Translations under genes and position numbers: made by a program
Origin: the human T2T-CHM13v2.0 reference genome, Homo sapiens
Direction: 5' to 3' (one strand)
Assembly: GCF_009914755.1 (NCBI RefSeq)
Contig: NC_060925.1
DNA length: 64,000 nt
Shown here: piece by piece, positions 1 through 64,000 of the stretch
Layout of the letters: every line of letters starts with the position of its first letter
Position numbering within the stretch: position 1 is the first letter of the stretch
Notes under the pieces: generated by a model
What the model was told of the DNA's origin: nothing
Database searches by the model: none
Seen by the model: the letters and a program-made list of their open reading frames with translations, nothing else

Positions 1-51
1 AAAAAAAAAGTGAGATCCTGTCTCAACAAAACCAAAAACAAAAAAAACAAA
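1..51 (+). mobile_element. Alu 3' end / A-rich tail remnant at window edge
   Basis: GTGAGATCCTGTCTC followed by A-rich tail. Confidence 0.7.
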
Positions 52-227
52 CTATGTCTGGAGGATCCCTGGGAATTTCCTGGAGCCACTTTGGGGAACC
101 ATCAAAGGGAAGAAGGGTTGAGCTGAGGAACAAGGCTCCAGTCAGAGAAAATCAGTATTTATTTTGTTTTTGATTTTCTTGTTTTGGTTTGGTTTAATTT
201 TTAAGTCACTGAGATCAGAAATTATAA

Positions 228-445
228 TAACTTATAGTTATTGTGTTCTTACAATGTTCTGGATATTAGGCTAAGCATTTAAAACTAGATCTTCTCATTT
301 CCTCTTTATGACAATTCTATAAGGGTGACACTATTATCCTCTTTCTACAGCCCAGGAAACTGAGGCAGAAGAGAGATTAAGTGACTTTTCTAAGGTCACA
401 GAATTAGTAAGTGAAGAGCAATGCAATTCCTGAATCCATAGTCTA
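228..445 (-). mobile_element. MIR SINE
   Basis: GGAAACTGAGGC..GAGATTAAGTGACTT..AAGGTCACAGAATTAGTAAGTG = reverse MIR core. Confidence 0.8.
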
Positions 446-514
446 AAGAGAGAAAATAGACAATGTATGGTCTGGTGGAGAACAGAGTATCACCCTTATT
501 ACTGATGATAGCAG

Positions 515-874
515 TGTCACTCAGTTTTCACACTGCTATGAAGATACTACCTGAGACTGGGTAATTTATTAAAAAGGAGGTTTAATGGACTCACAGTTCT
601 GCATGGCTGGGGAGGCCTCAGGAAACTTACAATCATGGCAGAAGGAGAAGGGGAGGCAAGGCACGTCTTACATGGCTGCTGGACAGAGACAGAGAGTGAA
701 GGGGAAGTGCTACTTTTAAGACCGTAAGATCTCGCAAGAACTCACTATTACAAGAACAGGATAGGGGAAACCACCCCTATAATCCAATCACCTCCCACCA
801 GGTCCCTCCCTCAACACCTGGGGATTACAATTCGAGATGAGATTTGGGTGGGGACACAGAGCCAAACCATATCA
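515..874 (-). mobile_element. MaLR solo LTR (MSTA-like)
   Basis: Ends GATTTGGGTGGGGACACAGAGCCAAACCATATCA (rc of MST/THE1 5' end); CTGAGACTGGGTAATTTA near other end. Confidence 0.9.
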
Positions 875-1289
875 ACAGCTGTCACATCTAGAGCAAATTG
901 AGGTTGTTAATGTCCATTCCAGAAACCAAGGTGAACAGGCTCTCAGGGTTGGTGCCTGTCTGGTTTCCAGCCAGGTAGACTCCAGCAGGAGCACCCTGCT
1001 CAGGTCGGTCTTTCTGACAGGTAATGAAATGTCACAGCAGAAAGAAGAGCTCCCCGCCCCCCAAGGTGTGCATGAGGGTGTGCTCCTGTTGAAAGTGTGG
1101 TGCTGGGTGGGGAGAGTTACCGAAGATGGAGAACAGTGGCTTGAAACCAATAAAAACCAACTGCTGGGAGAAACACTCACCAGTTTCTGAAGATCTTAAA
1201 CAAAGGACCTAAACTAGGAGATGGCAGACAAAATCATCAAAAAGAAATGTGTCCACTGGGGACTGTGGGGAGCCCCTGCCCCATCTGAA

Positions 1290-1640
1290 GGGCAGCTGCT
1301 GCCCTGGGCCAGCCAGTTTTTGCCACCAGGGGATGTGGGCTCAAGGTTGCTTCATTTTTCATTTTTTTTTAAAAGCCAGGAATCTGGATTTTTGCGCAAA
1401 ATCATCTGACTTTTAAACGTTGCCGAAACTCCCAAAACCGTATGTGGTCCAAACCAGTAACCTCACAGGGCCCCATCTGGCCTGCACGCCGTGGTTTGTG
1501 TCCACTGACAAGGAATCTTAACCTCTTTGGGCCTTGGGAATCTGATGAAAATGTTCAGGCATTTTCTAGGAAAAAGAAATGCCTGAACAAACACATAATT
1601 TTGAGTATCATTTCTGGGTGTCTCTCTGCCCCCGGAATCA
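1290..1640. mobile_element. Old hAT-Charlie MITE remnants (MER102-like followed by MER103-like)
   Basis: GCCAGGAATCTGGATTTTT..AAATC..TTTTAAACGTTG; AATCTTAACCT..GAATCTGATGAAAA..AATTTTG; names from memory. Confidence 0.5.
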
Positions 1641-2569
1641 TCCTTTTCTAAAGGCACACTTTGTAAAGGTAAGAGGGCTTCTGAGCAAACCTGAGGTCTG
1701 GGAAGGTACAAGCTGACAGGGGTATCTGGGTTTGTCCCACATCTGAATGAAACAGTGCTGTTTGTTGGAGTCAATATGTCCACATCTGTTTGCTTATGAG
1801 TCCTGCTTTGTACCCAACTTTCCTTGGCAGTCTTGGTTAATTCCCTCTGTATCAGTAAGGTTGCACAGGGGAGCAGGAAAGAGGCCCAAGAGGCCTGGAT
1901 ACTGGTCTGGAGGGGGCAGAAGAGCAGACATGAAGGCAGTGAGGGAGGCTGGATGTGGGGGGTGGGGGATGGGGGGGACTTTAGAGCTAGACTTTGAAGC
2001 GTTGATAGAACTAAAAAGAAGAAATAAATTATTTTTCTGATCTTGGACAAGGAGGAAGGACATGGATTTAAAGTTGGATGCCCTAAATGCCAAGACTGTC
2101 TGCATCTAGGACAGGTATTACATGCAAGAGGCTCTCCTTCCAGCCAAGCATGTGCCCTAGCTAAGCTCCTGCACTTTCACAGGAGGCTGACAGCCCATCT
2201 CCAGCCCAGCCTATTAAAGAATAAGGCTGCCCTTAATTGGTAACAGGGAGGAGCTGAACCCCATGTACTTGTCAGCATAACACTGAGCTCCCTGCAGCTC
2301 AAAATTTACCAAATGCTTGGTTGCAAAAAATAGCATTAATAGAGATAAAAGACATGCATTCCCACCGTTCCTCTAGATTCCATTAGTCTTATTCACAGAT
2401 AAGTCAGACCTTCAGAGACTTGAACATATGGTTTTGGCCTCTGGCTGGCTAGCTCTATTGAACAAGGCTGAGCAGTTATGCCACTGGCCTCCCTCTTTAT
2501 GTACTTATCATTAAGAGAATTAAGGATGAGGTTCAGTGTGTCAGGCAAATTTCCACTTTTTGAATACTT

Positions 2570-2925
2570 GCGTGGCAACCTCCCAGATAGCCCCCAGCAA
2601 TCCTTGCGTGTTAGTAAGTCATGCCTTTGTGTAGTCACCTCCCATATAGAATAGGGCTGACCTGTGGAGCTATAAGATATACCAGACATGATGGAATGTG
2701 ACTTCTCAATCTAGGTCATGAAAGGAATTGTGGCTTCCACTATGTCCTTTCCTATACTGCCCACTCAGGAGGAAGTCAGCTGCCATGTTGTGAAGACACT
2801 CAAACAGCACAATGGAGAGGTCCATGTGGTGAAGAACTGAGACCACCTGCTAACAGCCAGCAGTGTGAGCTCACTTGCCAGCTGTGTGAGTGAGCCATCT
2901 TAGAAGTACATCCTCCAGCTCCAAC
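2570..2925 (+). mobile_element. MLT1 (MLT1F/G-like) LTR, 3' truncated
   Basis: GGAAGTCAGCTGCCATGTTGTGA..GGAGAGGTCCATGTGGTGAAGAACTGAG..GTGAGTGAGCCATCTTAGAAG. Confidence 0.75.
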
Positions 2926-3168
2926 TGTTGTCAGCTTTTTTGGGATATCACTTTCATATCTCTAAATAACAAGCTTATATTGCTACTTTTTTCTGTTTTA
3001 GACATTGTCTATTTATTTTCCACTTTTCCATTTTTGTAGTGAGAAACAAAAATTACCACAAAACTTAGTAGGTTAAAACAATAAACATTTATTATCTCTC
3101 ACAGTCACTTTCTTCATCTCCTCTCAATATATTATAGTGTAAATCTGATCAACATATATACTGATATA

Positions 3169-4265
3169 CAGTCACATGCCACATAACAATGTTTTGGTCA
3201 GTGATGAACCACACAGACCACAGTGGTCCCATAAGATTGTAATGAAGCTGAAAAATTCCTATTGCCTAATGAGGTCAGAGTACAATGCATTACTCACGTG
3301 TTTGTGGTGATGTGGTGTAAACAAACCTACTGCACTGCCAGTCATGTAAAAGTCTAGCACATACAATTACATACAGTATGTAATACTTGATAGTTATAGG
3401 AAATAACTGTGTTACTGGCTTATGTATTTACTATGCTTTTAATCATTGTTTTAGAGTATACTCCTTCTACCTATTAAAAAAAAGTTAACAGTAAAACAGC
3501 TTCACTTCAGACAGGTCCTTCAGGAGGTATTCCAGAAGAAGGCTTTGGTATGATAGGAGATGATAGCTCTGTGTGTGCTATTCCTCCTAAAGACCTTCCA
3601 GCGGGAGAAGACGTGCAGGAGGAAGACAGTGATATTGATGATCCTGACCCTGTGTAGACCTAGGCTAATGTGTTTGTGTCTAATTTTTTTTTAAAGTTTA
3701 CAAAGTAAAAATATTTAGAATTTTTTTAAGTAGAAGAAAGCTTATAGAATAAGAATATAAAGGAAATATTTTGTACAGCTGTGCAATATGTTTGTTTTAA
3801 GCTGTTATTTCAAAAAAGTCAAAGAGTTAAAAAAATTTAAAAAGTGTATAAAGTAAAAACTTACAGTAAGCTAAGGGTAATTTATTATTGAAGAAAGAAA
3901 ATTTTAAAATAAATTTGGCATAGCCTAAGTGTACAGTGTTTCTAATCCTTGTAGGGTACAGTAATGTCCTAGGTCTTCACATTCTCTCACTGCTCACACA
4001 CTGACCCAGAGCAACTTCCAGTCCTGCAAGCTCCAGTCATGGTAAGGGCCCTATGCAGGTGTACAGTTTTTATCTTTTATACCATACCTTCACTTTACAG
4101 TTTCTACATTTAGATATGTTTAGATCCCCGAATACTATAGCGTTACAATTGCCTGCAGCACTCGGTATGGCAACATGCAGTACAGGTTTGTAGCCTAGGT
4201 ATGTGGTAGGCTGCACCATCTAGGTTTCTGTAAGTACACTCTGTGATGTGTGCACAATGACATAA
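3169..4265 (+). mobile_element. Tigger3b/GOLEM-type DNA transposon (non-autonomous), 3' TIR missing
   Basis: TA|CAGTCACATGCCACATAACAATGTTTTGGTCA..GTGGTCCCATAAGATT..GCTGAAAAATTCCTATTGCCTA; ends GTAAGTACACTCTGTGATG. Confidence 0.85.
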
Positions 4266-5187
4266 TCCTTTTTTATCTTTATGACCCCCTTGTCAACCCT
4301 CGAATCCCCTTTTGAATGAGGAGGAGCATAAGTACATGAGTTTTAGAGAAGGTAGTCAAAAGCTGGCATATCAAGGAATTGAACACAAGGCAAAACTCTT
4401 GAGAAGGAGCCAAGAATCAGAAGTCAGCAATGAAAGAAAAATCCCACAAACCAAAGGGGCAAGGGTGAGTTAAAAATGTAGAGGTGGATCCAGAGCTGGA
4501 ACCAGGGGAAAGTTAGAACAGGTTTAGACTCTAGGGAAGCCAGCACTTTCCCCATAAGCTGGCGGGGCTTCTCAGCTTGCTTCGTGGTTCAGTGGAGGCA
4601 TTGGGTTCTGAGGGGTGTTGAAGCCACTCACGTCCTACCATAGGCTGGACTCCTTTTTCCTCTCCCCACCCTTGCCGGCTCTGGGCACCGCCTCCTGCTT
4701 CTCAGGGCACCTCACTGCTCTTGTCATTAATGGAGATAGTTAGGGAGAGAGGAAATGAGGTAAAGAATGAAGTGAAATTAGCTTTACAGTAATCTCATTA
4801 ACAGATGTCAGTCTCATTTTATAGGGAGCATAGAGCTACATATGGAATATTATTCTAAGAAAGCTGGACAATTCATTGCACCGAGGGGAGGAGGTGTCCC
4901 TTCTTCAGTCCATGTGAATTCCTTCAGTTATGCACTTCCCTCCATCCTCATATCTCTCTTTTGCTATGACTTCCTTCCATCAAATTTCCCTTCTCTTCTA
5001 CATCTTCAATCTCTTCCTCTCTCCTAAATCCTTTCCTCCATATCTACTCAAGTTGTTCTCATCCTTTAACAATTTCTTCCTTGATTTCTCTAGTTCTGTC
5101 TTCCTTCCTTTTACAGACAGCTCTCCTGAAAGTTCTCTGCACCTACAGCTTCCCCTTTCTCTGTTTCTCACTCCACAGTGGTGTGGG

Positions 5188-5317
5188 TACTCTCACTCTG
5201 TCACTCATACTGGAGTGCAGTGGTATGATCTTGGCTCACTGCTGCCTTGAACCCTTGGGCTCAAGCGAGCCTCCTGAGTAGCTGGGACTGCAGGTGTGCA
5301 CCACCACACCTGGCTAA

Positions 5318-5373
<56 letters not shown>

Positions 5374-5499
5374 TACATATTGCAGAGATAGAATCTTGTT
5401 ATGGTTCCTAGGCTGGTCTCAAACTCCTGACCTCAAGCAATCCTTCTGCCTTGGCCTCCCACAGCCCTGGGATTACAGGTATGAGCCACCACACTGGTC
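5188..5499 (-). mobile_element. AluJ with expanded central linker
   Basis: Diverged Alu dimer, GGCTCAAGCGA/CTCAAGCAATCC J-type features. Confidence 0.85.
5320..5380. repeat. Compound microsatellite (A)n(TA)n(CA)n in Alu mid-linker
   Basis: Directly visible. Confidence 0.95.
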
Positions 5500-5589
5500 T
5501 CACTTATTCTTAATTTCATCTCTTCTGGTCTTTTCTTTCCTTTTTTTCTGCAGGTTACAATTCCTTTGCTTGTCCCTTAAATGCATGGT

Positions 5590-6918
<1,329 letters not shown>

Positions 6919-7408
6919 CAAAGAGTGACTAGACTGCAGAAGAAAGTGTTGTCAATTCCCTTACTTAACAAAGCTGATGCTTAATAATAACAAACATTTT
7001 TCTTGGATCTCAGGTACACAGGATTATTCCGCCCTTCATCTCATCTCACAGTGTCATCAATGGTCCATGCAAGAACTCTGCCATTCATTCATTCATTCAT
7101 TCACTTATTCATTCATTCTTTTTATCCCCATCCCCTATATCCCATCACTGTTTTAATTTGTTTAATGTTGAATCTTGAAAAGCACACATCATTGTTTTGT
7201 GGCTGCGGATTTTTAATTTATGTGAATAGGGTTGTGATATAGCTCATTATGTTTCTTGTCTTCTATTCAGGACCATGGTTTTAAGATTCAGCCACATTGC
7301 TATGTGTTCTTCTGGCTTATTGCTCTTAACTGTTTCATTGTTCTCCTAAAACTAAACATTTAAACAGCATTTTAGTCCTCATGATTTTTTTTTGTTCTAT
7401 TGTTTTGG

Positions 7409-7699
<291 letters not shown>

Positions 7700-7714
7700 C
7701 TGTTTTGGTTTTTA

Positions 7715-7875
7715 AATTTGATGTTCACATCAGCAATGTGAGGAAGTCAGGGCAAGTATTAGTATCTCCATTTTACTGCAGAGGAAGCTGAAGCTCAGAG
7801 AGAGTGAGTGATTTGCCCTGAGTTATACAGCACTTTTGTGGCAGAATCTTTATGTGGGTCCCATTTTCTAACACC
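7715..7875 (-). mobile_element. MIR
   Basis: CCATTTTAC..GAGGAAGCTGAAGCTCAGAGAG..GTGATTTGCCC. Confidence 0.75.
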
Positions 7876-8544
7876 ACATTCAAGGCATGCTCAGGGATCA
7901 CACTCCCTTCTCATGTGGGTGTGGCCAGACCTGGACCCAAGGAGGAGGAGATAGGAGCCTGCCCTCATGGTCAGGGGCAGGAGTGTCTCAGGGCAAACCT
8001 CGTGAGATATCTCCCTCCTACCAGAATTCCTGCCTCCTGAAAGCACGTTAAAATGAGTGTCTGGGAAGTTGGGAATGGAGGTGGGGTGGAGGACTATGCA
8101 AAAGGCAATAGCTTTGGGGGTGGTGGTGGGGTTCACATGAGCCAGGGTTGTGGGGTGATTGCTAATTGTGTATAATAGATACTTGCCTCTCCCTTCTTCA
8201 GCCATTGTGAGTCACCCATGGGGAAATGGCCTCCATTCCCACAAGGAATCCCAGTTCCCCAGAATTGACCCCATCTGCCCACCATCATCATGATTGCTCT
8301 GTCTCAGGGGCAGGTGTGTTCTCTGCAAGTTGTGATACATGACATCTGTGATTGTTTTTCTAAATAATGAAAATTATAAGGCTGTGAGTAAACTCCTAGA
8401 AGGAACCAGGTGAACCCTCTATGAATCCTTCTCATGAGAATTTTTAGAAGCTCAGGCCACTCACTGCCTTTTATCCCTGCCCTCTTTCCATTACTGGAAA
8501 AAAACATAATTATAATCATATAATCAAACTAAGATTCATGATTA

Positions 8545-8750
8545 ATTACAAACACATTGTTTACAAAGTACTTATTATCTCATTTAATACTCTTTTAACA
8601 CATGTTGGTACCATGATCCCCTTTTAGTGAGGAAATTGAGGCTCAGAGAGGGTAAATAACTTTCCCAAGGTAACACAGAAAAAAGTGTCACAACTGAGAC
8701 TCAGATCTAGATCTCCTGATCACAGGTGCTATGCCTTATCCACTACACCC
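8545..8750 (-). mobile_element. MIR
   Basis: GAGGAAATTGAGGCTCAGAGAGGGTAAATAACTTTCCCAAGG. Confidence 0.8.
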
Positions 8751-9469
8751 CATCAAGAGCAGATGTCCAGTTTCTCTGTAGGAGAATTCAGGTTGGTGTC
8801 CAAGACTCAGCATGAAGATGATCCCCTAAAAAGAAATTGCTCATATTTATCCAGTGAGTAACCTACCTGGGTATGCTATCATTCATCATTTAGCAACTGT
8901 GCCTGGAGCCCCTGCTGGGTGTGCAACCAGCTCTGTGTAAGTGAGAAAATCCATGTCTCCTTCTGTCTTCAGAGTAACAAAGCCATTTCCCAATGAATCA
9001 TAGATGACTAATTAAAATGCACACTTTTCCCGGGCTCTCTGGTTAATTCTTTCCTAAACCAGGCAGGGGTCGGGGTGGGGATGAAGTTGTTGCAGGATGG
9101 AAAGAAAGCAGAGGAGAACAAAAAGGGGATCAAAAGGAATGGAAGGGGGAGAACAAAAATCAAAGAAAGGAAGGCAGGAAGGCAGGATGTCAGGAAGGAA
9201 GGGAGAGAGGAAAAGAGGAAGAGAGGAACATGTACCTATTTGCCTCAAGGAAAACAGGTAAATTTTCTAAGTCTCTAGCAAGTTTACATTTTCTAGTATT
9301 TTACAATATATGCTATTTCAGGTATGTGATCTTGTTGAGCCACAAAAAGATCTTTTGTTTTAAGTAAGATATTTTTATACAACTTTATAAATGAGGAAGC
9401 AGATTCTGGGAGGTTAGGGATTACTTAACCTTGGAGATAATCTAGAAGAACTGGAAAGACTAAAGTTTT

Positions 9470-10075
9470 GATGCCCAACAGATTTGGATTCAAATCTAGA
9501 CTATCTGTGATTTATCAACGTGACCTTAGTCAAGTTACTTAGCATCTTGGAGCTTTGGTTTCCTCTTCTGTAAAATGAGGATCGTGATAGCTCCGATCCC
9601 TTAGGGTTATTTTGAGGATTAAATAGGATATTGCATGGCTGTACTAGTCCATTCTCACACTGCTATAAAGAAATACCTGATACTGGGTAATTTATAAAGA
9701 GGTTTAATTGTCTTACGGTTCTACAGGCTGTACAGGAAGCATGGCTGGGAAGGCCTCAGGAAACTTTCAATCATGGCGGAAGGCAAAAGGGAAGCAGGCA
9801 CGCCTTACATGGCTGGAGCAGGAGGAAGACAGAGAGGGGAGGTGCTACACACTTTTAAACAACCAGATCTCATGATAACTCACTCACTATCACAAGAACT
9901 AGCAAAGGTGAGAGTCTTTATCAAAGGTGAAATCTGCCTCCATGATCCAATCACTTCCCACCAGGCCCCACCTCCAACATTGGGGATTACAATTTGACAT
10001 GAGATTTGGGCAGGGACATACACCCAAACCATTATCAATGGCCTACACAAAGACCTTAATAAATGCTAGCTATCT
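9470..10075 (+). mobile_element. MIR split by MSTB insertion
   Basis: GTGACCTTAGTCAAGTTACTTA..TTTCCTCTTCTGTAAAATG; resumes after LTR with AATAAATGCTAGCTAT. Confidence 0.75.
9640..10037 (-). mobile_element. MaLR solo LTR (MSTB-like)
   Basis: TGTACTAGTCC...AAACCATTATCA with 5-bp TSD ATGGC (9635-9639, 10038-10042). Confidence 0.9.
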
Positions 10076-10373
10076 GGGTTTCTATATGATTGTTCTCATT
10101 ACTACCACTACTATTCCTAAAGCATCTGACAGTGCTAGTACTTATAATAGTATATATTCAACAAATATTAGTTTCCCCTACACAGTCCCACATCCCTACT
10201 TCCCTAAGGTAACATAGCTAGTAATGTTGCAGGCAGTCTGGCCATGGCATTTGACGTTAGTACCAGTACTCCTCCACAGTATCTTACTGCCCACCTCTCT
10301 GTTTAGCACCTTAAAAATACAACTAGACCATATCGTATACCTCCATGACTCTAAAATTCAAAATGATATTCAG

Positions 10374-10686
10374 GGCTGGGTGCCGTGGTTCATGCCTGTA
10401 ATCTCAGCACTGTGGGGGAGGCAGGCTGAGGTGCGGAGGATCACTTGAGATCAGGAGTTTGAGGCCAGCTTGGGAAATAAGGCAGAGACTCCATCTCTAC
10501 TAAAAATACAAACAAAATAGTTGGGTGTGGTGGTTCGTGCCTGTGGTGCCAGCTACTCAGGAGGCTGAGGTAGGAAGATTGATGCTTCGGCCTGGCGGGG
10601 CAGAGGCTGCAGTGAGCAGAGATGATGCTGCTGCACTCCAGCCTGCGTGACAGAGCGAGACCCTGTCTCAAAAAGAAAAAAAAAAA
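10374..10686 (+). mobile_element. Old Alu (J/S)
   Basis: Dimer with A tail; TSD GATATTCAG. Confidence 0.9.
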
Positions 10687-11519
10687 GATATTCAGATATC
10701 TTAAGGTTAATTGTTCAGAATATTCTATTATCTCTACTGCTTGGGGAAGGACTTGTGCGCCCTCTGTATTGTATCCTAATATTCCAGGACATGATGTGTC
10801 CTCTAATTGCTTTAAGTTTGAATATACAATCAATTCCGTACACACAACAAATTAAGAAGCCTAAAATAATGGGCAGAGTTTAATGTTGAAATTAATCTTA
10901 AAGCAAAGTTAATCAGCACATAATCATATTTGTGCTTCATAGTGATTAGGTACAAATGAAAGCTATTTGTGTAAATGAAAATAATCAGAAATATTTTGTG
11001 CAATCAAACCAAGCACTTGCAGAGACTTCTAGGGGACAGCAGTGATCCTGAATGTGGGTGTGTAATACAATTATAGCTATCAATGTGTCTAAATTGCTGG
11101 AGGAAGGGACTGGCCACTGAGTCCCTAAGATGTTTGCTACAATCCCCGGCAGTTGTAAATGTTCATTAATTGCTAGCTCCTCTTCCATGTCCACTTCCTC
11201 TTCTTCTTTCCTTCCCTTTTCCCATTATTATTATTATTATTACATTAATATCTTAGCCTTAACTAAAATGGCCCCAGGACCACTGACTCAGTTCCCAAGG
11301 TTGAGAGTGAATGTGCATTAGGAGTTTGGAGACACCTGTTCAGGCATCTGGGAAGAAGAAAATAACAACTCTGGAAAAATGATTTTAGTATTTGTTAGAA
11401 AGTTCTAGTAACAAATGATACTTTCTCAGATAAGAAAAGCTATGAATAAAGGGCCAGATTATAGTCATTTTTAACAACCTGAGGTCACAGGAGTTAAGGG
11501 AACAGAGCAGCAAGAGTGG

Positions 11520-11934
11520 CAGAATGAAAAGGTGGCCATATGTATCATGGGGCCATATTATGGGGTAATGACATGGATTAGATATTTTGGGGGACTGATG
11601 CCTAGCCCTCAGTAATCCCTTTGAGAATCCTCCCTGCCTCATGCTATCTGCTCATTAGAGAGAAGCAGAGAAAGCCCGTCTATGGAGAGAGAAGAGTGGA
11701 AGAGAGACGCAGAGGGAAGCAGAGGTGAGAGTCTTTGTGAACCTAGAGTGAGAGAAAAACAAGAAATGGCTGATTTGGTTTCTGTAGGTTTTCCAGCTCC
11801 TGGTTTAACTCTCTCCTGACATACCTTCTCCCTGATCTTGGGTTCTGTAAGATACTCGTATATCCATATCATTCATTCTCCTATTTTGTTTAAGCTAGCT
11901 CAAATAGATTTTTATTATTCACAACCAAATAATC
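11520..11934 (+). mobile_element. Old MLT1 (K/L-like) LTR fragment
   Basis: 3' end TTTTGTTTAAGCTAGCTCAAATAGATTTTTATTATTCACAACCAAA. Confidence 0.5.
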
Positions 11935-12231
11935 TTTTTTTTTTTGAGATAGGGTCTCGCTCTGTCACCCAGGATGGAGTGCAGTGGTGCAATAATGGCT
12001 CACTGCAGCTTTGAGTTCCTGGGGCTCAGGTGATTCTCCTACCTCAGCCTCCCAAGTAGCTGGAACTACCAGCACACGCCACCACATCTGGCTACTTTTT
12101 TTTGTATTTTTTGTAGAGATGGAGTCTTGCTATGTTGCCCAGGCTGCTCTTGAATGCCTGGACTCAAGCAATCAGTTTACCTTAGCCTCTCAAAGGGCTG
12201 GGATTACAGGCGTGAGCTACGGCACCTGGCC
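11935..12231 (-). mobile_element. AluJ
   Basis: Dimer; degenerate TSD AACCAAA..AATCTT. Confidence 0.9.
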
Positions 12232-12744
12232 TAACCAAAAGAATCTTAACCAAAACACAACGCTTAATCAGATTGCTTTCTCAACACCTTTGATTAAAAG
12301 AGGAAGAATTTGGATAGTTTTGTTGGAAGGTAACTTTGCTCAAAATATACTGCTGCTTCCTTCCTACAGGCAAATACCATAAATAAGTTTACTTAATTCT
12401 CTTTAAATCATTTTCCTCCTTCTCCTTTCTGGTTTGGAGTAATTACGCTGAATGGAAATGGGTGACTGTGGTGACAGCAGGGCAGGGCCCTATACAAACT
12501 GCTACACTGCAGACTTTATGTCCTGTGTGATGTTGTTTTCTCAGAACAGCAGCAACTGAGTCCAGGGCTTGCCATCTAAGGCTCAATCTTCCTTCAGCTA
12601 TCTCTGCTTCTGCAGACTTTTCAAGGGCTTCAGGAACCCTACTGCTGCAGTTCTTACTGTGGGACCTGGAGAGACTCCCTCTCCCACCACCCCTGCCTTG
12701 GATTTTGAGTTGAGAACCACTCTTAGAGCCTAAAAGTTAATGGG

Positions 12745-15024
12745 TTATATGGTTTGTCTCTGTGTCGCCATCCAAATCTCATCTTGAATTGTACTCCCAT
12801 AATTCCCACGTGTTGTGGGAGGGACACAGTGGGAGATAATTTGAATCATGGGGGTGGTTTCCCCCATACTGTTCTTATGGTAGTGAGTAAGCCTCATGAG
12901 ATCTGATGGTTTTATCAGGGATTTCTACTTTTGCATCTTCCTCATTTTTTCTTGCCGCCACCATGTAAGAAGTGCCTTTCGCCCCCCAAGATTCTGAGGC
13001 CTCGTAAGCCAAGTGGAACTGTAAGTCCAACTAAACCTCTTTTTCTTCCTAGTCTTGGGTATGTCTTTATCAGCAGCATGAAAACAGACTAATACAGTAA
13101 ATTGGTACCAGTAGAGTGGAGTGTTGTTGAAAAGATACCCAAAAATGTGGAAGCGACTTTGAAACTGGGTATCAGGCAGAGGTTAGAACAGTTTGGAGGG
13201 CTCAGAAGAAGACAGGAAAATGTGGGAAAATTTGGAACCTCCTAGAGACTTGTTGAATGGCTTTGACAAAAATGCTGATACTGATATGAGCAATAAGGTC
13301 CAGGCTGAGTTGGTCTCAGATGGAGATGAGGAACTTATTGGGAACTGAAGCAAAGGTGACTCTTGTTATGTTTTAGCAAAGCAACTGGCAGCATTTTTCC
13401 CCTGCCCTAGATATTTGTGGAACTTTGAACTCAAGAGAGATGATTTAGGGTATCTGGTAGAAGAAATTTCTAAGCAGCAAAGCATTCAAGAGGTGACATG
13501 GGTGCTGTTAGAAGGATTCTGTTTTAAAAGGGAAACAAAGCATAAAAGTTCAGAAAATTTGCAGCCTGATGATGCAATAGAAAAGATAAACCCAGTTTTT
13601 GAGGAGAAATTCAAGATGGCGGCAGAAATTTGCATAAGTAACACGGAGCTGAATGTTAATCCTCAAGACGATGGGGAAAATGTCTCTAGGGCATGTCATA
13701 GGTCTTCATGGCAGCCTCTCCCATCACAGACCTAGAAGCCTAGGAGGAAAAAATGGTTTCATGGGCTGGGCCCAGGGTCCCCATGCTGTATGCTGCCTAG
13801 GGACTTGGTGCCCTGCATCCCAGCTGCCCTAGCCCTTGCTAAAAAGGGCCAAGGTATAGCTCAGCCCAGTGTTTCAAAGGGTGCAAGCCCCAGACCTTGG
13901 CAGCTTCCATGTGGTGGTGAGCCTGTGGATGCACAGAAGTCAAGAATTGAGGATTTGGAACATCCAGCTAGATTTCAGAAGACATAAGGAAATGCCTGGA
14001 TGCCCAGGCAAAAGTTTGCTGCAGGGCAGGGCCCTCATGGAGAACCTCTGCTGGGGCAGTGCAGAAGGGAAATGTGGGGTCAGAGACCCCACACAGAGTC
14101 CCTATGAGGGCACCGCCTAGTGGAGCTGTGAGAGGAGGGCCACTGTCCTCCAGACCTCAGAATCCACTGACAGCTTGCACTTACTTGCACCTGGAACAGC
14201 TGCAGGCACTCCACGCCAGCCTGAGAAAGCAGCCAGGAGTTGGGGGCTATACCCTGCAAAGCCACAGGGGTGGAGCTGCCCAAGACTATGGGAACCTACC
14301 CCTTGCATCAGCATGGCCTGGATGTGAGACATAGAATCAAAGGAGATCATTTTGGAGCTTTGAAATTTGACTGCCCTGCTGGATTTCGGACTTCCATGGG
14401 CCCTGTAACCCCTTTGTTTTGGCCAATTTCTCCCATTTGGAATGGGTGTATTTACTCAATACCGGTAACCCCATTGTATCTAGGAAGTAACTAGCTTGCT
14501 TTTGATTTTACGGGCTCATAGGTGGAAGAGACTTGCCTTATCTCAGGTGAGACTTTGGACTGTGGACTTTTGGGTTAATGTTGAAATGAGTTAAGACTTT
14601 GGGGGACTGTTGGAAGGCATGATTGGCTTTGAAATGTGAGGATATGAGATTTGGAGGGGTCAGGGGCGGAATGATATGGTTTGGCTGTGTCCCCACCCAA
14701 ATCTCATCTTGAGTTGTACTCCCATAATTCCCACATGTTGTGGGAGGGACCCAGTGGGAGATAATTCAAATCATGACGGCAGTTTCCCCCATACTGTTCT
14801 CATGGTAGTGAATAAGTCTCATGAGATCTGATGGGTTTATCAGGGGTTTCCACTTTTGCATCTTCCTCATTTTCCCTTGCTGCTGCCATGTTAGAAGTGC
14901 CTTTGACCTCCCACCATGGTTCTGAGGCCTCCCCAGCCATGTGGAACTGTAAGTCCAATTAAACCTCTTTGTCTTCCCAGTCTCGGGTATGTCTTTATCA
15001 GCAGTGTAAACATGGACTAATACA
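12745..15024 (+). mobile_element. Full-length THE1A MaLR provirus (LTRs 12745-13096 and 14672-15024)
   Basis: Two ~350-bp direct LTRs T(G)ATATGG...CTAATACA; internal region starts GTAAATTGGTACCAG and ends at PPT GGGGTCAGGGGCGGAA. Confidence 0.93.
13110..14494 (+). pseudogene. Disrupted THE1 internal ORF (MaLR gag-derived)
   Basis: Fragments WNFELKRDDLGYLVEEISKQQSIQ, LDVRHRIKGDHFGALKFDCPAGF in shifting frames. Confidence 0.75.
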
Positions 15025-15045
15025 GCCAGCAAAAAAGACTATTGA

Positions 15046-16080
<1,035 letters not shown>

Positions 16081-16689
16081 GATAAAACAATTTTAAGAAA
16101 TACAAATCCACATTCACTTATTACAAATAGATTCAATGCATCTGAGAATAGCATCAAATATGGACTTAATTTAAAAATATATATAGTTCTTAGTTTTCTT
16201 CTTTGTCCCCTGCGACAGAAAAACTCAAGATACCAAGCAGTTTGACTGGAGTGGTAGGACATGCAGAATGACTGGGAAGGGGCTCCAAATGTGTGCTCTA
16301 TTCTGGAAGTAATTAAAAATCCAGGAAGTACTTACATATATGAGCTCAGCTGGACAGTTAGGCCCCAAGTTTGGGGGAGGTCAATTCATGCGGAGGATGT
16401 GGAGGATGACCTTGTCTTGCTTCACAGAGATACCCTCTAGAGAAAAAATGGAAAACAAATGTCTGAGTCTCATCTATGTGCACTGTGTGATGGATTTCTG
16501 AATGTGAAATACTGGGACCACCCAGAAAATTTTATATTTGAGAAGATCAGAAATTCTAGAAGAAAGAATTCTCTGGTCATCCGGCCAGTAAGCATTCGAT
16601 GAACACTTGTTTGGGCCACAACACTGAACTAGGAGCAGCAAAAGACATGAGAGACACCAAAAGCATGGACCCCAGGGTGAGAACCTTTA

Positions 16690-17950
16690 TGTTTCACTCA
16701 TGCAGCCTTTATGAAGCACCTGTTATGTGTCAGACACTATTCTGGGCATTGGAATGAAGCAGTAAACCAGGATAGAGGAGGCCCCTGCTCCCATGAAGTT
16801 TCAATCCTAATGGAGATGATATAGGAGTTAAAAATGAATTATTTAGGCAGATAGTGAAGGTAAGGAAGTCCTCAGTAAGGTTTTCCTTTTAATGAAAAGC
16901 AGCCCCCAAATCATTTTCTTTTCTAACAAAGAGCAGCCTGTAAAATTGAGCTGCAGACATAGAAAGGCCGACTAGAAGCTTGCACAGGTGAGTGCCGGCA
17001 GTTATGCCAACAGGCTACCTGGGGCTAGGCATGTCTAACATGGCGGCTCCATCTTCCCTTTTCCTTTCCAGCCATGTGTGCAGTAGGGAGCAGACAACAT
17101 GGCACTGGCCAAGTGGAAAGCCCATTTGCATAATAAGATTAGAGTGGGGTGGCCAGTGTCCCCTCCTGCTATGTAAACCTCACACTTGGTCCAACCAATC
17201 TGTGGGCCATATGTAAATCAGACACCGTCTCCTCAAGCCTGTCTATAAAATCCGGTGCACTCCAGTGCACTCTGCTGCAGGCCGGAAGTCCCATTTGGGC
17301 ACCCCTTACTCTCCTGCAAGAGAAAGAGCTGTTCTCCTTTCTTTCTTTTGCCTATTAAGCCTCTGCTCCTAAATCCACTTCTTGTGTCTGCATCCTCAAC
17401 TCCCTTGGTGTGAGATGACGAACCCCGGGTATTTACAATGATGCCACTTCAGAGAGAGATGAAAAACAAGCAAAAAAAAAAAAAAAAAAAAAAGCTAATT
17501 AAAACATATGTAGGCTAATTTTCAGAGAATGAAGGAAATGAAGGAGAGTAATGAGATAGAGTGGGGCTAGGAACTGGGGTTGTTTTAAATCTGGGGATCA
17601 GGGAAGGGCCCTGAGACCTGAATAATGAGAAGAGGCCACCAGGTGAAGCTCTAGGGGGAACGTATTTTAGTACAGACGCCCTGAGGAATGTTTGAGGATC
17701 ACAGAGAGGGAGGCAGCAGTATGGTTAGAGAGTGAGAATGAGGTGAGGGAGGAGGGCAAGGGCCAGACCATCTTAGCCTGTGGACCAGGGAAGAAGTTGG
17801 TTTCATTCAAAGCCTAACAACAAGCCTCTGCAGGGTTTTAAGCAGGAGAGTAATATGAGCTGATTGAAACAGCAAAAGCCCACGCCAGCTGCTTTGTGAG
17901 GAATGGAGCCGCAGTGGAAGCTACCAGCAGGGAGGCTGGTTAGGATTGCA
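16690..17950 (-). mobile_element. L2 fragments (host of MER50 and MER4 insertions; continue after 19670)
   Basis: GCACCTGTTATGTGTCAGACACTATTCTGGGC; GGTTTTAAGCAGGAGAGTAATATGA. Confidence 0.65.
16817..17451 (+). mobile_element. ERV1 solo LTR (MER50-like)
   Basis: TGATATAGGAGTTAA..TTAGGCAGATAGTGA...GCCACTTCA; TATAAAA at ~17245; 4-bp TSD GAGA. Confidence 0.8.
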
Positions 17951-18041
17951 GTCTAAACCAAAAGTAGAATTCTAAGGCCCCACTGACCATCTGAACAGAT
18001 CCTCCTCTTGGCCAAGTGCATTCCAAAGTTAGCCTACATAC

Positions 18042-18248
18042 AGGCTCACTCCTCTAATCCCGTTCCCGGAACCAAGCCGGGTCTGGCTGCGTTTTCTCAT
18101 GGCCCAATAACAAAAAGCAGATAAACTAGGAATTATTGCTGTAACTGGATACAGAGAGAAGGTCGGAGATAATTCCACCAGACCAACTCAAAATGTTACA
18201 ATTTTCTTAATGCTTATATAGGTAGGGGTTATATGCCTACGTGTAGTA
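18042..18248 (-). repeat. Inverted copy of 15861-16068 (LTR 3' end plus Alu junction)
   Basis: Manual alignment, about 16 differences in 208 nt. Confidence 0.95.
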
Positions 18249-18252
18249 TGGC

Positions 18253-18807
18253 AAAATTAGCCTACATATATTTTAATTAGCTTTTTTTTTTTTTTTTTTT
18301 TTTGCTTATTTTTCATCTCTCTCTGAAGTGGCATCATTATCTGGGGTAAATACCCAGGGTTCGGGGCCGGGCGCGGTGGCTCACGCCTGTAATCCCAGCA
18401 CTTTGGGAGGCCGAGGCGGGCGGATCACGAGGTCAGGAGATCGAGACCATCCCGGCTAAAACGGTGAAACCCCGTCTCTACTAAAAATACAAAAAATTAG
18501 CCGGGCGTAGTGGCGGGCACCTGTAGTCCCAGCTACTTGGGAGGCTGAGGCAGGAGAATGGCGTGACCCGGGAGGCGGAGCTTGCAGTGAGCCGAGATCC
18601 CGCCACTGCACTCCAGCCTGGGCGACAGAGCGAGACTCCGTCTCAAAAAAAAAAAAAAAAAAAATACCCAGGGTTCGTTGTCTCACACCAAGGGAGTTGA
18701 GGACGCAGACACAAGAAGCTGATTTAGGAGCAGAGGCTTAATAGGCAAAACAAAGAAAGGAGAACAGCTCTCTCTCTTGCAGGAGAGTGAGGGGTGCCCA
18801 AATGGGA
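18253..18807 (-). repeat. Inverted copy of 17289-17522 (MER50 3' end plus flank), split by AluYa5
   Basis: Manual alignment, about 11 substitutions and one 7-nt indel in ~235 nt. Confidence 0.95.
18365..18661 (+). mobile_element. AluYa5, full length
   Basis: All five diagnostics: ATCCCGGCTAAAACGG (two), GGCGTAGTGG, CTACTTGGGA, GATCCCGCC; 16-bp TSD AAATACCCAGGGTTCG (18348-18363, 18662-18677). Confidence 0.95.
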
Positions 18808-19225
18808 TCCCATGACGGGGGAGGGGGTCAGACATGCTTCATTATACCCTCCTCTCTTTTGGAATTCAGGAAAAGCTGATCAGCATTAACATCAACACAG
18901 ACCTTAAGTCTGATAAGAAACATTTACAATCTATTCTCTCTGAAGCCTCCTACCTGGAGGTTTCATCTGCATAATAAAACTTTGGTTTCCACAACCCCTT
19001 ATCATCATAACCCAGACATTCCTTTCTATTGATTCCAGGTCTTTAAATAATAACTTAACTCTTTCAACCGAATGCCAATCAGAAAATTTCTAAATCTACC
19101 TATAACCTGGAGGCCCCATCCTCACCCCTTCTAGTTGTCCCACCTTTCAGAACTGAACCAATGTACATCTTACATATATTTGATTGATGTCTAATATATC
19201 CCTAAAATGTATAGAACTAGGCTGT

Positions 19226-19535
19226 GGCCCAGTGCAGTTGTTCAAACCTGTAATCCTGGCACTTTGGGAGGCTGAGGCAGGAGGATCGCTCAAGCTCAGG
19301 AGCTAGAGACCAGCCTGGGCAATGTGGTGAAACCCCATCTCTACAAAAAACACAAAAATTAGCTAGGTGTGGTGGTGCGTGCCTGTAGTCCCAGCTACTC
19401 TGGAGGCTTAGGTGGGAGGATTGCTTGAGTCTGGTAGGTTGAGGCTGCAGTGAGCGATATCACACCACTGCACTCCAGCCAGGGCAACAGAGTGAGACCC
19501 TGTCTCAAAAACCAAACAAACAAACAAACAAACCA
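19226..19535 (+). mobile_element. AluJ in MER4
   Basis: Dimer, (CAAA)n tail, TSD AAC(T/C)AGGCTGT. Confidence 0.9.
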
Positions 19536-19874
19536 GGCTGTGCCCAGACCACCTTGGGCACATGTTCTCAGGATCTCCTGAGGGCTATGTCACAGACCAC
19601 TGGTCACTCCTATTTGACTCAGAATACATCTCTTCAAATATTTTACAGAGTTTGACTCTTTCTGTTGATAGCAGTAAACTCAGAGGAGGAAGGCTGGGGG
19701 CTAGGATGGACAGGCAGCAGTAGGGATGGTGAGATAGGATTTGATTTAATACACAGTCCGAGGAGCCAGGACCTGCTGGTTTTTTCTGTGGGTGGGATGA
19801 GTGGAGAAAGTGAGGATGATTCAGGATTGTGGCTTGAACAAATGCAGTCTCCAACTGAGACTGGGGGAAGGAGG

Positions 19875-20125
19875 TTTTGTTTTTGTTTTTGAGATAGGGT
19901 TTCACACAGTCTCCCAGGCTGGAGTACAGTGGTGCGATCATAGCTCTCACTACAGCCTTGAACCCCTGGGCTCAAGTGATCCTCCTACTTCAATATCCCA
20001 AGTAGCTGTGATCACAGGCACATGCCAGCTAATTTTTTAGATTTTTATAGAGATGTGGGATCTCACTATGTTGCCCACCCCTCAAAAATGCTGGGATTAC
20101 AAACATGAGTCATTATGTCCAACCT
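19875..20125 (-). mobile_element. AluJ with internal deletion
   Basis: Diverged Alu; left monomer shortened at ~20075. Confidence 0.8.
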
Positions 20126-20369
20126 GAAGGAGGTGTTTTAACGGGAAATCGAAGAAGAGGCTTGGAAGAGAAAAATGAAGAATACCATATGGGACATGTT
20201 AAATTTGCAGTGCTTTATTATTCATTCAATTTGGTTGAACAAACAAATTATAAACAGGCAGAACAAAGTGAATATTGTAAAAAGCATGGTATCCACAGAG
20301 GCCTCAAATATTATATATGAAATCCCCTTAAACCCTTACACCAAAGGATCCTGCAGCTCAAAGCTCCAA

Positions 20370-20560
20370 CTTCATCACTTACCTAGATGACTGTGGGCAT
20401 GATCTTAACTCCCCAGATCTTACATTCCTCACCTGTAAAATACAGATAAAAATAGTATTAACTTCATAAGCCTGTTGTGACAGTTGAAAGAGATTCTGTA
20501 CATAGAATACTTAGCACTGGCCCACAGTAATATATTAATATTCGTGAATATTAGCTGTTG
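20370..20560 (+). mobile_element. MIR
   Basis: TTCCTCACCTGTAAAAT..CATAGAATACTTAGCAC..TATTAGCTG. Confidence 0.7.
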
Positions 20561-20589
20561 GCATTCAATGAATGTGAACTATTGGTAGT

Positions 20590-21369
<780 letters not shown>

Positions 21370-22120
21370 GTGGTGGTATTAGTATTAGCATGGATGATAC
21401 TTATTTCCATATCTTGGTAGAGGGCCCTGCCAAATAGAGCCATTTACAACCAGTCCTTTCAATTCATGTAACAGTCTTCGTCTCTAATAAAGAACTTGAT
21501 TGTATGTGGTTGGCGTTTTAGCAGAAAGAAGATTGAGATGATCTGTTTATAATTATGGAATTTTTAGTAGGTTTGCAGTGACCAGGATTGATTTAGTCCA
21601 ATTACCTCATTTTATGATTAAGAAAACTGAAGCCTAGAAATGTGATGTGATTTGGCAGAGGACACATATCTATATAGCACCCAAGCCAGTATAGAAACCT
21701 TGTCTTCTAAGGTTATTTCTTGAAAGTTTATTTCTTCTAAGGTTATTGCTTGAAAAAGAAATTCTAGTGCAACAGAACAAGTTGGAGTTAGGATTTTTAC
21801 CTTTGGAGTAAACTGAAGTCTTGAGAATGTTTCCCCCATTTTGCTTATTTGGTCCTACAGTCTAATAACATCAAATTTCATTACCTTCTTCCCTTCCTAA
21901 TCACAACTCCTCTTCCAATCATCTCGCCTGCTTTAAGTCCAAACATATTTTCAAGAGGAAATGTCAGACAAGAAGATTCAGGAATCAGGAGGGGAAAAAG
22001 ATGAACACAAGATACCTCTCTCCTTCTTCAACTCGATTCAGAACACTTAGTGTTCACTTCCTATTTAACTCTGGAGAGGTTATGCAGCAACTCAGAGAGG
22101 CTGAAAAATATGAAACTCTA

Positions 22121-22265
22121 GGCTGGGTGTGGTGGGTCATGCCTGTAATTCCAGCACTTTGGGAGGCAAAGGTGGGCAGATCGCTTGAGCCCTGAAGTTT
22201 GAGCCCAGCCTGGACAATGTGGTGAAATCCTGTCTCTACAAAAAAATTAAAAATTAAAAAAAAAA
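22121..22265 (+). mobile_element. Free left Alu monomer (FLAM/AluJ)
   Basis: Monomer with A tail; TSD AAA(C/T)TCTA. Confidence 0.8.
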
Positions 22266-22339
22266 TTCTAAACAAATGTGACCAGTTGTGACTTCATCTG
22301 TAGTTCCCGCAGCCTGGGAATGATGTTATTTCAAGCAAC

Positions 22340-22644
22340 TCTTTTTTATTTTTATTTTTTATTCTTCTTCTTATTTTTTGAGACAGAGTCTCACTCTCCT
22401 GCCCAGGCTGGAGTGCGGTGGCGTGATCTTGGCTCATTACAACCTTCGCCCAGGTTCAAGTGATTCTCTTACCTCAGCCTCCTGAGTAGCTGGGACTACA
22501 GGTGCACGCTACCACACCTGGCTAAATTTGTATTTTTAGTAACAACAGGGTTTCACCCAGCCTGGAGCTCCTGATCTCAGGTGATCCACCCACCTCAGCC
22601 TCCCAAAGTGCTGGGATTACAGGTGTGAGCCACCATACCCGGCC
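22340..22644 (-). mobile_element. AluS
   Basis: Dimer; TSD AGCAACT. Confidence 0.88.
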
Positions 22645-22931
22645 AGCAACTTATTATTATTATTTTTTGAAAAAGCAATTCTAGTGCAACAAAACAAGTT
22701 GGAGTTAGGATTTTTACGTTTGGAGTAAACTGAAGGCTTAAATACCATATCAGTTAGGATGCTTTCAGCTGCAAGTAACTTAATAGCTGAATAACATGGC
22801 TAAAACAGTAAGGGATTTGTTATGTCATATAATGAGAACATTAAAGTTAGAGAATTCAGGGTAGTTCAACAAATTCAAGGAGCCTGGAGTGTCTTCTCAG
22901 GAATTCTGTTGGCAGCAGCTCCCAGGGTAAT

Positions 22932-23291
22932 TGTATTAATCATGCCTTTCTATTTGCCGTATTTCTGATACTTTGACCTCTGGGGGCCTTGCTGACCCTT
23001 GAGAAACTGTCCCTGTCTGGGCTAGTCAATTCCTGGAGACAGTAAATCACTTGCCCAGAAGTGTGACTTTCAGATACAAACCAACCCATCCAGAGCCCAC
23101 ACCCCAACCACCTCCTTTATGAGGCACTCACAGGGCTCTCATACTCTGGGCCACTATCCACCTGCCCTGATCACCCCAGGGTCAGGTACCAGGCAACTAT
23201 GGATGGTCCCTATGCCCCAGAGCCCACTGAAAGTATTGAAATCAGCTGATCCTAAGCCTGCTAACTCTGCCTCACTTGTTCTGTCATGTGG
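22932..23291 (+). mobile_element. MER74A-like ERVL LTR, 3' truncated
   Basis: TGTATTAATCATG..GGGCCTTGCTGACCC..CCAGAGCCCACACCCCAACCACCTCCTTTAT. Confidence 0.75.
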
Positions 23292-25740
23292 CGCCCACAC
23301 TGGCTCTCCCTAACTCATCACTCCCTTTTCATTACATACAGCCAAAATGCAAGGCTGTGTGGTCGGAGTTCTTACACAAGAGCCGGACCATGCCCTGTAA
23401 CCTTTTTGTCCAAACAACTTGACCTTACTGTTTTAGGCTGGCCATCATGTCTCCACGTGGTGGCTGACACCGCCATAATACTTTTAGAGGCCCTCAAAAT
23501 CACAAACTGTGCTCAACTCACTCTCTACAGTTCTCATAACTTCCAAAATCGATTTTCTTCCTCAAACCTGATGCATATACTTTCTGCCCCACTCCACTAC
23601 CTCTCAGCAAGCCAAACTCATTACCTTAACTCGAGCCCTCACTCTTGCAAAAGGACTACGCGTCAATATTTATACTGACTCTAAATATGCCTTCCATATC
23701 CTGCACCACCATGCTGTTTTATGGGCTGAAAGAGGTTTCCTCACTACACAAGGGTCCTCCATCATTAATGCCTCTTTAATAAAAACTCTTCTCAAGGCCA
23801 CTTTACTTCCAAAGGAAGCTGGAGTCATTCACTGCAAGGGCCATCAAAAGGCATCAGATCCCATTGCTCAGGGCAACACTTATGCTGATAAGGTAGCTAA
23901 AGAAGCAACTAGTGTTCCAACTCCTATCCCTCACGGCCACTTTTTCTCCTTCTCATCGGTCACTCCCACCTACTCCCCCACTGAAACTTCCACCTATCAG
24001 TCTCTTCCCAAACAAGGCAAATGGTTCTTAGACCAAAGAAACTATCTTCTTCCAGCCTCACAGGCCCATTCTATTCTGTCATCATTTCATAACCTCTTCC
24101 ATATGGATTACAAGCTGCTAGCCCATCTCTTAGAACCTCTCATTTCCTTTCCATTGTGGAAATCTATCCTCAAGAAAATCACTTCTCAGTGTTCCATCTG
24201 CTATGCTACTGCTCCTCAGGGATTATTCAGGCCCTGTGACCTCCCTTCCCTACACATCGAGCTCAGGGATTTGCCCCTGCCCAGGACTGGCAAATTAATT
24301 TTACTTACATCCCCCGAGTCAGGAAACTAAAATACCTCTTGGTCTAGGTAGACACTTTCACTGGATAGGTAGAGGCCTTTCCCACAGGGTCTGAGAAGGC
24401 CACCACGATCATTTCTTCCCTTCTGTCAGACATAATTCCTCAGTTTGGCTTTCCCACCTCTATACAGTCTAATAATGGACAGGCCTTTACTAGTCAGATC
24501 ACCCAAGCAGTTTCTCAGGCTCTTGGTATTCAGTGGAACCTTCATACCCCTTACCGTCCTCAATCATCAGGAAAAGTAGAACTGACTAATGGTCTTTTCA
24601 AAACACACCTCACCAAGCTCAGCCTCCAACTTAAAAAGGACTGGACAGTACTTTTACCACTTGCCCTTCTCAGAATTCGGATTGCTACAGGGTACAGCCC
24701 ATTTGCGCTCCTGTATGGATGCTCCTTTTTATTAGGCCCCAGTCTCATTCCAGACACCAGCCCAACTTGAACTGCACCCCAAAAACTTGTCATCCCTACT
24801 GTCTTCTGTCTAGTCATACTCCTATTCGCCATTCTCATCTACCCATAAATGCCCTGCTCTTGTTTACATTGCCGGTTTACACTTTTCCTTCGAACCAGCA
24901 TAACTGATATCTCCTGGTTTTACCTCAAACCGCCACCCTTAAGTCTCTCTTAAAGTGGATAGATAATCTTTGCTGACAGGGTACGCTCCAATACTTTCAC
25001 CCTGATGAAGCCCTATTCTTTACTTTTATACTCACTCTTATTCTCATTCTCATTCTTATGCCACTCTCTACCTCTCTCCCCAGCTATCTCCACCACACTA
25101 TCAATCTCTCTCACTCTCTCCTAGCCGTTTCTAATCCTTCTTTAACAAACAATTGCTGGCTTTGCATTTCTCTTTCCTCCAAAATCGCTGAGGCCTCAAC
25201 TTACACACTGAAAAAAAAAAAGACTCTGTATATTTTTAAATGAAAAGTGTTGTTTTTACCTAAATCAATCTGACTTGGTTTGTGACAACATAAAAAAACT
25301 CAAGGATAGAGCCTAAACTTGGGACCAAGCAAGTAATTACGCTGAACCCCCTTAGGCACTCTCTAATGTCCTGGATGTCTGGATGTCCTGGGCCCTCCCA
25401 ATTCTTAGTCCTTTAATATCTGTTTTTCTACTTCTTTTATTCGGGTCTTGTGTCTTCCGTTTAGTTTCTTAATTCATCCAAAACCGTATCCAGGTCATTA
25501 CCAATCATTCTATACGAAAAATGTTTCTTCTAACAACCTCACAATGTCACCCCTTACCACAAAATCTTCCTTCAGCTTAATCTCTCCTACTCTAGCTTCC
25601 CACGCCACCCCTAATCCCGCTCGAAGCAGCCCTGAGAAACACCGTCCATTATCTCTCCACACCACCCCCCAAAATTTTCACTGCCCCAACACTCACCACT
25701 ATTTCATTTTATTTTTCTTATTAATATAAGAAGACAGGAA
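23292..25740 (+). mobile_element. HERV-H internal region, 5' half missing (pol 3' part and env remnant)
   Basis: RNase H YTDSKYAFHIL..VIHCKGHQK..GNTYADKVAK (~23670-23907); integrase HHCC, VDTF, YRPQSSGKVE; PPT AAGAAGACAGGAA. Confidence 0.92.
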
Positions 25741-26141
25741 TATCAGGTCTCTGAGCCCAAGCTAAGCCATCATATCCCCTGTGACCTGCATGTATACATC
25801 CAGATGGCCTGAAGCAAGTGAAGAATCACAAAAGAAGTGAAAATGGCCTGTTCCTGCCTTAACTGATGACATTACCTTGTGAAATTCCTTCTCCTGGCTG
25901 ATCCTGGCTCAAAAGCTCCCCCACTGAGCACCTTGTGACCCCCACCCCTGCCCACCAGAGGACAACCCTCTTTGGCTGTAATTTTCCACTACCTACCCAA
26001 ATCCTATAAAACAGCCCCACCCCTATCTCCTTTCACTGACTCTCTTTTTGGACTTAGCCCACCTGCACCCAGGGGAAATAAACAGCCTTGTTGCTCACAC
26101 AAAGCCTGTTTGGTGGTCTCTTCACACGGACGTGTGTGACA
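25741..26141 (+). mobile_element. HERV-H 3' LTR (LTR7 family)
   Basis: TCAGGTCTCTGAGCCCAAGCTAAGCCATC..CCTATAAAA..GGTGGTCTCTTCACACGGACGTGTGTGACA. Confidence 0.93.
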
Positions 26142-26698
26142 AGGAACACCCTCCTTGAGCACAGGGGGAGGGTGAATATCAGAACTGAATCTGACTTCTG
26201 ACAACATAGGAGCTGAAGGGACCTTGGATGTTGGGTAAGCAGTTCCCACTGTCTGTCACAAGCCCTAATAAAATACAAGTAAGAGAAAAGAACAAAACTG
26301 GGGCAATCTAATCAAGAAAGGCTTTCTGGAATGCATGAGGCCCCAGCGAGATCTAAAATTCCTAGATGGACTTGGTGTTGTGGAAGCAAGACAGCAGTCG
26401 GGCAAAGGAGAGACAGGAAGCAAATGAATTCTACCTTGCCAACAATGGGAAACAGACATACTTAATGTGAGTAGAGAGGTAGCCTTGGCCAGGAAAGTTT
26501 GTTTGAAGATCCTGGTCTGTCTTGACTTTAAATCACTTGCCTTTGGAATGGAAGAGAACAGACATCTCATCAAATGAACCAATCTGAATGCAAGGAGCAC
26601 CCGAATCCATCCCCACTCAGGAATCCTGGTTACAGATGCTAAAAGATGTCTTTGACAGTGAACAGTGGGTCATAAGATCTATTTCTGCCTCCTGTCTG

Positions 26699-26717
26699 TG
26701 ACTCACTGGATGACTCA
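26699..26717 (+). promoter_or_regulatory. Tandem AP-1 motifs (TGACTCA x2)
   Basis: Motif matches at 26699 and 26711 in non-repeat DNA; motif only. Confidence 0.35.
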
Positions 26718-27117
26718 AGGTGAATCTCTCCCCATTTCTGAGTATCTGGCCCCCATCCATGAAGAACAGAAGATCACATCAGTATTTCCCTTCGGCAAGG
26801 TTGGCCCCCGCTGCAGCAACTGTGCAAAGACCACCAGACTGCCCTCTCTGCCAGCTTACTCTTCAGCCTTTCTGGCTCTTTCTCCCACTTCCACATCCCT
26901 GCTTCATTTTTCTTTTTCTCCTTTTGCAAATAGCATTGCTCCAAAGCAACCCAGGCACGTGTCTTGGGGACAGCGCTGCGAGCTACCCCTGAGCTGTGGG
27001 GAGCAGGCCCAAGATTGTTTGCTATTAGCAACTCCTGTTTGCAGGATAAATAAAGCGAACCTGAGTGCAGGCTCCTGTGGGCTGGGACATTTTCATTCTG
27101 CAGCAGGTCAGCTTCCA

Positions 27118-27134
27118 TTCCACTAGGGGGCTTT
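27118..27134 (+). promoter_or_regulatory. Candidate CTCF site
   Basis: TTCCACTAGGGGGCTTT matches core CCAC/GYAGRKGGC. Confidence 0.5.
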
Positions 27135-27687
27135 GAATGTTAATAGGCATTTCTTTCCAGGTACCCTTCTCCTTTCTCTACAGTGCACCAGTCCCTGTGG
27201 GACCTTCCATTGGCATCCTACGGAGAGATTATTACTCTTTTCATTGTTTTCCTTACAAATTAGTTTCTGGATTTAATGGCTTTGGTTGCTGAGCAGATTT
27301 TGGAAATTGGGGCAGATGGTGGGGTGGGGTGATCTGCAGAGCCCATTATGGGCACTGGGTTATTGACTGCTTGGGATTTAAGGTGGAATTAACGCTTTCC
27401 TGTTTCTTGGGGAATTTTGCGATGGGGTTGGACCTTCTTTTCCCTTAGAAGGAATTGTGTTTGTTGTTATTGCATGTTTAAGAAGCTTCTAGAAATTGTA
27501 GCTCTGGAATACAATAGGTAGAGAATGCAGGTTTTTAATGGGATGTGGGGGAGTGTTGCTCAGTTGTGGGAAGATTTGTAATAATGGTTGGGACTGGGGA
27601 TAGAGCGTTACCTGAGGACGGTTTTATTAATGCCACAAAGCATAAAGTTTAAAAAAAAAGAAAAAAGAAAATCCAGGGGTGTCTTAC

Positions 27688-28254
27688 TGTCAGAAGCTTT
27701 GGAACCATGTTGAATAGGTGCTGGGTAAAATGAGACTGAGACCTGCTGGGCTGCATTCCCAGGAGGTTAGGGATTCGCAGTCACAGGGTGTTTACAGTTA
27801 AGGGAACAGGTTAATAATGTTTACCAAACAGACCCAGGACTTAACAGACCCAAGAAATGTCTTGATGTCCTGCTATCTTAAGCACAAAAGCATTCTTTGT
27901 TTAGTAATAAATTTTGCTTTAAAGATAGTAATATAGATTCTTGCAAAAGTCAGTAGTTACACAAGGATTAACAATCCTTTGTCATGAGCCCTTGTAATAG
28001 ACCACATCCTTTTCATGATTTTTTGCCTTGTTATCTCATATATAAACATGCATTGCACCTAATAAGGTGGGCGCCTTACTCCTCTTGCTTTCAGAAATGC
28101 CCTGCTCAGTCCATGGAGCAACCATTCTTTCATTCCTTTACTTTCTTAATAAACTTGCTTTCACTTTACTCTGTGGACTCACCTGGAATTCCTTCTTGTG
28201 CAAGATCTAAGAACCCTCTTTCGGGGTCTGGATTGGGACCCCTCTTTCATAACA
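27688..28254 (+). mobile_element. MER41 solo LTR
   Basis: TGTCAGA..GCTGGGTAAAATGAGACTGAGACCTGCTGGGCTGCATTCCCAG...GGGTCTGGATTGGGACCCCT..TAACA. Confidence 0.88.
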
Positions 28255-29199
28255 CTGGTGCTAGGAATGTGAGCACAAGTGCATGCAGGAGGAGTGGACA
28301 AAGGTGAGAACCACTGTTCCAGGAGGACAGGGTGGGATGAGATGGGCACCCTAGGAGGTAACGGGGTCTGTGAAAAATTGGTGGGAGCTGGTAATCTGAG
28401 TGATTCATCTTTGAGTTTAGGATGGGTTAGTCATCTCTACAGTGGGCTGGGACCAAGAGGTGCCCATCCAGCTAGAAACTGCTGCTGAGTGGGAGTTCCC
28501 ACAAGGGTTTGGAGCTTCGAAATAGGAAGATGGAAGTGAACAGCGAAATGAGCAGCAAGAAAAACAGCTATCATTAAAAGAGGAATTTGGGGATCAGAGA
28601 AATTATGCCAAGGAGATGGTACCATTAATGTCCCAATTCAGATGGAAGCCTTTGTAGTTAACGGGGAGACGCCTTGTAATAAAAACCAGGTCAGAACGTA
28701 GGCAAAAGGTTCTTTAGCATAATAAGGCCAGGATAATTACTTCCTTAAGAGTAGGGTCAAAGCTGTGTTAATGGGAAGAATATGCATGCATTACATATGC
28801 TAGACTGAGGTCTTTGTAAGAAAATGAATTGCAAAGGGGTATTTTCTTTTAGGTCATTCAGGGAAAGAAGACTGCAGCATTTGCTCATGGAGAGGAGCTG
28901 AAATGGAGGTGAAAAATCCACTATTTCTGCTCATCATCCCTCCCCACATGCGTAGTTCTCAGCTGATTAGCAGAGCCTTGGATGGAGGAAGACCATACTG
29001 ACACCCGCCTGAGGAAATGGCAGGACCAAGAGGAGAGTGGGCTTAGGTTTTCCTCATCCTATAGGAGAGGAAGAATATCCTGACTGAGGAAGGACTTACA
29101 GTGGGGACTGTGAAGGGGATGGAGTGGGATGAGGAAGGGAATTAGAGAATGGGGAACATTCTGCCCGAGGCGTTGCCTTCTCTTATGTACAGATAATGG

Positions 29200-29680
29200 T
29201 AGCTCTCCTTTATTTGAGGAGCTACTCTGTTCTAAGCTCTTTTACCTGGATGGTCTTGTTTAATCCTCACAGTAATACTAAGAAAAGACACTATTATTTT
29301 CTATTTCCATTTCATAGATGAGCAACCAAAGGATTAAAACAGGCGTGTGCAATCATTTGGCGTCCCTGGGCCGCATTGGAGGAAGAATTGTCTTAGGCCA
29401 CACATAAAATATACTAACACTAACAATAGCTGATGAGCTAAAAAAAAAAAAAAATTACAAAAAAAACTCATAATATTTTAAGAAAGTTTATGAATTTGTG
29501 TTGGGCCATATTTAAAGCCATCCTGGGCTGCATATGGCCCATAGGCTGCAGGTTGGACAAACTTGAATTAAAAGTTCATGTGACTTGCCCAAGGTCATTC
29601 CCCTAGCGAGTGGTGGAACTAGGATCTGTCTGAGGCAGTGTGGCTCTAGAACTCAATCTCTCAAACTACACACTACACTA
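29200..29680 (-). mobile_element. MIR split by MER30
   Basis: TTTAATCCTCACAG..CATTTCATAGATGAG | TGACTTGCCCAAGGTCA. Confidence 0.75.
29340..29565 (+). mobile_element. MER30 (hAT-Charlie MITE)
   Basis: TIRs CAGGCGTGTGCAATC / GGTTGGACAAACTTG; 8-bp TSD GATTAAAA/AATTAAAA. Confidence 0.88.
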
Positions 29681-30302
29681 GTTCGGAAATGGAGACTAAA
29701 TGATCACAACCTTCAGTGCTCCAGGTCTTTCTAGCTTTGGAGAACTTTGATAAAGAATTGCTTCAAATGCCATCAGAGATATTACTATAGAGTTTGTGTT
29801 TGCCTAGAACAGAGGTGTAAAAATGAAAAAGGTAAAAATAAATAAAATAACTATACAGTCTGACGAAGAATGGCTAGGCTGTGTTAGGAAAGGGGAGAGT
29901 CCATAATCAGTGGTCATCTGACACACCCCAGGTGACAGCTTTGATTACCCAGGCACAGAGAATGACCAAATGACAAGTAATTTCCCTGCTATTTGGAGAT
30001 TTGGAGGAAGGAGGGATCTGTCACATGGATTACAAGGTTGGAACTCTGGTGAGGGTGGTGCCAGTCTGCCACATCACGTGGCAGTGAATGAGGCTTAGCT
30101 CCAATAGAGGCTCAGGACAGAAAAAGTCACAGAAGAGCTAAACCCACCTTAAGAGCCACCCACCTGTCTACTAAGTCAGGGCTCTTCAGGCAAGTGCATG
30201 TGACAGAAACAGTCCTGGGCCCAGGCAGGCCTTCCAGAGAACAGAGATGTGGACACCTGGAAGAGGGCAATGAAGGGCCTCTGATCAATTGTTCAATACA
30301 TT

Positions 30303-31453
30303 TATTACCAGTGGCAAATCCATATGGGTCTGCAGCAACCTCAATTCTTGTCTCCTCAGAAAAAAGAATTCAACTGAGGGGTATAAGGCAGAGTAAGAGA
30401 CCAAGGTAAGTTTTAGAGAAGCAGTGAAACTTTATAAAAAAGCTTTAGAGCAGGCATGAAAGGAAGTAAAGTATGCTTGGAAGAAGGCCAAGCAGGCAAC
30501 TTAAAAGATCCAGTGCACAGTTTGACCTTTGACTTAAGGTTTTATATGTTGGCATATTTTGGGGTCTTGCATCCCTTCTCCCCCGATTCTTCCCTTGGGG
30601 TGGGCTGTCCACATGCGCAGTGGCCTGCCAGCACTTGGGAGGGGCCACATATGCAGTGTGTTTACTGCAGTTGTACACATGCTTACTTGAGGCATTCTTC
30701 TCTTGCCACTCAAATGTTTCTAGAAGGTTATTGTCAGGCCTCTGAGCCCAAGCCAAGCCATCGCATCCCCTGTGACCTGCACGTATACGCCCAGATGGCC
30801 TGAAGTAACTAAAGAATCACAAAAGAAGTGAATATGCCCTGCCCCACCTTAACTGATGACATTCCACCACAAAAGAAGTGTAAATGGCCGGTCCTTGCCT
30901 TAACTGATGACATTACCTTGTGAAAGTCCTTTTCCTGGCTCATCCTGGCTCATAAAGCACCCCCACTGAGCACCTTGCGACGCCCACTCCTGCCTGCGAG
31001 AGAACAAGCCCTCTTTGACTGTAATTTTCCTTTACCTACCCAAATCCTATAAAACAGCCCCACCCTTATCTCCCTTCGCTGACTCTCTTTTCGGACTCAG
31101 CCTGCCTGCACCCAGGTGAAATAAACAGCTTTATTGCTCACACAAAGCCTGTTTGGTGGTCTCTTCACGCGGACGTGCATGAAAGTTAAACTCTGCCATT
31201 TTGCCTCTTAGTGCACATGCTTGAGCCCACTTGCCCAACTCCCGAGATCTTATTGGGAAGCTGCTGATCACACGTTTCAGGTTTTTTCTATCTATTGGGA
31301 GACTGCCTTTCCCTGGCACTGGCTGCGATCAATTATTATTTCAGAGAAACAGTGTAACAACCACCTGACCATCACCTGATGGTTGCCTGATGTTTCTGGT
31401 TGGGGGGCCTCTCTCCTGCCCTGCTCATGTCTGCCTAGCTACGTACTGTAACA
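30303..31453 (-). mobile_element. MER66-like ERV1 LTR, split by LTR7
   Basis: rc start TGTTACAGTACGTAGCTAGGCAGACATGAGCAGGGCAGGAGAG; other end TTACCAGTGGCAAATCC..CTGCAGCAACCTCAATTCTTG. Confidence 0.75.
30732..31184 (+). mobile_element. Solo LTR7 (HERV-H)
   Basis: TGTCAGGCCTCTGAGCCCAAGCCAAGCCATCGC...GCATGAAA; TSD GTTAT/GTTAA. Confidence 0.95.
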
Positions 31454-31979
31454 TGATGACCTAAAAGGAAGAAGCTGAGGCAAAATTAGTACAAGTTGAG
31501 AGGTTATTTGGCCAAGCTTGAGGATTGCAACCTGGCAGCAGAGATTCAAGTTGCCATGAATATACACTCAAACTAGTGGTAGTTACAAGTGGGTTTCCAA
31601 AGGAAAAGAAGAGACAGAATTTATGTTAAAAAAATTCTTGGTAAACAACTTAGGAACTGCTTCTTCTTTATTGATTGATTGATTGGCTATGTGTCATTCT
31701 TTGTATCACAAATTCCATTCCTTTGAATGGAATGGAATTTAAATGGAGATCCTTTAAATGGAGTTTGTGATACAAAGAACACAAAAACATGAAGATAATG
31801 GGTGAGGCAGCTAGTCAGGAACAAAATGCCTTTAAACAATTGCCCCCAGGACAGGCAGGCATGGGTATGTGAGTACCCTCCTCACCTAACCGAATTCCCA
31901 TACTCATGTCTCTCTAGACCTGATAAATTTTGTAGACCTTACTTACCTCAGACTGCTCTGAGCTATTTTTCTTTCCTCA
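31454..31979 (-). mobile_element. MER4-group ERV1 LTR (MER67-like)
   Basis: rc start TGAGGAAAGAAAATAGCTCAGAGCAGTCTGAG; TG..CA termini. Confidence 0.65.
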
Positions 31980-32080
31980 ATTCAATCAGCAAATGTCACT
32001 GAGCAAGTACTATGAGTCAGGCATGGTGTTAGGTGGTGAGGATAGAGCACCTGGTTTATGCCTTCAGGTTTTAACAGTAT

Positions 32081-32814
32081 TGTACACCGAAAATAAAACA
32101 CTAAGCTCTCAGCTGGCTGATGGACCCTCTCTTCAGCCAAGGGCATTCCAAAATTAGCCTGAAAAACTATTCAGGCCATGATGGGAGGTGGGGGACATGC
32201 CTCATTGTACCTTCCTCCTGTTGGAATTCAGGCACAGCTGACCAGCATTAACATTAAAACAGAGACCTTAAAACTGAGAAAACAGACTCTTTAAGTCTGA
32301 CACGAAACATTTACAATCTATTCTCTCTGAAGCCTGCCATCTGAAGGTTTCAACTGCATAAGAACTGTGGTCTCCACAGCTCCTTATCTTAAGTCTGATA
32401 TGAAACATTTACAACCTATTCTCTCTGAAGCCTGCTACCTGGAGGTTTCATCTGCATAAGAACTGTGGTCTCCACAGCTCCTTATCTTAAGCCAGATACT
32501 TCTTTTATTGATTCCAGGTCTTTATATAAACTTTTTCAACCAATTGCCAGAAAACCTTTGAATCTACCTGTGACCTGAAAGCAGGCCCCTGCCCCATCTC
32601 ATCTTCCTGAACTGAACCAATGTACAGCTTACATGTATTGATTGATGTCTTATGTCCCCCTAAGATGTATAAAACCAAGCTGTAGGCCAACCACCTTGGG
32701 CACATGTTCTCAGGATCTCCTGGGGCTGTGTCATGGGCCATTATGGGTCACTCATATTTGGCTCAGAACATATCTCTTCAAATAGTTTACAGAGTTTGGC
32801 CCTTTTTGTCAACA
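32081..32814 (+). mobile_element. MER4-family solo LTR with 98-bp internal tandem duplication
   Basis: TGTACACCGAAAATAAAA...TTTTGTCAACA; TSD GTAT/GCAT. Confidence 0.88.
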
Positions 32815-33156
32815 GCATAAATAGATAAATAATAAAGCAAACTATAATTGCATGTGGAAAGTGGGAGCAAGCCCAGTACGTTAGCTTGGGGTGAGGTGAA
32901 GTCAGGCATACACTCCTGGAAAAGAAGACTTCCAAACTGACACCTGAAGGTGAGTAGGAGTGAGGCAGTCTCAGGATGAGGGTTGGTGGTTGGGGAGGCA
33001 AACTTTCCAGGTGGAGCAAACAGCTTGTATAAAGGCCCACAGGTGAGACAGATCTTGGTGGTGAAACTAGTTCCTTCTGGTCAAAAGTGGATGTCAGGGG
33101 AGGTGAGCCAAAGCAACATCACGAATAGCCTTGTAGACTTTTTGAAGGAGTGTAAG

Positions 33157-33570
<414 letters not shown>

Positions 33571-33789
33571 AGTTTTCTTTTCTTTTCTGTAAGGATTAGT
33601 GGTAAAACCCTTAAGATGCAAAGGTTATTCTTGTTTAGAGAAGCCTGGTAGGAATTAAATTGGGAAGACTGTGTACTGTTGAGTGGGGATTTTGTGGAGG
33701 GAGGAGTCTGATAGGAGTTGATGACTGCTGGAAAAAAGAAAACAAATTAATTTGCAGGCCTGAGGAAGAGGGATTGTGTTGTTTTAACA

Positions 33790-34874
33790 TATGTCCACAA
33801 CTTCTTAGGCACTACTCCCATCAAAAGTGTAATCATAATCCTAATAGCTTCATTTGCCCAATGTGCAGCAAGTCAATATACTGAGATACCAGGCACTGCA
33901 GTGGACAAAGAGTTTAATCATTGTAGGGCAGCCGAATGAGGAGACAGGAAGAAATCTCAAATCCACCTCCCAGGGAATTTGGAGCTGGGGATTTTGAGGG
34001 GTTTGGAGTGGGCCAAGGTGTGGGGATCATTGACTGGTTGAAGAGTGCAGGGAGAAGTCATGGGTCAGGGAGATGAAGCAACTGCATTCTTATTCAGGTT
34101 TGGTTCCTCTGTGGCGAGTCTTCAAACTGGTTGGTTTCAGTAGTTTCACAATTCAGGATCTGAAGAACATCTTAAGCAATTCTTAACCAAAAGAGTCTAA
34201 GATCAGAACGTCTTAAGCAATTCTTAACCAAAATGATTCTAAGGTCAGAAATCCTGCCTAATGGGAGCAAGAGGGATGTGAATAGTCAGTATCTAGTGTT
34301 ACCTGACTTTCAGTTACAAGGATGTGGCCAAAGTGCAGCTGATTAATACTTTATTATAACTATGTTTCTACCCAGAATCCAGCATGTGATTCCTGTGAAC
34401 CCTGTGAAGACAGTTTCAAAGGTGGAGTGTAATTCCTATTGCCTTGAATGTGCACCAGTCTGAGTAATTTGCTTCTAATGACTAGAATGTGGTGAGAGTG
34501 ATGGTCTGTGGCTTTTGAGGCTATGTCATAGCAGGCATTGCTTCTTCTGCCCTGCTCCCTCCTGGACTGTTCACTCAGGGACAAGCCAACTGCCATGTCA
34601 TGAGGACACTCAGGAAGCTCCATGGAGAGGCACTCATCAGCAGTAACCAACTTGCCATGACCATGTGAGTGAGCCACCTTGGAAGAAGGCACTCCACCCT
34701 CAGTCAAGCCTTTTGGTGATTTCAGGTCCCAGCTTTCAAGGCTTCCAACTGAGACCCCAGGTGTTCCATTGTGCTTTGTCTAAATTCATGACACACAACA
34801 ACTGTGAAGTAATAATTATTTTAAGCCACTCAGTCATGGGGCAATTTGTTACATAGTGATAGATAATTAACACA
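33790..34874 (+). mobile_element. MLT1 (F/G-like) LTR split by ERV1 LTR
   Basis: GCCAACTGCCATGTCATGAGGACACTC..; 3' TTTTAAGCCACT..GCAATTTGTTAC..GATAATTAACACA. Confidence 0.7.
33828..34418 (-). mobile_element. MER4-group ERV1 solo LTR (LTR51-like, uncertain)
   Basis: rc start TGAAACTGTCTTCACAGGGTT; CTCAAATCCACCTCCC; TG..CA termini. Confidence 0.6.
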
Positions 34875-34969
34875 GGAATACAGATAGGTCTGGACTAAGA
34901 GGTGACTGTAAATGTTTAACCAAAGACAAAACCTTTTATTCCTTTATAGTGGACTTTTACACATCAAAG

Positions 34970-35102
34970 CTTCATCCATGTATTTACTCATACATGCATC
35001 TATCCATCCATCTCTCCATCCATCCATTTTCCACCCTCTCATCCTTCCATCCACACACCCAACTACCAAACCATCTATCCATCCATCCATCCATCCATCC
35101 AA
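34970..35102. repeat. (CCAT)n degenerate simple repeat
   Basis: Directly visible. Confidence 0.9.
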
Positions 35103-36189
35103 CAATTGCTCCATGAGAGCAAGAACTCTGTCTTCCTTATTCATTTTTATGTCTCCAATGTCCAGAACAATGTGTGGCACATAACACTCAACATATATTT
35201 GTTAAATGAATGGGTAATTAATTTTTTCCCCAATCTTCAGAGAGTTCTCAGTGTAACGGTAACAGATAAGAATATCAATAATTGGAACTCAAAGAATGCT
35301 ACAGTAGAGATGGATATGGGTATCCGGAGGACAGAGGAAAGGCATGTGATTCAGGGCTATAGGGGTACAGTGGAGTCAAGAAAGGATCTGATGTCCAAGC
35401 TGAGTTTTAAAGAATAAACAGAGTTGCCCAGGAATTTGAGGCAGGGCTGGCCTGAGAACATATGGAGTATATGGAGAGTGGCTACATTGTGGGTGCCTGG
35501 AATCCATTATTCTCTTTATTTGAAGGAGTGTGGGGTGGTCAGAAGACACAGGTGTAAGGAAGCTGCATGACCTGGCCTCAGGAGCAGCAGGAACATCTTC
35601 AAGGTAGTTCTGTGCTTTTAAGGAAATCCAGTCCCCCTTTAGGCATCTCCACCTGACCCAACACCAACTGGCTTATTCTTATCCTCACTCACCTTTTCTC
35701 TACCTTACCTTTTAATTTCTATAATCTTGGTCTGCTCATACTTTGGTTCATTTTATCTGCCTGTCTAGTTAACACATCATCACCTTATAAGACTCAGGTC
35801 AAGAATCATCTCTTTTATGATAAATTTTCTAGATCAGTCGGCCCCCTGGTAGACTCGACCTATTCTTACAGCCCTATCCTTGCCTTTCATCCTGCTGCTT
35901 TCAACACCTGCTGCTGATGGACTCATGTTCTTGGGTTTCCCAGTTTGAATTCCCCAGGGAGAGAATCTGATTGATTGGTTTTATCTAATTATGGGTTACT
36001 AGTGTGCCTAAAGTCTGGCTGCCTTCAGGACAGGTGCCTGTCCTTGATCCAATCAGCTGTGGCATAGGGAGGTGTCAGGGATATGAGGTAAAAAATAGCC
36101 CCCTAGGGCTGTCTGTGTAGCAGTCTGACAGCAGAAAAATCCCCTTAAGTGGGGCTAGGAGCTATAGGAGGACAAATGGCGGGCAGAAG

Positions 36190-36690
36190 GTTTTGGATCT
36201 GGTAGCAGACAGCTTTTGGTGCCCAACATCACATTCCCTTGGCCTACCTCTGGCTTTAGTTGCTACAGTGGTGGAAGGTTCTATGCAAGCCCAAGCCAAC
36301 TGCTCAATGAGAAGTTTTACCACAAGCAGGCTCCACCTTCTGCCCCAGGAGTCTCTGAGGCCACAGCGCTTCCCTTGAAGAGGGTCGATGGCTGTCATAC
36401 TCCAGGACAACCTCATGCAGTGGAGGGGCTGGAGTGGTGGGTCACTGTTCTAGACTCCCACCTTTCAGGTGGACAGTCCCGGAAGTGATTCAGGAAGCAT
36501 CTCGGCATCTTCACAGAACTGAGTCCCTATTGCCTTCCACAGTGGTGTCCCTGTTGTGCCACACTCTGGCATGTTCTCTTGGTCTCTGTTCCTGCTCCCT
36601 CACTCCGGGGACAACCCAGACAACCCCATAAATGATCTGCATCCAGGTCTTAATCTTAGACTCTGCTCTCAGGGAACCCAACTGAGATTT
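36190..36690 (+). mobile_element. LTR16-family ERVL LTR
   Basis: 3' end GCATCCAGGTCTTAATCTTAGACTCTGCTCTCAGGGAACCCAACTGAGA. Confidence 0.6.
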
Positions 36691-36839
36691 ATTCTGAAGG
36701 CAAGAGGGAGCCCAGGAAGCATTTTTTCCCTTTCTGATAATAATCCTATAATGAACTCTAGGCACTCTGCTGGGTGGAGAGGATATAAGCACAAAACGTC
36801 GCAGTCCCTGAACCCAAGGAGCTTATGACCTCCTCCTCC

Positions 36840-37005
36840 TGTAAACTTTTCAAAGTGTTTTTATTTCCATTATCTCATCTGGCCTTCTCAGCGACCTTTC
36901 CAGGAAAGCAGTGCAAACATCATTATCCCCACCTTACAGAAAAAGCGAAGAGACATAGAAAGGTCAAAGCAGTTTCCAAGGTCACACAGCTGCAGAGTGG
37001 CCTTT
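36840..37005 (-). mobile_element. MIR
   Basis: ATTATCCCCAC..TACAGA..CCAAGGTCACACAGCT. Confidence 0.7.
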
Positions 37006-37419
37006 TAGGCAATTAAAATCTTTGGCTGGCTCTATAAATTATCTTAGTTACTCTGGGAAAGCAGTGTTAAAGGCAACACACTTGCTATAATTTAATTATT
37101 CACTTGCCGTCTTATATTTTCTTTGTGTTCTCTGTTTCTCTTCCACTTTCCAAATATTGTACTGGCTTTTAATCAGTGCTATATAATTTCTTCTGTGAAA
37201 CTAGGTCAATGTACAATATGTTAACATAGCGTTCCTTTTACAGTTTAAACAAAATTCCTGCAAAATTGAAACTTAAAAGAAGGGGAAAAAATCCCTTTGA
37301 CTGCAATTGCATAATTCTTAGCACTGACATGATGGGATTTGCATTTTAGAACGACCAGTAAGTAGTGTGGAGGGTGGCGTGGGGGAGAGCCTGGAAGGGC
37401 ACGATTACGTTCCCTCCCA

Positions 37420-37885
37420 AGGTGCTTCTACACCTCTCCACAGCTTTAAATAACATCTTTATGCCAGTGACTCACACATTCATATCTCCAGCCCCAACTT
37501 CTCTTCTGAGCTCCAGATTGGCATATCCAGCCCCCTAATTGACATCTCTACTTGGATGTCTCACAGGCACTGAAACTTAACATGTCCAGAATGAACTCAA
37601 TTTTTCACTCTTTCCCCAAACCGTTTCTCTCCCAGTGTTTCCTTGCTTGGTAAGTGGCACCACTATACCCAGTTGTTCAAGCCAGAAACCTACAAGTTGT
37701 TCTTGATCTTTTCTCTCTCACCCTCTGTATCCAATCAATTAGCAAGTCTGGCAACTTATACCTTCCAAATATGTCTCAGATCTGTTGACTTCTCATCCTG
37801 GCCACTGTACCACTCAAGCCATTGTCATCTTTTGTCTGAACTATGGTTGTATCCTCCTAACAGTTCTCTCTTTCTCCCACTCTTG
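37420..37885 (+). mobile_element. L2 fragment
   Basis: ATATCTCCAGCCC..CTGAGCTCCAGA..GACATCTCTACTTGGATGTC. Confidence 0.8.
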
Positions 37886-38088
37886 CTTTGTATTGAGGCA
37901 GAGGTGTTGGTGAATGGAGAGATTTTCCTTCCCGTTGCCTTCATGTTTCCATATGCAGGCACCATCATCAGATAAACGGTCCTGGCCGCCCTCAATGATT
38001 TGAGTGTCGAGTTTAGGAGATGGAATGAGCATGAATGGCTAATCTACTTGCCTTCTTTCACTATGGGATCTACCTGCCTCAGGAAGGC

Positions 38089-38665
38089 TGTATTAGTTTT
38101 CTAATGCCGTGTAATAAATGACAAAAAATCAGCAGCTTAAAATAACATGCAAATATTATCACGGAGTTTCTGTGAGTCAAGAGTCCGGGCATGGTCTCAC
38201 TGAACCCTCTGTGCAGGGTCTCCTAAAGCTATAATCATGTGTCAGCCAGGCTGCATTTTCATCTGGAAACTTGACAAGGGAAGAATTAGCTTTTTGTTGT
38301 TGTTCATTCAGGTTGTTGGCAGAATTCATTTGCTTGAGGTTGAATGACTGAGAGCCTGGCTTTGCTGGCTAGTGGCTGGAGGTCACCCTCAGGTCCCTTC
38401 TGCAGTTCCTTGCCATGTTGGCTTCCTCAACATGCCTGCTTACTTCATCAAGCCAGCAAGAGGAATCTTTTGATCCAGCCTACCATGGCAGAGTCTTAAA
38501 TAAGGTAATGCACCCACGGGAATGACATACCCTCACCTTTGCCATATAATACAACTTAAGAGAGGGACAGCCCATCATTTTTCCCATATTCCATTGGTTA
38601 GAAGCAACTAACAGGTTCTACCTGCATTCATAGGGAAGGAATTACACAAAAGCATGGACACCAGG
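38089..38665 (-). mobile_element. MLT1 (E/F-like) LTR
   Basis: TGTATTAGTTTTCTA..GCTTAAAATAAC..GTTGTTGGCAGAATTCA. Confidence 0.7.
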
Positions 38666-38689
38666 AGAGTGTCAGGAAGGGGACGAGAG

Positions 38690-39480
38690 CAATAGTCTCA
38701 AGTGCTGTAGAGATTTCAGGGGGGAATAGAGTCCATGTACTTGGCAACTAGGAGGTCAGAAGTGATTTTAACAAGGACAGTTTCAGTGGAATGTGGGACA
38801 AAGAGTGAAGGGGAAGGAAGGCAGTGGAGACAGTAAGTGTAGACTTATTTTGCACAAAGTTTGGTTGTGAAGTGAAGAAGAGGGGCTAGTAAGAAAGAAA
38901 TGCAGGAGTTATTGTTTTCAGTCTCATACCTTTGGAGTCCAAATTTCTAGTACTTCCAGGGATACTGTGAGTAACCTCATAATATCTGAAAACAATTTTT
39001 TTTCTAGTTAACTACTAGAATGGATTCTGTTGTATAAAATTTAGATTCTCTGATGAAATGGTGAGCTTGAGTAAAGTGATGAAGGTCTGAAATAGTAATT
39101 GTGGAGAAAAAGAGAGGGCTTTGGAAAAATGTTTTATAATAGAAGATCGTTGAGCATGGCTGAGGGAAAGAACCAATAGAAAGAGTAGGGTGGAGACCAC
39201 ACACTGAGCATGACTGATTGATGCAGCCACGTTCTTGAGGAGAAGGAGGTAGGAGATGTGGAATCTAGGGCAGAAGGGCTGGACTTGGACAGGTGGAGGG
39301 ACATTGCTTTCACCGAGGCCAGAGGGAAAGCGGTAAAGATGGAAATGAAGAAAGATAAGTTGCATGGGTGTTGTGCAGGAGGTGGAGGTAGTCAATCCAA
39401 TCTTGATGGCCTCTATATTCTCTGCTGAGGAGGAGGTAATGTTGTTGGCTAAGTCTGAGAGCAAAGTGATGATATAGGAG
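38690..39480 (-). mobile_element. L2 fragments
   Basis: TTGGCAACTAGGAGGTC..CAGTTTCAGTGGA; GTGGAGACAGTAAGTGTAGAC. Confidence 0.6.
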
Positions 39481-40209
39481 GTGGAGTGCACATCTGTCTG
39501 ATTATGGTTTCCTGGCTTCTTTACATTGCTACCATCTATTTGCAGGCTCTATTCAAGTTTCACTGATTGTTCCAATAGTGTTAATTATATAGCAAAAGGA
39601 TTCAACTTATGATTACACATTGCGTTATTTGTCATGTCTCTTTCAATCTTTCCCTTGAAGATGATAGGCCAGTTATTTTGTAGAATCTTCTTCAACGTGG
39701 GCTTGTCTATTGTTTCTTCATGATTATATGCAGGTAATACACCTTGGGTACAAATATTACAGGAGTGATGCTGTGTTCTCACTGCATCCTGTCAGGTGGT
39801 ACATGATTTCTGTTTGTCCCATTACTGATGATGTTAACTTTGATGATTTAATTAAAGTGATATCTACCTGACCTCTCCTCTATAAGTTATTCTTTTTTCC
39901 CTTTGTAATTAATAAGCATTTTGTGAGGAGGTACTTAGTCATTATGTACATACCTCTTTTTTATCAATTTATTCCTTTATTTATTTATATCAGTAGTGAC
40001 TCATGGTTTCTATTTTATTCACAGGGTTATAATGTTACTAATATCATTTATTTTCATGATTTCTCCACCAGATTTAACCATTGGAATCCCCTTCAAGCTG
40101 GCTTTTGGGTCTTTTTTGATACATCTTTATCATTCTTTGAAGATTTTCTTGCTTTTGGGCAAAACAGGATGTCATAGGCTCATTCTGTACTTTCCCTGCC
40201 CCAGTCATG

Positions 40210-40586
40210 TGCTATGGACAGCATTGTGTCTCCTCAAAATTTATATGTTGAAGCCCTAACCTCCAATATGACTGTATTTGGAGATAGGGCCTATAAGGAG
40301 GTAATTAAGGTTAAATGAGGTCATATAGGCAGGGCCTTGATTTAATAGGATTAGTGTCTTCAGAAGAGACCAGAGAAAGCTTGTTTTCTTTCTCTCTCTC
40401 CCACTATGCAAGGACACAGTGAGAAGTCAGCCATCTGCAATCCAGGAAGACAGCACCCTCAAGAATGGAATCACTGGTATCTTGATCTTGGATTTCCCAG
40501 CCTTCAGAGCTGTGAGAAATAAATGTCTGTTTCTTAGTACACCTAGTCTGTAGCATTTTGTAGGGCAGCTCCAGCACACTAAGGCA
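40210..40586 (+). mobile_element. MLT1A/MSTD-like LTR
   Basis: TGCTATGG...CTAAGGCA; 5-bp TSD TCATG. Confidence 0.85.
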
Positions 40587-40604
40587 TCATGGAATTAGCC
40601 ATTT

Positions 40605-41355
<751 letters not shown>

Positions 41356-41658
41356 TGAGCTCTTCTACCCAACTGAGCTACTGCAACTGCTGCCTGTGAT
41401 GATGCTCTCTTCACCTTGCCTGGGCTCCAGAACTCTGCATCAGGCTGCTCCCTCTACCAAAATCCTCCTCTTCCTCTGAAGCTCCAACACCCATATAGCA
41501 ATGTTCCACTCCCATTTAAACATCCTTCTCATTCCTCTCAGGCTCTGACACCCTGTTCCGGGTCACCTTTTTATGCAAATGCCCCCTTTAGTCTGCTCAG
41601 GTTTTAATACCCTGCACTGGGCTGTACCCCCACGTGTGTGATGTCTTAGTTTGGGCTG

Positions 41659-42200
41659 TATATTAGTCAGGCTTATCTAGAGAAACAGAACCAATATGAC
41701 GAGAATTGGCTCATGTGAGGCTCATGTGACTCAGAAGGCTGAGAAGTCCCACAGTATGCCATCTATAAGCTGGAGCCAGGAAAGCTGGTGGTGTGATTCA
41801 GAGTCCAAGGCCTGAGAACCAGGGGAGCCAATGGTATAACTCTTAGTTTGAGGCCAAAAGCCTGGGATCTGGTGGGGAGAGGTTCTGGTGTCAGCTTCAG
41901 ATGCCATAGGCCCAAGAGCCAAGAGCTCTGATGTTCAAGGGCAGGAGAAGATGGATGTCCCAGCTCAAGGAGGGAGAGAGAATTTGCTCTTCCTCTATCA
42001 CTTTGTTCTGTCTGGGGCCTCAACAGATTAGACAATGCCTGCTCACACTGGGGAGGACGGATCTTCTTTACTCAGTCTACTGATTCACATGCTAATATCT
42101 TTCAGACACACCCTACCAGACACACCCAGAAATCATGTTTTACCAGTGATCTGGGCAACCCCCAGCCCAGTAATGTTAACACACAAAATTGACTATCACA
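41659..42200 (-). mobile_element. MLT2 (B/C-like) ERVL solo LTR
   Basis: TATATTAGTCAGG..AGAGAAACAGAACCAATA...AAAATTGACTATCACA; TSD GGCTG. Confidence 0.85.
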
Positions 42201-42451
42201 GGCTGCTTCAACTGAATACTGCAGATGAGGTGGCTTGAACAGCAGAAATTTATTGATCACAGTTCTGAAGGCTTGAAAGTCCAAGATCAAGGCACCTGCA
42301 GATCTGGTGTCCGGTGAGGATGCTCTTCTTGGTTTGCAGGTGGCTGTGTCTTACATGGATGGCTGTGTCTTACTTGGGTCCTTACATGGAAGAAGGCAGA
42401 CGGAGCAATCCCATGTCTTCCTCTTTTCTTTTTTAAACTTTTGAAACAGAT

Positions 42452-42744
42452 TTTTTTTTTTTTTGAGACAGGCTCTTGCTCTGTCACCCAGGCTACAGTG
42501 CAATGGCATGATCATGGCTCAGTGTAGCCTCAACTTCCTGGGTACAAGCAGTTCTCCCACCTCAGGCTCTTGAGTAGCTGGGACTACAGGTGTGAGCCAC
42601 TATACCTGACTAATTTTTGTGTTGTTGTAGAGACAGGGTTTTGCCATGTTGCCCAGGCTGGTCTCAAACTCCTGAGCTCAAGCAATCTGCCAACTCCAGC
42701 CTCCCAAAGTGCTGGGATTACAGGCATGAACCACGGCACCTGGC
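42452..42744 (-). mobile_element. AluJ
   Basis: Dimer with J features. Confidence 0.88.
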
Positions 42745-43239
42745 TTCCTCCTCTTTTCATAAGGGCACTATCCCATTCATGAAGGATCCACTGTCATGAC
42801 CTAATTATCACCCAGAATCCCCACCTCCAAGTCACACTGGGGACTTAAGCTTTAACACATACATTTTGGTGGACACAAATATTTAGTCTCTGTCTTTCTC
42901 ACTCTTTTGGACTCTGACATTTCCTCCTGTGTGGACACCATCTCTCCTCACCCTGCTCAGGCTCCATTACCCTGTACTCTCCCCACCCAACTCAGGCTCT
43001 GATAATTCTGCACTGGACCTGCCCTCTCTTCCCTTGTGAAGACAACTCACTTTAGTCTGGCCCTGACAGCCTACTCTGGGACACAACAACTACCTCCCTT
43101 TCCCCAGTGCAGAGGTCTAATTTGGCCCTATCTAATGGCTTTTGAATGGAATTGTTCAGGAAGGTAAGAGAAGAGGAAGAAGAGTAGGAAAAGGAAGAGT
43201 AAGCCCTTTATCAACTGACTTTCCAAGGCAGAAGCAGGA

Positions 43240-43972
<733 letters not shown>

Positions 43973-44256
43973 TTGTCTCTTTTGTGTCCCTTATGATGCC
44001 ATTGTAAATCTTTGTTAATATGACAATCCTGCAAGAACTTCACTTTCACAGGGGCCTCTACTTCTCTAGGTAATGTAGTAAACAAATATTTACTAAGTCA
44101 AAAGAGTGTTTATTAACTTACAGGCTATTTAGTCAAACAAGCAGGAATTTATTTAACTGATCTTTAATCTTTAATGTGCCTAACACTCCAGGATTTATGG
44201 GTAGGATATACAACATCATAGACATTGAACTATCCTTAAAAAATATACACACTTCA

Positions 44257-44420
44257 GCAGTGTTTTGAAATCAGAAGTATCAATCAGTATCACCAGGGGA
44301 GTCTTTTTTTCTCCAAATGACTGAGCTTCTCCCAGGGAAATTCATATTTGGTAGGTTTGAGTTGGAACCCTAGGAACCCACACTGTATAAAAGCTCCCTG
44401 GTTGATTTTGATTCACCAAC
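44257..44420. mobile_element. MER5-type hAT remnant
   Basis: CAGTGTTTT..ATCACCAGGG..AAAGCTCCCTGGTTGATTTTGAT. Confidence 0.5.
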
Positions 44421-44635
44421 ATGACAAGAGTATTTGAACTATTAGGTCTTAACCTCATGGTGCTGTCTATTTGAGTGGATGGATAACACAGACAATCAGG
44501 TAATTAGCAGAAATGTAGGGAGGTCCCATGGGTAGTGAAAAGAGCAGCAGGCTCAGAGGCCGTATAGTGAGGCCTAGAAGTCAGAAAAAAGGGGGCTAGC
44601 AACAGCTTAGCAAACCCTCTAAGAGTTTGGAACTA

Positions 44636-45145
<510 letters not shown>

Positions 45146-46280
45146 CTAATTATTACACCTGTATAGGAAAAATACGTGTACACTGAAGAAGATGGGTCGG
45201 GTTCAAACCTGAGCAGTGCTGGCCACTTTGGGCTGGTCTCTGCACATAGTAAAACATTCTCAAAGTCCTCTGTACCCATCTATCACCCCACTCATTATGG
45301 TGGCTGTTCCCCCCAAAGTTCTCCTCACTCTTTTTCCAGAATAATCCGACCCACCTGGCTCCTTTTACACTCCTCTCTAGTTCAACTCCTCTTGCCTTCT
45401 GAGTCTCTCTTTCCCTAGTTGCCATGTGTCTTGTAACGTTAACCTGATTAGCTTTTACCCTCTCCATTTCACCCATAGCCTAATCCCAAAAATAGAGAGT
45501 CGAGGAATTTTCTTTAGAATGCAGAGGGAAGGGAAAAGACTAAAGACATTCATATTTTTGTCCTTACCTAAAATATAAGAACTTTATTAGTTAAGGTTCT
45601 TTTGATATGAATATCCAAAATCAACTCAAGCTCTTTAAAGTCAAAAGAACAATTTATTGTATATACCCATGGAATCAGAAAGAGCTTGACTAAGCTGTCT
45701 GAAAGGGCAAGAATCAGGGCATCTTTAGGGGCTTAACATGAGATATTTGTGGGTCCTTCTTCTAGGATAGAAGTCCCAAACTTTTCACTGTGACCCACTG
45801 AAGAAGGGCAAAACTTTGAAACCTTTTAATTATTTCCAATTTCCAGAAGATAAAGTCCTATTACATGAATGATCACTGTACTATGTTGCAAAGGGGAATA
45901 TGCATACATATGCATGTAAAGGGTGTGATGATTGTTATTTGAACTGTAATGGATAGTTTCAAAGTCTAATTATTGAAAAATTGTAGGCCCCAAAGATCAC
46001 TATGCACAACAAACTGGTAATTCTAAAGCTGAATAAACATGAAACCAAATTTATAATAATTTATAATTAATGACCAATGTAAGCAAGCTATCAAAACCCA
46101 CAGCCAATTCAAAGCAACAATGGTGAAGCACTGAAAATAAAGTCCCGTTATTACCCCCAATTGCAGGAATTCCAACTCCCCGTGTGCCTGTGCACTGTGA
46201 GAGCACCCCAACGTTGAGGGCCTTGGCCTGGCAGGTAGCGTCCATAGCAGAATATAGAGTTAGAGTTCGTTGGACACTCT

Positions 46281-46501
46281 ATTTTTTTTTTCATTAAAAA
46301 AAATTTCAATAGATTTTTGGGAACAGATGGTGTTTTGTTACATGAGTAAGTTCTTTAGCGGTGATTTCTGAGATTTTGGTGAACCCGTCACCCGAGCAGT
46401 GTACACTGTGCCCAGTGTGTAGTCTTTTATTCCTCACCCACCTCCCACCCTTTCCCCCAAGTCCCCAAAGTCCATTTTATCATTCTTACTCCTTTGCATC
46501 A
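46281..46501 (-). mobile_element. 5'-truncated L1PB 3' end
   Basis: GTTACATGAGTAAGTTCTTTAGCGGTGATTTCTGAGATTTTGGTG; TSD GGACACTCT. Confidence 0.88.
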
Positions 46502-47717
46502 GGACACTCTTATAACAATCATTTTAATTGGTGAATTATAGATTTTAGAAACCCCTAATGACCATTTAGTACATTATTAGGAAATAGTCCCTCATGATAT
46601 ATAAAAATTTATGACTATGTATAAAAATCATTTGCACATGATAATTTTCATATGAGGATTTGCATTTTGGATTAGTTTGAAGCTCACCAGGAAGCTCCTG
46701 TAGTAATTTGGGAATCACTGCTCTGGAAATTTTCCATGAGCTTGTCTGAGCAACTAACAGCTCATCTTCCTCAGATCAAAATCTCCAATTCCCAAGGCTG
46801 AGATTCTTAGGGATCCAGCTTGAGCCAGGTGTCCACTCTGGACCAATCCTCTTTGGGGTTGGGAGAGTGGAGAAGAGAGGTGGCAGGACCTCTTAATAAA
46901 AAGATGTTTTGTTTGTCGGGACTGCCCTGTGGGTGGAGAGGGCAATTCCTGGAAGTGAGTGATAATATCCACAAGTAACAGCAACAATAAATACAGTGTC
47001 AAGGTCATAAAACTTATACCATACCTTGGCCTTCCAGAGGGAACTGTGATCTATTTATTTTTATTTTTCATTTTTAGAGACGCTGGCCCTTGAACTCCTA
47101 GCCTCAAGAGATCCTCAGGCCTCAGTCTTCCAAGTGTCTGAGATTGGAATCTTTATTTTTGTCTCCAGCCTTTGGGTAGCTTGAAGAAAACTCTAGATTC
47201 AGTTCAATTCAAGACAATGTAAACAACACATCTAGGAAGTATTCAATCTCTCTGTGTAAAAATACCTGGTCTCCCAGCTTTCAATGTCTTCTGGCCCCTC
47301 ACCCCCCATTCCCTACTGCCCCCTTGGAAGCATGCGATGGTGCCACTGGTTCCTGGAGTCTCCAGGGCTCTATCTCTTGTCCCTAGCCCGGTCACTGCTT
47401 GCATGGCTGAAGCTGGCAGCTAGAGGGATTTGTGATTTGGACTCTCAGCCTGGCCAGGACCCCACAGTCCTCCCTGGCAGACTCAGCTGTCCATTAGCGT
47501 TCTCGGTGGGGTGGAGCTCCCTAACCCTAGTGGTCTGCTCATGGTCTTCTCTGTGGTGGAACTCCAGGAAGGCAAAGCCTCTGGAACGGAGAGAAGCAAA
47601 TTACAGCCTGGTTCTGCCTAACAGGATACTGGGCCCTTATATTTGTGCTCTGCCACATGAGGTCTCTGTGTTCTTAGCCCTTTTCATTTCCTGGATATTT
47701 CAGAAGCTCAGTTCCAA

Positions 47718-48218
47718 CTGTGGTGTGTGTGTGGTAGGTGGCTTGAGAGGTGTGTGTGTGTGTGTGTATAATATGTATGTGGTGTGTATGTACATGTATG
47801 TAGGTGTATGATGTGTGTGTGTGTGGTGTGTCGTATATATATGGTATATGGTGTGTGTGATATGTAGTAAGTGTGGTGCAGTATGTGTGGTGTGTGTGTA
47901 TGTGTGGCATATATTGTGTATGTGTGGTGTGTGGTGTGTGCATGTGTGGTGTACATGGCATTTGTATGTATGGTATATGGTGTGTAAGTGCAGTGTGTGT
48001 ATGTGTGATATATGGTGTGTGGCATGTGTATGTGCAGTGTGTGTATGTGTAGTATATGGTATGTATGTGTAGTATATGGTGTGTATGTGTAGTATGTGAT
48101 GTGTGGTACATATATGGCATGTGTAGTAGGTTGTATGTGTAGTGTGGTGTGGTGTATGTGTGGCATATATTGTGCACGTGTGCTGTGTGTGTGTGTGGTA
48201 TGTGTGATCGTGTGTGAT
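47718..48218. repeat. ~500-bp degenerate (TG/TA)-rich simple repeat
   Basis: Mosaic of GT, GTAT and GTG units. Confidence 0.95.
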
Positions 48219-48409
48219 GGCGGACTGTTCTCTTTTCCCTCTCTTTTCCTCACCTCCTTTCCCCATTATCCCTCAGGACTGAAAGAAGGCTTTCCTTACT
48301 GGGTTCTATCCTCCACCTACCATAGAGAGAGCTTCATGGCTGCACGGGCACTCTAAAAGCTGGTTCCTGCAACACTAAAGGGGAAGATAAAGGAGTTTTG
48401 AAGATGATA

Positions 48410-48680
48410 GCCTGTGTTTATGGAATACTTGCTATGTTCCAGATACTTCCTAACTGCTTCTAAGTGTTATAGTGCTTGACATCTAGAAAGAATTCAATAA
48501 TATTATGTTTTGCATGTATTAGCTCATTAACTTCTCACAGCAATCCCCAGAGGTCAGTGCTATTATTACCCCATTTTACAGATAAGGAGACTAAGTCCTA
48601 GAGAAATTCAGTAACTTGTTCAAGGTCACACAACTGGTAAATGGCAGAACCTGGACTCAGCCCAGATATTTTGCCTCTAA
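48410..48680 (-). mobile_element. MIR
   Basis: CCCATTTTACAGATAAGGAGACT..GTAACTTGTTCAAGGTCACACA. Confidence 0.8.
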
Positions 48681-50769
48681 TTTTCTCATTTTAGTCAATT
48701 GGCAATTCCACCTCTCTCAAGACAATAGCCTGAATCTAAAAATTAGTGCCTTGCAGAGAAATCTCATTTTAAATGTCAATAGCAGAATATTAGCTCTTTA
48801 TTTCTTTTTGCATTATTCTGCCTATGCAATTTAATCTCTCCCAAGGCAGAGGAATGCTTGGGGCCAATTGAGGGAAAAGGTCATATTCTCTGAAACACAA
48901 AAGAGAAAAACACATTAATAATTTTTCCAAATAGTGCCCTCTTTACAATAATAATAAAAACAATAGTAATGACATAGAAGCAGAAAAATAGGACTGTGAC
49001 AGGGCAAACATGGAGAGCTCTTGGCCAAGCCAACTCACCACTCTCTCCTCCACAAGGCTCTTCTGATGAACTAACAGGGCCTCAGCCAAGAGGTGTCCCA
49101 GGATGATGAAAATCCCCTAGAACTGCTAGAGCTTCACTGCTCACCAAGGCACATTCTGCCCATGAGGCTTGTTGAATTTCTCAGCTACAAAGAGAAGATG
49201 CCCCATTAGGTGCACTCAAGAAGACTGTCTTGTTTGACAGTTGTTTTTTAGGGTAACTAAATAGACTGGTATCCTGTGGCTTGGGTAACAGGAGCTACCC
49301 CTTTTGCTTCTGAAAAAGTTAAGTTTCTGAACCAACAAGACTAAAGACAAGATGTAGGGGATGGTAAATTAACCAAGACAAACACCCTCTCATGGGACCC
49401 AACTGGGCAGCCAGGCATTCCTATGGCTCCCCTGCTCTGTCTCTGTGTGAGGCTGGGGTCCCTGGACAGAAAAGCCTGAGACAAAGGCTGAAATGCGAGG
49501 ATTTCCTGGGAGACTGCATGAGTGAGAGTCAGAGCGGGTGAAGCAGGATGGAGGGAGAGCTCACTCAAAGACATACTGGCAAGTGAGCTACTCGCTGATT
49601 GCCTGGTTGCATAGGACTGCCTGAGAAGCCATCTGACAAGCTCTCAGAATTGTCTATCTGGAGGAAAGAAAGAGAAGCATTCAGTTAGTTCCCATCCCTC
49701 TTTGGTTGAGGTTTGTCCCTCCACAAACTGGCCTATGTTAACTCCCGGGCATTTCCAGGTTCCCCTCAACACAGGTAGGAGCCCTGGATGGGAAGAGAGC
49801 AGGGCTGGGGTGATGGGGATCAGGTTTGAGCTGAAGATGCTCTCAGCTCACTGAGGACTGATGGCTGCATGAAAAGGGGGAGGTAAGGCCAAGAGTGTCT
49901 GGGAGATGCAAAAGAGGTGTGTGTGGATGCGCCTTCTTCAAACTGCACAACTGGCAGTGTGAGCTCCGCAGGTCACCTCAGCCTTCTGGGTGTTAACTTT
50001 CCTCATCCATAAAGGTGGGGCCAGGGAGATGCTCAGCATGGAACAAAACATCCAAATGAGACCCAAGGAGAAAGCGTGGATTGGGTACCATCCCAGCGGG
50101 TAGGAGAAGACTGCCAGGGAAGGCGTGTCTTGGGGGTCAAGTGAAGGAGGTAAGGCTGAGTCGAAGGCCTGGGAAGGCTCTCAGGATAGGAGGACAATGG
50201 AAGCTCAGTTTGAGTAAAACAGCAAGTGATTGGGGGATTGAGGAGGTGGCAGCCTTCGATGTGTAGTGTGATGTGAAGTGTGGCCAGAAGTGTGGGCTCT
50301 GATTCTAGCTCTGCCACTGACAGTGTGACCTTGGACTTCCACCATCCACCAGCTCCAGGTGCCAGTTCTCCATCTGTAAAGAGAAGGAGGTATTTAGGGC
50401 TCTTAGAGTTTTGGGTGTTTCCTCACAGCAACATGGGTAAGAGCAGAGGGACCTCACTGGATGGAACTGGTGCTTGGCAGCTGACCCTGCTATGGGGGTG
50501 GATGTGGTCTTTTTACCCCCACAGAACTAGGTATGGATGTCTTTACTGATGTGGCAGGTAGATATTCAGTTCTAAGATTCCTGATGAAATAGCAGGATTT
50601 CAACAGATAGTAGAGCTGAGAGGAAGCTGGACTAAGTAACAGCTGGCACCAGAGAGGTGGTTCTGGGGTTAGTCAAGCCCAGATATCTAGCAAGGCTTCA
50701 TGGTCTGGGCTCCTTTATGTGGGAGGAGGGCTCATTTGTACAAGTAAGGCAGGCCTTTAATCAGTCCTT

Positions 50770-51211
50770 CCAGGTGGCTACTGTGGCAGCAGTGGTAGCT
50801 GATCACCAAAGATGCAAGCTCTCCTTTCACAGTGTAGAGGTATTGTTAGGATGCAGTTGTCTAGTTATATACCATGCTCCTCAATCCACTGTCTTCAGCT
50901 GCACCCATAGGACTAGCACTGAGCAAAAGAATGTAAGCAGAAATAATGTGTGCCATTTATAAGCTGAGGAGATGAATTATCAGCTGTGCCTTACTCCACT
51001 CTTTTCCCCTTCCAAGACTTAGAGACTGCATGTTGAAAATGATAGCATTACAAGATGGAAGGAGCCTGGATCCCTGAGTCACTGGTTGGAGGAGAGTTGC
51101 CCAGAAATATTCTCATTAGACTTTTCATGAGCAAGAAATAAAGTTGTTTTCTGTTAACCCAATGATATTTTGAGTTGTTGTCATGACAGTTAACTTATCC
51201 TATCTAATACA
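50770..51211 (+). mobile_element. MLT1 (J/H-like) LTR
   Basis: AAGATGGAAGGAGCCTGGATCCCTGAGTCAC..GAGCAAGAAATAAA..CTAATACA. Confidence 0.7.
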
Positions 51212-51799
51212 GCTATCTTAGACACCTTAAATGAGCCCCAAAGCAGAAGGACAGTTATTTGGAGACATGAAACTTGGAGAACCTAAAGATGAGCTCATTG
51301 ATCAATCTTAGATAATATTTATTACTAATACATGCCAGACTTTCTTCTTGGTTCTAAGGATACAATGTTAGGATGACAAAGTCCACACTCTTGTGAGACT
51401 TGCCTGCCAGTGAAGGGAGACAGATAACAAGCTGACATGCTAAATGCATGATTTGTAGGCTCAAAGTATAACTTATTTTGTTATCCACCGTCTATTTGAA
51501 GTATACTCAGTGGTCGTGATCTGTTCCTATACTGGAAATGTGGGTAGATTCCATGATTGTTCTGCCCACTCCTAGGTGATAGACAATCCTTTGGTCACTT
51601 TAAGTTGTAAAGACAGCCTCAGTTTAAAAACTGGAATGTCCGATGGAAAACAATGATTAAGTGCTTTTATTTTATCCAAAAGTTGAGTTAGCACCTTTGA
51701 ATTATGGCCTATAGTTGATGGCATCCTGACTGTAGGAAGGGAAGATAGTTTTTTTTCTCTCTTATTTTATCTTCTCTCCCATCTTCCCTCTTGCTGGCT

Positions 51800-52772
51800 T
51801 GTGGGGAAAAGAAAGAGAGATCAGATTGTTACTGTGTCTGTGTAGAAAGAAGTAGACATGGGAGACTCCATTTTGTTCTGTATTAAGAGAAATTCTTCTG
51901 CCTTGAGATGCTGTTAATCTGTAACCTTACCCGCAACCCTGTGCTCTCTGAAACATGTGCTGCGTCCACTCAGGGTTAAATGGATTAAAGGCTGTGCAAG
52001 ATGTGCTTTGTTAAACAGATGCTTGAAGGCAGCATGCTCTTTTAAGAGTCATCACCACTCCCTAATCTCAAGTACCCAGGGACATAAACACTGCAGAAGG
52101 AAGGCCGCAGGGACCTCTGCCTAGGAAAGCCAGGTATTGTCCAAGGTTTCTCCCCACGTGATAGTCTGAAATATGGCCTCGTGGGAAGGGAAAGACCTGA
52201 CCATCCCCCAGCCTGACATCCGTAAAGGGTCTGTGCTGAGGAGGATTAGTATAAGAGGAAGGAACGCCTCTTTGCAGTTGAGACAAGAGGAAGACATCTG
52301 TCTCCTGCCCGTCCCTGGGCAATGGAATGTCTCGGTATAAAACCCGATTGTATGTTCCATCTACTGAGATAGGGGAAAACTGCCTTAGGGCTGGAGGTGG
52401 GACAGGCGGGCAGCAATACTGCTCTTTAAGGCATTGAGATGTTTATGTGTATGCATATCTAAAGCACAGCATTTAATTCTTTACCTTGTTTATGATGCAG
52501 AGACCTTTGTTCACATGTTTATCTGCTGACCTTCTCTCCACTATTATCCTATGACCCTGCCACATCCCCCTCTCCGAGAAACACCCAAGAATGATCAATA
52601 AATACTAACGGAACTCAGAGGCCGGTGGGATCCTCCGTATGCTGAACGCTGGTCCCCTGGGCCCCCTTATTTCTTTCTCTATACTTTGTCTCTGTGTCTT
52701 TTTCTTTTCCAAGTCTCTTGTTCCACCTAACAAGAAACACCCACAGGTGTGGAGGGGCAACCCACCCCTTCA
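51800..52772 (+). mobile_element. HERV-K(HML-2) solo LTR (LTR5 family), 973 bp
   Basis: TGTGGGGAAAAGAAAGAGAGATCAGATTG...GGGGCAACCCACCCCTTCA; perfect 6-bp TSD CTGGCT. Confidence 0.96.
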
Positions 52773-53431
52773 CTGGCTGATATATTGCTTCTTTCAAAGG
52801 GGTAGTGTGTGTGAGGGGGTGCTGGTGGTGGTAAGGGGATGGGGCAGTCCTTGCTAGACTGGCCTGGGAGATTTTGTGTTCTTTGGGCCTGGTAGATGGT
52901 TAAAGCCGGGTGGATGCATCTTAATTGTGAGAGTTTATTTGCTATTCTTTGTTAGCCCCTAGGAAGAATAGGCCTCTACTTTCAGCTTCTTCTTGCTGGA
53001 ATTACTGCATCTTCTAGGTGCCCACATTGAGCAGAACCCAAGACAACGGCTCTCTGATTTTTCTTGCATGGTCCATATTAGTCCATAGAATATATTCAAG
53101 CATCTGTCTTCATAACAGGCTCTGAAAATGCAGACTGGGACCAATATAACACCCTCTTTCCTGTTTTCCCAGACTAACCACTTAAGTTTTTTCAGTGAGT
53201 CAAGCCCAAGTTCAATATCTAACACTCCTCCCATCTCACCAACTTGAGAGAACACACAGGATGCTCTCTAAATGGTCCTCTAAAGCCCTCTCACTCCAGG
53301 ATTGAAGGAGGTAACACCCTCCTTCCCCATTTTTAACCCTTTCCCTTGGGTAGAAGAAGTTGACTCTCATAAGATAGCAATAACTCCTTCCAAAGAAATC
53401 CTCCATTCTGAAGACTCCCATGTATGCACAT

Positions 53432-53760
53432 TGATATGATTTCGCTCTGTGTCCCCACCCAAATCTCACATTGAATTTTAATCCCCAGTGGTGGAGGAGG
53501 GGCCTGGTGGGAGGTGATTTGATCATGGGGGCAGATTTCCTCCTTGCTGTTCTTGTGATAGTAAGTTCTCATGAGATCTGGTTGCTTAAAAGTGTGTAGC
53601 ACTTCTCTCTTTGCTCTTTCTTCTGGTGGCCACATGAGACTTGCCTGCTTCCCGTTGGCCTTCTGCCATGATTGTAAGTTTCCTGAGGTCTCCTCAGCCA
53701 TGCTACCTGTATAGCCTGTGAAACTGTTAGTCAATTAAGCTTCTTTTCTTCAGAAATTTC
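53432..53760 (+). mobile_element. MSTB-like LTR, 3' truncated
   Basis: TGATATGATTTCGCTCTGTGTCCCCACCCAAATCTCA.. Confidence 0.88.
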
Positions 53761-53761
53761 T

Positions 53762-53989
53762 TCATGGTGGAAGGGATCTCTTCACAGGGCAGCAGGAGAC
53801 AGAAGAAGTGAGCAAGAGGAAGTACCAAACACTTATAAAACCATCAGATGGTGTAAGAACTCACTATCACAAAACAGCATTGGGGAAACTGCCCCCATGA
53901 CACAACACCTCCCACCAGGTCTCCCCTCAACACCTGGGGATAACAATTCAAGATAAGATTTGGGTGGGACACAGAGCCAAATAATATCA
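53762..53989 (-). mobile_element. MSTA/THE1-like LTR 5' part, opposite orientation
   Basis: ..GATTTGGGTGGGACACAGAGCCAAATAATATCA. Confidence 0.85.
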
Positions 53990-54676
53990 GCATGGTAAGG
54001 TTTATGGGTTTAATTCTAACTGCAAAGGCAAGCTGTTGGGGGGCAGGAGGGTTGAAGCAGGGAATGACCTGATCAATTTATATTTTAAAGAGGATAATCA
54101 ATGACATGAAAAGAAAGAAGGGAGGACTACTATTGAATGAAAGAGGCTTAATGGACATAAGCAAACACTATGTTTAGATTTAGTTTGGATCCTTATTGAA
54201 ACAAACTAATTGTAAAAAGAGATCTTTGAGACGACCTAGGAAATTTGAATATGGGCTTGGTATTAGATAGGTTATATTACATAATTATCATTTATTTTGT
54301 TAAGTGTGATAATAGCATGCTTTGGGGCTAAAAGAAAGTCTGTTAAGCATATACTGAGAGTGACAAAAAGACAAACAAGAAATAAGAAAGTCTGTATTAG
54401 TTGGAGATGTGGAAGTGGCAATGTGGAAGTGGCAATGGGTGATGTGTTATGATGACTAGGATTTGCTTTATTTCAGAAAATAATTAAATAATTGGGGCTT
54501 TATTATACTATACTTTTATATATATTTTTAAAATGCATATTAAAAATTACAAAGGAAAGGATCTGTCTGTTGTGTGGAGAATGCACTGCGGGGGAAAGAG
54601 TGGAAGCAGAGACCAGTTAGGAGCCCTTACAGCAAGCCAAAGAGAGGGGAGAGATGATGGTGACTTAAAGTGGTAG

Positions 54677-55686
54677 TCATGGCAGTGGCAGCCTGTCTGG
54701 AGTTGCCACTGCCATCATGCCAGCTGCAGCAGGGAGGTGTGGCTGGGGCTGCCCACTCCATGGAGCCAGCAGGAGCTGGGGACAAGTGGGAGCCCTGCCC
54801 CTTCAGGCCAGAGAGGGCCTGAAGGCTGGGTGGGGGCCAGGCTGCCAGTCCCACAGACCAGAGTGGGAGCTTGTGGTGCCTCTTTTGGGCCTGCCCATGG
54901 CTGCCCAGGGACCAATCAGCATGCACTTCCTCCCCACTGAGGCTCATAAAAGCCCTGGGCTCAGCCAAAGCTGAGCAGATGTCAGGATGACCAGCTGCAG
55001 AGAGGAGCTACCACTCCAGGGCCTCCTCTGAACCATTCAGTCACTCAATAAAGCTTCTCTTTGCTTTGCTTACCATCCACTTGTCCATGTACCTCATTCT
55101 TCCTGGACTCAAGACAAGAACTTGGGACCTGCTGAATGGCAAGGCTGAAAGGGCTATAACACAAACAGGGCTGAAACATGCCCCTTGCTCACCACATTGC
55201 AGGTAAAGAGAAGGAGAGAAGAGCTGCAGCCCTATGGGGAGCCCAGACATGGGAACTCCCCGAGCCAGAGCTGTGACTCACTCTTTGGGGCCTTGTGGTT
55301 CCTGGAATCTCCAAGCTTCTGGTTGCTGCTGTGTTTCCCAGTGGCAGTTGTGGAAGCTGCTTGCTGTGCACCTGATCCAGCTGCAGCCCTGCAGAGAGTC
55401 TGCACCCATACTATCACCTGGAGCTGCCTGTCCCCTGTAGCAGCTGGCATGCCTGATTGTGTGCAGTGCCAGACCCCATGCTTGCTTGCTTACATACTCC
55501 TCACCGCTCCATGCCTGGCTCCCCCTTGGCAGGTGTGGGATCCAGGCTGGTATCATGAGCTGAGTGCAGTGTGCCAGGCTGAGTGGGTGGAATGAGTCCA
55601 GTGGGTCTGAGCAAAACTTGGGCAAAGGTAACACTGATCACGGAGGTTTCCGGCCAGAAGAGTGACACCCCAAAAACCCTGCAATG
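54677..55686 (+). mobile_element. MER52-family solo LTR (internally shortened)
   Basis: TCATGGCAGTGGCAGCCTGTCTGGAG..GGACCAATCAGCATGCACTTCCTCCC..CCCTGCAA; TSD GTAG. Confidence 0.85.
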
Positions 55687-55897
55687 GTAGGAGTTGGGTT
55701 GGAGCTGGAAATGGAGATAGTTTAGAGATAGAGCCAACAGCACTTGTAGATTGGATGTGAGAGATATAATAGTGGCCCAGCTAAGACTAAAATGAAAGTG
55801 ACTTTGAGCACAATGTGAGGCCCATTTTTCCATACTAGGGCTTGCATTCTCAAATTAATCCCCACCAGATTAAAGGATGATGGGAAAACGGGGAACT

Positions 55898-55945
55898 AAT
55901 ACATATATATCTATCTAAATCTATCTATCTATCTATGTATCTATG

Positions 55946-55992
<47 letters not shown>

Positions 55993-55993
55993 A
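55898..55993. repeat. Compound (TCTA)n/(TGTA) tetranucleotide STR in Alu tail
   Basis: Directly visible. Confidence 0.95.
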
Positions 55994-56275
55994 TTTTGAG
56001 ATAGAGTCTTGCTCTGTTGCCTAGGCTGGAGTGCAGTGGTGCAATCTCAGCTCACTGCAACCTCCACTTCCAGGGTTCAGGTTGATCCTCCCACCTTAGA
56101 CTCCAGAGTAGCTGGGACTACAGGTGCATGCCACCACACCCACCTAATTAATTTTTTGTAAAGCCAGGGTTTCACCATGTTGCCCAGGTTGGTCTCAAAC
56201 TTCTGAGCTCAAGCGATCTGCCTGCCTCTGCCTCCAAAGTGCTGGGATTTCAGGCATGCACCACTGCACCCAGCC
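55994..56275 (-). mobile_element. AluJ/S
   Basis: Dimer. Confidence 0.88.
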
Positions 56276-57779
56276 ATCTTCAAATTATGTATGTCTTAAA
56301 TTAAATTTACATTCTTGGAATTGGGGCTGGGCTGAGCCCAATTTAGCAGGGCAAGGGCTAAGACGTTTGAAATAGCTGAAAATTCTGTAACTCTGCAAGG
56401 CAGACAGCTGGAAGAAATTACTTCCTGTTAAAAATTGTAGTTCTCAGTCATCGGGTAAAACCCTTGCCTTATCAGCTCCTGGGATTAATGATTTTTTTTC
56501 ACACTAGGCCATACCACAGTGCATTTCAACAGTGGATCCCAGAAACACAGATCCTTAATTTACTTTTGGTTAGCTCAATTATGCAAACACGTGTTTAGCT
56601 GCTAGAACGACTTTGTCCGCATTTAGGGAGCTTTAATTCAACTACAAGTACTGGAACCAGCAAAGGAACTCCTGACTGTCTGAGATCTGCCCAGCGGCAA
56701 AGCTGTTTGTTGTAGCTATTTGTTTTTTGCGTCACTTTTTTCTTTTCCTTTCTGTATGACTGGTACTACAAATGGAGATGTGCATCTGTTACTGTGGATC
56801 TGTCAATGGCTTAGGTTTTCTGGACATAATCTTATTTAATTGAGCCAGGTCTTTTTTTCCTAAGTTTTTTCCCTACATGTGAAGCATTTTGTTGTTGTTG
56901 TTAAAGTGCTCTAATGTCTTAGTACTAAACTAATAATAAAAATGACAACAGTAACAAATAGTGCTCTTATTGATCATCAAGAGAGTAGGCTCTGAATGGT
57001 AATTGGAATACAGCTGGAACAGGGCCGTATGGAGTGGCAGACCTCATCCCTCATAGGCAGCAGCAGCTAAGCCCATTCTGTATTCTACACCCTCCCTGAC
57101 CCTTGATTTCTACTTGGCCTACCTCACCATGTTGTTCTATGGAAAATCAGGCCACCCCGTACCTAACCTTTCCCTGGCCAACATTTAGCAGCTTACTGAG
57201 CCTGTTGTATTGTATCTAATCCTTGCTTAGCCCAGCCATATGCACTACCATTAGGGAACATCATAAATCATCATTTAAGGATCATAATATCCACTCTACT
57301 TGCCAGAGGACCAAGTCATCCATTCCCTTGTATCTAAGTGGCAGTTGCAAACTCCTGGAATAGATTCCTCATTGTCTTCCTATCAGCTTCAGCATCTCCT
57401 GTCTCAAATGTCACTACTCATAGCACATTTTTCTTTAGAACATGCTCATTCTTGTGATTTCTTTTCTGACAGAGATAGATACCTGCTGCCCAGCTGTGTT
57501 GCTTATGGATTTCCCCAATAGGAGTCAGTACTAGACACTTGCCAACAGGCAAGTCACTTAATATATTTGAATTACATTTCCTTCTTAGGTAAATAAGAGT
57601 GACATTCCTCTTTCTTTCTTTCTTGGCATTGTGTCTGAGCTGGGAAGACTTTATGTCAGGTTTGCTGGGATGATCCAATGAGACACAACTTGTGAATATC
57701 CTTTACAAAATAGAAGACCCTGAATAAAAGCTAGCAATTATTGTAATAACAAAGAAGTGCTTACAGATAAATGTGTCTC

Positions 57780-58580
57780 TTTTATTCAACAAACCTGTAT
57801 TGAATATGTGTCAAGTACGATGATCAAAAAGACTCAGTCCCTGCCTTTAAGAAATTTAACATCTTGGGGTATATACAGATAAAGAAATAGGCACTTACAA
57901 TACAGAGTGATAAGAACTATGATAATGCTAAATCCCTTATGAGAGTGCACAGAAAACACATATAATGTAGACTAAGAGAGGTCAGGGAAGGCTTCCTGAG
58001 AGGTGCAGAGCATGAACAAAGGTGAGCTGAAAGAAAAACTGGAAAATGTGGCTTCTGGGAACTGTAAATTGCTCAGCCTAGCTCTATCTCAGAGTGAAGT
58101 CAAGTGGAAAGACTGGAGAGGTAAGTGAAGGCTAAATTATGGAGGGTTTTGAACATTGGAACACTACTGAAAGGTTTTAAGCAGAGAGAGACATGATCAG
58201 ATGTGTCTGAATATCATATGTTTTGGAAGGAGAAAGATGGAATGAGGGAGATTGGTTAGAAGGCTATTGGGATTAACTAGCGATGAGATTATAATAGCAT
58301 AATCTAATTCTGGTGGTTTCAAGACAGGTAGATGAATTCAAGAGATATTTGGCAGTAAAAATCAGTAAACTTTGATGTTTAATTAGATGTGGGGAATAGA
58401 GTAGAAAACATAGTGGAGGGTAGCACCCTCATTTCTAGTTTGGAGAACCATATGGATGGTGATGCCATTCACTGAGATTGGGATCATGGAAGGAGAAGAG
58501 TTGGGGTACGGAAAGATTATAATCTCAGTTTGGGTTGTGACTCTTTTTCAGGGACTATGGATTCCAAGTAGAGATATGTA
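57780..58580 (-). mobile_element. L2 3' region
   Basis: TTTATTCAACAAA..; GGTCAGGGAAGGCTTCCTG; GGTTTTAAGCAGAGAGAGACATGATCAGAT. Confidence 0.8.
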
Positions 58581-58765
58581 TAATATATGGATATTCTGCT
58601 ATGTATGTTTCAGGATGCTTGGCTGCTCATAACTCTAGGAAGGGACAGAATTACAGACTGCATGGTTCTTACATGTCCGCGGATGCTGACTGGACATGGA
58701 ATCAATGTCAGACACAATGGCAGTGAATACACTGGCTAGCCAGTAATTTTTCATGTATGATATGG

Positions 58766-59189
58766 TGTATTAGTCAGGGTTCTCTAGAGAGACAGAATTA
58801 GTAGGATATATATAGGAGTTTATTAAGTATTGACTTACATGATCACAAGGTCCCACAATAGACTGTAAGCTGAGGAGCAAGGAGAGCCAGTCCGAGTCCC
58901 AAAACCAAAGAACTTGGAGTCTGACGTTCGAGGGCAGGAAGCATCCAGCATGGGAGAAAGATGTAGACCGGGAGGCTAGGCCAGTCTCTCCTTTTTATTG
59001 TTTTCTGCCTGCTTTATGTTTGCTGGCAGCTGATTAGATTGTGTCCACCAGATTAAGGGTGGGTCTGCCTTCCCCAGCCCACTGACTCAAATGTTAATCT
59101 CCTTTGCCAGCACCCTCACAGATACACCCAGGACCAATATTTTGTATCCTTCAATCCATTCAAGCTAACACTCAGTATTAACCAGCACA
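58766..59189 (-). mobile_element. MLT2A 3' LTR of HERV-L
   Basis: TGTATTAGTCAGGGTTCTCTAGAG...CTCAGTATTAACCAGCACA. Confidence 0.92.
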
Positions 59190-59605
59190 AGTTCACCTCT
59201 TGTCAACTTGAGCCCATACACATCTCCTGAGATCATTCATAATCTGCAAATAAAGACAATAATGTCATAATTGCATCTAACTTAATACAACTATCCTTTT
59301 TCCAACCAGAAATGCACCAATCCCCAACCCAAATACTATTACATAAAGTTAACAATACTTAAATGCTGATATGAAGTCAATAAATCTTATGTCACACGAA
59401 AAAGGAAAAGGAAATAAAATAAAGATATTTTCTTAGCACAAGTGTATACATGCACAAACATGTTTTTAGCAAAAGAAGAAGGAAATACTCATGACAATCA
59501 CAGTCCCTATTTCTGCAGCTGGTCACGTGGTCATAGCTGGTATTACTGACTACCTTCTACTACCCATTCTGTATTCCCTTTGCCTTCAGCAATCACCTCG
59601 GCAGG

Positions 59606-60330
<725 letters not shown>

Positions 60331-60465
60331 TACTATTGGATCACTAGGGGTGATGGTGAGTGGTGCCACTTCCACTAGCAGCCCTTGATTCCTGGACCTG
60401 TGAATCCTGGCTATGGGAGAAGAAGTACCATATATTGGATGCTGATTCAGAGCAGACACAGCCTT

Positions 60466-61362
60466 CTAGAGAACTTTGGCCCAGCCCTGAAGAGTATTGT
60501 CACCTAGTTGGCATTGTAACTGTGACTTCAAAAGGCCATTCCACCATTCTATCAACCCAGCTGCTTCAGGATGATGGGGAACATGGTATGAACAGTGAAT
60601 TCCATGAGCATGAGCCCACTGCTGCACTTCTTTAGCCATAAAGTGAGTGCCTTGGTCAGAGGCAATGCTGTGTGGAATACCATGATGGTGGATAAGGCAT
60701 TCCATGAGTCCGCGGATGGTAGTCTTGGCAGAAGCATTGTGTGCAGGATAGGCAAACCCATATCCAGAGTAAGTGTCTCTTCCAGTGAGGACAAACCTCT
60801 GCCCTTTCCATGATGGAAGAGGTCCAATATAATCAACCTTCCACAAGGTAGCTGGCTGATCACCCCAAGAAATGGTGCCATATTGAGGGCTCAGCATTGG
60901 TCTTTGCTGCTGGCAAATTGGGCACTCAGCAGTGGCCGTAGCCAGGTCAGCCTTGGTGAGTGGAAGTCCGTGATGCTGAGCCCATGTGTAACCTCCATCC
61001 CTGTCACCATGGCCACTTTGTTCATGGGCCCATTGGGCAATGACAGGTGTGTCTGGGGAAAGAGGCTGAGTGGTGTCCACAGAATGGGTCATCCAATCCA
61101 CTTGATTATTAAAATCCTCCTCTGCTGAGGTCACCCGTTGGTGAGCACTCACATGGGATACAAATATCTTCACAGTTTTTGACCACTCAAAGAGGTCCAT
61201 CCACATATCTGTCCTCCAAATTTCTTTGTCACCGATTTTCCAATTATGCTTCTTCCAAGTCCCTGACCATCCAGCCAAACCATTGGCTACAACCTGTGAA
61301 TCCGCATATAATCGCACATCTGGCCATTTCTCCTTCCTTGCAATGTGCACAACCAGGTGCAC
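60466..61362 (-). pseudogene. HERV-L pol fragment: RNase H C-half and integrase core (298 open codons)
   Basis: HEQSGH..CPIC; VDYIG, SDQG, IEWWNG; GTG start, cut off from RT by a frameshift. Confidence 0.9.
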
Positions 61363-63230
61363 TGATTGAAGTTCTGCCCACTGGGATATTCCCCTTCACC
61401 ACTGTGCTTCAGGGATGTCCTAGAAAGAGGCCGTACTGCTACAGCTGTCCACTTTCGGGTGGTGCCTGCATATCGTGAAGAACCATCTGTGAACCAGGCC
61501 CTAATGTTCTCTTCCTCTGTCCACTGATCATAGGGAACTCCCCATGAGGCCATTGGTGCAGGCTAGGGAAGAGAAGGCAGGGTGGCAGGAGTGGAGACCA
61601 TGGGCATTTGAGCCACTTCCTCATGTAACCTACTTGTGCCTTCAGGACCTGCTTAAACCTGATCATGTATAAAGCACTTCCATTTGATGATGGAATGCTG
61701 CTGTGCATGAACCACTTTATGGCTAGATGGGTCAGAAAGCACCCAGTTCATGATAGGAAGTTCAGGTCGCATGGCGACTTGCCCTGTAGTCAAATGTTCA
61801 GTTTCCACCAAAGCCCAGTAACAGGCTAAAAGCTGTCTCTCAAAAGGAGAGTAGTTATCTGCAGAAGATGGCAGAGCCTTGCTCCAAAATCCTAGAGGTC
61901 TCCGCAGTGATTCACCTATGGGGGTCTGTCAAAGACTCCAAACAGCATCCCTGTCTGCCACTGACACCTCAAGCACCATTGGGTCTGCTGGGTCATATGG
62001 CCCAAGTGGCAGAGCAGCTTGGACAGCAGCCTGGACCTGTTGCAGAGCCTTCTCCTGTTCTGGACCCCACTCAAAACAGGCAGCCTTTTGGGTCACTTGA
62101 TAAATGGGGTGGAGTAACACACCCAAATGAGGAATGTGTTGCCTCCAAAATCTAAATAGGCCCACTAGGCGTGGTACCTCTTTCTTGGTTGTAGGAGGGG
62201 CTGAGTGCGGCAACTTATCTTTCACCTTAGAAGGAATATCTCTACAGGCCCCACACCACTGGACCCCTAGAAATTTTACTGAAGTAGAAGGTCCCTGAAT
62301 ATTAGTCAGATTTATCTCATCCTCTGGCATGCAAATGTCTCACAAATAAGTCCAGTGTGTTTGCTACTTCTTGCTCACTGGATCCAATCAGCATAATGTC
62401 ATCAATGTAATGGACCAGTGTGATATCTTGCAGAAGCGAAAATCAATCAAGGTGTCTCTGAATAAGATTATGACATAAAGCTGGAGAGTTGACATATTCC
62501 TGAGGTAGGCCAGTAAAGGTGTATTGCTGGCCTTGCCAGCTAAAGGCAAATTGCTTCTGGCAGGCCTTATGGGCAGGAATGGAGAAAAAGGCATTTGCCA
62601 AGTCAATGGCTGTATACCAGGTACCAGGAAATGTGTACACCTGGTACAGCAGCTGCAACTGGAGTCATCACTTGGTTAAGCTTACAATAATCTACTGTCA
62701 TTCTCCAAGATCCATCTGTCTTCTGCACAAACTGAATGGGAGATCCCTGAATCTGAACAGGGATGTAGCGGGAATCACCACCTGTGTGTCTTTCAAGTCC
62801 TTGATGGTGGCACTGATCTCTGCAATCCCTCCAGGGATGCGATATTGTTTTTGATTTACATTTTTCTAGGTAGAGGCAGCTTTAATGGCTTCCATTTGAT
62901 CTTTCTCACCATAATAGCCCTCACCCTACCAGTCAGGGAGCCAATGTGGGGGTTCTGCCAGCTGCTAAGTATGTCTATGCCAATTATGCATTCTGGCACT
63001 GGGGAAATGACCACAGGATGAATCTGGGGACCCACTGGACCCACTGTAAGTTGGACATGAGCTAAAACTCCATTAATTACCTGACCTCCATAAGCCCCTA
63101 CTTTAACAGGAGGACCACAATGACATTTTTGGTCCCCTGGAATCAACACCAACTCAGAGCCAGCGTCCAGTAGTCCCCGAAATGTCTGATAATTTCTCTT
63201 TCCCCATTGCACAGTTATTCTGGTAAAAGG
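61363..63230 (-). pseudogene. HERV-L protease / RT remnant with frameshifts and deletions
   Basis: ORF pieces 62856-63212, 62443-62658 and 61929-62330 in different frames. Confidence 0.9.
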
Positions 63231-64000
63231 CTGGAGGTCTCCTTGGGGAAGGATGGGAGAGAGAGTTACTGTATAAATTGTCGGTAGTGGGGTCTTTTCT
63301 CAAGGGGACCTGGCCTCCCTTTCATTCAAGGGGTTCTGGGTCTGTAAACTGGCTGGAAAGTCTGGAAACTGATTGAGGGGCCATGATTCTCTGTTTTTAT
63401 AATTCATGTTAGTTTTTTATCCATTTGACCTAGAAGTTTTCTGCTTGTATAAATTAAGTAGGAATGCAGTAGGCTTCCTATCAATTTCACCTATAGGAAC
63501 ACAGTTGTTAAGTATCCAATGCCAGAGCTCTGCATGAGTCAGACTATTCTAATTGCCACTTTGCCTCTGCTGTCCATTACAGTAGCTACACCCACCTTGC
63601 CTTTTATGGTTGAGTGCTGCCACTTGGCCCCTGCCACCTCAGGATTGTATTTACATTTTGTAGTTGGGTAACTGCAGTTCCCACCATTCAATCTGACATA
63701 CAGAGAAGAGCAATTACAGGGCTCTTCAAAGATCCAGGTGCTGCCCTCACAAATCTATTTCACAAGGCATTGGTCAAGGGTATATCTTCTGGACCCTCCC
63801 AGCTGGGATGAGTAGGTCTAAAGTGGCTAATCCACTCCACCATCCCAATGTTACTAAGCCTTGGGATCCCTCCCTGTACATTAAACCAAGAAAGATCAGG
63901 CATTTCCAGCTCACTCACGGTGGGCCATCATTTAATCCATATTTCAGCTAACCAAGCAAATAAACTATTAGAACCTTTTTTAACTCCCCGAGGTGCAACG

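What the first reader, a model, noticed from the sequence alone, without database searches (positions are those of the whole stretch)
18029..18813. Fossil multi-template inverted insertion inside a MER4 LTR, copied from two local donors
Seen: the MER4 LTR breaks after TTCCAAAGTTAGCCT and resumes at CCATGACGGG. The intact MER4 at 32 kb has about 14 nt (GAAAAACTATTCAGG) here, and they are missing. The insert has three parts. (i) ACATA, completing TTAGCCTACATA, which is the rc of 17508-17519 and shares 7-nt microhomology TTAGCCT with the host. (ii) The rc of 15861-16068 (~92% identical). (iii) The rc of 17289-17522 (~95%). It ends in the perfect palindrome ATGGGATCCCAT (18802-18813). Both copies cross a locus-specific junction (LTR/Alu and MER50/flank), so they were copied from this locus and are not independent transpositions. 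Inference: serial template switching (FoSTeS/MMBIR or Pol-theta-type repair) fixed in the primate germ line tens of millions of years ago. Repeat annotation would hide it as unrelated LTR fragments. Alternative: segment (ii) was inserted later, duplicating TTAGCCTACATA (18029, 18257).
Basis: partly seen in the sequence, partly recalled or inferred. Interest (0 to 1): 0.8.

Follow-up and report, generated by a model that had tools for sequence, protein, structure and literature searches.

The report
Old patch copied from nearby DNA
A retroviral LTR remnant in a gene-free stretch of human chromosome 1 was once broken and patched with backwards copies of two DNA stretches lying 0.5 and 2 kb upstream, a well-preserved but ordinary example of a known kind of DNA-repair scar.

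Summary
The host solo LTR (17954-18035 and 18810-~19231) lacks 15-16 nt that 29 of 29 family copies keep. In their place is a 460-nt insert, later enlarged by a young Alu. The insert reads ACATA, then C, then rc(15857-16068) with 18 mismatches in 211, then rc(17289-17522) with 11 in 233, then TC.

A search of the whole human assembly shows the local donors are the best matches: 92% against at most 86%, and 94% against at most 84%. They are also the only matches that span the locus-specific junctions. Donor and copy share a derived deletion. Polarised differences split 10 to 10 between copy and donor, so the roughly 6.5% divergence reflects age. From recalled divergence figures I place that age near the ape/Old World monkey split.

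The segment order is not collinear with the genome, which rules out a simple inverted duplication followed by deletion.

Best reading (0.6): one break or stalled-fork repair with serial template switching (MMBIR/FoSTeS-like or synthesis-dependent MMEJ). Main rival (0.2): two separate events. No primate orthologs were available, so single versus double origin stays inferred.

This is a new instance of a known kind, with no gene or annotated regulatory element involved. Interest is low to moderate.

The parts
15078..15331 (-). Left part of an antisense Alu that was split by insertion of LTR-A
   Evidence: Aligns to Alu positions 279->30; the right part, 16048-16078, aligns to positions 34->4. 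The 4-5 nt overlap is the target duplication.
15332..16049 (+). LTR-A, a solo LTR inserted into that Alu. Its 3' end is part of donor A.
   Evidence: 6 of 6 family copies lose similarity at the LTR end, where the Alu resumes. The genome holds many copies at 78-86% identity.
15857..16068 (+). Donor A: the template of segment ii. It consists of the last ~190 nt of LTR-A plus ~20 nt of the Alu remnant.
   Evidence: 18 of 211 mismatches to 18042-18252 in reverse complement. It is the best genomic match and the only one that covers the Alu part. It shares a ~9-10 nt deletion with the copy that 6 of 6 family copies lack.
17289..17522 (+). Donor B: the template of segment iii. It consists of the 3' part of a second LTR-type repeat (to ~17451) plus ~70 nt of unique flank, including an A22 run (17472-17493).
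   Evidence: 11 of 233 mismatches to the copy. LTR part: 94% locally against at most 84% elsewhere. The flank matches nothing else in the genome apart from poly-A hits. The donor continues into family sequence on its left and unique DNA on its right.
17954..18035 (+).
   Evidence: 28 of 29 family copies align from 17945-17955 to 18029-18035. Aligns to the 32-kb copy at 32123-32160.
18029..18035 (+). Junction 1 microhomology: TTAGCCT, shared by the host LTR and rc(donor B). 10 of 11 nt match if AAAG/AAAA is included.
   Evidence: Caveat: the G at 18032 is found in 0 of 29 other family copies, so the ancestral exact overlap may have been only TTA.
18036..18040 (+). ACATA: a short first copy from donor B, rc(17507-17511)
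   Evidence: It extends the match to rc(donor B) to 12 nt. Five random filler bases would match 1 time in 1024 (sequence).
18041..18041 (+). A single C that matches neither template
   Evidence: Donor B would give T and donor A would give G.
18042..18252 (-). Segment ii: inverted copy of donor A
18253..18363 (-). Segment iii, first part: inverted copy of 17419-17522 (flank, T22 run, LTR end). It keeps 7 nt (ATCTGGG) that donor B has since lost.
   Evidence: 3 of 104 mismatches and one 7-nt gap. 4 of 4 family copies have the 7 nt.
18364..18664 (+). Young Alu inserted later into segment iii. Target duplication at 18349-18363 and 18663-18677.
   Evidence: Perfect 13-15-nt duplication and a pure A20 tail. 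23 CpG, against 0-20 in 14 other Alus of the window.
18678..18807 (-). Segment iii, second part: inverted copy of 17289-17418
   Evidence: 8 of 129 mismatches. 94% local against at most 84% elsewhere.
18808..18809 (+). TC: two bases that come from neither the host LTR nor the continuation of donor B. They complete the palindrome ATGGGATCCCAT (18802-18813).
   Evidence: 22 of 29 family copies read GG before CCATGA. Donor B would give CT. Palindrome count.
18810..19231 (+). Host solo LTR, right arm
   Evidence: Aligns to 32176-32689 at 74-77.5%. The family alignment resumes at CCATGA.

Best explanation
A double-strand break or stalled fork inside the host solo LTR was repaired by copying instead of simple rejoining.

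Proposed sequence of steps:
1. A free 3' end paired by microhomology (TTAGCCT, or TTA within a 9-10 of 11 match) with the + strand of sequence 0.5 kb upstream (donor B).
2. Synthesis then switched template at least three times: 5-9 nt on B, 211 nt on donor A 2 kb upstream, 234 nt on B again, then back to the host LTR.
3. The host lost 15-16 nt. One or two bases at two of the junctions are untemplated.

Both templates are the same strand of one 1.7-kb stretch, so both copies are inverted. The donors stayed intact. The product became fixed in the primate germ line. Both arms have since drifted equally, to about 6.5% apart, and a young Alu landed in one arm.

Shown: the copies, their local origin, the direction of copying, the target deletion, the junction sequences and the old age.
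Inferred: that it was one event, the order and direction of the switches, whether the template was DNA or RNA, and the pathway (MMBIR/FoSTeS-like, or synthesis-dependent microhomology-mediated end joining).
For: Local origin:
- The local donors are the top genomic matches after self: 92% against at most 86% in 38 other scored hits, and 94% against at most 84%.
- Only the local donor covers the Alu portion of segment ii (query positions 14-33).
- The unique flank of donor B matches only its copy.
- The LTR/Alu junction is locus-specific, because LTR-A sits inside a split Alu.
- Donor A and copy share a ~9-10-nt deletion absent from 6 of 6 family copies.

Direction of copying:
- The donors continue into family or unique sequence on both sides; the copies are truncated on both sides.
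- The copy keeps 7 nt that donor B has since lost.

Target deletion: 29 of 29 family copies keep the segment that the host lacks.

Templating at junction 1: a 12-nt match to rc(B), of which 5 nt cannot come from the host.

Against a simple inverted duplication plus deletion: the order rc(A) then rc(B) is not collinear on either strand (coordinates).

For a single event:
- The first 16-mer has G at 18028, like 26 of 29 host-family copies. The second has A, like donor B. This is expected if the second 16-mer was copied from B. It needs an extra coincident substitution if the second were a duplicate of the first.
- Segment ii is not younger than segment iii.

For age and not copying error: 10 copy-derived against 10 donor-derived changes, with 3 ambiguous.

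Known precedent: multi-template inverted insertions with microhomology or 'microhomeology', described as accumulating as germline variants over evolution (PMC8421209, passages read); iterative template switches (PMC5120786, passages read).
Against: - No orthologous primate sequence could be examined, so the claim of a single event rests on one nucleotide position and a non-significant divergence comparison (p = 0.12).
- Junctions 2 and 3 show 0-1 nt of microhomology. The idea that A and B are homeologous at their switch point is at chance level: 4261 of 5000 shuffles reach the observed score.
- The templates lie 0.5-2.2 kb away. This is much further than the 100 bp or less used to define MMB-TIs in PMC8421209. 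The copied tracts (211 and 234 nt) are, from recall, longer than typical polymerase-theta insertions.
- The host G at 18032 is absent from 29 of 29 other family copies, so the true microhomology may have been only 3 nt.
- Donor and copy both carry a pure 22-nt A/T run of equal length. This is unexpected after tens of millions of years and remains unexplained.
Confidence: 0.6

Rival explanations
1. Two separate events. First, rc(donor B) was copied into the broken LTR through the TTAGCCT microhomology. Later, a second template switch or insertion placed rc(donor A) 5 nt inside that junction and returned 16 nt behind its departure point. This duplicated AAA(G/A)TTAGCCTACATA (18025-18040 and 18253-18268).
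For: A 16-nt direct repeat with one mismatch flanks segment ii exactly. This is the footprint expected of a staggered-cut insertion, or of a switch-and-return that lands behind the departure point. That case is allowed by the four-point model (PMC5453318, passages read).
Against: - The single mismatch between the two 16-mers falls exactly where the host family (G in 26 of 29) and donor B (A) differ. A duplicated junction would need a later substitution that happens to recreate this pattern.
- Segment ii is more diverged from its donor than segment iii, not less (8.5% against 4.7%, p = 0.12).
- Two independent repairs 5 nt apart, both copying inverted sequence from the same 1.7-kb upstream stretch, is a coincidence.
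Confidence: 0.2
2. Capture of free fragments at a break by end joining. Two pieces of DNA or cDNA from the neighbouring region, possibly from a small circle joining 17522 to 15857, or from reverse-transcribed local RNA, were ligated into a break. This would resemble class 2 templated sequence insertion polymorphisms.
For: - The features described for class 2 TSIPs are present: no target duplication of the host, a microdeletion (15-16 nt), microhomology, and 1-2 untemplated bases (PMC5110952, passages read).
- A circle joining the end of B to the start of A would give the observed order rc(A)-rc(B) without a separate switch.
Against: - ACATA at junction 1 extends the host/donor B match to 12 nt, which shows priming on B and not blunt capture.
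- Class 2 donors are described as distant and transcribed. Here both are within 2.2 kb.
- No evidence of transcription was examined.
Confidence: 0.1
3. L1-mediated insertion of segment ii (class 1 TSIP or chimeric retrocopy), with the 16-mer as its target-site duplication.
For: The repeat begins with AAAA and is 16 nt long, within the usual L1 range (range recalled; sequence).
Against: There is no poly-A tail between segment ii and the second 16-mer, and no AATAAA/ATTAAA in the last 40 nt of segment ii. PMC5110952 lists both as class 1 features. The G/A argument given for the two-event rival applies here as well.
Confidence: 0.03
4. Not a copying event: independent insertions of LTR family members, a chance match, or an assembly artefact.
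For: Both segments contain LTR-family sequence that is abundant in the genome (413 and 496 first-look candidates).
Against: - The copies include non-family sequence (Alu remnant, unique flank) and donor-specific indels.
- E-values are 1e-59 to 1e-83.
- The arms are 5-8% diverged, with balanced derived changes and a later Alu insertion. A mis-assembly would not produce that.
Confidence: 0.02

Closest known systems
MMBIR-linked templated insertions (MMB-TI; Osia et al. 2021, PMC8421209; passages read)
   Same: Inverted copies of nearby sequence are inserted at a break or stalled fork. Donors remain intact. Junctions show microhomology or one-mismatch 'microhomeology'. Complex cases have several consecutive switches. 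The paper states that such events can persist as germline or evolutionary variants when no gene is hit.
   Different: That class is operationally defined by templates within 100 bp and by insert sizes from 10 bp up to read length. Here the templates are 0.5 and 2.2 kb away and the tracts are 211 and 234 nt. Two of the four junctions show 0-1 nt of microhomology.
FoSTeS/MMBIR complex genomic rearrangements with iterative template switches (Gu et al. 2016, PMC5120786; passages read)
   Same: Iterative switches, templated insertions at junctions, a deletion at the insertion site, inverted segments, and junctions that can be blunt or have 1-7 nt of homology.
   Different: The clinical cases involve kilobase to megabase copy-number gains and often several chromosomes. 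This event is a 460-nt patch within 3 kb, and it is ancient and fixed.
Short-range template-switch mutations, four-point model (Löytynoja & Goldman 2017, PMC5453318; passages read)
   Same: A stretch is replaced by the reverse complement of nearby sequence, which creates inverted repeats. Studied as evolutionary events in primates.
   Different: That model covers a single switch-and-return at short range. The authors state that they do not model long-range switches or multiple successive rounds, which is what is seen here.
Class 2 templated sequence insertion polymorphisms (Onozawa & Aplan 2016, PMC5110952; passages read)
   Same: A patch at a break with a microdeletion, microhomology, a few untemplated bases, no poly-A, no host target duplication, and an intact donor.
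   Different: TSIP donors are distant and thought to be RNA-derived. Here there are two local donors from one strand, and templated priming is visible at the junction.
Synthesis-dependent MMEJ / polymerase-theta templated insertions (PMC2943611 and PMC7165422; only the search listing and the start of each abstract were seen)
   Same: The idea that repeated short rounds of templated synthesis create the microhomology that finally lets the two ends anneal. The 5-9-nt visit to donor B beside the 7-11-nt host/B overlap fits this.
   Different: From recall, not from a call: these insertions are usually tens of nt copied from within tens of nt of the break.

Membership tests
MMBIR/FoSTeS-type templated insertion (MMB-TI) | The inserted sequence is a copy of a nearby genomic template that remains intact | tested here: met
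   Both donors are present and continuous with their surroundings. The copies are the best genome-wide matches to the donors.
MMBIR/FoSTeS-type templated insertion (MMB-TI) | The copy is inverted relative to its template | tested here: met
   Both segments are reverse complements.
MMBIR/FoSTeS-type templated insertion (MMB-TI) | Microhomology or microhomeology at the switch junctions | tested here: inconclusive
   Junction 1: 7 nt exact (or 3 nt if 18032 was A), and 9-10 of 11 with mismatches. Junctions 2 and 3: 0-1 nt. Junction 4: none directly, or 4 nt (CCAT) only under a U-turn reading.
MMBIR/FoSTeS-type templated insertion (MMB-TI) | Template within 100 bp of the insertion (the operational criterion of MMBSearch, PMC8421209) | tested here: not met
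   The templates lie 507-746 nt and 1961-2178 nt upstream of the break at 18035. This is a detection criterion of that tool, not a mechanistic requirement.
MMBIR/FoSTeS-type templated insertion (MMB-TI) | All switches belong to one replication or repair episode | not testable with these tools
   This needs orthologous primate loci. Indirect support comes from the G/A position and the divergences.
L1-mediated insertion (class 1 TSIP / retrocopy) | Target-site duplication plus a poly-A tail and an upstream polyadenylation signal | tested here: not met
   The whole insert replaces 15-16 nt of host sequence instead of duplicating it. Segment ii has a flanking 16-mer repeat but no poly-A tail and no AATAAA/ATTAAA near its end.
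Class 2 TSIP (patch at a double-strand break) | No target duplication or poly-A; microdeletion, microhomology and untemplated bases at the junctions | tested here: met
   15-16-nt deletion, TTAGCCT overlap, and C (18041) and TC (18808-9) that match no template.
Class 2 TSIP (patch at a double-strand break) | Donor is a distant, transcribed region (RNA-derived patch) | tested here: not met
   The donors are 0.5-2.2 kb away on the same chromosome. Transcription was not testable.
Simple inverted (segmental) duplication | One contiguous block copied in reverse, so internal order is collinear with the source | tested here: not met
   On the minus strand B precedes A, yet the insert has rc(A) before rc(B), and 16069-17288 is absent.

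The most novel reading that the evidence does not exclude
The template may have been a single + sense nascent transcript (or one single-stranded stretch) spanning 15.86-17.52 kb. The break end would have sampled it repeatedly: B for 5-9 nt, A for 211 nt, B for 234 nt, then a 2-6-nt U-turn that produced the exact palindrome at the right junction. Sampling would have stopped once a usable microhomology to the other end had been made. On this reading the locus is a fossil of kilobase-range, multi-round, possibly RNA-templated, synthesis-dependent end joining in the primate germ line. That range and tract length are well beyond what is described for such repair.
Probability: 0.1. Interest if true: 0.5.

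Novelty: new member of a known kind. Interest (0 to 1): 0.3.

Why it matters
This is a clean, fully resolved natural example of serial template switching. It shows that the process can copy 200-nt tracts from templates 0.5-2 kb away, and that the product can be fixed and survive for tens of millions of years.

Ordinary repeat annotation would show only unrelated LTR fragments. Scans for template-switch mutations that look within about 100 bp, or that model a single switch, would miss it.

It creates a nested pair of 210-230-nt inverted repeats. If primate orthologs confirm its distribution, it would be a near homoplasy-free marker for the branch on which it arose.

It touches no gene and no annotated enhancer or silencer in the hub's table, so no functional consequence is expected.

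Tried and rejected
1. Homeology between the continuation of donor A and the start of rc(donor B), as a driver of the A-to-B switch. BLAST alignments of other family copies ran on into 18253-18272, which suggested it. The local alignment score is at chance: 4261 of 5000 shuffles and 2026 of 5000 random window 35-mers reach it. Rejected.

2. TGGC (18249-18252) as untemplated filler, and the C at 18252 as host-derived evidence for a duplicated junction. Rejected: 6 of 6 family copies read TAGC, TAAC or CGGC there, so it is the end of segment ii. The present donor (CACC) has changed.

3. Simple inverted duplication plus internal deletion. Rejected because of segment order.

4. Error-prone synthesis as the source of the divergence, which would make the event younger. 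Not supported: 10 copy-derived against 10 donor-derived changes.

5. Snap-back hairpin of the nascent end (CCCA/TGGG) as the source of TC. The predicted extension does not match the sequence (worked by hand). Rejected.

6. Hairpin-opening (P-nucleotide) origin of the palindrome. It predicts GG before CCATGA, not TC. Rejected by hand.

7. Extension of host/donor B similarity further left (CATTC...). No significant inverted match of 17523 onwards to the host LTR was found. Treated as chance.

9. Primate orthologs: no tool holds them. The whole-genome search covers only the human assembly.
Full report
WHAT IS THERE. I read 15700-19300 directly, searched 15-20 kb for repeats, and ran a BLAST of 15.5-19.5 kb against the window. 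These confirm three inverted matches:
- 15861-16068 with 18042-18248: 92.3% over 208 nt, E 8e-83.
- 17289-17434 with 18662-18807: 93.8% over 146 nt, E 2e-59.
- 17437-17522 with 18253-18338: 98%.
A self-BLAST of the whole window at 88% identity or more finds no other such pairs. The exceptions are two young Alus, one 80-nt direct repeat near 22 kb, and a tandem duplication inside the 32-kb LTR.

THE HOST ELEMENT. The right arm, 18810-19231, aligns to the LTR copy at 32176-32689 at 74-77.5%. The left arm aligns to 32123-32160. I fetched 29 further copies of this LTR family from the human assembly. Of these, 28 align to the host from 17945-17955 up to 18029-18035 and no further. All 29, and the 32-kb copy, carry a 15-16-nt segment between ...TTA(A/G)CCT and CCATGA that the host lacks. 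The host LTR is therefore 17954-18035 plus 18810-~19231, with a microdeletion at the break. The two bases before CCATGA are GG in 22 of 29 copies and TC in the host. I could not test the names MER4 and MER50, because no repeat library is available.

ANATOMY OF THE INSERT. From left to right:
- ACATA (18036-18040).
- One unmatched C (18041).
- rc(15857-16068) at 18042-18252: 18 mismatches in 211, one 1-nt gap.
- rc(17289-17522) at 18253-18363 and 18678-18807: 11 mismatches in 233, one 7-nt gap.
- TC (18808-18809).
A 301-nt Alu (18364-18664) splits the last segment. It has a perfect 13-15-nt target duplication and a pure A20 tail. It keeps 23 CpG, against 0-20 in 14 other Alus of the window, so it is a much later arrival. 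Without it the insert is 460 nt. TGGC matches what 6 of 6 family copies have there (TAGC, TAAC or CGGC), whereas the present donor reads CACC.

WERE THE SEGMENTS COPIED FROM THIS LOCUS?
- Query 18029-18340: the local donor is the best non-self hit (92%, query 14-220). The other 38 scored hits are 78-86% identical and begin at query 28-40, so they lack the Alu-derived end.
- Query 18662-18830: the local donor scores 94% and the best other hit 84%.
- Query 17400-17560 (donor B): family similarity stops at about 17451. The next ~70 nt match only the local copy; the other hits there are poly-A runs.
- The LTR/Alu junction in donor A is locus-specific. The antisense Alu at 15078-15331 covers Alu positions 279 to 30 and continues at 16048-16078 with positions 34 to 4. 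LTR-A was therefore inserted into that Alu with a 4-5-nt target duplication.
- Donor A and its copy share a ~9-10-nt deletion and several substitutions absent from 6 of 6 family copies.
- Direction is clear. Each donor runs on into family sequence or unique DNA on both sides, while each copy is cut off on both sides. The copy of B retains 7 nt, present in 4 of 4 family copies, that donor B has since lost.

AGE. Together the arms differ at 29 of 444 aligned positions, or 6.5%. I polarised the differences with family copies as outgroups. This gave 10 changes on the copies, 10 on the donors and 3 ambiguous. There is thus no excess on the copied strand and no sign that sloppy synthesis created the differences. 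From recall, not from a call, human and macaque orthologous DNA differ by about 6.5%. That places the event roughly at the ape/Old World monkey split, with a wide interval. 'Tens of millions of years' is a fair description. This diverged state, together with the Alu nested in one arm, also argues against an assembly artefact, although I could not inspect long reads.

JUNCTIONS.
- Junction 1. The host reads ...CCAAAGTTAGCCT and rc(donor B) reads ...GAAAATTAGCCTACATAT. They share TTAGCCT exactly and 10 of 11 positions counting AAA. ACATA then continues the match to B, which gives 12 nt in total. Two caveats come from the family tallies. The G at 18028 is the family-majority state (26 of 29). The G at 18032 occurs in none of the 29 copies, only in the host and the 32-kb copy. 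The ancestral overlap may therefore have been TTA only, with GCCTACATA (9 nt) copied from B.
- Junction 2 (ACATA/C/AGGCTCAC) and junction 3 (GTAGTATGGC/AAAATTAGCC) have 0-1 nt of overlap.
- Junction 4. Homology to B ends at 18807, TC follows, and the host resumes at CCATGA. This makes the perfect palindrome ATGGGATCCCAT, centred exactly where B ends. The window has 16 non-simple 12-nt palindromes in 64 kb. One centred within a base of any of four junctions has a chance of roughly 0.3%, judged after the fact. One possible reading is a short U-turn that copied TCCCAT back from the same spot and gave a 4-nt CCAT overlap with the host. This is speculation. Two hairpin-based alternatives predicted the wrong bases.

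ONE EVENT OR TWO? The order rc(A) then rc(B) is not collinear with the genome on either strand. One inverted duplication followed by deletion is therefore excluded.

Three points lean against it:
1. The only difference between the two 16-mers is G against A at the one position where the host family (G) and donor B (A) differ. That is expected if the second 16-mer came from donor B. It requires a coincident later substitution if the second was a duplicate of the first.
2. Segment ii is more diverged than segment iii, not less (8.5% against 4.7%, Fisher p = 0.12).
3. Two independent repairs 5 nt apart, both using the same upstream strand, is a coincidence.

None of these is decisive. I put one event at 0.6 and two events at 0.2.

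An L1-mediated origin of segment ii fails for lack of a poly-A tail and a polyadenylation signal. Those criteria are from PMC5110952. Capture of free fragments does not explain ACATA.

MECHANISM. Both templates are the + strand of one 1.7-kb stretch just upstream. This fits a nascent or resected 3' end that leaves the minus-strand template and pairs with exposed + strand behind a fork or near a break. It then copies away from the break, dissociates and re-pairs several times, and finally returns.

Read from the right end leftwards, the last step would be a short copy on B. That copy creates the 7-11-nt complementarity to the other broken end, which is the logic of synthesis-dependent microhomology-mediated end joining. 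For that I saw only the listing and the start of the abstract of PMC2943611. Whether the template was DNA or a local transcript cannot be told from the sequence.

COMPARISON WITH THE LITERATURE.
- Osia et al. (PMC8421209; passages) describe inverted templated insertions with microhomology or one-mismatch microhomeology. [quoted passage not shown] Their detection is limited to templates within 100 bp.
- Gu et al. (PMC5120786; passages) describe iterative template switches with templated insertions, a deletion at the insertion site, and some blunt junctions.
- Löytynoja and Goldman (PMC5453318; passages) model a single short-range switch-and-return. They say explicitly that they leave out long-range and multiple successive switches.
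- Class 2 TSIPs (PMC5110952; passages) share the junction features but have distant donors thought to be RNA-derived.

This locus is therefore a longer-range, longer-tract, multi-template and ancient member of a known class. I ran no literature search for this specific locus and make no claim about whether it has been described.

VERDICT. The single-event claim and the pathway remain inferences that primate orthologs would settle. There is no gene and no annotated regulatory element within 15-19 kb, according to the hub's table. Interest is low to moderate (0.3).

Noticed in passing
window 18364-18664 (target duplication 18349-18363 and 18663-18677): A very young-looking Alu sits inside segment iii. 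It has a perfect 13-15-nt target duplication, a pure A20 tail and 23 CpG retained. From memory only, several of its bases resemble the diagnostic positions of the human-specific AluYa5 subfamily. If so, it may be polymorphic or human-specific.
   Followed up: partly
window 17472-17493 and 18282-18303: The A22 run in donor B and the T22 run in its inverted copy are both pure and of equal length. The sequence around them has diverged by 3-6%, with mismatches 12 nt and 4 nt from the run. A mononucleotide run this long would be expected to drift in length. Coincidence or a very short gene-conversion tract are the only ideas I have.
   Followed up: no
window 15078-15331, 15332-16049, 16048-16078: LTR-A is a solo LTR inserted into an antisense Alu, with a 4-5-nt target duplication (around TGGGA). 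The LTR family was therefore still active after that Alu arrived.
   Followed up: partly
window 21743-21822 and 22660-22739: A direct 80-nt repeat at 92.5% identity, about 840 nt apart, with two Alus in between. It could be another small dispersed duplication or templated insertion, this time in direct orientation.
   Followed up: no
   Followed up: no
window 18032 and 32157: Both LTR copies of this family in the window read TTAGCCT, whereas 29 of 29 other genomic copies read TTAACCT or variants with A. This could be a shared subfamily state, a parallel change, or, for the host, a base copied from donor B.
   Followed up: partly
window 17427-17428 (donor B) against 18339-18345 (copy): After the duplication, donor B lost 7 nt (ATCTGGG in copy orientation). 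The copy and 4 of 4 family members keep them.
   Followed up: yes
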